Shown piece by piece: positions 1-64,000 of a DNA stretch of 64,000 nt (positions are counted from its first letter, which is position 1; the number at the start of each line of letters is the position of its first letter). The DNA is taken from NCBI GenBank assembly GCA_038320545.1, contig JBBQEI010000022.1:2159-66158 (forward strand), read 5' to 3'. The stretch is from Bacteroidales bacterium (lineage in GTDB: Bacteria > Bacteroidota > Bacteroidia > Bacteroidales > JAAUTT01). A program made the position numbers and the translations under genes. The notes under the pieces are model-generated. The model ran no database searches. It had not been told where the DNA came from and saw only the letters and a list, made by a program, of their open reading frames with translations.

Positions 1-1418
1 ATCCGGATGCTGATTTCCTCATTTTTAAGTCCAAGATCATTTAAAATGATTTCTATTTTATCCACCAGCGAAGGTAAATATCGCTCAGCCTCAGCAAAGG
101 CCAGTGGACACAGTGGTAAAGAGGCACATGCCAGGGAATTTAACCTCAACCCGGAAGTGGTTGCAGGATGAAAAATATTATATTTCTTCAGTATTCCTTC
201 GATAAATGGTTTCGCATCGTTCGAAATGTTCGCAAGTATAATATTCTGATTAGGTGTTAACCGTACATCCCCGTCGAGCATCTGAACGGCTTCTTTTATG
301 GCGGTTTTAAGCTTCATAGTCTCAGTGTCGCGAATTCTTCCACCTTCAATAAATAAAGTAATGCTCCAGCGACCATTGCTTCCTTTATGCCAACCATAAC
401 GATCGCCATTTCGAACAAATTTATACGACTTTTCACCCTGCAGCTCCCAACCGAGCCGCAAATGCAGCTCCTTCTGAAAATTATCCAATCCTAAACGATC
501 GAGGGTATATTTTAAGCGCGATAACTTCCTGTTTTCCCTGTTTCCGTTATCGCGTTGAATTTTAAGTACCTCTTCAGCCACAGCCAGCGCTTTATCTGTA
601 GTAACAAAACCCAAAGCACTGGCTAACCTTGGATAGGTTTCGGGTGTTCCGAAAGTCATCCCCATACCACCTCCTGCATATACATTAAACCCAGAAAGCT
701 TCCCATTCTCAACGATGGCAACAAAACCCAGATCGTTCGAAAAAATATCGGTATCGTTGTATGGCGGAATGGCAAAGGCAATTTTAAATTTCCGCGGTAA
801 ATAGGTTTTCCCATAAATAGGTTCAACATCTTCGGAAGGTGTAGAATATTGAAGGTCATCGTTGAGCCATATTTCGTAATATGCCTTGGTTTGGGGCGTG
901 AAATGCCGGCTCATCAGCCTGGCCATTTCGTAAACTTCCTGGTGAACCGGCGAATCGTATGGATTTGGATTACACATCACATTGCGGTTAACATCGCCAC
1001 AGGCAGCAATGGAATCCATCAGGTAATTGTTTATTTTCTTCATAGTTGTTTTCAGGTTTCTTTTCAATACCCCGTGTAATTGAAAAGCCTGACGGGTGGT
1101 CACTTTAATGGTACCATTGGCATGCTGGTCCGAAAGCCTGTCGATTTGAAGATATTGCGATGGAGAAGCAATACCGCCCGGAACACGAACCCTGATCATA
1201 AAGGAATACAATGGTTCGAGCTTCTGCTTTTTGCGTTCGGTATCCAGGTCGCGATCAGATTGCTGATAAGTGCCATGAAACTTGATTAAAGTTGTATCAT
1301 CGCCCAGCAAAGCACCGGTTGTATCTTCCAGGATGCTTTCCTTCAATGTTCCCCGCAGGTAGTTGCTCTTTTCTTTGATGATCTCGACTTCCGAGAGTTT
1401 TGGTTTTTCTGTTGACAT
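1..1418 (-). CDS. cysI: Assimilatory sulfite reductase hemoprotein (beta) subunit, partial; the 3' end runs off the window
   Basis: Not in the ORF track. Manual translation from ATG at 1418 gives MSTEKPKLSEVEIIKEKSNYLRGTL...LIKFHGTYQQSDRD...FMIRVRVPGG...TTRQAFQLHG...ACGDVNRN...YLPRKFK...ACASLPLCPLA, which are the CysI motifs. It lies directly downstream of cysJ. Confidence 0.95.
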   Translation of the reverse strand, partial: MSTEKPKLSEVEIIKEKSNYLRGTLKESILEDTTGALLGDDTTLIKFHGTYQQSDRDLDTERKKQKLEPLYSFMIRVRVPGGIASPSQYLQIDRLSDQHANGTIKVTTRQAFQLHGVLKRNLKTTMKKINNYLMDSIAACGDVNRNVMCNPNPYDSPVHQEVYEMARLMSRHFTPQTKAYYEIWLNDDLQYSTPSEDVEPIYGKTYLPRKFKIAFAIPPYNDTDIFSNDLGFVAIVENGKLSGFNVYAGGGMGMTFGTPETYPRLASALGFVTTDKALAVAEEVLKIQRDNGNRENRKLSRLKYTLDRLGLDNFQKELHLRLGWELQGEKSYKFVRNGDRYGWHKGSNGRWSITLFIEGGRIRDTETMKLKTAIKEAVQMLDGDVRLTPNQNIILANISNDAKPFIEGILKKYNIFHPATTSGLRLNSLACASLPLCPLAFAEAERYLPSLVDKIEIILNDLGLKNEEISIR

Positions 1419-1424
1419 AAAAAT

Positions 1425-1450
1425 TAGTATTTAGTATTTAGTATTTAGTA
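1425..1450. repeat. Heptamer tandem repeat (TTAGTAT)n
   Basis: ttagtat ttagtat ttagtat ttagta read directly. Confidence 0.8.
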
Positions 1451-1503
1451 CCAAGTAATTAGTAATAAATACAGGATTATAGATTCATAAACTCACACCA
1501 TTC

Positions 1504-1591
1504 TTCGTTCGGCTGAGGCTGTGCCTCAGCCGTAAATATTGTTTCAGGCTTAGCCTGAAGTTATAATCAGACGAAGGCACAGCCTCAGCCT
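1504..1591. repeat. Palindromic intergenic repeat, family B (GTTCGGCTGAGGCTGTGCCTCAGCCG...AGGCACAGCCTCAGCC)
   Basis: Internal inverted repeats. A copy sharing the same start is at 39897-39955 and a partial inverted copy is at about 4979-5005. Confidence 0.8.
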
Positions 1592-1650
1592 ATCATCCTA
1601 ACAATCTATTCATTATTAATTTTTTTTGCATTTTTCTATTGTTACTTTTT

Positions 1651-1703
1651 ACTTACGACTTACTACTTACGACTTACTACTTACGACTTACTACTTACTA
1701 CTT
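1651..1703. repeat. Heptamer tandem repeat (TTACGAC/TTACTAC)n
   Basis: About 7 consecutive units read directly, just downstream of the cysJ stop. Confidence 0.85.
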
Positions 1704-1713
1704 GATACTCTCC

Positions 1714-3543
1714 TCAATACACATCTTCCTGATACCTCTTATGCTTTCTTAAATTCTGCACAAATTCCCTTGCCTGCTCATGGCTTAATTGTTTCTGATC
1801 GGATACAATATCAATAATTGTGTTGAGTACGTCTTTCGCCATATGCTTCATATCGCCACAAACATAAATGAAAGCACCATCGTCAATCCATTTCATAACT
1901 TCCACCGACTGCTCCTTGAGTTTATGTTGTACATAATACTTATCTCTCTGATCGCGCGAAAATGCCACCGAAAGATTTGCCAGTAATCCTTTTTTCTTGT
2001 AATCCAGCCATTCGGTCTGATAGAGAAAGTCGGTGGTAAAATGCTGATCACCAAAAAATAACCAGTTTTTCCCTTTCGAACCGGTCTCTGCTCTATATTG
2101 TGTGAATGCCCTGAAGGGAGCGATGCCCGTTCCCGGGCCAATCATGATGATTGCCGCCGAAGGATCTACCGGTAAACGGAAAGCATCATTGGTTTCGATG
2201 TAAACTTTTACCTTATCGCCCACATTGGAACTATCGGCCAGAAAACCTGAGCAGATGCCGTTTTTCAACCGGTTGCTATGGGTATATCTCAATGCGGCAG
2301 CGGTAACATGGACTTCATCGGGATAAGCCTCATAAGCTGATGAAATAGAATATAACCTAGGTTGAAGATTACGGAGTATCGAAGTCAATCCTTGTGCATC
2401 GTAAGGAAAAGGGTAATCTTTAAGCATATCATAAACATCGGCACCATATGTAAATTTGGCAAGTTTGCCGGTATCAGCTAAAATAGCAGAAAGTTCAGGA
2501 CTCTTAATATTTTGATTATGTTTTTCAATGGTATCGCGGCTTAAAATACCAATTTCAAAATTCTCAGTTAATGCATTTCTCAGGGCGGTAGTTGTTGATA
2601 TAGCTGTAACAATATCTTCGCCTGAAATCCCGGTTAATGAAAGCAAGCTATCCACCAGATTTCTCGAATTAACCGGGAGAACTCCCAAGGAATCACCGGG
2701 TTTATATACAAGTCCCGAATCCTTTAAAGAAATTTCGAAATGATAGGTTTCTTTCAAAGAGCCTTTCCCATTCAATTTTATTTTTTCAAGTATTTCAGCA
2801 TTAAACGGATGCGATTTCCCGAATATCGGAACAGTGGCCTTTACAGCAGAACCATTCAATAACTTGGAAGCAATGGGCTTAGAGCCTTCAAATTTTTCGA
2901 GCAGTGAGTTAATCCATTCCCCGGTGACAGGCAGAAAATCTACATCACAGTCGTGACGATCTGCCAGGCGCTTTGCGCCAAGCTCCCATAGTTTTTTATC
3001 GATATCCGCACCTGTTTTGCAGAATTGGGCATAGCTTTTATCCCCGAGTGCCAATACCGAATAATTAAGGTTTTCTAATTTCGGGGCACGGCTTCCATGA
3101 AGAAAATTATAAAATTCTTCTGCCGCCAGAGGTGGTTCTCCTTCACCATGAGTACTTACAATTACAGCAAGGTTGGTTTCGTTTTTCAGGTTTTTTGGGT
3201 TGTATTCATTCATATCGGCCACCACTGCCTTGATACCTTTTTCAGAAGCTTTTTGCTGAAGAAGCTCGGCGGCTCTGTGGCTGTTTCCGGTACGAGTTCC
3301 AAAAATAATGGTCATCTGCTGTTTCTCTACTTCTTTTGGCTCACTGTGGCCATTCAAATGAGAAACATCCGTGGAAATTCCATTAACACCTAAACGGGCT
3401 TTCTGAGCACCAATGACATATCCTGCCAGGTATCCGCTAAACCATAATAACTGTGTTTCCTGAAAATCGTTTAATACCTTTTGTGCCAGCTCCTGCTGTT
3501 CAGAACTGATGGGAAAGAGCTTAGTGAAATCCTGATTTTCCAT
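1714..3543 (-). CDS. cysJ: Sulfite reductase [NADPH] flavoprotein (alpha) subunit
   Basis: N-terminal LLWFSGY motif, flavodoxin motifs (GTRTGNS, STHGEGEPP, LGDKSY), FAD/NADPH motifs RLYSISS and GPGTGIAPFR, C-terminal RYQEDVY. Confidence 0.96.
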   Translation of the reverse strand: MENQDFTKLFPISSEQQELAQKVLNDFQETQLLWFSGYLAGYVIGAQKARLGVNGISTDVSHLNGHSEPKEVEKQQMTIIFGTRTGNSHRAAELLQQKASEKGIKAVVADMNEYNPKNLKNETNLAVIVSTHGEGEPPLAAEEFYNFLHGSRAPKLENLNYSVLALGDKSYAQFCKTGADIDKKLWELGAKRLADRHDCDVDFLPVTGEWINSLLEKFEGSKPIASKLLNGSAVKATVPIFGKSHPFNAEILEKIKLNGKGSLKETYHFEISLKDSGLVYKPGDSLGVLPVNSRNLVDSLLSLTGISGEDIVTAISTTTALRNALTENFEIGILSRDTIEKHNQNIKSPELSAILADTGKLAKFTYGADVYDMLKDYPFPYDAQGLTSILRNLQPRLYSISSAYEAYPDEVHVTAAALRYTHSNRLKNGICSGFLADSSNVGDKVKVYIETNDAFRLPVDPSAAIIMIGPGTGIAPFRAFTQYRAETGSKGKNWLFFGDQHFTTDFLYQTEWLDYKKKGLLANLSVAFSRDQRDKYYVQHKLKEQSVEVMKWIDDGAFIYVCGDMKHMAKDVLNTIIDIVSDQKQLSHEQAREFVQNLRKHKRYQEDVY

Positions 3544-3544
3544 T

Positions 3545-4831
3545 TTATAAATACTTTGTTGTTTCTAAAATTTGTGAAATTGCTTCCGTTGTTTTTTGCA
3601 AATCGTTCCCTGAATGTGCATTGGAAATAAAATTTGCTTCATAACCAGAGGGAGAAAAATAAATGCCTTTCTTTAATAATTCAATATAGAACTTGCTAAA
3701 CATAAAGTGATCTGCATTTTGTGCTGAGGTAAAATCATCCACCCGTTTCTTTGAAAAATAGAGTGTAAACATATTTTTGAAGCTATTTAACTGAAGGTTA
3801 TGCTTAAGTGCCAGTTCATTGAAGATCCCAAAAAAAATATCCGAATTCTGTTGAATAGCCTCATAAACTTTCTCATCCTGAAGCATTTTTAAGGATGCAA
3901 TTCCGGCGGCAACAGCAACGGGGTTTCCCGACAGTGTTCCTGCCTGGTAAACGGGGCCATCGGGAGCAATCAACGACATGATTTCAGTATTTGCACCATA
4001 AGCCCCTACCGGAAATCCGCCTCCGATAATTTTTCCAAAGGTGGTAATGTCGGGTTGAATGCCCAGTAATTTTTGAACTCCTCCAAAACAGAAGCGAAAC
4101 CCGGTAATTACCTCATCAAATATCAACAGGCTTCCATATTTTCGGGTAAGATGACGAACAAACTCCAGAAATCCTTTTTGAGGAATTACCACGCCCATAT
4201 TGGCAGGTATAGGTTCCACAATGACAGTTGCAATGTGATTGTTATACTTTTCGAATACTTTCTGAATGGCTTCCGGATTGTTAAAAGGAACACTTATGGT
4301 GCTGTTTACAACCATCTCAGGAACTCCTTTGCTCGAAGAACTGGTTTGTCCGGCTAATCCCGAGCCTGCATTCACCAGTAACATATCGGAATGACCATGA
4401 TAGCAACCATCGAATTTTACAATGATATCCCGACCGGTAAAGGCTCTGGCAAGACGAATGGCGCTCATCACTGCTTCAGTACCGGAACTTACCAAACGAA
4501 CTTTTTTTATGGAAGGGGTAGACTGGCAAATTAATGAAGCCAACTCTGTTTCCTGCAAAGTAGGTGCACCAAAGCTGGAGCCATTATCAATAGCTGCCTT
4601 TGCGGCTTCAGCAACCTGAGGATGTGCATGGCCTAAAATACCAACTCCCCACGACAGGCAATAATCAATATAGTTGTTCCCGTCAATATCTTCCAAAGTG
4701 GAACCGAAAGCCCTTTTTATAAACACAGGTGGAATTCCGATGCTTTTGAAGGAACGCACGGGACTGTTAACTCCTCCCGGCATCACTTTACAGGCAACTT
4801 GATATGCTTGGGATGATAAATTGTTGTTCAT
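3545..4831 (-). CDS. hemL: Glutamate-1-semialdehyde 2,1-aminomutase
   Basis: MPGGVNSPVR, GCYHGHSD, IFDEVITGFR, FGKIIGGGFP and YQAGTLSGNP. The start is placed at MNNNL (4831) because the extension to 4861 runs into a repeat. Confidence 0.96.
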   Translation of the reverse strand: MNNNLSSQAYQVACKVMPGGVNSPVRSFKSIGIPPVFIKRAFGSTLEDIDGNNYIDYCLSWGVGILGHAHPQVAEAAKAAIDNGSSFGAPTLQETELASLICQSTPSIKKVRLVSSGTEAVMSAIRLARAFTGRDIIVKFDGCYHGHSDMLLVNAGSGLAGQTSSSSKGVPEMVVNSTISVPFNNPEAIQKVFEKYNNHIATVIVEPIPANMGVVIPQKGFLEFVRHLTRKYGSLLIFDEVITGFRFCFGGVQKLLGIQPDITTFGKIIGGGFPVGAYGANTEIMSLIAPDGPVYQAGTLSGNPVAVAAGIASLKMLQDEKVYEAIQQNSDIFFGIFNELALKHNLQLNSFKNMFTLYFSKKRVDDFTSAQNADHFMFSKFYIELLKKGIYFSPSGYEANFISNAHSGNDLQKTTEAISQILETTKYL

Positions 4832-5023
4832 AATTTTAAATTCTTTGTTTAGTTGTCTCAAAAGTCAATTATCGCTCAATATTCAGCTTTCTATTGTCAG
4901 GCGGAGCGGAGTCGAAGCCTTTCTATAGTTTTGAGACAATCTCGTTTATTTTGCAGGCGGAGCCTGCGGGTATAAATACGACTGAGGTAAAACCTCAGCC
5001 GAACGTACATCAAACCCATGTTG

Positions 5024-6031
5024 TTATTTTGCTAAAACCCTGGCTATCACGTTTGCATAATAACTGATAATCCAATCGGCACCGGCACGTTTAATGGCGG
5101 TATTAATTTCGATTACAACCTGTTCTTCATTTAATATTCCGGCTGAGGCAGCAGCTTTTATCATCATATATTCGCCCGAAACATGATAAGCAACCACAGG
5201 AACTTCAGTAAACTTTGTTTTTGCCCGATTAATAATATCGAGATAAGTATGTGCTGGTTTTACCATCAGAAATTCGGCGCCTTCTTTCAGATCGGCTTCC
5301 ATTTCGTCCATGGCCTGACTGGCAGAGCGGTAATCCATCTGGTAAGTTTTGCGATCGCCAAATGCTGGTTTGGATTTGGCTGCACCCCGGAAAGGTCCGT
5401 ATAACCCCGAAGCAAATTTGGCAGAATATGCCAGGATCTTTACCCGGTTGAAGCCATGTGTATCCAACATTTGACGAATGGCCCAAACCTGTCCGTCCAT
5501 CATGGCTGATGGAGCAACAATGTCGGCACCAGCCCGCGCATTTTCCAATGCCATCCTTGCAAGAGGTTCCAGGGATTTATCATTATTGATGATTTCACCA
5601 TCCAATATACCGCAATGTCCATGTGAAGTATATGCACAGAGACATATATCGGTTATCACCAGTATCGGGTAATGTTCCTTTATCAGCTTTATTGCGATAT
5701 TCACAGGATTTTCGGGCGAAGCTGAGAAGCTGCCGGTTTCATCTTTGCGCGATTCTTCAACAACCCCGAACAACAAAATTTTATTAATTCCAAGGGCTAC
5801 AGGTTCTTCCAATTCCTGCATTAGCATATCTGGTGAGAGGTGATAAACTCCATGGAGAGAAGCGATTTCCTTTTTAATCTGCTTTCCTTCAACAATGAAA
5901 AAAGGTAAAACAAAATCATTGGCCGATAGCTTCACTTCTGCATGAAAATCCCTTGTTAAAGCATCTGTTCTCAAATGCCTGAACCTTTTAAAAGGGGCAA
6001 AACTAGATATATAAGGCTGAATTTCTTTCAT
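5024..6031 (-). CDS. hemB: Porphobilinogen synthase (ALA dehydratase)
   Basis: DICLCAYTSHGHCG zinc site, APSAMMDG, YGPFR, GDRKTYQMD, MVKPA, AYHVSGEY. Confidence 0.97.
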   Translation of the reverse strand: MKEIQPYISSFAPFKRFRHLRTDALTRDFHAEVKLSANDFVLPFFIVEGKQIKKEIASLHGVYHLSPDMLMQELEEPVALGINKILLFGVVEESRKDETGSFSASPENPVNIAIKLIKEHYPILVITDICLCAYTSHGHCGILDGEIINNDKSLEPLARMALENARAGADIVAPSAMMDGQVWAIRQMLDTHGFNRVKILAYSAKFASGLYGPFRGAAKSKPAFGDRKTYQMDYRSASQAMDEMEADLKEGAEFLMVKPAHTYLDIINRAKTKFTEVPVVAYHVSGEYMMIKAAASAGILNEEQVVIEINTAIKRAGADWIISYYANVIARVLAK

Positions 6032-7976
6032 ATGCTTCTTGTGTTTGTTCTCCTCTGGTAACTACTTTAATGTGAAAAGGAATTTCGCCATAATGTTTCA
6101 AAAAGCTTTTAACTCCCGAAGGCGAAGTAAATACGATGATATCCATACCGGATAAATCAATTTTTTCGATCTTTTTTACGGCCTGGGTGTAGTAAACCGT
6201 AATAATGTGAACATTGTTACTCAATGCACGCAAACCGTCGGGCAGGATATTCAGGGCTATATCCGAACGGGGAATCAGAATTTCTTCGCCCGTAATGCCT
6301 TTCGACCTGAAAAGTTCAATAATACCCCTTGAAGAATCAAGTTCAGGCTGAAGGTGAGGAATAATACCATGTTTCTGAAGTTCGTCCGTGGTAACTTCAC
6401 CAATCGAAATAATTAAATTAGAGTTTAAGGAATCAACATTGGCTCCGATGGAATAAACCCATTCCATAAAGAATTTAACACTGTTGCGGCTTGTAAATAT
6501 GATATACTTATAATTGTACACATGTTTGATGAACTTAAAAAAATCGCAGGGCATTTCGGTGGGTATAATCTCGATAAGAGGTTGGTGGATTACATTTCCC
6601 AACTCCTGGTACTGGTCGGCTGTAAGTCCTGTTACAAGTACATTTGGTCTGGATTTCATTATATTTCTGTTTTTAATGGTTTTACTAATTATAATGACTG
6701 AAGGCGACAATGTTACGTCGGGCAAATTCCCGAGATTTGTAAAGCTTACCCTGGCATAAGGCTGGGTGGCATTGGTGATAATGGCCGCCGGAGTCTCCGG
6801 AAGAACGCCATTGGCAAGGACTTTTTCCCGAAGTTCTTTCAAATTGGAGGCACCCATGTAATAAACCAAAGTATCCACATGTGGAACAACAATTTCCTTT
6901 TGTGAAGAAGCCGTAATGAAGGCTACTGACGAAGATTCTCCCCTGCTAGTAAGCGGAATTGCTGCCTGTGCCGCAGCTCCCACTGCTGCCGTAATTCCCG
7001 GGATTACTTCAGGAACAATCAGCCTTCGGTGAAGATATTCGTATTCTTCGCCGCCACGACCAAAAATAAATGGATCGCCCCCTTTTAAACGAACAGTTAT
7101 CTTTCCTGAAATAACGGAATTGTAAAGCAGCTCATTTATCTCATCCTGAGTATGGGAATGGTTTCCTTTCCGTTTTCCGACATATATTTTTTCGCCGGAG
7201 AAATTTTGCAAACAGGTCTTTTCAATCAGGTCGTCATAATAAATAGCATCAGCTTTTTCCAGGGCACGATGGGCTTTAACGGTAATTAGCTCAGGATCGC
7301 CTGGGCCAAAACCTGCCAGGTAAATCTTCCCGTAATTCTTCCGGATATCCAATTCCGAAAATAACTCCGGTAATTTCTTATTACCCTCTTTAGCCACAAT
7401 GGCCAAATGACCCTGAAGCGGATGGGTTTCGAAAGGTAAAATCTCAGCTATTTCAGCATCCAGACCTAAACGCCTTAATGCACAGGTGGCAACCACCACG
7501 GCATCGGCAACTCCTTTTTCAATGAGGGAGATTCTTTCTTCGATGGTGCCACGGATGCTGACGATTTTAGCATCGGGTCGTGCTTGTTTAATGCTTTCTG
7601 CCCTGGATAAGGAACTGGTGCCAATGCGAGGATTGGCATGCAATTCATTTAATTTTAAATTATTGATGCTAACCAAAGAATCGGTGCGATCTATCGCCTC
7701 CGTCAATGCAATCACTTCAAGACCTGCCGGAATAGGATAAGGCAGATCTTTGGCCGAATGCACAGCAATGTCAGCTTCATTTCTAAGGAGAGCATCGTCG
7801 AGTTCACGGGTAAAAAAATCAGGGATATCGCAATTCTCCAATGGTATCTGCTTGTTCTTATCGCCAAGCGATTCAATGGCGTTTACCTGAAATTCCATTC
7901 CGGGTAGAAAAGCTTTAATCTCTTCGGCCTGAACCAATGACAAACGGCTATTTCTGCATATTAACCTGATTTTCAT
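6003..7976 (-). CDS. Triple fusion of truncated hydroxymethylbilane synthase (HemC), uroporphyrinogen-III C-methyltransferase (CobA/SUMT) and uroporphyrinogen-III synthase (HemD)
   Basis: aa 1-~210 HemC (FTRELD, DIAVHSAKDLP, IGTSSLSR, IRGTIEER); aa ~217-435 SUMT (GFGPGDPELIT, RLKGGDPFIFGRGGEE, PGITA); aa ~445-657 HemD (FTSRNSV, IGEVT, FTSPSGV). Confidence 0.92.
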   Translation of the reverse strand: MKIRLICRNSRLSLVQAEEIKAFLPGMEFQVNAIESLGDKNKQIPLENCDIPDFFTRELDDALLRNEADIAVHSAKDLPYPIPAGLEVIALTEAIDRTDSLVSINNLKLNELHANPRIGTSSLSRAESIKQARPDAKIVSIRGTIEERISLIEKGVADAVVVATCALRRLGLDAEIAEILPFETHPLQGHLAIVAKEGNKKLPELFSELDIRKNYGKIYLAGFGPGDPELITVKAHRALEKADAIYYDDLIEKTCLQNFSGEKIYVGKRKGNHSHTQDEINELLYNSVISGKITVRLKGGDPFIFGRGGEEYEYLHRRLIVPEVIPGITAAVGAAAQAAIPLTSRGESSSVAFITASSQKEIVVPHVDTLVYYMGASNLKELREKVLANGVLPETPAAIITNATQPYARVSFTNLGNLPDVTLSPSVIIISKTIKNRNIMKSRPNVLVTGLTADQYQELGNVIHQPLIEIIPTEMPCDFFKFIKHVYNYKYIIFTSRNSVKFFMEWVYSIGANVDSLNSNLIISIGEVTTDELQKHGIIPHLQPELDSSRGIIELFRSKGITGEEILIPRSDIALNILPDGLRALSNNVHIITVYYTQAVKKIEKIDLSGMDIIVFTSPSGVKSFLKHYGEIPFHIKVVTRGEQTQEAYERNSALYI

Positions 7977-7984
7977 AATGAATT

Positions 7985-8893
7985 TTATTTAATCAAACTT
8001 AATTCGGAAAAGGTGGTGGTCAGGTTTCTTCTATCCTGATATTCCAAAAACCTTTTCACTTCCTCTTCAATAATCATTTCTGCTTTTTGAATTTCTTCAA
8101 TTCTTATGGCTTTATTTCCATTTACCTGATTTTCAATCTGTTTTAACCCATAATATGTTATTTCCGGTAAAGTCTGAACTTCCGGTTCTACATCGTTGGG
8201 TACTGCCAAATCGAATATCAACAGGGAATGGTTTGCAGCTATGTGTTCCTTCCGGATAATGGCGTGAGGTGCCGAAGTTCCAGAAATAATGATATCCGCT
8301 TGACCCAAAGCTGATTTTAGATGATCCAGTTTATAGGCTTTGCAGTTTATTTGATTTCCCAATTCCAAAGCCTTTTCGAAATTGCGGTTGCACAGCAAAA
8401 ACGAATCCTGAACATTATCTTTAAGAAAATTCATGATAGTGCGGTTCATTTTGTTGATTCCTACAAATGCAAAACGTTTATTTTGGTAGCCGGTCACTAG
8501 CTCTTTGATAATTTCAACTACAGCCTGGCTATGCGACATCGCTCCGCGCGAAAGAGCAGTTTCGGTGCGTACTCTTTTCCCGGTAAGAAATGCCCATTGG
8601 AAAAGACGATGAATCGCTGAATCTAATTTATATTTTGAAGATGCCTGCTGATAAGCCTCTTTCACCTGTCCCTGTATAAAAGTTTCGCCAATAAAAACCG
8701 AATCCAGGCCGCTGATTAATCTGAACAGATGATAAATTATTTGGTCAGGTACCAAACCCTTTCCGGAATAAAACTCGACACGGTTACAGGTGTGAATAAG
8801 TACGCCTGGTTCCCCTGAGCTTTTCATCTGACTTAGAAGATGTTCACGGTCGTTATTTCTAATTTTATAATCGGCTTTCTTAAATTGAATCAT
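7985..8893 (-). CDS. hemA: Glutamyl-tRNA reductase, compact form
   Basis: HTCNRVE catalytic motif, SGLDSVFIGETFIQGQVK, GKRVRTET, SGTSAPH, DLAVPND. The likely start is MIQFKK at 8893, overlapping the upstream stop. Confidence 0.9.
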   Translation of the reverse strand: MIQFKKADYKIRNNDREHLLSQMKSSGEPGVLIHTCNRVEFYSGKGLVPDQIIYHLFRLISGLDSVFIGETFIQGQVKEAYQQASSKYKLDSAIHRLFQWAFLTGKRVRTETALSRGAMSHSQAVVEIIKELVTGYQNKRFAFVGINKMNRTIMNFLKDNVQDSFLLCNRNFEKALELGNQINCKAYKLDHLKSALGQADIIISGTSAPHAIIRKEHIAANHSLLIFDLAVPNDVEPEVQTLPEITYYGLKQIENQVNGNKAIRIEEIQKAEMIIEEEVKRFLEYQDRRNLTTTFSELSLIK

Positions 8894-9350
8894 TTTCGAG
8901 GAAGTTTTTAATTCGGTTTCGAAGTTCGATGGATTCATAAACATCCTGTGCATTGGAGGTTACAGCCACACTCAGGTAATTTTTCCGGTAAATAGCCGGA
9001 GAAACAAAATCGCACCGGGAAGGATTATCTACCACATTGACAAGTATACCAATATCATGCGCATCGTTTAAAACCTTTTCGTTTAATTCCGGGATATTGG
9101 TACAGGCGTATACCAGGGTTGAACCTCTCAGATCAGAAGGATCATATTGCTTTTCCTGATAGCTAATTCCGGCATTTTTAATTTGTTCGGATACCTCCAA
9201 TGCTACCACCTGTACATTATCAGCATATTGCTGCAAGCTTTGAATTTTATGCCAGGCAATTCGTCCACCTCCGATGAGCACAATCTTCTTCCCCTTTACA
9301 TCAATGGCCAGGGGCATAAATGTTTTATTAAAATTCCGGTCAGATAACAT
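8880..9350 (-). CDS. Precorrin-2 dehydrogenase / sirohydrochlorin ferrochelatase (SirC / CysG N-terminal / Met8p-like)
   Basis: FMPLAIDVKGKKIVLIGGGRIAWHK Rossmann motif and LVNVVDNPSRCDFVSPA. The start at 9350 overlaps the DUF2061 stop. Confidence 0.9.
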   Translation of the reverse strand: MLSDRNFNKTFMPLAIDVKGKKIVLIGGGRIAWHKIQSLQQYADNVQVVALEVSEQIKNAGISYQEKQYDPSDLRGSTLVYACTNIPELNEKVLNDAHDIGILVNVVDNPSRCDFVSPAIYRKNYLSVAVTSNAQDVYESIELRNRIKNFLENDSI

Positions 9351-9567
9351 AATCGTCTTTTCTGGGTTTAGCTTTTCCAAATGAAATGCGGGTCCATGTA
9401 CGTTCGTGCAGGTAATACAAAAACATTTTTGTAATTACTTCAACTGAACTTAAGGTGAGGGCAAGACCTGGCTTACCTGTAATTAGCCAGGCAAGAAAAA
9501 ATGTGTCGACAGTGCCGGTTATTCGCCAGGTGATGGCTTTAACTATACTTCTTCGTTTTTGTTCCAT
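9340..9567 (-). CDS. DUF2061 family small membrane protein
   Basis: RSIVKAITWRITGTVDT...TKMFLYYLHERTW signature; this family is commonly found near sulfur-assimilation genes. Confidence 0.85.
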   Translation of the reverse strand: MEQKRRSIVKAITWRITGTVDTFFLAWLITGKPGLALTLSSVEVITKMFLYYLHERTWTRISFGKAKPRKDDYVI

Positions 9568-9652
9568 TAAAATAAAATGCAAAGGGATACTGAAGGACTT
9601 AATTTGTTACAGCCCTGAAATTAATTGAGATTAAAAAATAGGAAAAATCAGG

Positions 9653-9757
9653 TTAACAGCTGCAACAACAGGTACAATTCCACATACAACAACAATTTAC
9701 GCTGGAGCGTGTGTTGTAGACTTTAAGGGATAAAGTTTGTGGAATAATTGACAGCAT
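9653..9757 (-). CDS. Putative cysteine-rich attenuator leader peptide (34 aa, MLSIIPQTLSLKVYNTRSSVNCCCMWNCTCCCSC)
   Basis: ATG at 9757, TAA at 9653-9655, 8 Cys in the last 13 sense codons. Lies between a promoter and the first gene of a sulfite-reduction operon. Confidence 0.8.
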   Translation of the reverse strand: MLSIIPQTLSLKVYNTRSSVNCCCMWNCTCCCSC

Positions 9758-9778
9758 TTTTAATTATTAGTTCAACTG

Positions 9779-9786
9779 CAAATATA
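9779..9786 (-). promoter_or_regulatory. Bacteroidota sigma-A -7 element (TATATTTG) for the leader and siroheme/cysJI operon
   Basis: Exact TAnnTTTG match followed by CA, 21 nt upstream of the leader ATG. Confidence 0.7.
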
Positions 9787-9978
9787 AGAGAATTATGTCT
9801 GAATATCCCTTATTTTTAAAGAAAAAAATAATAAATTTAATAGTGCTCTAGCACAGTTGATTACCTCATCCAAAATTAAAATCTGTTTTTAATCTTTTGA
9901 AAATTGAAAAAAATACATAAACTTTGGAAACTTTTGGAACAATAATTGTTTCCATAAGAACATTCGTTTTTTAAAATT

Positions 9979-10611
9979 ATGGATGAAGAACTAAAAAATA
10001 TTCTCGACAAAGTAAGAAACCTTTACATCCGATATGGGATAAAAAGTGTTACCATGGACGATGTTGCCCGTGAGCTTGGAATTTCAAAGAAAACATTGTA
10101 TCAGCATGTTATCGATAAGAATGATCTGGTATTTAAGGTTTTTGATCTTGAAATTAATGATAGCTCCAATAAATTTCAATGTTCTTTCAATGAAGAGTCG
10201 AACGCTATTGAACAATTGTTTGATGTACATAAATGGGTGGTAAGCCGCATGAAAGAATATAGCCCTGTTTCGGATTACGATTTAAAAAAATACTTTCCTG
10301 ATCTGTATCGTAAGCACGATAAAATCAGAAGGGAAAGAATTTATGAGTTTATTGTCAATAACATGAGAAAAGGCAAGGAAGAAGGATTATACCGAAGCGA
10401 CCTTGATGTGGAGATTATCTCAAAGATACATGTGTCGCGAATTCAAAATACTTTCGATTCGGATCTTTTAACAAATGAGGAAAAAACATCGCTAAAAGTA
10501 TTTTATGAATTTTTTGTATACCATATCCGTGGTATCGCCAGCGAAAAAGGTATTCAGCTTTTGGAAGAAAAATTAAAGGATAAAGAACTACAGTTAATAT
10601 ATAATCAATAA
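9979..10611 (+). CDS. TetR/AcrR family transcriptional regulator
   Basis: N-terminal HTH GIKSVTMDDVARELGISKKTLY; first gene of the efflux operon. Confidence 0.93.
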   Translation: MDEELKNILDKVRNLYIRYGIKSVTMDDVARELGISKKTLYQHVIDKNDLVFKVFDLEINDSSNKFQCSFNEESNAIEQLFDVHKWVVSRMKEYSPVSDYDLKKYFPDLYRKHDKIRRERIYEFIVNNMRKGKEEGLYRSDLDVEIISKIHVSRIQNTFDSDLLTNEEKTSLKVFYEFFVYHIRGIASEKGIQLLEEKLKDKELQLIYNQ

Positions 10612-10617
10612 AACAAT

Positions 10618-12024
10618 ATGAATATTTTCAGATTTTTAATACGCGGAGCCCTTTTGACAATGATACCGGCTGTGCTGTCGGCTCAGGAAATTACAGGGCC
10701 ATTGAAGTTGTCGTTGAAACAGGCACAGGAGTATGCATTGCTGAATAACAGGAACGTAAAGAGTGCCAATATCGATATTGAAATAGCCAAAAAGAAAGTT
10801 TGGGAAACCACTGCAATTGGATTGCCTCAGTTTACAGCAACTGCTGATTATCAACATCTATTCAAGGTTCCCGAAGCAAGTTTTGGAGGAAACACCATTT
10901 TATCACTTGATCAAAGTATCGGTAATGCTGATGTAATTACTGCTCAAACGATAAGGGATAAAAAACTTTCGTTAGGTTTTGAACCAGGAGCGCCCATAGC
11001 ATTAGGTGTACCAGATAATGTAACATTCAATTTTACCGTATCACAACTTGTTTTTAGCGGTGAATATATTGTGGGTTTACAGGCAGCGAGAGTGTTTAAA
11101 GAATTATCTGAAAGAAGTCTGGTTAAAACTCAACTAAGTACAAAAGAATCAGTCGCAAATGGATATTATCTGGTATTGATATTACAAGAAAATATTAATT
11201 TATTAAATGCCAGCTATAAAACTATTGATCAAAGTTATAGTGAATTAAGCAAAATGCAAGAACAAGGTTTTGCTGAAGAAACAGATGTTGATCAAATGAA
11301 AATAAATAAATTAAACCTTCAATCATCTATTACATCATTGGAGGGAAAGAAAGAAGTATCTGTTAAACTTCTTAAAATTCAATTAGGAATTGACTTTGAA
11401 CAATCACTGGAATTAACCGACAGTTTAACTGGAATTATTAGCAATGGAACAATCCAATATTTGTCTTCTTTTGATTTCGATGTAAACTCAAGTATTGATA
11501 TGCAACTAATGAAGACTTCCGAAGGTTTGTCATTATTAAGCCTTCGCAGACAGAAGTCAACATTTCTTCCTACAATAGCTGCCTTTTATCAACATCAGGA
11601 ATTGTTAAATGAACCACTGTTAAATTTTCAGCCTAAAGATGTGTTAGGAGCCTCCCTAACATTCCCGATTTTTACAAGTGGAAAGCGACTTGCTATAGTG
11701 GGCCAGGCTAAGTTAGACCTTGAGAAGACCCGTTTAACAAAAGACAATGTTGAACAAAGCCTGATAATGGAATTTGAAAATGCTAGGAATGATTATCAAA
11801 CTGCCTTTACTAATTTTTCTCACAATAAAGAAAGTATGATTTTGAGCGAAAAAGTGTATAATAAAACCTTAGTGAAATACAAGGAAGGTGTTTCTACAAG
11901 CTTTGAGTTAACCCAAATACAAAATCAGTTTATTCTATCCCAGTCAAATTATTATAACTCACTATTAACTTTAATGGAAGCTCAGGCCAAATTAGAGAGG
12001 ATCCTTTCAAAAAATCAACAATAA
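10618..12024 (+). CDS. TolC family outer membrane efflux protein
   Basis: Signal peptide, LSLKQAQEYALLNN, two OEP repeats, operon position. Confidence 0.92.
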   Translation: MNIFRFLIRGALLTMIPAVLSAQEITGPLKLSLKQAQEYALLNNRNVKSANIDIEIAKKKVWETTAIGLPQFTATADYQHLFKVPEASFGGNTILSLDQSIGNADVITAQTIRDKKLSLGFEPGAPIALGVPDNVTFNFTVSQLVFSGEYIVGLQAARVFKELSERSLVKTQLSTKESVANGYYLVLILQENINLLNASYKTIDQSYSELSKMQEQGFAEETDVDQMKINKLNLQSSITSLEGKKEVSVKLLKIQLGIDFEQSLELTDSLTGIISNGTIQYLSSFDFDVNSSIDMQLMKTSEGLSLLSLRRQKSTFLPTIAAFYQHQELLNEPLLNFQPKDVLGASLTFPIFTSGKRLAIVGQAKLDLEKTRLTKDNVEQSLIMEFENARNDYQTAFTNFSHNKESMILSEKVYNKTLVKYKEGVSTSFELTQIQNQFILSQSNYYNSLLTLMEAQAKLERILSKNQQ

Positions 12025-12034
12025 AAACAGATAA

Positions 12035-13165
12035 ATGAATCAATATATGAAAACAACAAAATTAATAACATCCATAGTATTAATATTTGCATTGGCCATT
12101 TCCTGCCAATCCGATAAAAAAACCGAACTCGTAAAACTGCAGAAACAACGCGACGAGATAAACGGCAAGATCGCTAAACTTCAGGAGGAAATAGCAAAAA
12201 CAGATACCACCGCTGTTAAGAAAAACCTGAAACAGGTTGCTGTAATGGAACTTCAACCTGCCACCTTCGACCATTATATTGAAGTACAGGGACGTTTGGA
12301 TGGCGAAGAAAACGTTGATGTTTATGCCGAAGCCATGGGCGTTGTGGAAGCTGTGAATGTGAGGACCGGACAAAATGTTTCCAAAGGACAGGTGTTAGCT
12401 CGTTTAAACGATGCTGCTGCACGCGAACAATTGAAAGGTTTGGAAACTCAATACCAATTTATAAAAGAAACATTTGAAAAACAGGAACGTTTGTGGAACC
12501 AGAAAATAGGTTCGGAGATGCAATTCCTACAGGCAAAAAACCAGAAAGAAGGGATGGAATCACAAATTGCCTCAGTACGTAAGCAACTTGATATGATGTC
12601 TATTAAGTCGCCTATCACTGGTACAGTGGAAGATGTTTCTTTAAAAATAGGACAAGCTGCTTCACCTGCAATGCCAGCATTCAGGGTGATGAATTTTAAC
12701 ACTTTAAAAGTGAAGGCTGATGTTGCCGAAGCTTATGCCCGTAAAATAAATGTAGGCGACGAAGTGATTGTTTTCTTCCCCGACCTTGATAAAGAAGTGA
12801 AAGCCAAAGTAACTGCTGCAAGCAGGTATATCAACCCTGTGAACCGTTCGTTTTTGGTTGAAGTTCGCCTGGATGCTGAAAAAGATGGTTATAAAGCGAA
12901 CATGATTGCTGTTTTGAAAATTAACGATTACAAAGCTCAAAAGGCCAATGTATTGCCTGTAAATTACATACAGACCGACTCAGAAGGAAGTTATGTATTT
13001 TTAGCCGAAACGCACAGTAATACTGCAACAGTTAAAAAAGTGCCTATAAAACAAGGACAGAGTTACGATGGCATGGTCGAAATAACCGAAGGATTAAAAC
13101 CAGGAGACAAAATTATCAATGCCGGTTATCTCGATTTGGAAGATGGTGAAGAAATTAAACTCTAA
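12035..13165 (+). CDS. RND efflux periplasmic adaptor (MFP) lipoprotein
   Basis: Lipobox LAISC, lipoyl half motifs (GQNVSKGQVL, IKSPITGTV), C-terminal GLKPGDKII. Confidence 0.92.
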   Translation: MNQYMKTTKLITSIVLIFALAISCQSDKKTELVKLQKQRDEINGKIAKLQEEIAKTDTTAVKKNLKQVAVMELQPATFDHYIEVQGRLDGEENVDVYAEAMGVVEAVNVRTGQNVSKGQVLARLNDAAAREQLKGLETQYQFIKETFEKQERLWNQKIGSEMQFLQAKNQKEGMESQIASVRKQLDMMSIKSPITGTVEDVSLKIGQAASPAMPAFRVMNFNTLKVKADVAEAYARKINVGDEVIVFFPDLDKEVKAKVTAASRYINPVNRSFLVEVRLDAEKDGYKANMIAVLKINDYKAQKANVLPVNYIQTDSEGSYVFLAETHSNTATVKKVPIKQGQSYDGMVEITEGLKPGDKIINAGYLDLEDGEEIKL

Positions 13166-13185
13166 GAACCTACAAAGTACAAAAA

Positions 13186-16100
13186 ATGGAAAATAAATTT
13201 AAAGAATTTAAACCGACCAGTTGGAGTATCGATAATAAGACGAGTATATATGTACTTGCCGTCATTATCTCCATATTTGGGATATTAAGCTATATCAATA
13301 TTCCTAAAGAGCAATTCCCTGAAATTGTAATTCCTCAGATATTAATCAATACCGTTTATTCGGGAACTTCACCAACAGATATTGAGAATTTAATTACAAA
13401 ACCTCTTGAGAAAAAATTAAAATCGATCAGTGGTGTTAAAAACATTACCAGTAGCTCAGTACAAGATTTCTCAATGATTGTTGTTGAATTTCAAACCGAC
13501 GTTGAAGTATCCGATGCAAAACAAAAGGTAAAGGATGAAGTTGACAAAGCCAAACCTGATCTGCCACAAACAGGAATTACTTCAGGTCCCAATGTTACCG
13601 ATATTGACCTATCACAGTTACCGATCATGTTCATCAATCTTTCAGGAAAATACTCCCTTGATAAGCTGAAAGAGTATGCAGAAGTAATGCAAGACCGCAT
13701 TGAAGGCTTAAAAGAAATTACCCGCGTGGAAATTGTAGGCGCCCTGGATCGTGAAATTCAGGTGAACGTGGATATGTATAAGTTACAGGCTGCAAGTCTT
13801 TCGTTCAACGATATTGCCGGACAGATTGCAAATGAAAATGTCACTGTATCAAGCGGTGGTATCGACATGAAAGGCATGCGCCGCTCCATTCGTGTAGTTG
13901 GTGAATTTAAGGATATCGAGTCCCTGAAAAATATTATCATCAGTTCTTCCAGAGGCGCAAAAATCTACTTAAAGGATATTGCAGAAGTGAAGGATACTTA
14001 TGCTGAGAAAGAAAGTTATGCCCGTTTAAACGGAGAAAATGTAGTTACACTGAATATTATAAAAAAAGGCGGACAGAATTTACTCGACGCTTCCGATAAA
14101 ATTAAGGTAATTACAGATGACCTGACCAAAAATAAATTTCCTAAGAACCTGACCATAAACATTACAGGTGATCAGTCAAAATCTACCCGCACCACACTGA
14201 AAGACCTTAATAATACAATTGTTATCGGTTTTATCCTGGTAACTATTGTTTTGATGTTCTTTATGGGGCTCACCAACGCAATCTTCGTAGGATTATCGGT
14301 CCCTCTTTCCATGTTCCTGGCATATATCGTAATGCCTGGTATCGACTTTACCATGAACATGATGGTAATGTTCTCCTTTATTTTTGCACTTGGAATTGTG
14401 GTTGACGATGCCATTGTGGTGATAGAAAATACCCACCGTATTGTCAAAAAATCGCACATGGATGTGGCTACCGCTGCCAAGTTTGCTGCCGGGGAAGTTT
14501 TTGTTCCGATTTTATCAGGTACCCTGACAACACTCGCTCCTTTCCTTCCGCTTGCCTTCTGGCCTGGTGTTATCGGTAAATTTATGATGTTTATTCCAGT
14601 CACCATTATCATAACGCTCATAGCATCCTTGTTTGTAGCCTATATCATTAACCCGGTATTTGCAGTAACTTTTATGAAACCTGAACAAGAGGATATACAA
14701 ACTCTCAGCAGAAAACGTATCTTCACAACTGCCGGTATCATCGCCGGATTGGGTGCAGTATTTCATTTGGCAGGATGGCATGCTTTTGCCAATCTGGTAT
14801 TGTTTATTGCTGTTTCGATTATTGCACATAACATCTGGGGATACAAAGCAATACTTCACTTTCAGCATTATTTAATACCTAAAACACTCGACCGTTATGA
14901 ACGGTTCCTGGGCTGGATTCTAGCAAAACGACGTCCTTATTATGTTCTTTTGGGAACAGTAGCTCTCTTATTCTTCACCTTTTTCATTATGGGTGCTTTT
15001 CCTCCCAAAGTAGTTTTCTTCCCCGATACCGAACCGAATGCCATTTATGCCCTGATCAAACTTCCCGTGGGAACCGAAGTAAAAGTTACCGACTCGGTAA
15101 CATACGAAGTTGAAAAAAGGGTAATGAAGGTAATTGGTAAGGATAATCATTTGGTAGAATCTGTAATTTCCAATATTGCCAAAGGAGCTTCCGATAATGA
15201 TTTTGATATTGGAAATGCAATTCCAAATAAAGGGAAGGTTACCGTTAATTTTATAGAGTTTTCACAAAGAAAAGGTGAAAGTACAACTCCGTACATGAAC
15301 CTTATCCGCGATGCTGTTAAAGATATTCCGGGAGCTGAAATCACAGTGAATAAACCGGCTGGTGGACCTCCTACCGGAAAGCCTATCAATATTGAAGTTA
15401 CAAGCGACGATTTTGATGAATTACGGCTTGCTTCCGATAAATTTATTCGTTTTATCGATTCTCTTCAGATACCTGGTATTGAAGAGTTAAAAACCGACTT
15501 TGACGAAAATAAACCGGAAGTGGTGATTGAAGTGGACCGTGTGAGGGCAAACAGTGAAGGTGTTTCAACCGGCCAGATAGGGATGGAACTTAGAACTGCT
15601 ATTTATGGAAACGAAGCTTCCAAATTCCGCGATGGTGAAGATCAATATCCTATTCAGGTGCGTTACCAATACGATCAGCGCACTAACCTCGACAAGCTTT
15701 TAAATACCAAAATCACCTTTATGGATATGAGTTCAGGGCAATTGAAACAAATTCCGCTTTCAGCCTTGGCGAAGGTAACTTACCTCAACTCTTACAGTGG
15801 TATTAACCGCAAAAATTCCAAACGTATTGTAACTATATCATCCAATGTGGTAACGGGTTATAATGCCAACGAAATAATTGCCCAGGTGAAACAGTCCTTA
15901 CCTAAATTCAAGAAATCAGATCAGGTAGACATAAAGATTACAGGTGAACAAGAAGATCAGGCGGAAACTATGGTATTTTTGGGTACCGCTGCCTTGCTAT
16001 CCCTGTGTTTAATCTTGTTTATTCTTGTTACGCAGTTTAACTCGTTCGGGAAAATGTTCATCATTATCATCGAGGTGCTGTTTAGTATTATCGGGGTAAT

Positions 16101-16581
16101 GCTTGGGTTTATCATTACCGGCATGGATATTTCGATTATTATGACAGGGATGGGGATGGTTGCCCTCGCCGGAATTGTGGTTCGAAATGGAATATTACTG
16201 GTAGAATTTACCGATATCTTGAAAGAAAAAGGATTAAAAACCCGCGATGCCATTATTCAGGCAGGAAAAACCCGTATTACACCGGTTATGTTGACTGCAA
16301 CAGCCACCATATTAGGATTAATTCCACTGGCTATTGGTTTTAACATCGATTTTATCGGTTTGTTTACTAATTTTCAACCCCATATTCATTTTGGTGGAGA
16401 TAACGTGGCCTTCTTTGGCCCTCTTTCGTGGACAATCATTTTCGGTTTGTCGTTTGCTACTTTCCTCACATTAATTTTAATACCGGTTATGTATTACATT
16501 ATGTATGCAAGCACTGTTAAAATGAAACGTCAGGTATCGGCAATGAAATATAAGAAAGCTGATTTTAAGGATTTAATTTAA
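13186..16581 (+). CDS. AcrB/AcrD/AcrF family RND transporter permease
   Basis: GIVVDDAIVVIEN (TM4), GIVVRNGILLVEF, RITPVMLT; 1131 aa. Confidence 0.95.
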   Translation: MENKFKEFKPTSWSIDNKTSIYVLAVIISIFGILSYINIPKEQFPEIVIPQILINTVYSGTSPTDIENLITKPLEKKLKSISGVKNITSSSVQDFSMIVVEFQTDVEVSDAKQKVKDEVDKAKPDLPQTGITSGPNVTDIDLSQLPIMFINLSGKYSLDKLKEYAEVMQDRIEGLKEITRVEIVGALDREIQVNVDMYKLQAASLSFNDIAGQIANENVTVSSGGIDMKGMRRSIRVVGEFKDIESLKNIIISSSRGAKIYLKDIAEVKDTYAEKESYARLNGENVVTLNIIKKGGQNLLDASDKIKVITDDLTKNKFPKNLTINITGDQSKSTRTTLKDLNNTIVIGFILVTIVLMFFMGLTNAIFVGLSVPLSMFLAYIVMPGIDFTMNMMVMFSFIFALGIVVDDAIVVIENTHRIVKKSHMDVATAAKFAAGEVFVPILSGTLTTLAPFLPLAFWPGVIGKFMMFIPVTIIITLIASLFVAYIINPVFAVTFMKPEQEDIQTLSRKRIFTTAGIIAGLGAVFHLAGWHAFANLVLFIAVSIIAHNIWGYKAILHFQHYLIPKTLDRYERFLGWILAKRRPYYVLLGTVALLFFTFFIMGAFPPKVVFFPDTEPNAIYALIKLPVGTEVKVTDSVTYEVEKRVMKVIGKDNHLVESVISNIAKGASDNDFDIGNAIPNKGKVTVNFIEFSQRKGESTTPYMNLIRDAVKDIPGAEITVNKPAGGPPTGKPINIEVTSDDFDELRLASDKFIRFIDSLQIPGIEELKTDFDENKPEVVIEVDRVRANSEGVSTGQIGMELRTAIYGNEASKFRDGEDQYPIQVRYQYDQRTNLDKLLNTKITFMDMSSGQLKQIPLSALAKVTYLNSYSGINRKNSKRIVTISSNVVTGYNANEIIAQVKQSLPKFKKSDQVDIKITGEQEDQAETMVFLGTAALLSLCLILFILVTQFNSFGKMFIIIIEVLFSIIGVMLGFIITGMDISIIMTGMGMVALAGIVVRNGILLVEFTDILKEKGLKTRDAIIQAGKTRITPVMLTATATILGLIPLAIGFNIDFIGLFTNFQPHIHFGGDNVAFFGPLSWTIIFGLSFATFLTLILIPVMYYIMYASTVKMKRQVSAMKYKKADFKDLI

Positions 16582-16691
16582 GGAAGTAGGTGTTTAGACT
16601 ATAGGCATTTAGGCTTTAGGTTAGGTAAGCAGGTATACCTGTAAATACTTTTCCTAATAGTCTAAAAGCTAAATTAATTAGGTTAAAAAAA

Positions 16692-16722
16692 ATGGCCGGA
16701 GCGAAAGTCCGGCTATTTTTAT
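16692..16722 (+). terminator. Intrinsic terminator of the RND operon, probably bidirectional
   Basis: ATGGCCGGA-GCGAAAG-TCCGGCTAT hairpin followed by a T-run, with an A-run upstream. Confidence 0.75.
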
Positions 16723-16774
16723 TTATACGCCCATTGCCAGGCCCCAACGTTGCACCATTAGCATTTACGGCGGC

Positions 16775-16911
16775 TGTTCGGCAAAGCATTTGTTTTGTCG
16801 GATTATATGGGTAGCATTTGCTACCTTATTGTCTTCTCAATAAAACTGTAACAAATGCTTCAAAAATGGAGGGACGAAGAGAATTCCTATAGCTATCGGA
16901 ATTCACCCAAC
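16775..16911. repeat. MITE-like repeat, family C
   Basis: Starts TGTTCGGCAAAGCATTTG, has an internal GTAGCATTTGCTAC/CAAATGCT hairpin, ends near CCCAAC. Homologous copies at about 34343-34463 and 35122-35266. Confidence 0.75.
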
Positions 16912-16950
16912 TTAGAATACTTCGCCCAGCGCGTGAAATTGCAGGGCTTT

Positions 16951-17394
16951 CTAAATGCTCAGTTCTTTAATTGCCCTCACCACTATTTCCAGATCTGTGA
17001 CACCTGAAAAGCCACTAAAACCAACTGCTAATTTGTTTCCATCATTTAAAACAATAGGTTGTCCTCCTGGCCATCCAATGAAATCGGGTGCCTGAATCCC
17101 GAAATCTCCTTCTTCGAGTTCGCCATTAAAAATTTTCTTTTCAAATTCAAGCGTTTTCAATCCTGTGATCCATACCTGACTGGCTTTGGTCCATGCTAAC
17201 CCGAAAGTACGTCTGTTCCGCACTTTTTCCGAGCCATAGAGTTTTCCGTAAACATTTCCTTCTTCGTCAATAATGCAAATAGCAACATTATCGGCCGAAT
17301 GAGAATCCTGTGGCCTTATCATATACTCAGGTATATATTTACCTGCAGTTTCGATAATGGCTTCAATCTGCTCTTTAGTAGTTTGTTTATTCAT
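16951..17394 (-). CDS. GlcG/HbpS-like (heme-binding / PduO-C type) domain protein
   Basis: VAICIIDEEGN...AWTKASQ...GWPGGQPIV..DG..LAVGFSG...DLEIV matches the GlcG/HbpS motif pattern. Paralog of the C-terminal domain of the neighbouring gene. Confidence 0.65.
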   Translation of the reverse strand: MNKQTTKEQIEAIIETAGKYIPEYMIRPQDSHSADNVAICIIDEEGNVYGKLYGSEKVRNRRTFGLAWTKASQVWITGLKTLEFEKKIFNGELEEGDFGIQAPDFIGWPGGQPIVLNDGNKLAVGFSGFSGVTDLEIVVRAIKELSI

Positions 17395-17479
17395 ATATAA
17401 AATGGTTAAGGTTTATAAGTTGCCGCCAAGCATAACGCTCCACTTAGGGATTTTTCTTTTTGCCTTCGTTTTCACTATT

Positions 17480-18631
17480 TTATATTCCAAGCTCTTGTAT
17501 TGCCCGCTGGACGATTCCAAGGTCGTTAGCGCCGCTAAACCCACTAAAGCCCACTGAAAGCTTGGTGCCGTCCTTTAAAACAATGGGTTGTCCGCCTGGC
17601 CATCCGATAAAATCGGGCGCCTGAATACCAAAATCATCTTCTTTTAATTCGCCGTTAAAAATTTTCTTTTCGAACTCACCGGTTTTCAGGCCTGTAATCC
17701 AAACCTGGCTAGCTTTGATCCAGGCAATTTTAAAAGTACCACGGGTTTTAACTTTATTGCTGCCATAGAGTTTGCCATATAAATTACCCTGCTCATCAAT
17801 AATACAGATGGCTACATTACCATCGGACCAAGGATTTTCGGGCTTTTTCTGATACTCGGGAATGAGCTTTTCAACAGTTGAAATGATAGCTTCAATCTGT
17901 TCTTTTGAAGTTTTTTTAGTCATTGCATTTGTATTGCTATCTTTATTTTCTTCTACCCTTATAAAATCGAGGTAAGCCAGGTTGGAACCTTTGTTGTATT
18001 TCAAAGTCAGCAAATTTAGACCTGTTTCGGTAAATGTTACTTCGCCTATGGTGGCCTGGTTCCAATAGTGCCAGTTGCCGGTATTTTCAGGAAGAACAAG
18101 ATCGGTAAGTTTTTGATTATTCAGCCAAAGCGAAGAATGGTTGTCTTCGTTCCCATAAACGGTAACTATCCTGTATTTCCCAGGAGCTTTGATGTCAACG
18201 GTATAGTTTGTCCATTCGCCATCCGATTCCCATCCCAGGTATAACTGGTTCACTTTTGGATCAACCTTGTTGGGGTGGTTGAAATCGACCCAGTCCTTGG
18301 TGTAGGAAATATCAACACCTTCCTTTTCGCGGAAGAAAGCAATGTAGGGAGATATACCCGGACGCAAATGGCTGCCGTAATCGTGCACTTCGTGATTTAG
18401 TTTCGAACCTTCATTTTCCGGGGTAACATCGTGGTAAGCAACCCCTTCTCCACCCAGGTCGTAATAGGCAAGTTCAATACGCCCCGGAATAACCTGTGGT
18501 CCTGATTTATAATTTGAATCATTAAACGGCTTCCCTTTATAGTTTTGGGGGATCTGGGAATTCACTGAAGTATATAAAAATGAAATAACTACCAGTAGAA
18601 AGAATAGTTTTTTATTTTTCGCAAGGCTCAT
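17480..18631 (-). CDS. Secreted CBM6/35-like carbohydrate-binding domain fused to a GlcG/HbpS-like domain
   Basis: Signal peptide; PQVIPGRIELAYYDLGGEGVAYHD...GEWTNYTVDIKAPGKY...TGNWH.W (CBM6-like); the last ~147 aa are highly similar to 16951..17394. Confidence 0.7.
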   Translation of the reverse strand: MSLAKNKKLFFLLVVISFLYTSVNSQIPQNYKGKPFNDSNYKSGPQVIPGRIELAYYDLGGEGVAYHDVTPENEGSKLNHEVHDYGSHLRPGISPYIAFFREKEGVDISYTKDWVDFNHPNKVDPKVNQLYLGWESDGEWTNYTVDIKAPGKYRIVTVYGNEDNHSSLWLNNQKLTDLVLPENTGNWHYWNQATIGEVTFTETGLNLLTLKYNKGSNLAYLDFIRVEENKDSNTNAMTKKTSKEQIEAIISTVEKLIPEYQKKPENPWSDGNVAICIIDEQGNLYGKLYGSNKVKTRGTFKIAWIKASQVWITGLKTGEFEKKIFNGELKEDDFGIQAPDFIGWPGGQPIVLKDGTKLSVGFSGFSGANDLGIVQRAIQELGI

Positions 18632-18848
18632 ATAACAAAGTTTAAGATAGATATCAATAGATAAATTAGCAATCGGAACAATTTTGAATAAAACTAAATT
18701 ACAATTAAATTCATTTACAACAGTATAAAAGTAAGTGACATTTATAACTCATCTTCAATCTTTTTAATATTTCGGTAAGCCTTTTAATACCAGATGTATT
18801 TAGCTAATATCATTCTTATCTGCTAAATCGATAATTATTAAAGCAAGA

Positions 18849-18893
18849 GATTTCTCCCTGTACCCACTTGCTGCGGGCACAGGGAGAAATGAC
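18849..18893. repeat. Palindromic hairpin element
   Basis: ATTTCTCCCTGTACCC-loop-GGGCACAGGGAGAAAT. Confidence 0.65.
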
Positions 18894-18993
18894 AATGCAT
18901 TGTAGGATTGTGGTTTATCCCTGCCATGCATCTATTCTCCACAACAGGATTCGTTTAAACAGACCAGCAACAAGAAACTACCCTTGCAGTACC

Positions 18994-20342
18994 TTAAGGA
19001 TTCCGGTGGCATTCGGTGCAGGTATAATCGTTCCAATCGGTTCCAATGTCAACAGGGTGCTCGAAAGTTAATTCGTTATTGAGTGAAACCGATTTTGTTT
19101 TACCTGTACTGCCCTGTGCAACAATGGTGAGAAACAGATTACAATCTTTGGAAATTACTTTCCCCAGTTGTTCACATGCCGTCCGTTATGACACCTGAAA
19201 CAGCCATCGGAACTTAAATGTCCTATATGATTCAGGTAAGTTGTACCTGTAATATTCATTTCAGGGAAATTATTTTTAAAATATTCCTGTTGAATACCCG
19301 TAATTGCCTTATCTATAAGCTTTTTATCTTTGGCCAAAATTTCCAGATGCTTTTCCTGATAATAACTGTAGATACCTTGTTTATTCATTAGTTTGGCCGA
19401 ATCCGTAGTATAAAAAGGATCTTTCAGAGCCCTCATAGCAGCTTTTTTGATATAATGAAGCTCTTTGGGAATAGTACCTGCAAGCTAGGCATTGTTTACA
19501 TTGAACTGGTGAGAAGGCCTGTTAAGGCAATCCAAACAATCGAAAGTACGATTTTCAAGGCTGTCGATTACTCCTTTACGAGGCATGTTTTCTTCATCAG
19601 TATATAAATGAGTTTTCCCGGTTTTTATATTGGTATATTTTACCTATGGTATATTTTCTCTGTAGTTTGTTGAAGCTTTGTATTCGATGCGAATATCAGG
19701 GTTTATGTGCCAGTGAATACCTTCCTTTAATCCCATTGCGCTATATTCCGGTCCTATTTTCATCAACATAGATATGTTCCAGTCCGTGTTTGTTGAATCG
19801 GATAAAAAGCTCCGTTGTACTCTTAATTTTTTAGCATAAATTTTTTCGGGTCAATGACAATTTTCGCAGGTTTCGCGTGCCGGCCGAAGATCATGTATTG
19901 GAGTGGCAATAGGTCGACTGTATTTTTTAAAAGTAACAGAATAAACCTGGTATAATCCCGCTAATTTAGATTTAACATACCAGTCTGCTCCTTCACCCAC
20001 ATTACTTTCGACATATTTAACCCTGGCATGAGGAGAATTCATGTATGTGGCATATTCCGAATTCATAACCGAATGACAGAGTTTGCCACAAAAATTGACT
20101 GATTCTGAATAACAATAAACCTGATAACTACCTGCTGCAGAAATCAAAACAAATACCAGAGTTATAATAGAGACAATCCCTAAATGTACCCGTTGTTTTT
20201 TAAGGTTCAAATTTAAAACCGGCCAGTTAGTGGCATTAACATCGGTAGTCCCCTTTCTGATTTTTCTCATTTTCAGAAACATACCGGCAAATATCATTAC
20301 TATTCCAATAAACAGAAGTGCAGGCAGTACGAGAAAATGCAC
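18994..20342 (-). pseudogene. Degraded NapC/NirT-like membrane-anchored multiheme cytochrome c
   Basis: Intact CGKLCH, CENCH, CFRCH and CTECH motifs; eroded motifs YVESN and CLDCL; in-frame stops at 19851-19853 (TGA) and 19644-19646 (TAG), probably former Trp codons; further frameshift or deletion downstream; N-terminus missing. Confidence 0.85.
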
Positions 20343-20379
20343 CCTTCAGGCAACCTCATTTGGTCACCTGAATGAAAAA

Positions 20380-22416
20380 TTATTCATTCCGGATTACAAA
20401 AATTTTCTTATTCACTTCATCTCCTTGTGAAGTAATTAATTTAACCATGTATAATCCGTTTTTAAATCCTGAAAGATCAATTGTACTGGTATTTTGATTT
20501 TGTAAAATCAACTGACCGCCAGTGTTATATATTTTAATTTTTGGATAATTATTTAGATCCGAAATCCTCAATAAGCCAGTTGTCGGATTTGGAAATAACA
20601 CTACTTCACTATTGTCGTGTTTAGATTCTTTTAAACCCGTTGAAATACTTTGAAGTTTTTCGTACAATTCGGGAACGTCCGTCATGAAGATTGTATAAGG
20701 ATTGTTATAAAAGCTTATAAAATCATTTACTGCAGGGTGACCCGGGTATGGTGCGTAATGATGGGTGGTGCTTGCATTTCGCCATACACATGCATAGGCT
20801 ATCTTTCTGGTTTTATCGTTTGTTTGAATTCCCTTTAACAGGGTTTGGGTAAACCAGTTTGTAGTTTCTATTTTTTCCTGGCCCACTTCGGTTAAAGCAC
20901 AAACTTTTCCTTTCTCAGTAGCCATTTCCGACAGTAAAGTAAGGCTGTTGGTGAATGCGGCCATATCTGTGTTATTATATCGTAGATCCCAATAGTCGTC
21001 AAATCCTAAAATATCCACAAATGAATCTCCCGGCCAGCGGTCCATATAAGCTGTTTTGGTCGAAAAACGATCGGGGGAATAGGCAAACAGAACATTATGA
21101 ACCTGGCAACTATCGTTCAGGTAGTTTTTAGTGAATTTCCACAAATCGATAAATTGCTGTTTTGTGCAATTACCGGATCCCCACCAGAACCAGCTTCCTG
21201 TGTGTTCGTGCCATGGACGGAAAATAACGGGCACAGATTCGCCATTGGCACCTTTCAAATCTTTAAAGAAATTAGCCAGATTATTAAGCTGAGACTTGAA
21301 CCAGATATTTTTAAGACCACCAGGTAAAATATCGCCTACAATGTTTTTTCCCAAGGTGAGTTCGCTTTGATTGAATTTCCCTTCGTACGGATCGGCACAA
21401 TGCCATTCAAAAGTATTTATCCCACCAAGATTATAAAATTTCTCAACGCGATATTTATCGCGGCTGTAATCCTGCCCTGTAGCAATGCCAGCCACTCCCC
21501 ATGCCCCCAATGCAGGATATGATCCGCAAACGTCTTTTACATCTGACCTGTCGTCGTCATTGGACCAACCAACTCCATAACCGGTAGCATCCTGGTGGCC
21601 GAAAAGCATTTTCTGACCAGAGAAATAACGAAGGTTATCATACAATATCTTTGTACGTCGTGTTGCTTTTGAATCGGCAAGTACAACCTGAGAAAGTTCA
21701 GCTTCTTTATTTTCCTCCGTTTCATATGTAATTACTGCCTGGTTCAGGCTAGTAACAGCCTGGTCAATTTGCTGCTGGGTTGCTGAAGAGTTACCGAAGG
21801 TAGTTTCAGCCTGGCTTATTGCTGTTTGTAATTCAATTCTGGCGGCATCAGGAAAGGCACCTGGAGTACTTCCAGCATTAGTTTTTTCATAAAATAACTT
21901 AGCATTGCCAATTCCTTTTTTTAATCCCTGCGTAAGTAAAGTGTGGAGTGTTATTGATTCTATCAGTACGATACCCGATTTAGGAGTTGTTGAACCTCCC
22001 TCGAAATAAAAATATATATATTGTAAAACCCTTGTTGCTGAAGAAGAAATAAGAAAAGAAACATCGGTAAACTGATCGCCCGATGTAACATTTTTTTGTA
22101 ACCAGTCATTTGAATTATCAGCATATACCGGTTTAGCTGTAAATTGAAAATTGACATCCGATTTAATCCTGATCCGGAGTTCGTATGTAGAGAGCGAAAT
22201 ATCGGAAACTTTCAGGTTAAACTGGTCCCAGGCATCGCTTGCGGGTGTTCGGTTATAGGTAACTTTAAGAATATTCCCTTCGAGTTGAAAGCTAAATGTT
22301 TCTCCTGTTTTATTCCAGTTAACGAGATTCCCCGACGAAAAGCCATCTATACTTTGTTGTGCATTTAACGATGCAAACAAGCCTAGTAGCAATGATAATA
22401 ACAAGTAACGGATCAT
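20380..22416 (-). CDS. GH26 endo-beta-1,4-mannanase with N-terminal accessory domain, FIVAR-like helical domain and T9SS C-terminal sorting domain
   Basis: FGHQDA, SDVKDVCG, FRPWHEHTGSWFWWG (acid/base Glu), ALTEVG (nucleophile), VWRNA; C-terminal LFPNPT...GLYMVKL...KKIFV. Confidence 0.92.
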   Translation of the reverse strand: MIRYLLLSLLLGLFASLNAQQSIDGFSSGNLVNWNKTGETFSFQLEGNILKVTYNRTPASDAWDQFNLKVSDISLSTYELRIRIKSDVNFQFTAKPVYADNSNDWLQKNVTSGDQFTDVSFLISSSATRVLQYIYFYFEGGSTTPKSGIVLIESITLHTLLTQGLKKGIGNAKLFYEKTNAGSTPGAFPDAARIELQTAISQAETTFGNSSATQQQIDQAVTSLNQAVITYETEENKEAELSQVVLADSKATRRTKILYDNLRYFSGQKMLFGHQDATGYGVGWSNDDDRSDVKDVCGSYPALGAWGVAGIATGQDYSRDKYRVEKFYNLGGINTFEWHCADPYEGKFNQSELTLGKNIVGDILPGGLKNIWFKSQLNNLANFFKDLKGANGESVPVIFRPWHEHTGSWFWWGSGNCTKQQFIDLWKFTKNYLNDSCQVHNVLFAYSPDRFSTKTAYMDRWPGDSFVDILGFDDYWDLRYNNTDMAAFTNSLTLLSEMATEKGKVCALTEVGQEKIETTNWFTQTLLKGIQTNDKTRKIAYACVWRNASTTHHYAPYPGHPAVNDFISFYNNPYTIFMTDVPELYEKLQSISTGLKESKHDNSEVVLFPNPTTGLLRISDLNNYPKIKIYNTGGQLILQNQNTSTIDLSGFKNGLYMVKLITSQGDEVNKKIFVIRNE

Positions 22417-22775
22417 AATATTTTAATTTTGTTAATAACAAAAACACTTTAAAAAAGAACAAGAAACAACAGAAACACTGCCATAGCTATTCCAAACACA
22501 ATCAATAAAGATTCAATAATTATCAGGCGTGTTTCAGAGCCAATTTTAAATTTAAGAAATTTCACGTTATAATAAAATTTATAACAGCCAGGCTGTCGAA
22601 AGGTATAGAGTCTGTTTAAAAAGGTAAAAAATACGAAGGCACAATAGACACGAAATAAATATATTGAAAAAAATCACTTTGTGTCCTCGTGGCTTCGTGT
22701 TCTATTTGTATTTTCCGACTTTTTACACAGCATCATCTGTGAAAAATGCTGACCAATGAAGTTTGTTTTGGAAAT

Positions 22776-22812
22776 CCCTGCAGGCCCTGCATGACAAGCA
22801 TGCAGGGAACCA
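22776..22812. terminator. Hairpin between the SGBP and GH26 genes (possible terminator or processing site)
   Basis: CCCTGCATG-ACAAG-CATGCAGGG stem; a (CTA)n microsatellite follows at about 22824-22841. Confidence 0.45.
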
Positions 22813-22883
22813 CCGGGACAGAACTACTACTACTACTACTTTTGTATGAACTACAAACTACACTCGTCAGTCTCTTGCATATG

Positions 22884-24563
22884 CTATTCCTGTTTGAGAT
22901 TTGAATCCAGAGGTACTGTTGTGAAAACGAAATAATCAAGGTCTACTTCAAATGGACCGCTTGCAATATTACCACTACGAATATTTATATTTACAGTAAA
23001 TGGTTTGGAGATATCAAACTTATCGGCTGATCCACCCCAAACGGATAAAGTTGCAGGATCGAATTTTAAAGAACGCCATTCCCAATTACCATTGGTAGGT
23101 TTAAACATATAGTTATCACCATATGGACCACCATTAGGAAGCTGGTCGGCAAGTTTATTTTCGCCCTGTACAAACTCAAGTACAGTATATCCGTTGGCAT
23201 TTCCTGTGTTAACCAGGTAATTGATATAAATACCGTTTGAATAAGTTATCGGATCAAGGGTAACATTATTATTGGAAGCTATAGCTCCAACCCAATCCCA
23301 TGTGCCGGTTACAGTATATTTGTATGTAGCATATTTATTGCCCTGGAAATAACCAGTAAGTCCGGAACCACCATTTTCAACATAAGGAACCGATCCCCCC
23401 AATTGAGCTTCAGCATCCCAAACCAGCGTTGGATTTAAAGGTCCGTCAGTGATCATTACCTGATCCACCATAATTTCGAATTCATCGCCAGCTCCAACAT
23501 TACCACCACGGAACCATAAGTCGATTTTTTCAATTTTGCTCTTAATATCGGACCAACCCATTTTTTCGAGGTCATACGATCTCCATTCCCAGTCGGTGGT
23601 AGAAATCATGTAGTTATCACTGTATTGGCCACCCTGACCTGTAAAGTGTTTGTCCGATTCGGTTCCGGCAATTGTGAGGGCAGGATTAATATATCCTTTT
23701 TTACCTTTGGTATTTACCAGGAATGTAATGTATGGTTTATTGAAAGCAGAGAGATCAAATCCCTGACCATTATTAGTGCTGGTTAATCTGATGTAGCAAC
23801 CATTCCAGCCATTTCCGGCAGCAGAATTTACTTCATATGCTTTGCCAAAAAATCCATTCACCAATGATGCTGTGAAAGAACTTCCTCCCCAACCCTCGGT
23901 AGTGGAAGGTGTCGATTCAAAATCCCAGAGCATAATGGTTTGCTGAGGCAAATATGTATTTTTAGCAGCTATTACAGGTAATTCAGGAGAAGATTTTTTA
24001 TCGCCTGCTTTAGGAGTAATCTCTATTATTGCAGTTTCTCCCAGGTCAATACCTGCAGTGGCATATGATACTTTGGTTGGCGATGCTGCGCCCACTAATG
24101 AAACTACTTTACCATTTATCTTTACTTCTTTTATCAGATCAAGATTCTGACCTTTTAAAACAAATGGTTTTCCACGTTGTATTTCAGTAGGCCAAACTTC
24201 AACATTAGCAGGATAAAACTGCGGCTTTAAAATTTCGATACTGATAAATTGACGTTTGTAAGAATTGGTGAGATTAATTGGACCACCTTCGATTACTCTG
24301 GGGATAATCACACGCATGTAATTATCTTCCTTTTCCACAATGGTGAAATTATAAACATCTACGCCAACATTCGAAACAGTTTTAAGGTTTTCGCCTTCAA
24401 TGCGGATGGTATCCCCAACAAAAGGTTTATCGTTCGAAATTGCATTTATGATGGCAACGGGAAGGTTGATATCATAATCCTGTGAATATGGATCTTCGCT
24501 GCAGCCAGGAAAAAAAGAGGCAAATGCAGCCATGAAAGAAAAAATGAATAATATCTTTTTCAT
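22884..24563 (-). CDS. Surface glycan-binding lipoprotein (SusE/SGBP-B-like) with IPT/TIG and tandem carbohydrate-binding domains
   Basis: Lipobox FPGC, IPT-like GDTIRIEGENL, two Trp-rich domains each with a WEWRS motif; directly downstream of susD. Confidence 0.8.
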   Translation of the reverse strand: MKKILFIFSFMAAFASFFPGCSEDPYSQDYDINLPVAIINAISNDKPFVGDTIRIEGENLKTVSNVGVDVYNFTIVEKEDNYMRVIIPRVIEGGPINLTNSYKRQFISIEILKPQFYPANVEVWPTEIQRGKPFVLKGQNLDLIKEVKINGKVVSLVGAASPTKVSYATAGIDLGETAIIEITPKAGDKKSSPELPVIAAKNTYLPQQTIMLWDFESTPSTTEGWGGSSFTASLVNGFFGKAYEVNSAAGNGWNGCYIRLTSTNNGQGFDLSAFNKPYITFLVNTKGKKGYINPALTIAGTESDKHFTGQGGQYSDNYMISTTDWEWRSYDLEKMGWSDIKSKIEKIDLWFRGGNVGAGDEFEIMVDQVMITDGPLNPTLVWDAEAQLGGSVPYVENGGSGLTGYFQGNKYATYKYTVTGTWDWVGAIASNNNVTLDPITYSNGIYINYLVNTGNANGYTVLEFVQGENKLADQLPNGGPYGDNYMFKPTNGNWEWRSLKFDPATLSVWGGSADKFDISKPFTVNINIRSGNIASGPFEVDLDYFVFTTVPLDSNLKQE

Positions 24564-24584
24564 ATATTTTTAAACTTTTTTAGA

Positions 24585-26246
24585 TTAATTATAACCTGGA
24601 TTCTGTTCCATTCCCCATGCCTGAACTTCAGTTTGAGGTATCGGAAGAAGAGGCACCTTATTTCCATTAGGACCATCGATAGACTTGCTTAAAGCATTTG
24701 CCTTGATGTTTGCATATCTGTACAAATCAGCATAAGGTTGTCCTTCAACACGTTTTTGATCTTTCTCAGCATCCATAACATCAAAGAATCTTCCGGTTCT
24801 CACCAGGTCATAAAAACGAAGTTGTTCCATAGCCAGTTCTAAGCGGCGTTCTTTCCAGATATCCTGAAGTAACTGAGCGCCTGAAGAAGCAATGTTAGGA
24901 AGGTTTACATTAGCAGGTGCGCCGCTGTAATCCATTTTTCCTTCGGCAAAACCTATGCAAAAAGTACTATTACGTGCTCTTTGACGAACTTGGTTTACTT
25001 TGGCCAGTGCTTCGGCTTCTTTTCCAATATAGTAAGCAGCTTCAGCATTCATAAGCAATACGTCAGCATAACGGATAATTTTGATATTTCTGTCGCTTGC
25101 TTTTGCCTGAGCAGGTTTCACCGGAAGGGCAGCCTTGCGGTTTAACCAATCAGTACCTTGTTCCTGACGGTCGTATTTTCTCTTTTTCCCGTAAAGAATT
25201 CCATTGTTATAGGTTTCTCCGTAAATAACACACGATAAACGCGGATCAGTGGCATCGTAAGCAGCAACAAGGTCTTTGGTAGGATTATTAAAACCCCAGC
25301 CTGAATCATCTTTACGGTTACCCTGGAAATTATAGAAATTAGTTCCGATAGAAGCTGGCGCCAGATCAGTTGAACCTACTCCAAATTGAATTTCGAACAG
25401 CGACTCTTCATTGTTTTTATTTTCTGTTTCCAGAAGTTTCGCATAGTTCGTCATTAAAGTATATTCTCCGGAAGAAATTACAGCACTTGTTAAATCGTAA
25501 ACCTGCTGCCATGATGTTTGGCTGGCTTTATCGGTTCCAATCTGATACATATAAATACGTGCAAGTAATGCTCTTGCTGCTCCTTTAGTTGCCCGGCCCG
25601 TTTCTGAAACACCATACCCACTTTTTTCAGGAAGTAATTCGATAGCCTGAGTGAGATCTGCAGAAATTTGTGTATACACTTCGTTGATAGAAGCTCTTTT
25701 CACGTTTCCGAAATCGGATGGTTTTACTGAACTTGTGAATATAGGTACTCCACCATACACCCTTACCAGGTACCAATAAAAATAAGCTCTCAGGAAAAGT
25801 GATTCTCCGGTTAACCTGTCACGTAAACTTGGATCCCATTGAACATTTGGCAACGATTCGAGCACATAATTTGCACGAGATACGCCCCAAAAACCATGAA
25901 TCCAAAAGGAAGACGACATGGACTGTGAAGGTTTTAAGTCCCAGTTTACAAGGTCACGGAATTCAAGGTAATCGCCAGCATTACTGCCTTTTTCAGCATC
26001 GTCCGAAATAATATCTCCAATAAACCAATCGTGGTGGTGAGCCATCCACTGACCATCGGGACCAGCTCCTTCATCTAATTGTAATTGATCGTAAATACCA
26101 TTTACAGCTCTTACTGCATTTTCTTTTTGCAGAAAAAAGTTATCGCTGTTTTCTGATCCCTGAGGTTTAAGCTCCAGGAAATCGTTGCAACCCGACAATG
26201 AAATTGCCACGATTGCAGTAATTATATAGAATTTTAGTTTTTTCAT
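24585..26246 (-). CDS. susD: SusD/RagB family glycan-binding lipoprotein
   Basis: Lipobox LSGC, FLRAYFYWYLVRVYGGVP, IRYADVLLMNAEA, ERRLELAME..RFYDLVR, C-terminal QNPGY. Confidence 0.96.
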   Translation of the reverse strand: MKKLKFYIITAIVAISLSGCNDFLELKPQGSENSDNFFLQKENAVRAVNGIYDQLQLDEGAGPDGQWMAHHHDWFIGDIISDDAEKGSNAGDYLEFRDLVNWDLKPSQSMSSSFWIHGFWGVSRANYVLESLPNVQWDPSLRDRLTGESLFLRAYFYWYLVRVYGGVPIFTSSVKPSDFGNVKRASINEVYTQISADLTQAIELLPEKSGYGVSETGRATKGAARALLARIYMYQIGTDKASQTSWQQVYDLTSAVISSGEYTLMTNYAKLLETENKNNEESLFEIQFGVGSTDLAPASIGTNFYNFQGNRKDDSGWGFNNPTKDLVAAYDATDPRLSCVIYGETYNNGILYGKKRKYDRQEQGTDWLNRKAALPVKPAQAKASDRNIKIIRYADVLLMNAEAAYYIGKEAEALAKVNQVRQRARNSTFCIGFAEGKMDYSGAPANVNLPNIASSGAQLLQDIWKERRLELAMEQLRFYDLVRTGRFFDVMDAEKDQKRVEGQPYADLYRYANIKANALSKSIDGPNGNKVPLLPIPQTEVQAWGMEQNPGYN

Positions 26247-26283
26247 CTTTTTCCCAATATTTTTAAAATTAAATCCCTTGCTG

Positions 26284-29200
26284 TTATAATGTAATGTTTA
26301 ATCCAAGAGAGAATGTGCGTGGCTGAGGATAGTTAACCAGATCGACACCATAGTAAAAAGGATTACCATATAAACCGAATAATTCAGGATCGAGGCCGGT
26401 ATATTTGGTAAATGTGAAGAGGTTATCGAACGAGGCATATACACGCATATTTTTAATGCGTAATTTGCTCATCATCGAATTTGGTAAAGTATATCCCAAT
26501 TGAATATTTTTAATTCTCAGGTAAGAACCATCTTCAACCCAACGATCGGAGAACCTCTCATCATTTTTATTAGGGTCGCCGGCAGTTAACCTTGGAACAT
26601 CGGAACCAGGTCTTTCAGGAGTCCAGTGATTCAAAGCCATATCGCGGCTGATATTGGTTTCGAACATTCGCGATGAATACAACGACTGGTACATGGCGTT
26701 CACTATTTCATTTCCATATGAACCATTCATGAATATTACCATGTCAATATTCTTATAACTTAGGTTAATATTCAAACCACCAGTAAAAACAGGCGATGCA
26801 CTGCCTAAATAAGTCATATCGTCTTCGGTAATTTTACCATCACCATTTAAGTCCTGGAAAATAACATCGCCAAGTTGGGCTTCCGGTTGAATAGGAAGAT
26901 CGTTTAAACTATGTGCTGTAAGCTGATCCTGAGTTTTATATATACCAGATGTTTTATATCCATAGAAATAAGCTATTTCGCGACCAACTTCTGTTTTGGT
27001 AGTATTACCCGAACGGCCTACGCCTCCTGAGCGGATAGGATCGCCACCGGCTAAACTGGTAATTTCGTTATGGATAAAGGTGAGATTTAAACCAACATTG
27101 TATTTGAAGTCGTTAAGTGCAGAGTTAGAATAATTAACTGAAAACTCATAGCCTTTATTCGACATGGTACCGGCATTTACATTTGGCCGTTGTTTACCTG
27201 CATAAATAGGGATAGGACGGCTAAGTATCATATCTTTGGTATTGCGGATAAAATAATCGACACTACCTGTTAAAGAATTGTTAAAAAACCCGTAGTCCAA
27301 ACCAAAGTTATATTGTTCAGCCGATTCCCAGGATAATTCCCGGTTGGAAAGTTTGCGCTGAATAGCACCATCAATTGGTACTCCGTTGTATGCATACACA
27401 TAACCACCGGCAACACTCGATACATAGTCAAAATCACCAGCACTTCCCTGGTTTCCAACAATACCCCATCCGGCACGTAATTTAAAAGTACTCACTGCCT
27501 CTTTCACACTACCAAGAAATGATTCATTAGCAACATTCCAGCCTGCAGAAAAGGATGGAAAGTAACCCCAACGTTTATCTTTCATAAATTTTGAGCTACC
27601 ATCAACACGGAGAGTTCCGGTTAAAAGGAATCTGTTATCCCAAGAAAAATTTGATCTGAAAAAACCGGAAGCCAAACGGTTTTGACCAGCTCCTCCACCT
27701 AAATCAAATTTAACGATGTCCTTATGAGCACCAAGATATTGAAGATCGGCGTTTTCAGGTACATTGTATCCCTTAGCCCAAATATCGCTTCCAAAGTACG
27801 ATTGAACTTCCATACCGAGGGTTGAATTTATGTTCAGCTTGTTAACTGTAGCATTATAAGAGAAATAGTTGGTGTTCGACCAGTTATTTCCAGTATAGCG
27901 ACTTTCATAAAGAGTTTGGTCGTCATTTTTCTGGGTAGGGGTAACAAAATATTTAGGACTGAAACTTTTCGAAGTTGAAAAATTCAATTGTTTCCCATAT
28001 TGAGACCTGAATGAAAGACCTTTCACCAAAATATCGTCTATTTGCAGGAAAAAATTTCCGATAAATCGATTTTCGCCCGATTTGGAAAACCCATTTTGCC
28101 AAATACCTAATGCAGGATTTGTACATGCCTGTGAATAATATATTTCACCATAGAATTCGTTATAGTTGTCCCAAGCTGCCGAAATTGGATCGGAACGAAG
28201 AGCTCCAGGGATAATACCACTATAGAAATCAGTTTTTTCTCCTGGTTTTTCATACCATACATAGTTCATATTTATTCCCAGTTTCACCTTTTTTGTTAGA
28301 CTGAAATTGTTATTGGTGTGCATCATCACTTTATTCAGATACGAACCTTTCACTATACCTTCCTGAGCGGAGTAGGTAACACCATGATCGTAGCTGTAAT
28401 TTTCACTGCCACCTAATATACTTACATTATAGCGCTGATTGACGGCATTGCGGTAAATTTCCTTTTGCCAGTCGGTACCATTCAGGTAATTACCATTTGC
28501 CTGGTTATCGAGAACTAAATTGATGATATCATCTGTATTTCCAAGATCTTTACGGGCGGCAGCAAACTGTGTGGCATCGGCAAGGTCAAGAGTTCTTGCT
28601 ACCTGAGATACACCAGTTAAAACATTTGCCTGTACTTCCAGCTTGCGATTTTTCGAACCAGTTCTTGTTTTCACAAGGATTACCCCGTTTGCACCTCTGG
28701 ATCCATAAATGGCAGTAGCCGAAGCATCTTTCAATACTTCCATACTCTCAATGTCGGTTGGTGCAATATGACTGATATCGCTGGAAGGAAAACCATCGAC
28801 AACATACAATGGATCGGAATTATTGATGGTACCGATACCACGTACACGGATTGTAGTTCCGGAACCCGGATTACCAGAATTTGAAATAACATTTACACCT
28901 GCAAGGCGTCCCTGCATAGCCTGTGCAGCATCGATGGTTGATACCTTTCTGATATCGTCCACATTAACTTTGGCAACACTTCCGGTTAAATCACTTTTAC
29001 GCATCACACCATATCCTACAACAACAACTTCTTCCATTGCCAGAGCAGCAGATTCAAGCTCTACAAAAATGTTAGGTGATACAGCAAGGGTTGCCGACTC
29101 ATAACCAATAAACGACACTGTAACCGTTTTAACAGTTTCAGGTATATTTAATACAAATTCACCGTTTAGGTCGGTGCTAGTGCCAATAGTTGTGCCTACA

Positions 29201-29328
29201 ACCGAAATTGCAGCTCCCGGCAAAGGTTCTTTAGTGTTTTTATCCACAACTTTTCCACGCATGGTTGTTTGCGCATAAGTTGTAAAGAAAAACCCTACCA
29301 GTAAAATAAACAGGACAGTTTTCTTCAT
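26284..29328 (-). CDS. susC: SusC/RagA family TonB-dependent transporter
   Basis: EEVVVVGYG, plug motif LKDASATAIYGSRGANGVILV, EDGSYLRIKNIQLGY, YPQPRTFSLGLNITL. Confidence 0.97.
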   Translation of the reverse strand: MKKTVLFILLVGFFFTTYAQTTMRGKVVDKNTKEPLPGAAISVVGTTIGTSTDLNGEFVLNIPETVKTVTVSFIGYESATLAVSPNIFVELESAALAMEEVVVVGYGVMRKSDLTGSVAKVNVDDIRKVSTIDAAQAMQGRLAGVNVISNSGNPGSGTTIRVRGIGTINNSDPLYVVDGFPSSDISHIAPTDIESMEVLKDASATAIYGSRGANGVILVKTRTGSKNRKLEVQANVLTGVSQVARTLDLADATQFAAARKDLGNTDDIINLVLDNQANGNYLNGTDWQKEIYRNAVNQRYNVSILGGSENYSYDHGVTYSAQEGIVKGSYLNKVMMHTNNNFSLTKKVKLGINMNYVWYEKPGEKTDFYSGIIPGALRSDPISAAWDNYNEFYGEIYYSQACTNPALGIWQNGFSKSGENRFIGNFFLQIDDILVKGLSFRSQYGKQLNFSTSKSFSPKYFVTPTQKNDDQTLYESRYTGNNWSNTNYFSYNATVNKLNINSTLGMEVQSYFGSDIWAKGYNVPENADLQYLGAHKDIVKFDLGGGAGQNRLASGFFRSNFSWDNRFLLTGTLRVDGSSKFMKDKRWGYFPSFSAGWNVANESFLGSVKEAVSTFKLRAGWGIVGNQGSAGDFDYVSSVAGGYVYAYNGVPIDGAIQRKLSNRELSWESAEQYNFGLDYGFFNNSLTGSVDYFIRNTKDMILSRPIPIYAGKQRPNVNAGTMSNKGYEFSVNYSNSALNDFKYNVGLNLTFIHNEITSLAGGDPIRSGGVGRSGNTTKTEVGREIAYFYGYKTSGIYKTQDQLTAHSLNDLPIQPEAQLGDVIFQDLNGDGKITEDDMTYLGSASPVFTGGLNINLSYKNIDMVIFMNGSYGNEIVNAMYQSLYSSRMFETNISRDMALNHWTPERPGSDVPRLTAGDPNKNDERFSDRWVEDGSYLRIKNIQLGYTLPNSMMSKLRIKNMRVYASFDNLFTFTKYTGLDPELFGLYGNPFYYGVDLVNYPQPRTFSLGLNITL

Positions 29329-29494
29329 AGAATTTAGTTTTCTGATTTTAATTAATAAATAGTAGTTATATCGATTGTGCCGATATCCTCGTTAATAAAA
29401 GTCTGGTTCGGTTGGCCCTAATAAAATATTCAGAAAAAAGCCTAATTCACCGGACGCACAAAACTATATGGAGTAGCCATATTATTATAAATTA

Positions 29495-29568
29495 CATGTT
29501 ACATACTTTAAATATCCCACGATATATTATTTAATATTATGTCTCATTTCTTTTCGAGCATGTTACAT
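29495..29568. promoter_or_regulatory. Candidate HTCS/AraC operator direct repeats
   Basis: CATGTTACAT at 29495 and 29559, TATGTCTCAT at 29538 (21 bp before the second copy), in the divergent susC/HTCS intergenic region. Confidence 0.45.
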
Positions 29569-29663
29569 GAATTTTTTATCTATCTGTTTATCTCCTGTTT
29601 AACTAAGAACAGCAATACACCTTTGAAAAATTGTATGATATTTCCATTAATTTTGTTTGCTAA

Positions 29664-32600
29664 ATGAAAAATATGAGTAGGATTTACTTTCTATTGCTTG
29701 TTTTTATCAGCCTGACTATTAAACTTCATGCCCAGAACGACCGTTTTTATTCGTCTCTCGACGGGTTATCGGGAACAACTCTTTACGGATTTTATCAGGA
29801 CTCAAAAGGCTTTCTCTGGATACCCACCTATTCGGGGCTAAACAGGTTCGACGGGTACAATTTTAAAGTATATCAGCAGGACATAGGCGATAGCTCAAGT
29901 CTCAACTCTACTAATGTAAACACTGTTTTCGAAGATTCGTATGGGAATTTATGGGTAGGCACTAACTTCGGACTTAACCTTTATAATTACAAAAAAGATT
30001 GTTTTTCACAGATCCATCTTCGGTCGAAGCAGAAAGAATTGCCTATAACAGTAGTATGTATTCTGGAGAATAAAAATAAAATGCTTTGGCTTGTTACATC
30101 TCATGGACTGGTTTATTTAAATCCCGTTACCTGGGAATATACTTTTTATAACCACCAATTTAACAACGACGGCAGCCCTGCTTATTCCAAATATAATCAG
30201 GCGGTAATTGATAACAAGGGCAATCTATTAATTGGCACCGACGATAACGCCGTGTTGGTATTTGATACTGAGCGGCTTGCATTTATGAACCTGGCAGAAT
30301 ATACCGGAATCAAATTTGATTTTCCCGACAGAACAGTTCTGGTTGTTCATAAAAATGCACAACAACAGGTATTTTTCGGGACTTTACGTGCAGGATTAGT
30401 ATTTTTCGATCCTCAAAAACGCATTTTTAAACATTCTGAGTATTCTAAATACAATTCCAACACATTAAATGGGGGAATTTATTCCATAACCACCGATAAA
30501 AGAGGAACTGTTTGGGTTGGAACGGAACGAAACGGCCTTAAAAATTACGATTCCGATAAAAATATCATCACAGATGCCAATTCACTGATCAATCTGCCCA
30601 ATATTCAAAAAGCCAAGGTACATTGCTATGAAGATCATTCGGGAGATTTGTGGTTTGGGATTCAGTTTCGTGGCATTTACCATAAAATTTCTTCAGTAAA
30701 GCCCTTTCATCCTATTGGAAGCTCTACAAAATCAAATCTTAATCTCAGCCATTACATTGTTAAATCCATGCTTAAAGACAAAAATGGCACTTTATGGGTG
30801 GGTACTGATGGAGGAGGAATCAATATTTTAGAAAAGGGTGCCAAAGACTTCAGGTATTTTCAGAATCCGGCAGGTCCGGAAAAATTAACCGATAAAGCAA
30901 TTATAAAACTTTACGAAGACAGCCGGGGATGGATATGGATTGGTACATATCTCGACGGGTTATATTGTTACCGGGGACAGGATAAACCTCTTAAGCATCA
31001 CAACATGCCTGGCTCGGACAAAGAAAAATGGGATAATTACATTTTTGATATCATTGAAGATGCCAAAGGTAATTTCTGGATTGGCTCCAACGGAGGAGGA
31101 TTATATTATCTCGATGTTCAGAATGATACTATATTAAAAAGCTCATCCCCTGCTGTTAACGGTGTAATTCAAGATATTAAACCTTTTGTAAACACCCTCG
31201 ATTACGGCAGTGACAGTACACTATGGATAGGTACTTATAATGGATTGTTTGGCTGGAATAAGAAAACTGATAAATTCCATTCTTTTCTGATGAGCAAAGG
31301 TGATTTTATCAACGAGGTTGTTTTTGAAGTAAAACAGGATAGTATTGGAAATATCTGGATTGGAACCCTGCAAGGACTATATTGCTGGAAACCTGATGAA
31401 AAAAGAATGGTTAGGTATAGCACTGAACAGGGGCTACCGGGGAATACAATCATGGCAATTGAATTCGACAGGCAAAATAATGTATGGATTTCAACCACAA
31501 AAGGAATATCCAAGCTCGATATAAACACAAACAGGTTTTATAACTATTATCAGTATGATGGGTTGCCTTGCAATGAATACCGACCTGGCGCTTCTTTCAA
31601 AGACAAAACAGGAAACATCTATTTTGGAGGGGTCGATGGTTTGGTTTATTTTCATCCGGACAGTATCATCAATAATCCGGTAAAGCCTAATTTAATTTTT
31701 ACCAGTTTGAAAGTTTTTAATCAATTAATTACTCCCGACCAAAAAAAGGAAAACAGAATACTTAAATACGACATAAACGAGACTGACACTATAAACCTAG
31801 CTTATGCCGATAAAAGTTTTTCACTTGAATTTGCTGCAATAAATTTTTGTGTTCCCGAAAAAATCAAATATGCTGTTATGCTCGAAGGTTTTAATACTAC
31901 CTGGGATATCAAAGATTATCAGCAAAGATATGCCACCTTCACCAACCTCGATCCTGGCAGCTATACCCTAAAAATTAAATCGACTGACCTTGACGGAATC
32001 TGGATTGATCAGCCCCGAACCCTGGTAATCATCATAGAACCTCCGTTTTGGCTAACCTGGTGGGCTTTTTTGATCTATACCGCTATTATCAGCCTTATCT
32101 TCCTTTATATCCGGAAAATATCATTGTTCCGTATTTCAATGAAAAACCAGTTACATATTGAACAGGTGGAACGTGAAAAACAGGAAGAAATCAATCAAAG
32201 TAAAATGCAGTTTTTTACAAATATTTCGCACGAGATAAGAACTCCCCTCACGATGCTGCTTGCACCACTCGAAAAACTGGTTAATTCAGACCTCAGTGAA
32301 ACACAGAAAAAATACCTAAATTATGTATACCGGAATACGAAAAGGCTTGAAAGAATGGTTAACCAGTTGCTCGAACTTCAAAAAATTGAAAATGTACAAC
32401 TGAAACTTCAGGCACGGAAAATAGAACTTGTGTCTTTTTTAAAAGAAGTAATTTTACTTTTTGAGGAAACAGCAAACGACCAGAATATTAATATTTCATT
32501 TGAACCTGGTTGCGATGAACTCCTTGTTTGGATTGATCCGGAGAAAATGGATAAAATTATTTTTAACATAATATCCAATGCCATCCGCTTTACACCTCAA

Positions 32601-33770
32601 AATGGTCTGATCACAATTTCGCTTTATGCTGAAAGTCAGGAAAACGGATACTATACAATTTCTGTTTCCGATACTGGACAAGGGATTAGTCAGGAACATT
32701 TTGAAAAGATTTTTGAACGCTTTTATCAAGTCGAAAGTAAAGATAAAACTATCAATGTTGGAACAGGAATTGGACTTCACCTTACCAGAGAACTTGTAAA
32801 AATTCATCATGGTACTATTGAAGTAAAGAGCAGGGAAGAATTTGGAAGTACTTTTACTATAAAATTACCTTTGGGCAACAAACATTTTGCAACTGCCGAA
32901 ATAATTAAGGAAGTAAATGGAAGTGCTATTTACCAGCATATTGAAAAGCCAACTCAAGTAATGGCATCGGAAGCAACAAAGGAAAACGATGATGAAGAAC
33001 CTGAAGATCATTCGCAAAGCATTATCTTAATTGTAGAAGATGATATCGATATTTTAAATTACCTTGAAGACGAGCTTTCGGCAGACTATCAGGTAATAAA
33101 AGCCAATAATGGAAATGATGGATGGAAACAGGCTTACGAAAAAGTCCCCGACCTTATTATTAGCGATATTATGATGCCCGGAATGGATGGGATGGAATTA
33201 TGTAAAAAAATTAAAAGTACCATTGAAACAAGTCATATTCCTGTTATCCTGCTCACTGCAAAAAATTCGGTCGAAAATGAAATAGAAGGATTGGAGCTCG
33301 GGGCTGATGAATATGTGCACAAGCCATTCCACCCTACTGTATTAAAATTAAAAGTAGATAATATTATTGAATCCAGGGAATCGTTAAAACAACAGTTCAC
33401 CCGAAACACAAGCTTTGTTGCAAAAGAAATGACTGTTACCTCGGCTGATGAAATATTTCTGCAAAAAGCAATTGACTATGTAAAAGATAATCTTGCTGAC
33501 ACCGACCTGAATATCGAAAAACTAAGTAAAGTATTAAATATAAGCAGGGTTCATCTTTATCGAAAATTGAAAGCTATTACAAATCAAAATCCTACTGAAT
33601 TTGTTCGGACTATCCGGCTTAAACAGGCCGCATATCTATTGGCAAAAGATAAACTCAATATTTCAGAAATAGCTTACATGGTGGGTTTTAATTCACATCA
33701 ATACTTTACAAACAGCTTCCAAAAATATTATAATATGTCCCCAACTGAATATGTCAAATCGTTAGCGTAA
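29664..33770 (+). CDS. Hybrid two-component system (beta-propeller sensor, Y_Y_Y, His kinase, receiver, AraC HTH)
   Basis: Reg_prop repeats, FFTNISHEIRTPL, GTGIGL, PDLIISDIMMPGMDG, C-terminal AraC ISEIAYMVGF. Confidence 0.96.
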   Translation: MKNMSRIYFLLLVFISLTIKLHAQNDRFYSSLDGLSGTTLYGFYQDSKGFLWIPTYSGLNRFDGYNFKVYQQDIGDSSSLNSTNVNTVFEDSYGNLWVGTNFGLNLYNYKKDCFSQIHLRSKQKELPITVVCILENKNKMLWLVTSHGLVYLNPVTWEYTFYNHQFNNDGSPAYSKYNQAVIDNKGNLLIGTDDNAVLVFDTERLAFMNLAEYTGIKFDFPDRTVLVVHKNAQQQVFFGTLRAGLVFFDPQKRIFKHSEYSKYNSNTLNGGIYSITTDKRGTVWVGTERNGLKNYDSDKNIITDANSLINLPNIQKAKVHCYEDHSGDLWFGIQFRGIYHKISSVKPFHPIGSSTKSNLNLSHYIVKSMLKDKNGTLWVGTDGGGINILEKGAKDFRYFQNPAGPEKLTDKAIIKLYEDSRGWIWIGTYLDGLYCYRGQDKPLKHHNMPGSDKEKWDNYIFDIIEDAKGNFWIGSNGGGLYYLDVQNDTILKSSSPAVNGVIQDIKPFVNTLDYGSDSTLWIGTYNGLFGWNKKTDKFHSFLMSKGDFINEVVFEVKQDSIGNIWIGTLQGLYCWKPDEKRMVRYSTEQGLPGNTIMAIEFDRQNNVWISTTKGISKLDINTNRFYNYYQYDGLPCNEYRPGASFKDKTGNIYFGGVDGLVYFHPDSIINNPVKPNLIFTSLKVFNQLITPDQKKENRILKYDINETDTINLAYADKSFSLEFAAINFCVPEKIKYAVMLEGFNTTWDIKDYQQRYATFTNLDPGSYTLKIKSTDLDGIWIDQPRTLVIIIEPPFWLTWWAFLIYTAIISLIFLYIRKISLFRISMKNQLHIEQVEREKQEEINQSKMQFFTNISHEIRTPLTMLLAPLEKLVNSDLSETQKKYLNYVYRNTKRLERMVNQLLELQKIENVQLKLQARKIELVSFLKEVILLFEETANDQNINISFEPGCDELLVWIDPEKMDKIIFNIISNAIRFTPQNGLITISLYAESQENGYYTISVSDTGQGISQEHFEKIFERFYQVESKDKTINVGTGIGLHLTRELVKIHHGTIEVKSREEFGSTFTIKLPLGNKHFATAEIIKEVNGSAIYQHIEKPTQVMASEATKENDDEEPEDHSQSIILIVEDDIDILNYLEDELSADYQVIKANNGNDGWKQAYEKVPDLIISDIMMPGMDGMELCKKIKSTIETSHIPVILLTAKNSVENEIEGLELGADEYVHKPFHPTVLKLKVDNIIESRESLKQQFTRNTSFVAKEMTVTSADEIFLQKAIDYVKDNLADTDLNIEKLSKVLNISRVHLYRKLKAITNQNPTEFVRTIRLKQAAYLLAKDKLNISEIAYMVGFNSHQYFTNSFQKYYNMSPTEYVKSLA

Positions 33771-33861
33771 TTTTTTTAACTGTAACAATTGCTAAGCTAA
33801 ACCTTTCGGTATATCTGTTGTTTTAGCATCACATCTTTCTGCTAAATCAATAAATTTATAT

Positions 33862-34281
33862 ATGGAACGGAGACAATTTTTTTATCTTTCCGGTTTGGGT
33901 TCTACAACAATATTGGCTGGAAATTTATTAGCAGCATGCTCCAAAGCTGAAGACGAGGATACAAACACCGGGACTCCCGGAGGTAATAAGTTAATACTCG
34001 ACCTAACCGATCCGGCCTATTCTGGTTTAAAAACAGTTGGAAATTCCCTCATCAAAAATAACATTCTGATAATACATACTGTGAACGATACTTATCAAGC
34101 CTTGTCTAAAATATGTACCCATCAGGGATGTACAGTGGGTTTTAACGGAACCGAAATTGTTTGTCCATGTCATGGTTCCAAATTTACTACGGCAGGAGCT
34201 GTTATTCAAGGGCCTGCTACTTTAGCGCTTACCAAATATAAAACAGAGCTTGCTGGGGAGATACTTACGGTAATGGTTTAA
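33862..34281 (+). CDS. Rieske [2Fe-2S] lipoprotein with Tat-like signal
   Basis: ERRQFF twin-arginine motif, LAAC lipobox, CTHQGC and CPCHGS Rieske boxes. Confidence 0.9.
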   Translation: MERRQFFYLSGLGSTTILAGNLLAACSKAEDEDTNTGTPGGNKLILDLTDPAYSGLKTVGNSLIKNNILIIHTVNDTYQALSKICTHQGCTVGFNGTEIVCPCHGSKFTTAGAVIQGPATLALTKYKTELAGEILTVMV

Positions 34282-34342
34282 GGGAGTCGTAAGACGTTTA
34301 TCCCGAAAGCTTTCGGGAGTAAGTCGTAAGATGTTAATACCC

Positions 34343-34463
34343 TGTTCGGCAAAGCATTTGCTTTATCGGAATATTTGAGTAGAATTTCTACTTTTTGGTT
34401 TCAGTAATTAATTTAAATAAATTGTAGCAAATGCTACAAAAATAATGAACGAAGTGAATACTC
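34343..34463. repeat. MITE-like repeat, family C
   Basis: TGTTCGGCAAAGCATTTG...TGTAGCAAATGCTACAAAAATAA...CGAAGTGAAT; homologous to the 16775 and 35122 copies. Confidence 0.75.
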
Positions 34464-34765
34464 ATATCATTCAGTTTAAGATCACTATTTGCAATTAACT
34501 TTCTAACAATATAGAAATCAAGAACGTCCCCGGAGGGGACAAATGTGAATAGCGCCGGATAAAATCCGGTGAAAAGTAGAGGAGATATTTTTGCGGCGCG
34601 CTAAGGCCTCATATCGGAGCTCAACTCTTTCTTCGCCGCTGTCCGATGCTCTTCTTAACCGAACTATTTTCCGATGCGTGTATCATTATGTCTCTTATCA
34701 GAATGTTTCGCGCATCAGGAAGTCACTTCTTTTATCTCTTCCCCAGCTCGCGGGAGCTGGGGTTA

Positions 34766-35098
34766 ATCGGGTAGGAAGCGGCTCGCATTGCTGTCCCCCC
34801 ACACCACCCGGCATACGCTTTACGTACCATGGCGGTTTCTACTAACTTAACCCTTCATTCTCACTTGTAAAGATTGTAAGCCCATTTGGGAGAACCATAA
34901 CGGGTTCATTGCTTTGCTAACGGCCGGTTTTATCGACATCTTCCACCATCTCTGGGAGTATATTGCCACATTCCAGCACGTGTTCCAAGGAATATCGAAG
35001 CTGTGAAGGAGTTTAACAATCGTGTATTTCCTTCCGCATTGTTTCAGACGATAACATCTTAGTTTACGCCTGATCCAGCCATTGAATATTTCGCCCAA
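34766..35098 (-). mobile_element. 5'-truncated class IIC group II intron: maturase C-terminal fragment plus domains V and VI
   Basis: ORF fragment 34847..35098 (WIRRKLRCYRLKQ...SQRWWKMS...AVSKAM...WFSQMGLQSL) is typical of the RT/maturase X domain. It is followed by GAAACCGCCATGGTACGTAAAGCGTATGCCGGGTGGTGT (short D5 with CGC triad) and D6 ending CCTACCCGAT at 34766. Confidence 0.85.
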
Positions 35099-35121
35099 CG
35101 TTTAGAACCAGGTTCAATCAG

Positions 35122-35266
35122 GTTTGGCAAAACATGTGCTTTGTCGTATTACATTTAGTAGCATTTGCTACTCTTTGTTTCAAATAATTAAATCAGATAA
35201 TTGTAGCAAATGCTACAAAAATAAAAGGACGAAGTGAATTCCGATAGCTATCGGAATTCGCCCAAC
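35122..35266. repeat. MITE-like repeat, family C, carrying a 24-bp perfect palindrome
   Basis: Homologous to the 16775 and 34343 copies; GAATTCCGATAGCTATCGGAATTC at 35236-35259. Confidence 0.75.
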
Positions 35267-35284
35267 TTCATCAATCCACTAACT

Positions 35285-35965
35285 TTATTTTCGGCTATTC
35301 AACAAAAATTCACCTATCACCAGATCGATAGGATGGGTGATTTTAATATTTTCCCTGTTTCCTTCAGTTAAATGAACAATGCCTCCATTACTTTCAAACA
35401 CAGAAGCATCGTCGGTAAAAGCTTCGTTGAATTCCCGGTTAAATGCTTCTTTAATACTTTGCAGCCTGAAAACCTGGGGTGTTTGTACCAGGCGTAGTTT
35501 TGAGCGGTCTATTATCCTGCTTTGATCTGCTTCCTGGTAGCGGACAGTTTCCACCACTTCAACAACGGGGATTGAATTCCCATATAAGGCGGCATCCTGA
35601 TAGCAACGTTTTAATGTTTCCTCACTTACAAGAGGGCGCACTCCATCATGAATACCCACCAGTCCGTCTCCTTCCAGCAAGGCTAAACCATTATTTACCG
35701 AATGAAAACGTGTTTCTCCGCCTGCACAAATCTCCATTGGGGTTAAAAAATTATGTTTCAGGCAGAGTAATTTCCATTCTTTGATCTGGTTTTCGGGCAA
35801 AACCACCACAATATCAATGTCCTGAAATGTTTTATGAAAAATAGAGATAGTGTGCATTAACACCGGTAATCCGCAAAGCTCAAGAAACTGTTTTGGAATT
35901 TCAGCTCCCATGCGGCTTCCTGATCCGCCAGCTACAATTATGACATATTTCTTTAAAGATTGCAT
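35285..35965 (-). CDS. ispD: 2-C-methyl-D-erythritol 4-phosphate cytidylyltransferase
   Basis: IVAGGSGSRMG..IPKQF, GGETRFHSV, IHDGVRP, VQTPQVF, FTDDASV, NIKIT. Confidence 0.95.
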   Translation of the reverse strand: MQSLKKYVIIVAGGSGSRMGAEIPKQFLELCGLPVLMHTISIFHKTFQDIDIVVVLPENQIKEWKLLCLKHNFLTPMEICAGGETRFHSVNNGLALLEGDGLVGIHDGVRPLVSEETLKRCYQDAALYGNSIPVVEVVETVRYQEADQSRIIDRSKLRLVQTPQVFRLQSIKEAFNREFNEAFTDDASVFESNGGIVHLTEGNRENIKITHPIDLVIGEFLLNSRK

Positions 35966-36025
35966 CAGTAAAAAAGATTTTTTTCAGACCTTTACAAATA
36001 TCGAATATTTAATTGTAAAAGAGTT

Positions 36026-36703
36026 ATGCTTACTGATATACTTCAATTTTTATTGGCTTTAAAAGAAAACAACAACAAAGAGTGGTTCGACAATAACCGC
36101 GACTGGTATCAGAAATCGAAAAAAGAATATGAGGAATTTGTTGCCAAATTGATTCCCGAAGTTCAGAAAATTGACAAAGGGATTGGTGCCCTGGAAGCGA
36201 AAGATTGTACATTCCGCATCTTCAGGGATGTCAGGTTTTCGCCCGATAAAACTCCATACAAAACTCATATGGGTGCTTACTTTGCCAAAGGAGGGCGTAA
36301 AAGTCCGTTAGGAGGCTATTATTTTCACATGGAACCTGGTAATTCTGTTTTAGCCGGTGGTATATGGGCGCCAGAAGCGCCAGTTTTAAAAGCGATTCGC
36401 AGCGAAATTTATGGCTTTATCGATGAATTCGTTGATATTATTGAAAGTAAAAGTTTTAAAAAGCATTTTGGTGAACTCGATACCGATATGGGAGTGTTAC
36501 GTTCAGCGCCAAAAGATTATCCCAAGGACTTTTCACATATCGATTTACTAAAATATAAGAGTTACACCGTTTCAAAATCCCTTCCCGACGTTCTTGTTAC
36601 CGACGAAAAAGCATTAATGCCAAAGTGTATGGAGGTTTTTAAAGCTCTCCAACCTGTAAATGCCTTTTTTAACAGAGCGATTACGGAAATGGGAAATGAA
36701 TAA
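36026..36703 (+). CDS. DUF2461 family protein
   Basis: FL.ALKENNNKEWF, FRIFRDVRFSPDKTPYKT signature. Confidence 0.9.
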   Translation: MLTDILQFLLALKENNNKEWFDNNRDWYQKSKKEYEEFVAKLIPEVQKIDKGIGALEAKDCTFRIFRDVRFSPDKTPYKTHMGAYFAKGGRKSPLGGYYFHMEPGNSVLAGGIWAPEAPVLKAIRSEIYGFIDEFVDIIESKSFKKHFGELDTDMGVLRSAPKDYPKDFSHIDLLKYKSYTVSKSLPDVLVTDEKALMPKCMEVFKALQPVNAFFNRAITEMGNE

Positions 36704-36705
36704 TA

Positions 36706-36856
36706 TAGTATACAGTATTTAGTATGAAGTAGCAAGACAAACAGCCAAATTAATTTAGTATCAAGTATTAGTAATAAGTATTAAGACAAACAGCCAAATT
36801 AATTTAGTAGTTAGTATTTAGTATTTAGTAGTTAGTAGTTAGTAGTTAGTATTTAG
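36706..36856. repeat. Heptamer array (TAGTATT/TAGTAGT)n with a 27-bp direct duplication
   Basis: AAGACAAACAGCCAAATTAATTTAGTA occurs twice, embedded in 7-bp periodic repeats. Confidence 0.8.
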
Positions 36857-36911
36857 ATAACAGTCATACAGGAGTTTTAAGTTAAGGGATGCCATTAATT
36901 TATGAGAGCCG

Positions 36912-37175
36912 GTAGTTGAGCGGAGTCGAAATGTCGAAACGCCCGTTTCAAATACGAATTGCTCTATTAACGAAGAGCCAAAGTCTCTCCATTTCAGGGG
37001 AGAGATTTAGAGAGGGGTCGAATATGGCTAGAGGCCTGAAAAACGACGTAGAGAGACGCTACGCCGAAAGGGTTGCGGGTTACGGGTTACGAATTACGAG
37101 TTACAGGTTTATTTACGAAGTGTCGGTCATTGAGCGGAGTCGAAATGCCGAAACGCCCGGATTAGATACGAAATG
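36912..37175. repeat. Composite REP-like cluster (families A and D plus heptamers)
   Basis: TGAGCGGAGTCGAA at 36917 and 37131; CGACGTAG..AGACGCTACGCCGA at about 37045; matching segments in inverted orientation at about 40003-40150. Confidence 0.75.
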
Positions 37176-37410
37176 TATCATTGATTCAACCGGGTAAAAA
37201 TCAAACTTTTCCAGTTCTAATTTTACTTTTTGTCTGCCACACAAAAAGTAACAAAAAAGTCACCACGAAAACCGACCTGAAGCTGTCAATGGGTGCACAT
37301 AGTTAAACGCGAACAATGGCGTGACAGCTTCGGGTCCGCACTTTTCGTGGACTTCAGCGCGCAAGGCCAGGGAGCCCGATTGTAATCGATTGCCTGAAAG
37401 GAGGTAAACA

Positions 37411-38030
37411 GTGATTTCACAAATTTTAAAGCTAATCTGGAAGCAGCGTAAATTCAACAGTCTGCTAATAATTGAAATAATATTCTCATTTATTGCATTA
37501 TCAACTGTATTGATCCATTACTACAAACTTTTCAAAGAACCTTTGGGAATGGACTATAAAAATTTATGATGTATTTCTGTTCAGGTAAAGGATGAAACGG
37601 CTAATAACGAAAATTCATTTGTATTACAGATGTCAGATTTAATCCGATCAATCAAAACCGAATTTATTAAAAAACATCTGAAACAAAATCCAAATATTGT
37701 ATCGTCAGCCAGAGCAACATTCAGCGATTTCGTCAATTCACAAAGCAGATGGTCAAGTTGCTTCGTTTATAACAGAAAACAATACTGCTTTGATGAATTC
37801 ATATCTGAAGAAGATTTTGCAAGCACTACCGGAATAAAAATGATCGAAGGCCGGTAGATTTTGCCTGAAGATAACTTTTCAAAAAGCCAGATAGTATTTA
37901 TAAATTCAAAATTAAAAAAAGAATTGTTTGGCGATAGTGTAGCAGCTGGCAAATCAATTGTGGTTAAAGAGGGCGACAACGTAAAAACTATAAAGATTGC
38001 AGGTGTTTTCGGTCATCTTAAAAGGATAGG
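37411..38030 (+). pseudogene. Frameshifted fragment of a MacB-type ABC permease
   Basis: Begins (GTG)ISQILKLIWKQRKFNSLLIIEIIFSF, then frameshifts and stops; later fragments GIKMIEGR and IVFINSKLKKELFGDSVAAGKSI are typical of the MacB periplasmic domain. Confidence 0.65.
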
Positions 38031-38446
38031 GGAATTTACTGCGGATAACAGGATTATTTTTTTCATCGAGCATCACCGTAAATTTCACAGCATCATTCTG
38101 AACGGTAGGGTTAATCGAAGAAATAACTCCTGTAAATATAGAAACGTTGACCTCCTTTTTAACAATTTCTCCGATATTATGATGTACTTTTGAAATACGG
38201 GAAGTAACAGGAGATGCAATAATCTCTTCGAATTCGGGGAGGATAATTCCGGAAGCTGAAATACTGGCATCGATATCGCCTGCATCGGTTTTTGCAGTTT
38301 GAATTTCATTGAAATGAATCACAGGGCGGATGATCATGCGGAACGCACCAAAAAATAAAATGGCTGCAACGGCAATGACGACTACTTTGAAATTCCGTTT
38401 TTGATTTCGCTTCTTAATTGTCGCTGATGATAGTTTCCCTATCCAT
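38030..38446 (-). pseudogene. Internally deleted, frameshifted HlyD/MFP efflux adaptor
   Basis: ATG at 38446 (MDRE), then a one-base frameshift to LSSATIKKRNQKR-TM-...GDIDASISASGIILPEFEEIIASPV; the sequence then jumps to the late motif TGVISSINPTVQNDAVKFTV. Confidence 0.65.
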
Positions 38447-38473
38447 TTTGAATATTTCGATGCCATTGGAATA

Positions 38474-38488
38474 TCCAGAATTGTGCCT
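38474..38488 (-). promoter_or_regulatory. Putative sigma54 (-24/-12) promoter
   Basis: AGGCACAATTCTGGA (GG-N10-GA), about 28 nt upstream of ATG 38446. Confidence 0.45.
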
Positions 38489-38544
38489 GGTTATTTAGAA
38501 TGCTTAATATCTGCACTTTCTGATTTTTAAAAAAGGCAGTTAAA

Positions 38545-38579
38545 TGTCCATAAATGGACAGCTTGTCCAATCCGGGACA
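38545..38579. promoter_or_regulatory. Tandem palindromic enhancer-like sites (TGT-N10-ACA)
   Basis: TGTCCATAAATGGACA (38545-38560) and TGTCCAATCCGGGACA (38564-38579), upstream of the sigma54-like promoter. Confidence 0.55.
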
Positions 38580-38584
38580 AAGTC

Positions 38585-39799
38585 CTAATTTTCGGAAGGC
38601 ATGATCATGATCTTTTTCCCAAACCGTCGGATGGCATATCGATACGACAACACCGCCAGAATAAAATACAGGATCATCTGAACCAACATCAGCAACAGCT
38701 CGAAACGAATATCGGTTAAAGAAGCTCCCATTGTGCGGGTTTTAATATAGGCCGGTACCATGAGCGTACTTGGAAAAATATGGGCTATTCCATACAATGC
38801 CTTTGGAATAGCAGAAGCCGGCCACGATAATCCGCTCAGAAACACTACCATAGGCGAAAGAAATACCATGAACAGCATGGAATGTACACGTTCTTTGAAT
38901 AACATGCTTACTGCCAATCCTAAAAATGAAACTGAAAGGATATAAAGAATAAAAATGGGCAATATGGATAACAAACTTCCATTATCAGGATAACCAAACC
39001 AATGAGGCAATAATCCCAATGCAAAAATGACATTAACAAGGTAAACAACTGTATAGGCCGAAGATTTCCCGAATACCATTTGAATGCTACCCAGATGATG
39101 CCGTGCTTTTGCCGATTTCTTCAGAAATATTTTTTTCTCCCGGATAGTACCCCCCAACATTCCGATGCCGATTAACAAAGTCTGTTGCATGATTATCAAA
39201 ATCATTCCCGGCATTACAAAACTTCCATAACCGCCAGCAGGATTATAAACATTGTAAGTATTTATTTTCAATGGTTCCTGCAAGTCTATGGACTGAGCCA
39301 TATTTTTTCCTTCCGAAAGCATTCGTTTCACCTCAACACCGGCACTAAAGGTGCCATTGGCAAAACTGCTGCCGGTAAAAACCTGCTTGTACAGCAAAAA
39401 ATTACTGGCATCGCAATATACCGATACATTGGTTTGTCGTGCCGAAAGAATATCTTTTTCAAAATTGGCAGGGATCAGAATAATTCCATTCACCGAACCA
39501 TTATAAAACATTTGTTCAGCTTCTTTCAGACTGCCCGGTTTGGATACCACATTCATCTGCTCAGTACCATCGGCCATGCGGCTGTATAACCTGCTGGATG
39601 AGGAATGATCCAAATCGACCACCGCCACCGGAATGTCTTTTATAATCTCTTTTTCGTAACCAATGGCATATAATAGCGGATAAATAAACATGGCAATCAT
39701 AAACAGCAGTACAGCACCGGCATCGGAGAATATCAGCCTAAGTTCATCGACGAAATAGATAGCTGTTTCGTTTGCACCCTTTAAAGTTTTTATTAGCAT
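38585..39799 (-). CDS. ABC-2 type transporter permease (YbhR/YhhJ-like)
   Basis: IPVAVVDLDHSSSSR periplasmic motif, YNPAGGYGSFVMPG, six TM segments, FLSGLSWP. Confidence 0.9.
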   Translation of the reverse strand: MLIKTLKGANETAIYFVDELRLIFSDAGAVLLFMIAMFIYPLLYAIGYEKEIIKDIPVAVVDLDHSSSSRLYSRMADGTEQMNVVSKPGSLKEAEQMFYNGSVNGIILIPANFEKDILSARQTNVSVYCDASNFLLYKQVFTGSSFANGTFSAGVEVKRMLSEGKNMAQSIDLQEPLKINTYNVYNPAGGYGSFVMPGMILIIMQQTLLIGIGMLGGTIREKKIFLKKSAKARHHLGSIQMVFGKSSAYTVVYLVNVIFALGLLPHWFGYPDNGSLLSILPIFILYILSVSFLGLAVSMLFKERVHSMLFMVFLSPMVVFLSGLSWPASAIPKALYGIAHIFPSTLMVPAYIKTRTMGASLTDIRFELLLMLVQMILYFILAVLSYRYAIRRFGKKIMIMPSEN

Positions 39800-39842
39800 T
39801 AGGAAAAATTATGTTGTTAAAAAAATAACTATTGAATGCTCC

Positions 39843-40150
39843 GCTCGGCATAGCGTCTTGCTACGTCGTTTTTCATCCTCCGGCCACATTCGACCCTTCG
39901 TTCGGCTGAGGCTGTGCCTCTGTCGCACATATTTTCTCAGGCTCAGCCTGAATTTATATCCATTTGAACGAACAACCTTCGTGAATGACATTCCCTAACC
40001 CCGCTCGTCGTAGCGTCTCGCTACGATTTGTTTCAATTGGCCTCCGGCCATATTCTACCCCTCTCTAACTTTAAATGGAGAGACTTTGGATCTCGTATCA
40101 AATCCGGGCGTTTCGACTCCGCTCAACGACAGGCACTTCGTAAATAAACC
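39843..40150. repeat. Composite REP-like cluster between two co-transcribed permease genes (families D, B, D, A)
   Basis: GCTCGGCATAGCGTCTTGCTACGTCG (39843), family B (39897), second D copy (40003), TTCGACTCCGCTCA (40112). Confidence 0.75.
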
Positions 40151-40162
40151 CTGCACCCCGAA

Positions 40163-41368
40163 TCACTTCTTCCCCCATCTCCTCTTGTTCAGCATCATAT
40201 ACCTCAACCGGGGAATGAATAAAAGTCCTAAAAAGATAAAAGACAACATGGCAAACATTTGCATTATGCCATTTGCTGCAGGTTCTCCCCGCAGTGACTG
40301 CCCAATCAAAATTTTGATCCAATAGGTATATGGAAAAATATAGGAGAAAGCCTGGCCTATGGCTGGCATTCCCATTGCTGGAAATGTAAGTCCAGAAAAT
40401 GTTAAAGCCAGCATGCAGTAAGCACTTCCCAGCGACATGGCTAACCGCATGTTCGTAGTGAGCGAAACCAAAAATATAGCCATAAACTGGTAACTGAGAA
40501 TAAGTATTAATTCACCTGCAAGTATTTCATGTAAATGTCCTCTAAATGGCAAACCCAGGAAATTGAACAGAATGATGTTCATAATCATGGCGACACAGAA
40601 ATAAATGAGCGTGTAGGGTAGCAATTTGCCTGCCAGGGCCACGGCAAAGTTTTTACCAGCCAGTCGTAACCACCTCGGCCCTGTTCCATGATAAAGCTCA
40701 TCGCCAATGGTATAAATGCTGCCTAAAAGGATGAATACAATCAATACCAACGGCAACAATCCAACAGTGAGATAATAGGAATAACTGGTGTAAGGATTGA
40801 ACAGCAAAACCGGGTTAAGCTGAACCGGCATTATTCGTGATATTGCCTGAGCCTGGGTTTTTCCGGTTTTCAGTTGTAATTGCAGCTTGATCCCAGCAGA
40901 AAGTGTTCCAATAGCCTTCCGAATGCCACTATTCAGCAACCCACTTTTAACAACATTGGCATTATTGAGGTACAACGCCACTTTTGAGCTACTTCCCTGA
41001 TATATATATTTTTCTGTATTCGAAGGAATGTAAATTACAGCATCAACCACCCCCTTCTCCATAGCATGGCGTGCTTCATCGAGCGAATTATACCCTTTTT
41101 GAACTGCTGAAATGGGAGTGGCATCCACCATTCGGGCAAGTTGCCTGGATAGGGAAGAATGATCCATATCCACAATGGCTACCGGAAGCTCACGGGGTGT
41201 GTTTTGGGAAAAAATCCAGACAATAAGAAAGAACGAAAGAACAGGACCAATAAATGTAGCAAATAACAATGGCCACCTTCGCGATATCCTGCGCCATTCC
41301 CTTGAAATTACCTTGTAGAAGGGACTCTTTTCTTTTACTTCCTGTTCAATTCCTGAAACATTTTCCAT
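40163..41368 (-). CDS. ABC-2 type transporter permease (YbhS-like)
   Basis: LPVAIVDMDHSSLSRQLAR, FNPYTSYSYYL, FSGLTFP. Confidence 0.9.
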   Translation of the reverse strand: MENVSGIEQEVKEKSPFYKVISREWRRISRRWPLLFATFIGPVLSFFLIVWIFSQNTPRELPVAIVDMDHSSLSRQLARMVDATPISAVQKGYNSLDEARHAMEKGVVDAVIYIPSNTEKYIYQGSSSKVALYLNNANVVKSGLLNSGIRKAIGTLSAGIKLQLQLKTGKTQAQAISRIMPVQLNPVLLFNPYTSYSYYLTVGLLPLVLIVFILLGSIYTIGDELYHGTGPRWLRLAGKNFAVALAGKLLPYTLIYFCVAMIMNIILFNFLGLPFRGHLHEILAGELILILSYQFMAIFLVSLTTNMRLAMSLGSAYCMLALTFSGLTFPAMGMPAIGQAFSYIFPYTYWIKILIGQSLRGEPAANGIMQMFAMLSFIFLGLLFIPRLRYMMLNKRRWGKK

Positions 41369-41383
41369 GATTTTAAACTGCCT

Positions 41384-42385
41384 TTATTGAGCTGCCGATT
41401 TCACTTTTTTCCAATCCACCAGCGCACTCATGCCCGGACGCAAGCCATCAGTTTTTTCAACAGGGGTGGCATGAACTTCAAAAGTCTTCATGTCGAAGTC
41501 ACCCGAAGTTTTAGTGGCATTCCAGGTGGCAAAGTTTCCAAGAACATTGATATAACTTATTTTTAGGTTTATTTCTTTGTTCCCGAGTGCAGGAAATTTT
41601 GCAGATATCGTGCTGCCCTTCCTTACCGATGCAAGCAAATCTTCCCTTAAATTAAAGGTGACCCAACTATCGTCAAGTTTTACAAGGGTAACTACCGGAT
41701 AACCAGCCGCAACCAATTCGCCCGATTCGGCAATAATATTCGAAACTTCGCCATCAATGGGTGAGTAAATATTCATTTCATTCAGGTACGATTCCACTTC
41801 CTTAATAGCTCCTTCTGCCCGGTCTACCATTGAGCTGGCGGAAGTTTTATCTTCGATACGGGTTCCTTTCTTTGCTTTCTCCCAGATTGCTTTAGCTGCA
41901 CGGGCTGTCTGTCGGGCTGCTTCCTGGTTGGTTTCCGCTTCATCATGCTTTTGAGCCGGTAACACGCCTTCATTATATAGGTTGGCAACTCTTTTATATG
42001 TTTTTTCGGCCAGTTCAAAAGCGGCATTGGCTTTCATATAGGTATCGTATGCAGCCTGGATATCTTCTGCATCTGCTCCGGCAATGGCTTTTGAATTCTG
42101 TGCTTTAGCCCCTTTGAGTGCTGCATTGGCTTGGTCGAGCTTTGCTTCAATTTCGGGACTGCTTAATGTAAAGAGCAACTGCCCTTTTTTTACAAAATCA
42201 CCCTTGTGGATGGGCAAACTATCAATTCTTCCTACAAGTTTGGATGCCACTTTAATTTGGGTGGCTTCCACTTCGCCTTGCACTTCCAGAGATTTGGGAC
42301 GACTGATAATCCAGGTGGAATAAACCAAAAAAATTAATAACGCAGCAATTCCTATGGCGGCAAGTATATTTCCGTTCTTTTTCAT
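41384..42385 (-). CDS. HlyD family secretion/efflux adaptor
   Basis: N-terminal TM, VQGEVEA..IKVASKLVGRI, IYSPIDGEV, FATWNATK, GLRPGMSA. Confidence 0.92.
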   Translation of the reverse strand: MKKNGNILAAIGIAALLIFLVYSTWIISRPKSLEVQGEVEATQIKVASKLVGRIDSLPIHKGDFVKKGQLLFTLSSPEIEAKLDQANAALKGAKAQNSKAIAGADAEDIQAAYDTYMKANAAFELAEKTYKRVANLYNEGVLPAQKHDEAETNQEAARQTARAAKAIWEKAKKGTRIEDKTSASSMVDRAEGAIKEVESYLNEMNIYSPIDGEVSNIIAESGELVAAGYPVVTLVKLDDSWVTFNLREDLLASVRKGSTISAKFPALGNKEINLKISYINVLGNFATWNATKTSGDFDMKTFEVHATPVEKTDGLRPGMSALVDWKKVKSAAQ

Positions 42386-42389
42386 ATTA

Positions 42390-43931
42390 CTAATTGTTCA
42401 TTGGTTGATACGATTCTGTCCTGGCTTCTTTCCGGGTTTTATAATTCATGAATTCTTCCGGTATGCCGGCATATTGTAATAATCGGGCAAGGGTTACATC
42501 GTAACCGTACATCGCCTGTAACCTTTCAATACTAACCTGAGCCAATGCCATCCGGGCATCGACCACTTCGGTGGCATTGCTCATTTCTTCACGAAAGCCT
42601 TTTTCGCGTACCCTGAGATATTCTTCCGCAAAAGTTCCCGATGTCTCCAAAGCTATTAGTTGCTCCTGGTACATATTGAGTTCCTGATATAATTTATTGA
42701 TCATCGTTGAAACATCCGTTTGCGCTTTTTGCTGAATTTCGCCCACCTGATCTGCTTTGGCATTCGCAGCTTTTACTTTACGATAGCGTGAGGCCCCGTC
42801 GAAAAAAGTCCATTTTAATCCAACACCTGCCATCCAATCGGGAGTGTATGGTGACAGTTCTTTCTCGGCAATATTGTACATACCCTGAACGGCAATCACA
42901 GGAAAATAATCTGATTGCTGCACCCTTTTATTTATTCCGGCCAACTGTTTTTTACTCTCTACCTGGAGAAGCATGGGATTTTTAGCAGACCCCAAACCAA
43001 TAAAATATTCAACAGGTTCAATACTATCGAGATAGAAAAGTAAGGTGGCAGGTTGGATAATTGTATCTTCTAAAGCAAGGGTATTTATAAGGGCATCATT
43101 TAGCACTGAAACATTCCGGTATGCTTTTTTAAGTTCCCTGTCAGCCTGTGAATGATACAGTTTTGCCTGCAGCACTTCGGCATTTGCAATGAGTCCATTG
43201 TGCTGCATTTTTTCGGCATCGCTCAGGTGATGCTGCATCCCGGTGAGCACATCGCTTCGCACAAGCACTGCCTGACGTGCGAGGCTCAGTCCAAAGTAAC
43301 GTTCCACCAATTCAGTTAAAAGTTCACCTTCTTTTTGTTTCATCACTTCGCCGGCTTCCTGTTGTTCGATATGAGCAGCCCTGTTTGCAGCTTGTATTTT
43401 TCCACCGGTATACAAAGGCCATAGCATTGTTGCCGCGACCGTTCCAAATTGCTTTTTCTGGATCATCCTGTCCCATTCGGAACTTTGGATTGTGGCAAGT
43501 CCTTGCTGCAAATTGTTTCGTACTACCTGGGTAGATAAATTATCGGGAAGAACCGGCATTTGCTGATTAGTGGCAGGATCCGGATTGGGAACACCTGAAA
43601 AAACACCATAATTTCCCAAGGCTGAATACAGCGGTGTAATAGCATCGCGCACCGGTGTCAGATCCAGGGTGAGATCGTCGGATAACATCATATAACTGGC
43701 TGTTATACCAATTTTCGGTAAGTACAATCCTTTGGATGCTTTGGATAGTTGAATTTTTTCTTCCTGCAGATATTGGGTTTGTTTAATGATATGGCTATTT
43801 TGTTTAGCTATCTCCAATGCCTGGTCAAATGTCATTATCAATTTTGGAACAGAATCCTGGCCTGAAGTTTTTGAAATCCCGATTATAAATAATGAATAAA
43901 GGATTAGCTTCAGGCGAAAATCACCTTTCAT
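42390..43931 (-). CDS. TolC family outer membrane protein
   Basis: Signal peptide, OEP repeats (WPLYTGGKI, GLKWTFFDG), operon context. Confidence 0.9.
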   Translation of the reverse strand: MKGDFRLKLILYSLFIIGISKTSGQDSVPKLIMTFDQALEIAKQNSHIIKQTQYLQEEKIQLSKASKGLYLPKIGITASYMMLSDDLTLDLTPVRDAITPLYSALGNYGVFSGVPNPDPATNQQMPVLPDNLSTQVVRNNLQQGLATIQSSEWDRMIQKKQFGTVAATMLWPLYTGGKIQAANRAAHIEQQEAGEVMKQKEGELLTELVERYFGLSLARQAVLVRSDVLTGMQHHLSDAEKMQHNGLIANAEVLQAKLYHSQADRELKKAYRNVSVLNDALINTLALEDTIIQPATLLFYLDSIEPVEYFIGLGSAKNPMLLQVESKKQLAGINKRVQQSDYFPVIAVQGMYNIAEKELSPYTPDWMAGVGLKWTFFDGASRYRKVKAANAKADQVGEIQQKAQTDVSTMINKLYQELNMYQEQLIALETSGTFAEEYLRVREKGFREEMSNATEVVDARMALAQVSIERLQAMYGYDVTLARLLQYAGIPEEFMNYKTRKEARTESYQPMNN

Positions 43932-43933
43932 GG

Positions 43934-44518
43934 TTAGTTGTTAATTAAGTTTAACTGAATTTTTAATACTTTTTTCACTTCGGCTTCGCCCAAATTTGTC
44001 TGGTTAAAAAAGCTTTTCAGGTGGAGGTTGATGAATTGAATGGGATAAGCCACACCCAAAAGATAAATTTCTTCTTCATCGATATCGGAAGAAATCTCTC
44101 CTGACTTCTTTCCAGTTTCGAGTACCTGACGACAAAGAGCAATAATTTTCTCTCTTTGCTCTTCCTGAATTTTAAAGTTATAATCGTGCATCAGCACATA
44201 CAGAAACTTGATCCGTTCGGGTTGCTGGTTGGCCAGGTCGAATAACATAAGTGTAAGCTGGCTGAAAATTTCAGGTACTGAATGGTGATTTGCGAGCAAA
44301 CTTTCGAGTTTTTGAATGAGTTCATTTAGGTTACTGAAAAGTAAGTCGTTCACAAGGTCAATCTTTCCTTTGTAATGCCGGTAAAGATAACCTTCGGCAA
44401 CCCCAGCCTGATGTGCAATATCAGAAATGGAAGCCCCTCCGTATCCCTTCAACACAACCATTTCGAGTGTGGCTGCCTTGATTTTTTCAATTTTTGATTC
44501 GTCAATTGTACGTGCCAT
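43934..44518 (-). CDS. TetR/AcrR family regulator
   Basis: GYGGASISDIAHQAGVAEGYLYRHY HTH. The start is placed at MARTID (44518) because the upstream ATG lies inside the operator palindrome. Confidence 0.92.
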   Translation of the reverse strand: MARTIDESKIEKIKAATLEMVVLKGYGGASISDIAHQAGVAEGYLYRHYKGKIDLVNDLLFSNLNELIQKLESLLANHHSVPEIFSQLTLMLFDLANQQPERIKFLYVLMHDYNFKIQEEQREKIIALCRQVLETGKKSGEISSDIDEEEIYLLGVAYPIQFINLHLKSFFNQTNLGEAEVKKVLKIQLNLINN

Positions 44519-44525
44519 ATTTTTT

Positions 44526-44565
44526 ATGAGTGAATACTCATTCATTTAATAAGGATGCAAAAATA
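44526..44565 (-). promoter_or_regulatory. TetR operator palindrome and -7 promoter element
   Basis: ATGAATGAGTATTCACTCAT imperfect palindrome (44526-44545), just downstream of TATTTTTG (44558-44565, TAnnTTTG). Confidence 0.65.
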
Positions 44566-44734
44566 ATTATAATTTCCTTAATTCTATATCATTTATAAAA
44601 AATATATACAAAAATACTATGTTACTGTTTATCTGTTGATTAAATTGCTTAATATGCCTATATTTTTTAACAGCATTCGATTGAATAGCATTGTCATGAA
44701 GAAATAAAATATATTTGTTTTTTATATTTTAGTT

Positions 44735-45268
44735 ATGAATATACTCGACATCATCATTCTAATAATTCTTGCCTGGGGAGCCTATAGAGGTTTTACACAG
44801 GGATTTATCCTACAGGTGGTTACCTTCATCGCATTAATCATTGGAATTTGGGCAAGTATTCATTTTTCGGATGTGATGGCTGAATTTCTAACAAAACATC
44901 TGGACATCACTGGTAAGTATCTTCCGGTGCTATCCTTTGTCCTTATTTTTGTGCTGGTTGTTGTAATTGCCCATTTAATCGGGATGCTACTTACCCGTAT
45001 ATTTGAACTGGTCGCCTTGGGATGGTTAAATCGTTTAGGCGGAATTGCTTTTGGCATATTGAAAATGGCATTTATAGTAAGTGTGATATTAACCATACAA
45101 AACAGGCTTAAGGAAAAAGTACATGTGATATCCGAAAATCAGATTAATAATTCTATTCTTTATAAACCAGTTTCTAGCATTGCTCCTTCTGTGTTCCCTC
45201 ATTTAAAAGTTCTGGCATTAAATACAAGGATCAAGGATATTACTACGAAAGAGCAAGAAAAGGAGTAG
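44735..45268 (+). CDS. cvpA: CvpA family (colicin V production) membrane protein
   Basis: MNILDIIILII...GAYRGFTQGFI, LGWLNRLGGIAFGILK, SILY. Confidence 0.88.
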   Translation: MNILDIIILIILAWGAYRGFTQGFILQVVTFIALIIGIWASIHFSDVMAEFLTKHLDITGKYLPVLSFVLIFVLVVVIAHLIGMLLTRIFELVALGWLNRLGGIAFGILKMAFIVSVILTIQNRLKEKVHVISENQINNSILYKPVSSIAPSVFPHLKVLALNTRIKDITTKEQEKE

Positions 45269-45846
45269 CTATTTTTGAATTAAAAAAAATGAATATCCAA
45301 AAGATATTACTACCAACACGGATGTTATTTCATAAATGTTATTGCAGTATTTCAGGGATGTAAAGGTTGAAAAATAACCTGACAGGGCTTGAGGCTCTGC
45401 CAGGTTCAATTAGCTCCGGATTTTTAACGTAGCAATTGATATTGAAATTCAACCAATTCTTTAACAAATGTTAGAGAGAAGTGTTGAAAAAGAATGAAAT
45501 ATTTTTAGTAATGCAGGGTGTAAGTCGGTGAGGCGACAGGCTAATTGAGTTAGACTGAGGGTTGTTAGAAAAATCGAAAATTAGTTCAGAGTAATTTTTC
45601 CAAGAAATCCTGGCTCTTGACTCATGGCTCGTGGTTCCATATGGAATTAAAGAAGTTGGAAGTTAGTGAACATAATAATTCCAGAAGATGAGAATGGAGA
45701 TGTTGAGCATGGCGATGTTTTGAAGTTGAGAATTGAGAAGATGGGAATGGAGAATCAATGCATGTTACCTTAAAGGGCAACGTCATTTAGGGAGCATCTT
45801 GGTTCTTGAATCTTGATTCTTGAACCTTGATACTTGAATCTTAAAC

Positions 45847-46074
45847 TTATTCTAACAACAGGAAGTTTTCAGCATCAGTAACATGCACATCAAAGTAACT
45901 CATCGCTGTTAAAAAAGATTGATGAACTTTCACAGCTTCTACTAATTCTCCTTTATACTTCAGGTTTTTGGTAGCATACGCATCTCCAATTACAATGCAA
46001 TCAAAATCTAAATCTTTGGTTGCCCTGATGGTGGCATTTACGCACATATGTGTCATCATGCCACAAATAATCAT
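45847..46074 (-). pseudogene. C-terminal fragment of an isochorismatase/cysteine hydrolase
   Basis: IICGMMTHMCVNATIRA.KDL.F..IVIGDA.AT motif; the N-terminal half is absent. Confidence 0.75.
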
Positions 46075-46792
46075 TCTGAATATCGATAAAGGTCGAACAG
46101 CTATTATTCATTGATCCTAATTCTTGTGAATTTCAAATGAGTCGGCAAACGATTTAATATTCCGGTCTCTGAGCAATTGTGCTGCTATAATTCTTTCTTC
46201 GGCTACATTACTTGATAATAACCACATTAGTTCGTTGTTGTTTAATATGTCATAACTATCGAGATTTGCAAGGTATGTCATATCTAATTGCTGATACTGA
46301 TTAAGACTTCTTTTCATGACTGTAAATTTAAAAATTTGAGTTTTGTTTTTCAGAAAGTATATCCAAAGGTTTGGATGAATTAACCTGGATAAAAAAAACT
46401 AAACCGTTCCTGTTTATTTTAACAGTTTCGCTGTTTATGTTTTCCAGAACTTCTCCAGAGTTGTTTGGACCTAATTGATATAATATTTTTGTTTTAAGCA
46501 TTTTAGTATTGATTAATAATATTGATTAATCAATTACTTTGCCAAAATAACTAAAAAATACATTATCAGATAAATATATTTTAATACGGCCAAAATAATT
46601 CCAATCTCAATTGTTCGAAATCGAACAAGATAATATCAAATGTATACAGCATTTGAATGTTAAACTATTATTAAATTTCTAGCCTTCCGAAAAATAAAAT
46701 TTTGCCAGGGCTTTCTCTCCTGGAAGATCTGAAAGATGCGGCAAATCCCGCTGAAGTAAGCAAGGGAATAGGTTAATTGGTTTAAAAAAGAG

Positions 46793-46998
46793 GAGGCTGT
46801 TTCAAGTCAATGATTTCTTCAATAAGCTGAATTACAGACATTCTTCAACTCCGCTCAGGATGACCCCCGGGATGAATGTCATTTTATATTGTATTTCTTA
46901 ATGTAATTTTGCGACAGTATGACGCTCAATTTGAAACATTCGATTGCAATAGTCAGCCTGTGTGAAGTTGAACCCTTTCCAGAGTTTGAAACAGCCCC
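46793..46998. mobile_element. MITE-like element of about 205 bp with 13-bp terminal inverted repeats
   Basis: GAGGCTGTTTCAA (46793) and TTGAAACAGCCCC (ending 46998) match 12/13; contains a family A REP at 46844. Confidence 0.55.
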
Positions 46999-47007
46999 AA
47001 CCCTTAT

Positions 47008-47982
47008 TTAGTCGGAGAAAGTCGTATAATGAATTTTTGAACTTTGGTTATAAACTTTAATGATCGAATCGGAATATGTGGTACTTTTTAAAAGTAATGG
47101 AATGTATTTTTCACAAAACAAATCGCGCTTTATATGATAAGGATCCGAAAATAATTCCTGATTCTTAGTGATCTTATTTGGAAAATTTAAGTCGTACACC
47201 AGCGTTATCTCACTTATATCATTTAAAAACCTGTTGTTTTCCTCCAAAAGCCCGTATTTATCGAATAAACGCTGGATATCAGTATGAGTAGGAAAGACAA
47301 TGATTTTAAAATCGATTTGTTCCTTAATACAGTATTTACCCATATCGATCAACTCTTTATGGTAATTATCGGGATATACGTAATTGGCTAAATTTCTTTG
47401 TCCTGTCTGGTTCACCTGAAAAGCCCAGAATTTATCTCTCGAAACATCAGGCCTTCCAATCTGTTTATCGTTATTTGAAAAATAGGATAGCAAGATTTGA
47501 TAAGTTGCCTGCCATACATTAAAATTGATGATATATAATAAAGGATTCTTTAAAATTGCAATGGCTCCGCTAACCCTGTCCCTGTTGTTGGTTTTGTTGT
47601 ACAATTCAAGATTTACGCCAATAAATAGGCTTTCGAGTTTATTTGTTTGAATAACATAATTGTAAGTGCTGATTATCTCTCTTAAGTTTCCACCACCAAA
47701 CGAAAACATAAAAAAATCCTTTCCTGAAACCATTTTTATAACATCAGTTTTCATGTTTCCCATCCGTGAATCGCCTATTAGTATATTAGCGGAAGGATTA
47801 CGCGTATATTGTATCATATCCCACAATGCAAAATTTAATTCCCTTGAATACTCTTTCTTTTTTTCCGCTGAAATAAGGTTATTATATTTGAAATAACAAT
47901 ATGGATCTACTACCACTACTATCATTAATATGATTAGTATCGGAAAGGAAAATTTCAAACCCCTGTTAATTAACTTTTTCAT
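47008..47982 (-). CDS. Membrane-anchored SGNH-like protein (AlgJ/DltD-like partner of the MBOAT)
   Basis: N-terminal TM then VDPY; IGDSR (block I) and FSDPYH (block V DxxH); starts 3 nt after the MBOAT stop. Confidence 0.65.
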   Translation of the reverse strand: MKKLINRGLKFSFPILIILMIVVVVDPYCYFKYNNLISAEKKKEYSRELNFALWDMIQYTRNPSANILIGDSRMGNMKTDVIKMVSGKDFFMFSFGGGNLREIISTYNYVIQTNKLESLFIGVNLELYNKTNNRDRVSGAIAILKNPLLYIINFNVWQATYQILLSYFSNNDKQIGRPDVSRDKFWAFQVNQTGQRNLANYVYPDNYHKELIDMGKYCIKEQIDFKIIVFPTHTDIQRLFDKYGLLEENNRFLNDISEITLVYDLNFPNKITKNQELFSDPYHIKRDLFCEKYIPLLLKSTTYSDSIIKVYNQSSKIHYTTFSD

Positions 47983-47985
47983 CTG

Positions 47986-49464
47986 TTAAAATTGAAAATA
48001 AATAAACTGTTGGGAGTTATTAAACGATCCGAATAATAGAATCGCTATGAGTACAAAATAATAAGCAGCCCATCTGACGGAAACGGATTTGGTTTTTAAA
48101 CGTTCGAAAATATTTCCGGTATATTGAAGGTATTCCACAAGCAATAATATCATCAATGCCAAAATTGAAATTATCAACTCTCTTTGTGTCAGGCCAAAAC
48201 CACTGAAAATACTCCTCAGGTAACCTGCATTGCTAATATTTGATAATAATTCACCTGTTCCCTTGAACATATTTACTAAAATGTAATTGGCATCGTGGAG
48301 GCTGTTAGCCCTGAAATATACCCATCCAATACCCACAAGTATAAAAGTTGAAACAACCTGCAATGAATTATTTAGCCAATGGAACCTGTCAAGGTAAATG
48401 GCATGTGTCACACGGTTTCTTATTTTTTCGGTAACGATAGCAAAGATAAGATAGAATCCGTGTATGGCACCCCAGATGATATATGTCCAGTTTGCTCCAT
48501 GCCACAAACCGCTGATAAGAAATACAAGAAATAAATTAAGATACCACCTTGGAACTGACACCCTGTTCCCACCCAACGAGATGTACAAATAATCCTTAAA
48601 CCAGGTTGAAAGAGAAATATGCCATCTTTTCCAGAATTCTTGTATACTTTTTGAAAAATAAGGAAGGTTAAAGTTTCGCATCAGGTTAAAGCCCATTATT
48701 CGGGCTGCACCAATGGCCATATCGGAATATCCTGAAAAATCGCAATATATCTGAAATGCGAAAAATATGGTAGCAATAATAAAGTTGATGCCGTGGTATT
48801 CGTGCGGACTGTTATAAACGTTATTAACTAATATAGCAAGTCTGTCGGCTACAACTACTTTCTTAAACAGGCCCCATCCCATCAGTCTGATTCCATCAGT
48901 AAACCGGTTATAATCAAAAGTATGTTTCTCATAAAACTGGTGCAATAAATTTTGAGGTCGTTCAATAGGACCGGCTACCAACTGTGGGTAAAACATCACA
49001 TATAAGGCATAAATACCAAAATTGCGCTCTGCTTTTTGATTACCTCTGTACACTTCAATGGTATAGCTCATTGCCTGAAAGGTATGGAAAGATAAACCGA
49101 TTGGTAATAATATAGCTAAGAAAGGGACGGGATTCGAAATTTTAATTCCAAATAAAATTTCAGTAAGGATATCGTTTAAAAAATTATAATACTTAAAAAC
49201 TGCCAGTACCCCAATATTGGCAATCAGACTTAAAATCAAAAAGTATTTTCTCTTTTTTTCTGTGTGCGATTCGATCAGTATTCCGGCAAAATAATCAATG
49301 ACAATTGTAAACCCAAGTATTAAAATATAAACCGGAATAAAGGACATATAAAAGTAGCAACTACTGGCTAAAAGTAAAAACCAGCGATACTTATGGGGCA
49401 ACGCAAAATACAAACATGTTACTATTATAAAAAATAATAGAAAATGAAGCGAATTAAAAAGCAT
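47986..49464 (-). CDS. MBOAT family O-acyltransferase (AlgI/DltB/PatA-like)
   Basis: MLFNS, LPIGLSFHTFQ, FYPQLVAGPIER, QIYCDFSGYSDMAIG, FWKRWHISLS, SGLWHGA, C-terminal FIYFQF. Confidence 0.95.
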   Translation of the reverse strand: MLFNSLHFLLFFIIVTCLYFALPHKYRWFLLLASSCYFYMSFIPVYILILGFTIVIDYFAGILIESHTEKKRKYFLILSLIANIGVLAVFKYYNFLNDILTEILFGIKISNPVPFLAILLPIGLSFHTFQAMSYTIEVYRGNQKAERNFGIYALYVMFYPQLVAGPIERPQNLLHQFYEKHTFDYNRFTDGIRLMGWGLFKKVVVADRLAILVNNVYNSPHEYHGINFIIATIFFAFQIYCDFSGYSDMAIGAARIMGFNLMRNFNLPYFSKSIQEFWKRWHISLSTWFKDYLYISLGGNRVSVPRWYLNLFLVFLISGLWHGANWTYIIWGAIHGFYLIFAIVTEKIRNRVTHAIYLDRFHWLNNSLQVVSTFILVGIGWVYFRANSLHDANYILVNMFKGTGELLSNISNAGYLRSIFSGFGLTQRELIISILALMILLLVEYLQYTGNIFERLKTKSVSVRWAAYYFVLIAILLFGSFNNSQQFIYFQF

Positions 49465-49630
49465 ACTATCTTATTTGTTAGCTATTGGATTTCTATTCGG
49501 CAGATCCCGCAATCAAAGAAACCAACTCGTATAAGATTTGTTGCCAGCTAAATGGAAAAGTAATGAAGGTATTTTATGCTTTTTGACTAATTCGTCATTT
49601 TTATCGATCAATGCAAATAAAGTAAAAATA

Positions 49631-49664
49631 AAAGCCCCGCAGACATAAGTTGTTGCGGGGCTTA
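49631..49664 (-). terminator. Intrinsic terminator downstream of the SGNH lipoprotein gene
   Basis: AAGCCCCGCA...TGCGGGGCTT stem followed by a T-rich tail on the minus strand. Confidence 0.8.
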
Positions 49665-49680
49665 AATTAAATTATTATGG

Positions 49681-50550
49681 CTATTTGCTCAAATAATATT
49701 TTAATTTGGGGTATACATATTTAGAAGCCAAATACCGGAAACCTGCGATATTAAGATGAACACCATCAGTTTCATAATATTGAAGGTTTTTATTTTTTTC
49801 GAAAGCTCCGCCTGTTTCCCTGCAGTTGACATAAATATCGGAGATTTTTGAACGTTCCCTCGAATAAAATGCATTAATTTTATTGGTGCCTACATGATGA
49901 TTGGCATCTGGAAGATTTATCATAAGAACAACAAATCCGGCTTTTTTCAGTGAAAGGTAATACCCACGTAAATAGCGGTACAGTTTGGCGGTATCGGTTA
50001 ATTCGTCCCTGATAGCATCGTTAGCCCCAATCCAGTAACAAACAATATTCTTTTTATACTTTGAATTAAATGAAGGCACAACCTGAACGGACGCATCAGA
50101 AATCATATTGTTTGTATTTTGTCCACTTACTGCAAAATTGGAGCTTACAATGTTTGTATAGCCGGCAGCTTTTAGCAATTCGATTGTTTTAGCAGAATAA
50201 TGTCCCCGTTTGGTTTGGGAATCGCCATCGAAAATCAAATTAATACTTGGCATAAGAATCTGAACAGGCTGTACTTTTGTGGTATCTATAATTACGGTTG
50301 CAGATGTATCTTTAATTATAACTTTTGTGGTTGTGTCCTTTATTACACCAATATTAATTGTATCTTTTATTACAGTTATAACTGAGTCTTTAATCGCGGC
50401 TGTTTTCGAAGTGTCTTTAGGTATATCAGTCAGCACTGAATCTTTTTTCAACTCATTCACTCCCTCGAGTGCATCCATCTTATTACAGTTTACCATCAGC
50501 GTTCCTGAGATCAGGATCAGCGCAAAAAATATCCATTTCAATTTTCCCAT
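49681..50550 (-). CDS. SGNH/GDSL hydrolase family lipoprotein with a repetitive Thr/Asp-rich linker
   Basis: Lipobox LMVNC, GDSQT, NFAVSG, IGAND, DGVH. The start is placed at MGKLK (50550). Confidence 0.85.
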   Translation of the reverse strand: MGKLKWIFFALILISGTLMVNCNKMDALEGVNELKKDSVLTDIPKDTSKTAAIKDSVITVIKDTINIGVIKDTTTKVIIKDTSATVIIDTTKVQPVQILMPSINLIFDGDSQTKRGHYSAKTIELLKAAGYTNIVSSNFAVSGQNTNNMISDASVQVVPSFNSKYKKNIVCYWIGANDAIRDELTDTAKLYRYLRGYYLSLKKAGFVVLMINLPDANHHVGTNKINAFYSRERSKISDIYVNCRETGGAFEKNKNLQYYETDGVHLNIAGFRYLASKYVYPKLKYYLSK

Positions 50551-50708
50551 AACTATATTTTCAAAAGGTTTATGGCTGATTATACGCAAACCTAACAAAT
50601 TAATCCTTTGTTAGATATAAAATAAATAACAAACTGAAATTTGAAATAAACAGGAGGATTTATAAAATAAATACAGTGGTATTTCGTTGCCGGGTACTTT
50701 AAAACAAA

Positions 50709-50742
50709 CAACCCTCCAGAACATTTCATTCTAAAGGGTTGT
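50709..50742 (-). terminator. Terminator downstream of the tRNA
   Basis: CAACCCTTTAGAA...TTCTGGAGGGTTG hairpin followed by TTTGTTTT on the minus strand. Confidence 0.65.
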
Positions 50743-50755
50743 ATTCGATTCCAAG

Positions 50756-50827
50756 TAGCCCCACCGGGAATCGAACCTGGATTTACAGTTTAGGAAACTG
50801 TCGTTCTATCCGTTGAACTATAGGGCC
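50756..50827 (-). tRNA. tRNA-Arg (anticodon CCT)
   Basis: GGCCCTATAGTTCAACGGATAGAACGACAGTTTCCTAAACTGTAAATCCAGGTTCGATTCCCGGTGGGGCTA: acceptor stem, D-arm, ACAGT/ACTGT anticodon stem with a TTCCTAA loop, GGTTCGATT T-loop; CCA not encoded. Confidence 0.96.
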
Positions 50828-51013
50828 ATTTTTTAACAGACTGCAAATATAACAGATTGAGAAAATATAGCTTACATTTTTGAAAAAAAACTTCTGAATG
50901 GTAAAGTTTGGATTTAAGAATACGCTAATCTTACTTATATGCGGTATTGTATGACGTGTTTTTATCGATTGTATTTCAATGTCGTTAACTTAAGAACTCG
51001 TTAACTTTTAGAA

Positions 51014-51072
51014 GGCTTCGACTCCGCTCAGCCTGACTGATAATTAGAATGTCACACTGAGCGGAGTCGAAT
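51014..51072. repeat. Inverted pair of family A REPs forming a hairpin
   Basis: TTCGACTCCGCTCAG (51017) and CTGAGCGGAGTCGAA (ending 51071). Confidence 0.8.
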
Positions 51073-51087
51073 TGTTTATTGCTTAAG

Positions 51088-51324
51088 TCAACGATATTGG
51101 ATTGTATTTAGCAATTCATTAATTGATAAGTCTTCATCTAGTAATCTCCAATGAATGCCATAGCCCGAAGGTGAAATTTTAAAATCCATTCTTTCACTAT
51201 CAGTCGCTTTGAACAATTTATCTGAAATATTAGCCAGTTTTAATTTTAATAACTGATCGTCAACTTTCAAAATAAGATAGTCATTTTCAAATCGTATGTC
51301 GGAAATATTATAAGCCATTTCCAT
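51088..51324 (-). CDS. DUF2442 family protein (putative antitoxin)
   Basis: KLFKATDSERMDFKISPSGYGIHWRLLDEDLSINELL signature. Confidence 0.85.
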   Translation of the reverse strand: MEMAYNISDIRFENDYLILKVDDQLLKLKLANISDKLFKATDSERMDFKISPSGYGIHWRLLDEDLSINELLNTIQYR

Positions 51325-51327
51325 AGT

Positions 51328-51574
51328 TTTATTTTTTAAATATTTATTCCATTTGATACTATATAATCGAAATGTTCATAAATAATTTTCTTTATCTCGC
51401 GCTTGCCATGGGGAGTCAAATTGTACTCCAATGCAATTTTTATCTCAAAATCTTCAATATTATGCCAAAATTTACATTCCATATCTCCCTTTTCAGCATG
51501 AATATGAATAGGTTCATTGATCTCGTTCGACCAAAATAAAGTCTCCAGCCAGATATAAGTAAAATTGTAGGCAT
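51328..51574 (-). pseudogene. Frameshifted DUF4160 family gene (partner of DUF2442)
   Basis: MPTILLISGWRLYF, frameshift, then SNEINEPIHIHAEKGDMECKFW...REIKKIIYEHFDYIV and a second frameshift. Confidence 0.8.
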
Positions 51575-51703
51575 TTATATTTCAAAGGTATAAAAAATGG
51601 ATAGGATAAAACAATCGAAACCGGGATATGCAAAGTACTGTTTCGTTTTTGTTTGGGAATGACTTACGACTAAAGACTTACAACTTCTTTTCTATCTTTG
51701 TAT

Positions 51704-52828
51704 ATGCAGTCACTGGAAACCCAATACATATCCCTTTTCCGCTCCCTTGTTCTTAACACACCGTTGAGAAATGAGATTCCATTGATTAAAAAGGAATATA
51801 CCACTCCCCTGTTTTGGGATTTTCTCGCATGGAACAGGATTATTCCCCTGCTATATCACAGGATTAGCCAGCAGAACCTGAAAGAATCGTTTCCGGAAGC
51901 CTTTATGGTGCGTTTGAAAGCCCTGCAACAGAAAAGCATTTTGCACAGTCTGCAGATGGAAGGGGTAATTAAAGAAGTGATCTCTCTGCTGATGAAGGAA
52001 AATATACAGCCGTTCCTGTTAAAAGGGATCGCCCTGGCTTTTGCAGTTTACGAAAATCCGGCTCTGCGCCCCATGCTCGATATCGACCTGCTATTTACCG
52101 GCGACGGGCAGATGCGCGCCCATGAGATACTTAAGGCGAAAGGATCCAGGGATATGTATGCCCAGGAATCAAAATATACCATGGGACTGTGGCAGCATAT
52201 TCCTCCGGTGCAATACAAAAATGTGATCATAGAACTTCACAGCCACATTGCCGCTGCTTACGAACCCGGTTTTCTGCCTCTTGAACAGGTTGTGGAAAAT
52301 CCGGATATTATAACCATGGGTGAACATTCCTGCTTTGCACTGAATCCTGAAATGCAGGTTTATCATTTGTTAACTCACATGCATAAACATGTATTATCCC
52401 GGTATTCCCGGTTAATATGGCTTGCCGATCTTCATCTGTATCTAACAAGGCATCAGCATACCTTCGACTGGAATAAATTTTGGAAACTGGCAGAGACAAC
52501 CGGCTTAACACCCTGTTTCGAAAAATATCTGCGCCTTCTCAAGAACGTACTTAATACCCAACTGCCGATATCGGAAAATGATGAACATTATGCAGAAGAG
52601 TTCCTGGGTATTTGCCGTAGAATAGTGGCTGGAGAAAATACTATCGGAACAATGGGCATGATGAAGAAATTGGTTACTACCAGGCAGAAAATCCTGTTTT
52701 TAAAAGGAAAACTGTTTCCATCGGTGGAATATGTAAAACGAAAATTCAATATTAAAAACCGGAATAAAGCAATAATGTATTATTCGGTGCTTTATATGGA
52801 GTATTTGAGAAAGCTTTTTAAAACCTAA
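51704..52828 (+). CDS. Nucleotidyltransferase family protein (NTP_transf_5-like)
   Basis: LLKGIALA..VYENPALRPMLDIDLL, IELH, HMHKH, RLIWLADL. Confidence 0.85.
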   Translation: MQSLETQYISLFRSLVLNTPLRNEIPLIKKEYTTPLFWDFLAWNRIIPLLYHRISQQNLKESFPEAFMVRLKALQQKSILHSLQMEGVIKEVISLLMKENIQPFLLKGIALAFAVYENPALRPMLDIDLLFTGDGQMRAHEILKAKGSRDMYAQESKYTMGLWQHIPPVQYKNVIIELHSHIAAAYEPGFLPLEQVVENPDIITMGEHSCFALNPEMQVYHLLTHMHKHVLSRYSRLIWLADLHLYLTRHQHTFDWNKFWKLAETTGLTPCFEKYLRLLKNVLNTQLPISENDEHYAEEFLGICRRIVAGENTIGTMGMMKKLVTTRQKILFLKGKLFPSVEYVKRKFNIKNRNKAIMYYSVLYMEYLRKLFKT

Positions 52829-53010
52829 AAAATTGTTTACCGGATAGTTGCTTTTGGGTTTATTCAATCTTCCCTACTTAATGCTTATCGTCATACTGAG
52901 CGGAGTCGAAGTATGAGCGGAGTCGAAGTGCTCAGAGTGACTGGTGAGTACTCATGTATTGCGTTTTTGCATTACTTCTATCTCCCGATAGCTATCGGGA
53001 TTACTTCGTA

Positions 53011-53345
53011 CTAAGTCTGTTTCAGTTCTTTTTCTACCGCTTTTTTGATAAAGCCGTTTTTTGTTGTACCGTTTTTTGTTGCAATCATTGCAGCCTTTCT
53101 ATGTATCTCCGGAGTAAGCCGAACATTAAGCACTCCTGTATAGGTCTTTGGGGGCTTAATGCCTTTTGCTTTGCAAAGTTCGAGATAATCCGATACAGCA
53201 TCATGAAATGCTTTTTTAAGTTCTTGCACAGTTTGCCCTTCAAATGTTACTAAAGCGTTAATTCCTTCGATTTTCCCTAAAAAACATCATCTCCCCCGCT
53301 AAAATTGACACTTCCAACAAAGTCTTTATAATCTAGTGTGTTCAT
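53011..53345 (-). pseudogene. hicB: Frameshifted HicB family antitoxin with no adjacent hicA
   Basis: MNTLDYKDFVGSVNFS..DDVF, frameshift, then GKIEGINALVTFEGQTVQELKKAFHDAVSDYLELC...YTGVLNVRLTPEIH. Confidence 0.8.
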
Positions 53346-53534
53346 AATTTTGATATTTATTCGTCTTCTTTTTCTCTCTCAATAAAACCAATCTTTATTC
53401 TAAATCTCTCCCCTGAAATTGAGAGACTTTAACATTTCGAAAAAATATCAATTCGTATCTGAAATCGAGCATTTCGACATTTCGACTCCGCTCAATGACC
53501 ACTCAGCTCAACGACCACTCAGCTCAACGACCGT

Positions 53535-54092
53535 TCTCGTAAAATCCGGACTTTTCAGTAAAATGAATATTTCACAATACCGAAAACCCGGTCCCTGGAG
53601 CCGAAGGGCCCGGAATTAGAACCATTGACATTCTTTGCGAAACTTTGCGATTCATTGCGATCTTTGCGACCTGTTACGCAGAGTACGCAAATAAGACGCA
53701 AAGTTGCGCAGAGGAAGTTCCCCTGAGCCGCCGAAGGGGCCCGGAATTAGAACCCTCAAGACCCCACTCTAAATTTCTCCCCTGAAAGGAAGAGACTTTG
53801 CCCCTCGTAAAATCATAGCAATTTGTATATGAATCGGTCATTTCGACCAGCTCAATGACTGGCTCTCGTAAATACGACCGTTTCAGTAAATAATGAAAAT
53901 CGCACAATACCGAAAACCCGGTCCCTGAGCGGAAGAGTCCGGAATTAGAACCATTGACATTCTTTGCGATTCATTGCGATCTTTGCGACCTTTGCGATCT
54001 TTGCGACCTGTTACGCAGAGTACGCAAATAAGACGCAAAGTTGCGCAGAGGAAGTTCCCCTGAGCGGAGCCGAAGGACCCGGAATTAGAACC
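53535..54092. repeat. Imperfect direct duplication (about 220-230 bp units at ~53535-53753 and ~53864-54092) of a composite repeat
   Basis: Shared CACAATACCGAAAACCCGGTCCCTG, CCGGAATTAGAACCATTGACATTCTTTGCGA and GTTACGCAGAGTACGCAAATAAGACGCAAAGTTGCGCAGAGGAAGTTCCCCTGAGC. Confidence 0.85.
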
Positions 54093-54108
54093 GTTCCTAT
54101 CTACCTAC

Positions 54109-55284
54109 TTACGACTTACGACTCCCGATAGCTATCGGGACCTCAAACAACCTCCTGTTTGCCTCCACCACCTCCGGGTCTCCAGTTACCTGTTTCGCAT
54201 AATCAAAAGCCCGTAGACTCATATCGTTGTATTCTTCCTGTCCCATGGCAGCACAATACTCAATTACCTCTACAAAACGCCCCGGTTGATTCAACTGTAT
54301 ATCCCAACCAACACCTGTTTCTTCCAAATTTCTCCACGGAGTATGATCGCTGATAATCACCGGGCAGCCACATTGAAAGCTTTCCAGAATGGTATGACCG
54401 AAGTTTTCGCCACGGGTGGGAAAAAATAGAAAATGAGCTTTGGATATTACCGCCGGAAGTTTATGGGGGGCAATACTCCCCTGGTAGTTAACCCTGATAT
54501 TCTGAGGAAGTGATTGTATCACCTCCTTACATTGTGCCCAGTAGTCACCATTGTAAACAGGACCGTAAATATCATAGGTCAATTGTATGTCTTCCGGTAG
54601 TTTCGATGCCAGTTCCTTTAAAACCTGTAAGGAAAAAAGTGTATTTTTCTCGGGAGAAATCCGGGTGATGCTGATCAGATTTAAAGTGCCCGGCTGTTTT
54701 TGTTTTTGGGGCAATACTGATGGCATTTTTTTGGGCAGATTGGGAGCTACTTTTATTTCGGTATTTTCTCCCAGTAATTTCCTGATGGCAAGCGCCTCCT
54801 CTTCATTGGTGGCATGAAACACAACATTTTTATAAAGCCCCATGAATCTGGCCATTCTAATAAACAAATTCTTTTTGAACGATTTTACCCCCAGCGCATG
54901 CGACGAAAGCATCCCACGGGCACTTACAATCACAGGTTTTTTAGTTTTTTTGGCAAGAAAAAGAGGCAAAACAGAAAAATACCACGAATAGATCCCGTTG
55001 ATATATACAACATCGCAGGCAGTATCTTTTAACAGCTTTTTAAGCGTGCTGAATTTTAAGTTCGGTCTGCTAATGTAAAAACCTTCAAATCCATCCTGAT
55101 TACACCAGTTATCGGGTGTTAATTCCGGGTATGGAATATTTTCGGTATAATCGGTGTTTCGGGTAACCACTTTAAAATTGAATTCTCCGGCCAGATGTGC
55201 AATCATATTGGCGTTTGAACTCACAGGGCCACCGGCTTTGAAACCCGGGGTAAACCAATCGATGAAAATGAGGATTACTTTCAT
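54109..55284 (-). CDS. Glycosyltransferase family 4 (GT-B)
   Basis: PGFKAGGPV, SARGML, RISPEKN, PTRGENFGHTILESFQCGCPVIISD. Confidence 0.9.
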   Translation of the reverse strand: MKVILIFIDWFTPGFKAGGPVSSNANMIAHLAGEFNFKVVTRNTDYTENIPYPELTPDNWCNQDGFEGFYISRPNLKFSTLKKLLKDTACDVVYINGIYSWYFSVLPLFLAKKTKKPVIVSARGMLSSHALGVKSFKKNLFIRMARFMGLYKNVVFHATNEEEALAIRKLLGENTEIKVAPNLPKKMPSVLPQKQKQPGTLNLISITRISPEKNTLFSLQVLKELASKLPEDIQLTYDIYGPVYNGDYWAQCKEVIQSLPQNIRVNYQGSIAPHKLPAVISKAHFLFFPTRGENFGHTILESFQCGCPVIISDHTPWRNLEETGVGWDIQLNQPGRFVEVIEYCAAMGQEEYNDMSLRAFDYAKQVTGDPEVVEANRRLFEVPIAIGSRKS

Positions 55285-55285
55285 A

Positions 55286-57073
55286 TTAATCCATGAATTT
55301 TTTATAGACTATTAAACTCCATATTCGACTCCAATGCACTTGACCATTTAAAAATCCATGCACAAGCTGAGTGGTTACAGGAGTATCCGGAATTAATCCT
55401 TTAAAGTAATCCATATTGTTTTTTAACCAAATACTGAAAGGAAACGTAAATCCCTGCTTTTTCCGGAAGATTATTTCGGGAGGCAGCATGTCGTTAAAGG
55501 CTTTGGTGATAAGGCATTTCGGCTGACTTTTGTTATATTTTATTTTAGGATGAATACTGTTGGTTAATTCCATCAGCTCTTTATCGAGGTAGGGAACCCT
55601 CACTTCCAGCGAATGCCACATACTCATATAATCAGTATCTTTCAAAAGCTGGTTTTCCATATAAACATTGGTTTCCAGGTAGGAAGCCAGGTTTTGATCC
55701 CTTTTTAACGGAACATCTTTCAAATTTAACACTTCAAAGGATGTAATCACTTCCTCAACTGGTTTTTGGGTGATCTTCGAAATTGTAACTGCATCGAAAC
55801 ATCCTCTTAAAAAAAGATATTCATTGTAATTGGTCGGTAATCCCAGCAATGCCAGGCGACTGATACTAGAATTAAACTTTGAACTGAATTTTGTTATGGA
55901 TGAAGGTAAAAACCGGAGGGCATTTAACAGGAGTACTCTCTGAAATGAAGGATATCCCCCAAACAACTCGTCGCTGCCCAAACCTGAGAGCACTACTTTC
56001 AACCCTGCATCCTGGGCACATTTCGATACAAAATAACTGTTAATTCCATCCCAGCTTGGCTGATCCATGGCTTCAAAAATATCGGGCAGATATTTCAAAA
56101 ACAGCCTCTCGTCCACTTTATATTTTTTGTGGGTATGAGAACGCATTTTATCCAGCACCAGGTTCTGAAAAGGCTCTTCGTTATAAGAAGCTTCGTTAAA
56201 AGTTACCGATATGGTATTTAAATTGGGATGTTTCCGGTAATCGGCAATTAAGGCAAGCAAACTTGAGTCGATACCTCCGCTTAGGAAGATACCCAGTGGC
56301 GCATCCGAAATCATATGCCTGTCGAGAGAAGCGATCAGGACAGCACGTGTTTTCTCCAGGGCTTCTTTTTCGCTTGTAATAGTTTCAGTGAACCTGAACT
56401 GGTGATAGCTTTGCATCGATGTTTCAAAGCTGTTGATGTTTATCTTCAGGAAATGTCCTTTGGGGAGCACAAATACATCGTCGAGGGTGGTATATGGAAA
56501 AGGGATAAAGCCAAAACTTAAAAACTGGTACGACCAGTAAGGGTTTTTATTCCAGTTGGGATTAAATTCTTTAAAACACCGTATTTCGGAGCTGAAGAGC
56601 AGATGCTCATGCGACAAGTGATAGTATAAGGGTTTTATTCCCGCATGGTCACGAACCAGTAACAGTTCATTCTTTTGTTTGTCGTAGAGCGAGAAGGCAA
56701 ACATTCCGTTAAACCTGTTGAAAGCACCGGTATCCCATTCTTCGTAAGCATGCAGTATTACTTCGGTATCGGAGGCAGTATGAAACTGATGTCCTTTAGT
56801 CATGAGTTCTTCCTTTAACTCACGGAAATTATAAATTTCGCCATTGAAAATAATAATGTAGTTGTTATCGGTAGTGCTCATGGGCTGGTTTCCGGCATCC
56901 GATAAATCGATGATGGAAAGTCTGCGGTGACCCAGGGCAATGTTGCTGTGGCACCAACTACCGGCAGCATCGGGGCCGCGGTGTTTGAGCCTGCTGTTAA
57001 ACCGCCCGATTAAAGCATCCAAATCAGCTTCCGGTGTAACTTGTTTGGTTATTATTCCTGAAATTCCGCACAT
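55286..57073 (-). CDS. asnB: Asparagine synthase (glutamine-hydrolyzing)-like amidotransferase, probably modifying polysaccharide
   Basis: MCGISG, HRGPD, LGHRRLSIIDLS, FNGEIYN, FLSGGIDSS, LSGLGSDELFGGY, SLEVRVPYLD; flanked by GT4 genes. Confidence 0.9.
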   Translation of the reverse strand: MCGISGIITKQVTPEADLDALIGRFNSRLKHRGPDAAGSWCHSNIALGHRRLSIIDLSDAGNQPMSTTDNNYIIIFNGEIYNFRELKEELMTKGHQFHTASDTEVILHAYEEWDTGAFNRFNGMFAFSLYDKQKNELLLVRDHAGIKPLYYHLSHEHLLFSSEIRCFKEFNPNWNKNPYWSYQFLSFGFIPFPYTTLDDVFVLPKGHFLKININSFETSMQSYHQFRFTETITSEKEALEKTRAVLIASLDRHMISDAPLGIFLSGGIDSSLLALIADYRKHPNLNTISVTFNEASYNEEPFQNLVLDKMRSHTHKKYKVDERLFLKYLPDIFEAMDQPSWDGINSYFVSKCAQDAGLKVVLSGLGSDELFGGYPSFQRVLLLNALRFLPSSITKFSSKFNSSISRLALLGLPTNYNEYLFLRGCFDAVTISKITQKPVEEVITSFEVLNLKDVPLKRDQNLASYLETNVYMENQLLKDTDYMSMWHSLEVRVPYLDKELMELTNSIHPKIKYNKSQPKCLITKAFNDMLPPEIIFRKKQGFTFPFSIWLKNNMDYFKGLIPDTPVTTQLVHGFLNGQVHWSRIWSLIVYKKFMD

Positions 57074-57152
57074 GTAATGGAGTAAATTAGATTTTAAGGA
57101 TATTAATATTAGTGAAGAAACTTAGAGCCAATCCCGATAGCTATCGGGACTG

Positions 57153-58145
57153 CTATTCCCCACCTATCTCCCTGTAAAGGCTTGCATATTGTTCTGCCAC
57201 CTGTTGGGGATGAAATCGTTTTACATTTTCAAGTCCCTTCACAATAAGGGAATCTCTTAAATCCTGATTTCGGATAACGGATAATATTCCATTGCGGATT
57301 GATTCTATATCGGTCGGATTCACCAACACGGCAGCACCACCTGCAACTTCGGGCATGCTGGAACAGTTGGAGGTGATAACAGATCTCCCGGTTGCCTGCG
57401 CTTCCAGAATAGGTAAGCCAAAGCCTTCGAGCAGGGAACAAAAGGTTACTATATCGCATGCACAGTAACAGGCTACGATCTGTTCTTCTGTAAGTCCTAT
57501 TTTGTTTTCACAATCTATCTGATGTTTTTTTATCAATTCATCCTGATGCTTCTGCAGTTCGCCAACCACCACCAAACGGCAAGGAATACCTTCAAGTGCC
57601 GCAAACAGTCGCTCCAGGTTCTTGTTGAATTTGGTACCGATTTGAAGGATCACCGGCCTCTCTGCATCAAAATCTTTGGGAACAAATGTAAACCGTGGCG
57701 AAACAAAATCGGGAATAATCCTTATTTTATCGACTTTACAGCGGGCATAACGAATAATTTCTTTTTTGGTGGCATCTGAAATAGCTACCACATAGCGTAC
57801 CCTCCGTACCGGCAGGTATATCCAGAACAGCCATAGCAGAAAACGGGGAATGCCTTTATATTGCCTCATAAACCCAAGATCGTGGATGGTTAACAGGGTT
57901 TTATTTTTTTTAAGAGACAGGGCTATATAATGGATATCGCCGGTAATATGGTTAACAGTCGCCTGTTGGTGGAAGGTAGCAAACCATGTATTGCGTAATC
58001 GTTTAAAAATTCCCTGGCTCAAACATGGCATTTTCAGGAGCTCAACGGAGATATCGGCAGGCATATACTGACGTATTTCAGCGAACAGCTTCTCGAAACT
58101 CCACATGTGTCCATCGGTCTTCCGGTGGAAATGTATTACTTTCAT
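57153..58145 (-). CDS. Glycosyltransferase family 4
   Basis: LTIHDL, KNLERL, SLLEGFGLPILEAQATG. Confidence 0.92.
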   Translation of the reverse strand: MKVIHFHRKTDGHMWSFEKLFAEIRQYMPADISVELLKMPCLSQGIFKRLRNTWFATFHQQATVNHITGDIHYIALSLKKNKTLLTIHDLGFMRQYKGIPRFLLWLFWIYLPVRRVRYVVAISDATKKEIIRYARCKVDKIRIIPDFVSPRFTFVPKDFDAERPVILQIGTKFNKNLERLFAALEGIPCRLVVVGELQKHQDELIKKHQIDCENKIGLTEEQIVACYCACDIVTFCSLLEGFGLPILEAQATGRSVITSNCSSMPEVAGGAAVLVNPTDIESIRNGILSVIRNQDLRDSLIVKGLENVKRFHPQQVAEQYASLYREIGGE

Positions 58146-58269
58146 ATAACCATTATTATTTCAATATCGTTTTGAGGTTAAAAACTGCAATTTACAATGA
58201 TTTTCAAACGGCGATCGTCCTGCTTTGACGAAAAGCTTTCCTTATCCCATATCTATTCAACTCTACCTT

Positions 58270-58430
58270 CGACGCTGCCAGGACCTGCGGACGCTGGCAG
58301 GTCTGTGTACATCCCCCCGCTAAGCGTATCGTCTCGCTAGGCTTGACCCACCGGCTTGCAGCCGAAGAATTTATAAAAATATGGCCGGAGGTCGGTATAA
58401 TGCGACGTAGCGTGACGCTACGCCGAGCCA
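58270..58430. repeat. REP-like cluster (families E and D)
   Basis: CTGCCAGGACCTGCGGACGCTGGCAGGTC at about 58276; TGGCCGGAGG...CGACGTAGCGTGACGCTACGCCGAGC at 58382-58428. Confidence 0.75.
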
Positions 58431-58453
58431 GGCTTCTAGCCGATGTCTTATGG

Positions 58454-59341
58454 CTAGCTCAAGGGCGACTTACTTAGTTTTTCGATCTGTTGCTTTGTCA
58501 GTCCGGTTAATTCAACAATTTCGTTGATGGATTTTCCTATTTTGAGAGCATTTAATGCCACTTTCTCAATTCCTTTTTCAATTCCTTTTTCAATTCCTTC
58601 CAATACACCTTCTTCTTTGGCAGTGTCCAATGAATTTTTAAGGTCGCGGTAATATTTTAAACTATCTTCGTAAGAGCGCACCTGTTCTGGCGTAAACCGG
58701 GCTATCTCTGCTGTCTCAAACAACTTGTCGAATATATGTTCCCTTAATTTATCGGGCACCCTGTCGAGTTTATTCAGGTTTTTGATCACATAGAGCCATT
58801 TGTCGAATCTGGTTTCAAGTTCATCTATGGTCTTGTTAAACTTGGGCATCTCCAGATATATAAACGTTAGTTTATCATAAAATACCTTATGAGTATCAAT
58901 ATCGGTCAATTTAACATCATATCTGAATTTCGACAGGTCATGCTTATCCTGTTCAAAAACAAAGTCAAGGATAGCAATGGTATAAACCGCCTGCAGTTCG
59001 TAATCCCAATCGGTCCTTTTGGCCTGCTCCCTTATCGGGAAGGTGGAATAGTAAACTGTTCTGTCCTTGAAAAAATTCTGTTTCGATTTTTGAAGTTCTA
59101 CTATAAATTTTTCTCCTTTTTCGTTTTCGCAATATAAATCGAAGATAGCTTTTCTGTCGGCCTCTGTTGTTCCTAAATATTCAGTTTTCAGATAGGTTAT
59201 CTGCTTAATGGCACCTTGCTCTTCCTTTAAAAGCTCATTTAAAAAATCTAAAAGCAGATCTTTGTTCAGCTCTTCCCCGAATAGCTTTTTAAATCCGTAA
59301 TCGGTAAAAGGGTTAATATATTTTTCTGCTAAATATGTCAT
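58454..59341 (-). CDS. Rpn / PD-(D/E)XK nuclease family (recombination-promoting nuclease, putative transposase)
   Basis: YINPFTDYGFKKLFG, RKAIFDLYC...FIVELQK, LEMPKF, C-terminal (GIEK)3 repeat and HTH-like ELTGLT. Confidence 0.9.
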   Translation of the reverse strand: MTYLAEKYINPFTDYGFKKLFGEELNKDLLLDFLNELLKEEQGAIKQITYLKTEYLGTTEADRKAIFDLYCENEKGEKFIVELQKSKQNFFKDRTVYYSTFPIREQAKRTDWDYELQAVYTIAILDFVFEQDKHDLSKFRYDVKLTDIDTHKVFYDKLTFIYLEMPKFNKTIDELETRFDKWLYVIKNLNKLDRVPDKLREHIFDKLFETAEIARFTPEQVRSYEDSLKYYRDLKNSLDTAKEEGVLEGIEKGIEKGIEKVALNALKIGKSINEIVELTGLTKQQIEKLSKSPLS

Positions 59342-59454
59342 TGTTATTTTTTGCAAATGTACTCAATCATTCTGAAATTTAGTCTGTTGCTCTGCCGTTT
59401 TGACCATAATTTGGCTGTTTAGAATTTGACAGCACGGTTGTGGTTTGCGGACTT

Positions 59455-60398
59455 CAAGCAAATGTCCCAAATTGTTAGAAAAATTAAATGAAATACTTTT
59501 CTGCAAACCGTTATCAATACAGAATATTTTTTTATTGTAAACAATTTGTTTTTTAAGAGAATAGTCGTATTTGTAACATTCAAGTATTAAATATGTTTGT
59601 GCAAATAATCAATATAATCTTTTATAGTGTTTACATTGCTAAGGGTTAAACCATTTTTTAACGAATTGTAGCTTATTTCTTTGGTAAAATTTGTGATGAG
59701 ATAATGAGCTAATTGCTTGAATGTTTTAATATTTCTTATTTCAAATCTTGCTATAAGGACTTTATATAATATATCCTCAAATATTTGTTGAATATACGAA
59801 ATATCATTGTTTAATAGAGACCCAGGGAATCCGCCGGCTAATAAATATTCGTCGAAAGCCTTTAAAACATTGGCTTTGATGTCCGAAGTAAGTGGCGAAA
59901 TTTCAATATTTTTATGTTTAATATATTCGCCAAACGAAAATGGGAACAATTCAATTTTTAAATATCTGCCTGTAAGATGTGTCGCCAGTTCCGAACTAAG
60001 TAGTTTCGAATTGCTGCCGGTAATGTATATTTTGTAATCTTCATCAAAAATTCTTCTTTACGAAGCGTTCCCAGTTTTATACATTTTGTATTTCATCAAT
60101 GAAAATATTTTTTGTTGCAGACCTTTTTTTAAAAATTAGCATTAAATTTTGGAAATCTGCTAATTCGAAGTTAAAAAGTCTTTCGTCGTCAAAGTTTATA
60201 TATAGAAAACCGTTGTAATTATTTGCAATTGATGAAGTAGTGTAGATTTGCCACAACGTCTAATACCTGTTATAACTACTATTTGAGACGTTTCGAGCAA
60301 TCGTTTATAATTGATATGTCGAGGAGTCCCAATTGATTTTTTTGTAACCATGCTTTTTGGTCGTCAACCACTTGCTCTATAAGTTGTTCAGACACCAT
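59455..60398 (-). pseudogene. Degraded AAA ATPase (AAA_14/DUF4143), paralog of 61387..62661
   Basis: Fragments ITGIRRCGKSTL, YINFDDERL, FIDEIQNV.NWE, TGSNSKLLSSELATHLTGR, GGFP, YCIDNG and NFSNNLGHLLE in different frames; truncated. Confidence 0.85.
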
Positions 60399-60678
60399 TT
60401 TATTTTTGTTAATTACATCAATACAAATATATCAAATTTGTTAATTATACTGGCAAAAATATTATACCGATAATTTTATTAATGTAGCCAATCCATTACA
60501 CAAAAAGGTGTTACGGCGTACGATAGACGCTACGCCGAGCGGGGAAGTGTCTCACTACGCTTGAACCCTCCGGCACAGTCGATAGCCCTGGCAAACTGCT
60601 GCCTTACCACTAATTTGCGACTTAGGGGCTACTGCTTACTACTAATTTCTATCTTTGTCAACAATCAATTTCTTCAAA

Positions 60679-61221
60679 ATGCAAACGGACCTCTCTCGTT
60701 TCGATAACTCCTGGTACAATCCCGGTGTCGGTTCCCTGAAAAGGACACTCTGGTATTTTATCAATGCATTTATCTTTAAGAAGCACTGGTTGCCTGTTTC
60801 TTCTGCTAAATGTGCATTGCTGCGTTTATTCGGGGCAAAGGTGGAAAAAGGGGTAAATATCAAACCCGGCGTAAATATCAAATATCCATGGAAGCTTCAG
60901 GTGGGCAGCTATTGCTGGATTGGGGAAGGTGTCTGGATCGATAATCTGGACGAAGTAACCATCGGCGATCATTGTTGTCTGTCTCAGGGCTCCATGCTGT
61001 TATGCGGAAACCATAATTACAGGGTGGAAACCTTTGACCTCATCACTGGACCTATTACCCTTGAAAGCGGCGTTTGGATCGGAGCCCGAAGCATCGTTTG
61101 TCCGGGTGTTATCTGTAAAAGCCATTCCATATTAGCTGTCGGTTCGGTTGCCACTAAGAATCTGGAGCCTTATGGCATCTACCAGGGAAATCCGGCGGTT
61201 TTGAAGAGGAAAAGATTTTAA
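60679..61221 (+). CDS. wcaF: WcaF-like hexapeptide-repeat acetyltransferase
   Basis: DLSRFDNSWY, LLRLFGAKV, IKPGVNIKYPWKL, CLSQGSMLLCGNHNY, IYQGNPA; a TATCTTTG promoter element at 60650-60657 supports the ATG at 60679. Confidence 0.85.
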   Translation: MQTDLSRFDNSWYNPGVGSLKRTLWYFINAFIFKKHWLPVSSAKCALLRLFGAKVEKGVNIKPGVNIKYPWKLQVGSYCWIGEGVWIDNLDEVTIGDHCCLSQGSMLLCGNHNYRVETFDLITGPITLESGVWIGARSIVCPGVICKSHSILAVGSVATKNLEPYGIYQGNPAVLKRKRF

Positions 61222-61386
61222 CCCAATGTCATTGCGAGGAGTTACAACGAAGTAATTCTTTAAACAAAAAAATAGAAACTTTATTTTGTAACATCAGGCG
61301 ACCCAAATAAACCAAATTATTGAAAATAGGGACCGGCCTTCTTTAATATTCATGATTTGAAATGGTCAAAAAAAAATGAGTATACA

Positions 61387-62661
61387 TTAATCTACACTGT
61401 TTTTTGATAAGAGCCATCTCCAGGCTTCAACTATTTTAATTTCGTTTTGTTCCACCCTCTTATCCTGATGAAGGTCTATATCGATAATAACTATTAATCC
61501 ATGTTTTAAATGATGAGTTTCCATGGCCTCTTTTAAGCCATTGTATTCACGGTTATAATTTTCGTTGGTTAAGGAATATACAACCTGAATGGCTTCTATA
61601 ATTTGCAACCCTTTTTTAATCAAAAAATCACATTCGAAGTTCCCGGAATAATAATACACTTCTTTCCCCCGGCGGAGCAATTCCAGAAAAATGATATTTT
61701 CCAATATCCTGCCTTTATTTTCTGAGAAATTAAAACCCAGTCGGTGGATAAACCCCTGATCGATGGCGTATACTTTTTTGGGATTCATAATTTGTTTTTT
61801 GACGGAGTAATCAAACTTTTTCAAAAAAAAGAATAAATAGGATTGCTCGTAGTATCCCAGATAATCTTTCACAGAGCTCAAACTTTTGATCCTAGAAATA
61901 GATTGAAGGGTTGAATACGAAAAGAGTTTGCCTACGTTGGAAGCAAAATATAACCCAATCTCCTTAATTTCTTTTACCTGACTTAACCGGTAACGCGAAA
62001 CAATATCGCGGTAAAGAATATCCTGGAAGTATCCATTAATCAGTTCCAGATCGTTTTCCTTAATTACCAAGGGGAAACCTCCTGTTGTGAGATAATGATT
62101 AAAGTTTTTTTGTACCAGCGCTTTTTGTTTCGAAGTAACATTTTCCATATCAACACTATTTCCTGTATATCTCAGGTATTCATAGAAAGAGAAAGGAAAT
62201 AATTCAATAACTTTATTGCGGCCGGTAAGGCTCGTGGAGATTTCAGTGCTTAACAGCCTGGCATTTGAGCCGGTTACAAATACTTTTATCCCCTTTTCGT
62301 AAATACGGTTAATAAATTTTTCCCATAACGGAATGTTTTGTATTTCATCAAAGAATAAAATCGGCTCTTTGCCATATATTTCGATATGAAGGTTAAAAAT
62401 TTCCCCGGTTACGGATACATCAGATGAAATCCTTTCATCATCAAAATTGAAATAGCAATAATCTTCTTCCGCAAGTTTCATTTTTTCTTTGATGAGGTAT
62501 AAAAGCGAAGACTTTCCGCAGCGCCTGATACCTGAAATTATAACAACCTGTTGGGTACGGATGTACTTGTCCAGATCAATATCGCGTTCGATAAGGTGCT
62601 TTTTTTGATTAAAAACTTCTTTCTGGTCCAGTACTATTTCTTTTAGCCGGTCTTTAATCAT
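61387..62661 (-). CDS. AAA family ATP-binding protein with DUF4143 C-terminal domain
   Basis: Walker A GIRRCGKS, Walker B FFDEIQN, TGSN, LTGR, GGFP, KVYAIDQG, ECDF..IQV. Confidence 0.9.
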   Translation of the reverse strand: MIKDRLKEIVLDQKEVFNQKKHLIERDIDLDKYIRTQQVVIISGIRRCGKSSLLYLIKEKMKLAEEDYCYFNFDDERISSDVSVTGEIFNLHIEIYGKEPILFFDEIQNIPLWEKFINRIYEKGIKVFVTGSNARLLSTEISTSLTGRNKVIELFPFSFYEYLRYTGNSVDMENVTSKQKALVQKNFNHYLTTGGFPLVIKENDLELINGYFQDILYRDIVSRYRLSQVKEIKEIGLYFASNVGKLFSYSTLQSISRIKSLSSVKDYLGYYEQSYLFFFLKKFDYSVKKQIMNPKKVYAIDQGFIHRLGFNFSENKGRILENIIFLELLRRGKEVYYYSGNFECDFLIKKGLQIIEAIQVVYSLTNENYNREYNGLKEAMETHHLKHGLIVIIDIDLHQDKRVEQNEIKIVEAWRWLLSKNSVD

Positions 62662-62767
62662 TTAAAATTAAAGTTATTCGTTAGTAACGAACAAAAATAC
62701 ATATTATCTTTCGTTATAAAGGATAAAAGCTGTCATTAATTCAAAAAAACTCTTATGATAGAGGAAA

Positions 62768-63460
62768 GCTCCTTAGGAGCGACCTCTTTGTAGCCAATCC
62801 ATTACACAAAGGGGTTTTGTGGGGTGCGATATCTTTGATCGAAACGGAATGCTGACATCGTCGCTTTGGCGAAATTTTGTTTAATTGCCTTTGGTGTCTT
62901 CTTAACGGTGTTTTCGACACTGCCAGGACCTGCGGACGCTGGCAGGTCGTTGTATTAGCAACCTTTGCGCCGGGCCAATACCTTTTCCAAAGCTCCAGAG
63001 GAGCGACCTATTTGTAGCCAATCCATTACACAAAGTGGTTTTGTGGCGAGCGATATCTTTGATTGAAATGGAATGACTGACATCGCCGCTTTGGCGAAAT
63101 TTTGGTTAATTGCCTTTGGTGTCTTCTTAACGGTGTTTTAGACGCTGTCAGGACCTGCGGACGCTGGCAGGTCTTTGTATAACTCACGCTCGACACTGCC
63201 AGGACCTGCGGACGCTGGCAGGTCGTTGTATTAGCAACCCTTGCGCCGAGCCGATACCTTTTCCAAAAGCTCCAGAGGAGCGACCTCTTTGTAGCCAATC
63301 CATTACACAAAGGGGTTTTGTGGCGTGGGATATCTTTGATCGAAACGGAATGACTGACATCGCCGCTTTGGCGAAATTTGGTTAATTGCCTCCGGTATCT
63401 TTTTAACGGTGTTTTCGACACTGCCAGGACCTGCGGACGCTGGCAGGTCGTTGTACAACT
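62768..63460. repeat. Tandem array of three composite palindromic units (about 190-280 bp)
   Basis: Units start with GCTCC..AGGAGCGACCT.TTTGTAGCCAATCCATTACACAAA at 62768, 62991 and 63269; each contains CTGCCAGGACCTGCGGACGCTGGCAGGTC or a near copy. Confidence 0.9.
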
Positions 63461-63529
63461 CACGCTAATTGACTAAATGGCCGGAGGCCGATAAGATACG
63501 ACATAGCAGCGAGCATCAGCGGCGTACAA

Positions 63530-63988
63530 TTATTTTTTACTGTATTTTTCTATTAACTTATCCATTAATTTATCGGATAATCTGAATCCTCTATTAACTA
63601 GTTTTAAAATTATACTCAGGATATCTTTAATTAATCCTCGCTTATCAGCAAGCACCAGAATACCAATTGTTCCAATAATCTCAATATGCAAAGACTCGGC
63701 AATCTTTCTACCTTTTATTTCATCTATGATTAGAACTGAATTATTTATTTCCAATGCTAAAGCAATTGAGCTTGCTTCTCCTTTATCCAATCTTTTTTCA
63801 ATTTCAGCTTGTTTATCTTTGTTCTTAACTTCCAAAACAACTATCCAATCTGGTAAGTCATTGCCAAACTCATTTTTTACTTCCTTGGTAATGAGTATTT
63901 CCTGATATAAATCTTTTAAAAGATTTAACAATCCAAGATTTTGTAATGCAATTAAGCAGCTTGTATCTGAAATAATTATTTTATCCAT
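63530..63988 (-). CDS. DUF3368 PIN-domain protein (VapC-like toxin)
   Basis: IISDTSCLIAL, LDKGEASSIALA, IIDEIKGRKIA, IGTIGIL; an upstream ORF appears to overlap its start at the window edge. Confidence 0.88.
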   Translation of the reverse strand: MDKIIISDTSCLIALQNLGLLNLLKDLYQEILITKEVKNEFGNDLPDWIVVLEVKNKDKQAEIEKRLDKGEASSIALALEINNSVLIIDEIKGRKIAESLHIEIIGTIGILVLADKRGLIKDILSIILKLVNRGFRLSDKLMDKLIEKYSKK

Positions 63989-64000
63989 TCATTACTTTTT

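Follow-up and report, generated by a model that had tools for sequence, protein, structure and literature searches.

A cysteine-codon-rich leader ORF as a probable ribosome-stalling attenuator of siroheme and sulfite reductase genes in Bacteroidota

The window analyzed here, a 64,000-nucleotide stretch of a Bacteroidales genome, carries a short leader open reading frame (ORF) with a tail dominated by Cys codons directly ahead of a DUF2061-siroheme-sulfite reductase gene run. The comparative evidence described below indicates that this ORF probably functions as a Cys-tRNA-sensing, ribosome-stalling attenuator of these genes. An earlier interpretation made from the DNA letters alone, hereafter the sequence-only reading, had proposed a cysteine-sensing attenuator of this kind in Bacteroidota, and the proposal gains support from the conservation of the Cys tail, from the presence of such leaders at three loci of one genome and from their recurrence, with codons matched to the pathway, at sulfur loci sampled across the phylum.

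The leader ORF lies on the minus strand, begins with an ATG at 9757-9755, ends with a TAA at 9655-9653, and was found on re-reading exactly as first described. Its first 21 codons contain no Cys, and codons 22-34 comprise eight Cys, one Met and one Trp. The Cys codons form two clusters. Cluster 1 is invariant at the nucleotide level in all four aligned same-genus leaders; in cluster 2 the number and placing of Cys codons differ among relatives and the Cys richness is retained. Among 59,655 ATG-initiated ORFs of 10-60 codons in the whole genome, the leader ORF ranks first in Cys density (8 Cys in 13 codons vs 6 in 13 for the runner-up), and the genome's trinucleotide frequencies predict 0.005 occurrences genome-wide of at least eight Cys codons in 13.

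A promoter-like box is present 21 nt ahead of the ATG (9786-9779), as had been reported; it is of the TAnnTTTG type, a consensus described for Bacteroides promoters, and presumably acts as a promoter element. No upstream block is better conserved in the alignment of the four genomes, and boxes resembling it also stand ahead of the other leaders described below. The 5' region between box and ATG is short and A-rich, and, judged by the spacing, the transcript would start about a dozen nucleotides ahead of the ATG. On the other side, the reported distance of 85 nt (9652-9568) separates the stop codon from the ATG of the DUF2061 gene at 9567. Gene identities assigned with Pfam and NCBIfam profiles bear out a co-oriented run ending in cysJ-cysI, with the order DUF2061-siroheme-hemALBCD-cysJ-cysI (Table 1). 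Two gaps of 162 and 295 nt, which contain palindromic repeats, interrupt the run, and cysJ-cysI may or may not share a transcript with its head. The leader's other neighbors form a TetR/efflux unit.

Table 1. Features of the leader region and downstream gene run, in window coordinates
Feature	Position	Strand	Remarks
Promoter-like -7 box, TAnnTTTG type	9779..9786	-	read directly; putative promoter
Leader ORF, 34 sense codons + stop	9653..9757	-	translation read from sequence
Cys cluster 1 (codons 22-24) + Met codon	9683..9694	-	proposed stall site
Cys cluster 2 (codons 28, 30-32, Ser 33, Cys 34), up to stop	9656..9676	-	
P1 5' arm (last Cys + Ser codons)	9658..9668	-	pairs with 9604-9614
Spacer, 85 nt, U-rich and G-poor	9568..9652	-	A 21, C 16, G 8, T 40
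H2 5' arm, overlaps P1 3' arm	9611..9616	-	pairs with 9594-9599
P1 3' arm	9604..9614	-	most conserved block of the spacer
H2 3' arm	9594..9599	-	U-rich sequence after; no adjacent U-tract in window
DUF2061 small membrane protein, first in run	9340..9567	-	PF09834, E 1.5e-20; start ATG conserved in alignment
Siroheme synthase N-terminal domain (precorrin-2 dehydrogenase / ferrochelatase type)	8880..9380	-	PF13241; TIGR01470 above cut-off; start uncertain
Glutamyl-tRNA reductase (hemA-like)	7985..8953	-	PF05201, PF01488; start uncertain
hemC-cobA-hemD fusion (cobA = uroporphyrinogen-III C-methyltransferase)	6003..7976	-	PF01379, PF00590, PF02602; NCBIfam
hemB (ALA dehydratase)	5024..6031	-	PF00490, E 1.6e-129
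hemL-like class-III aminotransferase	3545..4861	-	PF00202
cysJ, sulfite reductase flavoprotein	1714..3543	-	TIGR01931 above cut-off
cysI, sulfite reductase hemoprotein	3..1418	-	NF010029 above cut-off; extends past window edge

A Cys-rich short ORF at the same position in related genomes was an expectation of the sequence-only reading, and three genomes of the same genus (G005, G007 and G010) carry one, with synteny kept through cysI. These leaders align at the promoter box, the ATG and the Cys-codon blocks; their N-termini diverge and their Cys arrangements vary. TGT and TGC are both used and interchange between relatives, and in every leader the frame opens with an ATG whose distance from the box is constant and closes right after the Cys codons. 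A DNA search of the 13 genomes of the family located this leader in these three and the window's genome only. Three further same-genus genomes (G008, G009 and G011) possess cysJ-cysI-DUF2061 and lack the leader; no leader ORF was found ahead of cysJ in G008 or G009, and in some same-genus genomes a palindromic operator-like site occupies its place upstream of cysJ. Environmental DNA added little. In one divergent contig every listed change falls outside the Cys part of the leader, an observation of low depth and little weight; four DNA runs compared with the locus gave strain variants only; and a metagenome pattern scan produced 115 stretches, nearly all within repeats or long frames, among which were two G007-type leader copies, one unexplained ORF (L248) and no new covariation variants.

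Three Cys-tailed leader ORFs occur in the window's genome, each before a sulfur or cysteine locus. The two sisters, picked among the Cys-densest of 10,717 intergenic short ORFs, precede an O-acetylhomoserine sulfhydrylase gene by 85 nt and cysE-cysK by 90 nt; no leader ORF was found upstream of this genome's cysCDN. The three peptides are unrelated in sequence and share one design. Within the genus, 10 of 12 cysE loci are preceded by a short ORF with terminal Cys codons.

The same design recurs well beyond the genus. In phylum-wide samples, a sense ORF with at least four Cys in 10 residues lies upstream of 10 of 29 metY loci, vs none of 29 on the antisense strand and none of 29 downstream, and a Cys-rich short ORF heads the sulfate-assimilation gene run at 8 of 12 cysI loci. 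The leader is absent at the other 19 metY and four cysI loci, and no short ORF with at least three Cys was found at 18 cysE loci of other families. A gene-blind scan with a 22-base pattern against the genomes of about 186,000 species yielded 59 stretches, seven of which are short ORFs upstream of sulfur genes; all seven belong to Bacteroidota and precede metY operons or cobA. Translation of upstream regions, a check proposed with the sequence-only reading, recovered short ORFs of one design, with Cys tails that use TGT as well as TGC and with divergent N-termini, at cysE, metY and cysI loci. Met codons stand in or beside the Cys cluster in 16 of 17 metY leaders, one of 10 cysE leaders and all five DUF2061-operon leaders; judged from these counts, the codon mix tracks the pathway served. 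At 9 of 20 metY loci examined, SAM-I aptamers adjoin the related ORFs; no SAM aptamer was found at the loci of the window's genus, and L073, L043 and L012 have no gathering-level Rfam match. On this comparative record, the window's leader is one of a multi-operon set of predicted Cys or Cys/Met leader ORFs widespread in Bacteroidota.

The RNA between leader ORF and DUF2061 gene is the possible site of output. Measured against 1,638 upstream regions from this genome, the T fraction of the spacer falls at the 94.5th percentile and its C-minus-G value at the 92nd. Two competing pairings that share one segment had been pointed out earlier, 9652-9648 with 9618-9614 and 9616-9611 with 9599-9594, and both are present; the latter is H2. 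A longer pairing, P1, joins the last Cys and Ser codons to the spacer. In alignment A1 (four sequences), 95.5% of 44 P1 cells are paired, vs 30-57% when the partner is slid, with one compensatory pair, and shuffles equal the observed covariation in 84 of 500 cases. H2 is paired in 83.3% of 24 cells with two compensatory pairs in the four sequences (22 of 500 shuffles equal the covariation) and is out of register in G007, where the same 5' segment takes a different 3' partner. The data from these four sequences are consistent with conservation of P1 pairing and stop short of proving it.

No canonical terminator was found within 9300-10100 or in any of 18 same-genus leaders examined, so the earlier statement that no strong intrinsic terminator is present holds for the window's genus: the output element by which classical attenuation is defined is absent there. 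A covariance search of 9300-10100 against Rfam returned only three chance-level matches (E 3-8, with E up to 10 admitted). Folding with and without a ribosome footprint, another check put forward with the sequence-only reading, did not reveal a consistent switch at the downstream start site. The unpaired probability of the start region in the window is 0.57 free vs 0.59 and 0.54 with footprints, and small rises in accessibility with footprints are confined to G005, G007 and G010. The genome encodes Rho. Outside the genus, canonical terminators lie 53-65 nt past the stop in 8 of 19 leaders and 45-65 nt past it in 4 of 9 further ones; by eye, the terminator 5' arm could pair with the last ORF codons in G038, G142 and G197. 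Equilibrium folding of the terminator-bearing leaders forms the terminator in every state and therefore cannot settle the direction of the switch.

These elements can be assembled into a model in which the Cys codons would signal to the translating ribosome how much charged tRNA-Cys is available. When cysteine is scarce, the ribosome would stall in Cys cluster 1 (codons 22-24), leaving 9668-9658 free to pair with 9614-9604 as P1; P1 would block H2, and polymerase or expression would proceed into the DUF2061-siroheme-sulfite reductase genes. With ample cysteine, the ribosome would reach the stop codon and cover the P1 5' arm, H2 could form, and expression would be reduced within the U-rich, G-poor spacer. 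Stalling, switch direction and output step are all inferred. The output that we favor for the window's genus is termination that is either weak or dependent on a factor (Rho); control of translation or of mRNA stability would be the alternative. Cys cluster 2 also consists of Cys codons, and a ribosome stalled there would cover P1, a circumstance that the model does not explain.

Other functions can be imagined for a conserved short ORF in this position. It could be translated and needed downstream yet be constitutive and sense no cysteine, for example by loading ribosomes onto an mRNA devoid of Shine-Dalgarno sites or by holding the leader in an unfolded or RNase-protected state. The proximity of the leader to the promoter box, its short A-rich 5' region, the missing canonical terminator and the failure of modelling to produce a structural switch at the start site would all suit such a role. 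Left unaccounted for under this reading are the conservation of a Cys-codon tail in particular, the placement of these ORFs specifically before sulfur and cysteine genes, and the restriction of added Met codons to metY and sulfide-producing operons; on the whole, we judge the constitutive reading unlikely. We hold much the same low opinion of the possibility that the U/G-rich repeats act as RNA, independent of translation, as a protein or sRNA site or as part of an unrecognised riboswitch. The nucleotide invariance of Cys cluster 1 in the four same-genus leaders, the location of the second Cys block within a conserved pairing and the SAM-I aptamers beside related ORFs at metY loci speak for it. 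Against it stand the ATG and stop kept in all leaders, the interchange of TGT and TGC, N-terminal codons that diverge while the frame stays open, the lack of an Rfam match and the absence of a SAM aptamer at the genus's loci.

The product itself might matter, as a functional Cys-rich micropeptide that binds metal or an iron-sulfur cluster, serves as a RiPP precursor or assists assembly of siroheme or sulfite reductase. The peptide is indeed very Cys-rich, and its G005 homologue gives a sub-threshold score of 19.1 bits (cut-off 35) against the streptolysin S TOMM precursor model. The window's peptide, by contrast, matches no Pfam or NCBIfam family, and three different loci are headed by peptides alike in design and unrelated in sequence. 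According to the sequence-only reading, a stable, metal-bound peptide with conserved Cys spacing would have pointed away from an attenuator and to a metallothionein or RiPP precursor; Cys number and spacing vary, N-termini diverge, and the neighborhood holds sulfur-assimilation genes and the TetR/efflux unit rather than modifying-enzyme, transporter or immunity genes. A micropeptide function is very improbable in our estimation. Mere chance, an open frame arising in an AT-rich leader, has in its favor the abundance of short ORFs in this genome; the expected number of such Cys runs, the first rank of this ORF and its recurrence among relatives and phylum-wide, where the controls were clean, refute it as far as sequence statistics allow, and its probability is negligible.

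In the classical trp, his, leu and thr attenuators, a leader ORF containing codons for the end product and a set of competing pairings precede the first biosynthetic gene. The window's leader resembles them in having a short ORF, of predicted translation, between a -7 box and the first gene of a biosynthetic run and in its run of cognate codons, eight Cys in the last 13 before an operon that makes siroheme and sulfite reductase. Its candidate competing pairings (four sequences), of which P1 overlaps the ORF, would be a further likeness. It differs in the amino acid that it would sense, cysteine, in lacking a hairpin-plus-U-tract terminator in the window and in matching nothing in Rfam, which includes several leader families. 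The distant Bacteroidota members fit the classical anatomy. A second precedent is tnaC, which senses free tryptophan via its nascent peptide and induces a catabolic operon by Rho-dependent attenuation. As in tnaC, the regulatory ribosome would be at or beside the leader stop and be followed by a terminator-less spacer, an arrangement that fits leaders with Cys codons up to the stop; unlike tnaC, charged tRNA-Cys sensing is proposed here, the genes are biosynthetic and the role of Rho is a candidate one.

Cys codons would also be read in uORFC-8-2, an upstream ORF with a Cys-Cys pair that precedes cysS in Rhodobacterales and is a candidate ribosome-mediated attenuator (Brewer et al., 2021, PMC8632094). 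Unlike the window's leader, it carries its two Cys codons within a stem, has a clear terminator, controls a tRNA synthetase gene rather than sulfur assimilation and is described from alpha-proteobacteria only. Closer in form are the Cys leader peptides predicted in Actinobacteria (Seliverstov et al., 2005, PMC1262725), which by that account share with the window's genus Cys runs near the stop, no conserved terminator hairpin and pyrimidine-rich spacers, and for which, on the model of tna, termination by Rho was put forward. They belong to another phylum, precede other operons and were predictions only; for one mycobacterial locus, the control was subsequently demonstrated to be translational.

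In mycobacteria, polycysteine short-ORF attenuators constitute a ‘Cys ribulon’ in which, as outlined by Canestrari et al. (bioRxiv 10.1101/834739), repression is proposed to lift when ribosomes pause because Cys-tRNA is short, a release demonstrated in M. smegmatis. As in that system, unannotated short ORFs with Cys runs head several cysteine and sulfur operons of one genome, and coordination of the loci by the ribosome rather than by a transcription factor is likewise proposed here. The two systems belong to different phyla and have unrelated sequences. According to the same account, the mycobacterial ORFs lie on leaderless mRNAs, whereas a short 5' leader is inferred here from an ATG 21 nt past the -7 box; their mechanism is Shine-Dalgarno unmasking, whereas folding of the window's leader gave no start-site switch; and, unlike them, many Bacteroidota leaders have canonical terminators and many mix Met with Cys codons. 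Bacteroidota mRNAs are reported to be largely without Shine-Dalgarno sites (PMC6847099). Since translation there proceeds without Shine-Dalgarno pairing, a stalling sensor in this phylum cannot use unmasking of the mycobacterial style, and the terminator-less class could therefore reveal a different output step.

Full-text literature searches returned no description of Cys leader attenuators in Bacteroidota; a related case may be contained in the supplementary tables of PMC9723704. That Flavobacterium psychrophilum transcriptome study is said to list, in its supplements, leader-peptide attenuators before amino-acid operons. The kind of mechanism is already known from Actinobacteria, and its occurrence in Bacteroidota, on the outcome of these searches, is apparently undescribed.

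A broader interpretation, to which we give an even chance, is that in Bacteroidota a regulon of ribosome-read leader ORFs, with two architectures and pathway-matched codons, governs sulfur assimilation, cysteine synthesis and direct sulfhydrylation. Depending on the pathway, a leader would contain Cys codons alone or a mixture of Cys and Met. One architecture would be classical, with a terminator 45-65 nt past the stop. The other, that of the window, would have no terminator and Cys codons extending to the stop, and the pyrimidine-rich spacer would be gated directly by the stalled ribosome, perhaps through tna-like exclusion of Rho or through protection from decay. At metY, leaders would act in series with SAM-I riboswitches, which if true would amount to two-input control by charged tRNA and SAM. 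The pathway-matched Cys/Met mixes and the tandem SAM riboswitches are ready for experimental follow-up in cultivable Flavobacteriia, Cytophagia and Chitinophagia. The leaders, unannotated and easily recognised, mark sulfur-regulated operons in metagenome-assembled genomes and isolates alike. Regulation of sulfate assimilation and cysteine synthesis in Bacteroidota is poorly described, and these leader ORFs offer a concrete answer that would need no dedicated regulator protein.

The Cys codons of the window's leader ORF are distributed unevenly: codons 1-21 contain none, and the last 13 comprise eight Cys, one Met and one Trp, the Cys codons falling into two clusters as an extra feature of this leader. 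The ORF starts 21 nt beyond a TAnnTTTG promoter box and precedes a co-oriented gene run encoding DUF2061, a siroheme synthase N-terminal domain protein, hemA, a hemC-cobA-hemD fusion, hemB, hemL, cysJ and cysI. With all of these hem and cobA domain genes in the run, the entire glutamate-to-siroheme route lies within one presumably sulfur-regulated gene run. The ORF, box, Cys tail, spacer and gene run described in the sequence-only reading were all recovered when the sequence was re-read, as were the two short pairings that it named. Its statement that no strong intrinsic terminator is present also agrees with our finding of no canonical terminator in the leader, and the Rfam families searched there gave no match.

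Several further features of this region were recorded. The hemC, cobA (uroporphyrinogen-III methyltransferase) and hemD domains share a single frame, and in the same-genus genome G007 a hemA-like frame is apparently joined to them as well, giving 980 residues. Related perfect palindromes, which are REP-like elements, occur in the cysJ-cysI and hemB-hemL gaps, the former also holding short tandem repeats. In environmental contigs from near-identical strains, 4 nt are missing between the -7 box and the leader ATG (window 9775), and the first base past the leader stop is substituted (window 9652).

Positions and layout of leader-associated features; positions are those of the window unless another locus is named
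Feature	Position	Strand	Detail
TAnnTTTG box	9786-9779	minus	read from sequence
Leader ORF	ATG at 9757, TAA at 9655-9653	minus	34 codons, from translation
Spacer	leader stop to DUF2061 ATG (9567)	minus	85 nt
Pairing P1	9668-9658 with 9614-9604	minus	last Cys and Ser codons with most conserved spacer block
Pairing H2	9616-9611 with 9599-9594	minus	5' arm overlaps P1 3' arm
hemC-cobA-hemD fusion	6003-7976	minus	657 residues
cysJ-cysI gap	1419-1713	minus	palindrome, tandem repeats
hemB-hemL gap	4862-5023	minus	palindrome
Leader, contig C80 of the window's genome			5 consecutive Cys codons at end; 85 nt upstream of O-acetylhomoserine/O-acetylserine sulfhydrylase gene (TIGR01326)
Leader, contig C43 of the window's genome			17 codons, 4 Cys in last 6; 90 nt upstream of cysE, then cysK
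Palindrome upstream of cysJ, G008 and G009	L026 6199-6618; L025 2375-3063	minus (L026)	16-17 nt, perfect
Tandem leaders, G181	L315 4697-5060		before cysH-cysD-...-cysJ-cysI run
Short ORF, metagenome contig	L248 22-114	minus	30 codons, two Cys clusters
metY loci L304, L306, L307, L309			leader ORF, terminator, SAM aptamer, terminator, metY
metY loci L281, L282, L284, L125, L113			SAM aptamer, leader ORF, metY

Trinucleotide frequencies of the window's own genome (5.36 Mb, 36.6% G+C, with the window on contig C22) predict 0.005 windows of 13 codons with at least eight Cys over all frames, and the leader ranks first by Cys density among 59,655 ATG-ORFs of 10-60 codons, the runners-up having six. 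A narrower scan of the 10,717 short ORFs overlapping no long frame placed two further leaders of the same design, on contigs C80 and C43, among the Cys-densest. No leader ORF was found at the cysC-cysD-cysN genes of this genome. Another short ORF rich in Cys, located between glyA and a NUDIX-type gene (C3 74915-75001), is probably a gene remnant unrelated to the leaders, its other frame reading like the tail of a metal transporter. When ORFs are disregarded, 13-codon windows with at least seven Cys codons in some frame also occur on contigs C51, C43 (plus strand), C2, C44, C70 and C1.

The DUF2061 protein was found in 20 of 61 relatives searched. In three genomes of the same genus (G005, G007 and G010), its gene again heads the same run through cysI beside the same divergent TetR-efflux unit, with a co-oriented short ORF 85-88 nt upstream whose two Cys clusters flank a Met codon and a few further codons. 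Alignment shows conservation of the promoter box, the ATG, both Cys-codon blocks, one spacer block and the DUF2061 start; conservation does not extend to the N-terminal codons or to most of the spacer. G038, from another family, has a mixed Cys/Met leader ORF followed by a canonical terminator, DUF2061 and cysH. Three other same-genus genomes (G008, G009 and G011) have the order cysJ-cysI-DUF2061. Upstream of cysJ in G008 and G009 no leader ORF is present and a palindrome takes its place; the G011 contig ends inside cysJ, so that this region falls outside the comparison. A promoter-like box stands just upstream of the palindrome, which is conserved in both genomes and resembles a transcription-factor operator. 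A family-wide search (13 genomes in all) yielded no further copies of the window's leader type.

Leaders of this kind also precede other sulfur genes. Ten of 12 same-genus cysE loci carry an upstream short ORF ending in 2-5 Cys codons. Its distance to cysE is 60-90 nt in nine genomes and 193 nt in the tenth, and the peptides are unrelated apart from the Cys ending; at the two loci lacking a leader, cysE directly follows another gene. No Cys-ending short ORF was found at the cysE loci of other families (0/18). In the same-genus leaders (L043-L052) an Arg codon, always CGA, immediately precedes a terminal Cys codon, perhaps because its slow decoding sharpens the stall, or perhaps as one element of a short hairpin around the stop codon. 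At metY, leaders with at least four Cys in 10 residues occur at 3 of 27 assessable loci in near relatives, two more loci having three Cys, and at 10 of 29 in an even phylum sample; neither of two controls, the antisense strand of these regions and the 500 nt that follow the genes, gave any (0/27 in the near relatives and 0/29 in the phylum sample for each). At 9 of the 20 metY loci examined, a Cys/Met leader ORF is in series with a SAM-I aptamer (Rfam RF00162, 49-84 bits), in either order, which suggests that SAM and charged tRNA are both inputs to control. Loci of the window's genus contain no SAM-I aptamer.

The codon composition of these leaders bears on what is sensed. Met codons lie in or beside the Cys cluster in 16 of 17 metY leaders, in all five DUF2061-operon leaders and in one of ten cysE leaders. 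The metY product is homocysteine, sulfite reductase supplies both cysteine and methionine, and cysE-cysK supplies cysteine only. The Met/Cys mix tracks the pathway, a fit that is difficult to account for if the codons themselves are not being read. TGT and TGC swap between relatives, which favours selection acting on codon identity over selection acting on a nucleotide motif.

A gene-blind pattern consisting of the two conserved Cys-codon blocks, scanned over one genome per species (approximately 186,000 species), returned 59 matching stretches. The majority lie in long frames or simple repeats of unrelated phyla. Seven are short ORFs before sulfur genes, every one from Bacteroidota: two same-genus MAGs ('Bacteroidetes bacterium'), Chitinophaga, Saprospiraceae, Cytophagales and two Chitinophagales MAGs, one with its match before metY (with metX-like and hom-like genes) and the second before cobA. 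The same pattern run over metagenome contigs added nothing new; one such contig has a two-cluster ORF 93 nt before a 270-residue gene. The even phylum sample used for metY, of 151 genomes, contains 12 besides the window's with a cysI of this type, and we surveyed 9-16 kb around each. A short ORF with at least three Cys in 10 residues, often with Met, heads the co-oriented run at 8 of the 12 loci, and this loose threshold returned nine other Cys-containing short ORFs elsewhere in the approximately 186 kb surveyed. The first gene of these runs is cysH, cobA, a rhodanese gene or cysI. In G181, a genome with two Met/Cys-rich leader ORFs in tandem, each is followed by its own canonical terminator.

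The leaders adopt two architectures. In the first, 4-13 codons separate the Cys/Met codons from the stop, and a canonical hairpin-plus-U-tract terminator lies 45-65 nt past it; this terminator is present in 8 of 19 non-genus leaders and 4 of 9 of a further set. In three genomes (G038, G142 and G197) the last ORF codons are, by eye, complementary to the terminator 5' arm. With a ribosome at the stop codon this antiterminator would be hidden, and with one held back at the Cys codons it would stay free; we infer that the pairing fits classical attenuator logic, the switching itself being something equilibrium folding cannot show. The second architecture comprises all 18 leaders of the window's genus, in which 0-3 codons separate the Cys codons from the stop and a canonical terminator is lacking (0/18). 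Among 1,638 upstream regions their spacers fall at the 94.5th to 99.9th percentile for U content and the 85th to 97th for C>G skew, and the genome has a Rho gene. In a Chitinophaga metY leader and in the cysE leader of G009, a hairpin that precedes a U-run has its 5' arm built from the Cys codons themselves; a stalled ribosome would block this hairpin directly, making an antiterminator unnecessary.

Two competing pairings, P1 and H2, could couple stalling to output in the window's leader, in a model built on an alignment of four sequences. Across these four genomes 95.5% of 44 P1 cells are paired (30-57% when the partner is slid), and one pair is compensatory; the figures for H2 are 83.3% of 24 cells and two compensatory pairs, and in G007 its 5' segment pairs with a different 3' partner. 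If ribosomes protect approximately 12-15 nt 3' of the A site, stalling with the A site in cluster 1 would leave the ribosome short of the P1 5' arm, and a ribosome at the leader stop codon would cover that arm; given this reach, P1 would behave like an antiterminator and H2 like an off-state hairpin. The leader is likely to be a Cys-tRNA sensor that operates by ribosome stalling. Because a U-rich run directly follows H2 only in G005, and folding with ribosome footprints produced no consistent shift at the start of DUF2061, we limit our commitment to Cys-tRNA sensing and only rank the possible outputs: weak or Rho-dependent termination would come first, translational control second and mRNA-stability control third.

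Earlier accounts place Cys-codon leaders in other phyla. They were predicted in Actinobacteria in 2005 by Seliverstov et al., who proposed Rho, and the leaders described there present the same picture as the second architecture (PMC1262725). One Mycobacterium smegmatis locus, dissected in 2020, is described as a translational attenuator, and the multi-locus mycobacterial set was named a ribulon (10.1101/834739). A Cys-Cys upstream ORF before cysS is reported for Rhodobacterales (PMC8632094), and the main text on Flavobacterium psychrophilum mentions, without detail, leader-peptide attenuation before amino-acid operons (PMC9723704). A full-text literature search (including PMC4833913, PMC6847099 and PMC2965389) turned up no account of Cys or Cys/Met leader ORFs in Bacteroidota, an absence that is not proven since most subscription journals lie outside its coverage. 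The Cys-sensing attenuator that the sequence-only reading proposed for the siroheme and sulfite reductase operon is well supported by the comparative evidence, which presents the leader as a regulator of an established kind, in a phylum for which we found no description of it. Its added interest lies in the phylum-wide occurrence of such leaders, their pathway-matched Cys/Met recipes, the terminator-less form and the tandem arrangement with SAM-I riboswitches (9/20 loci).
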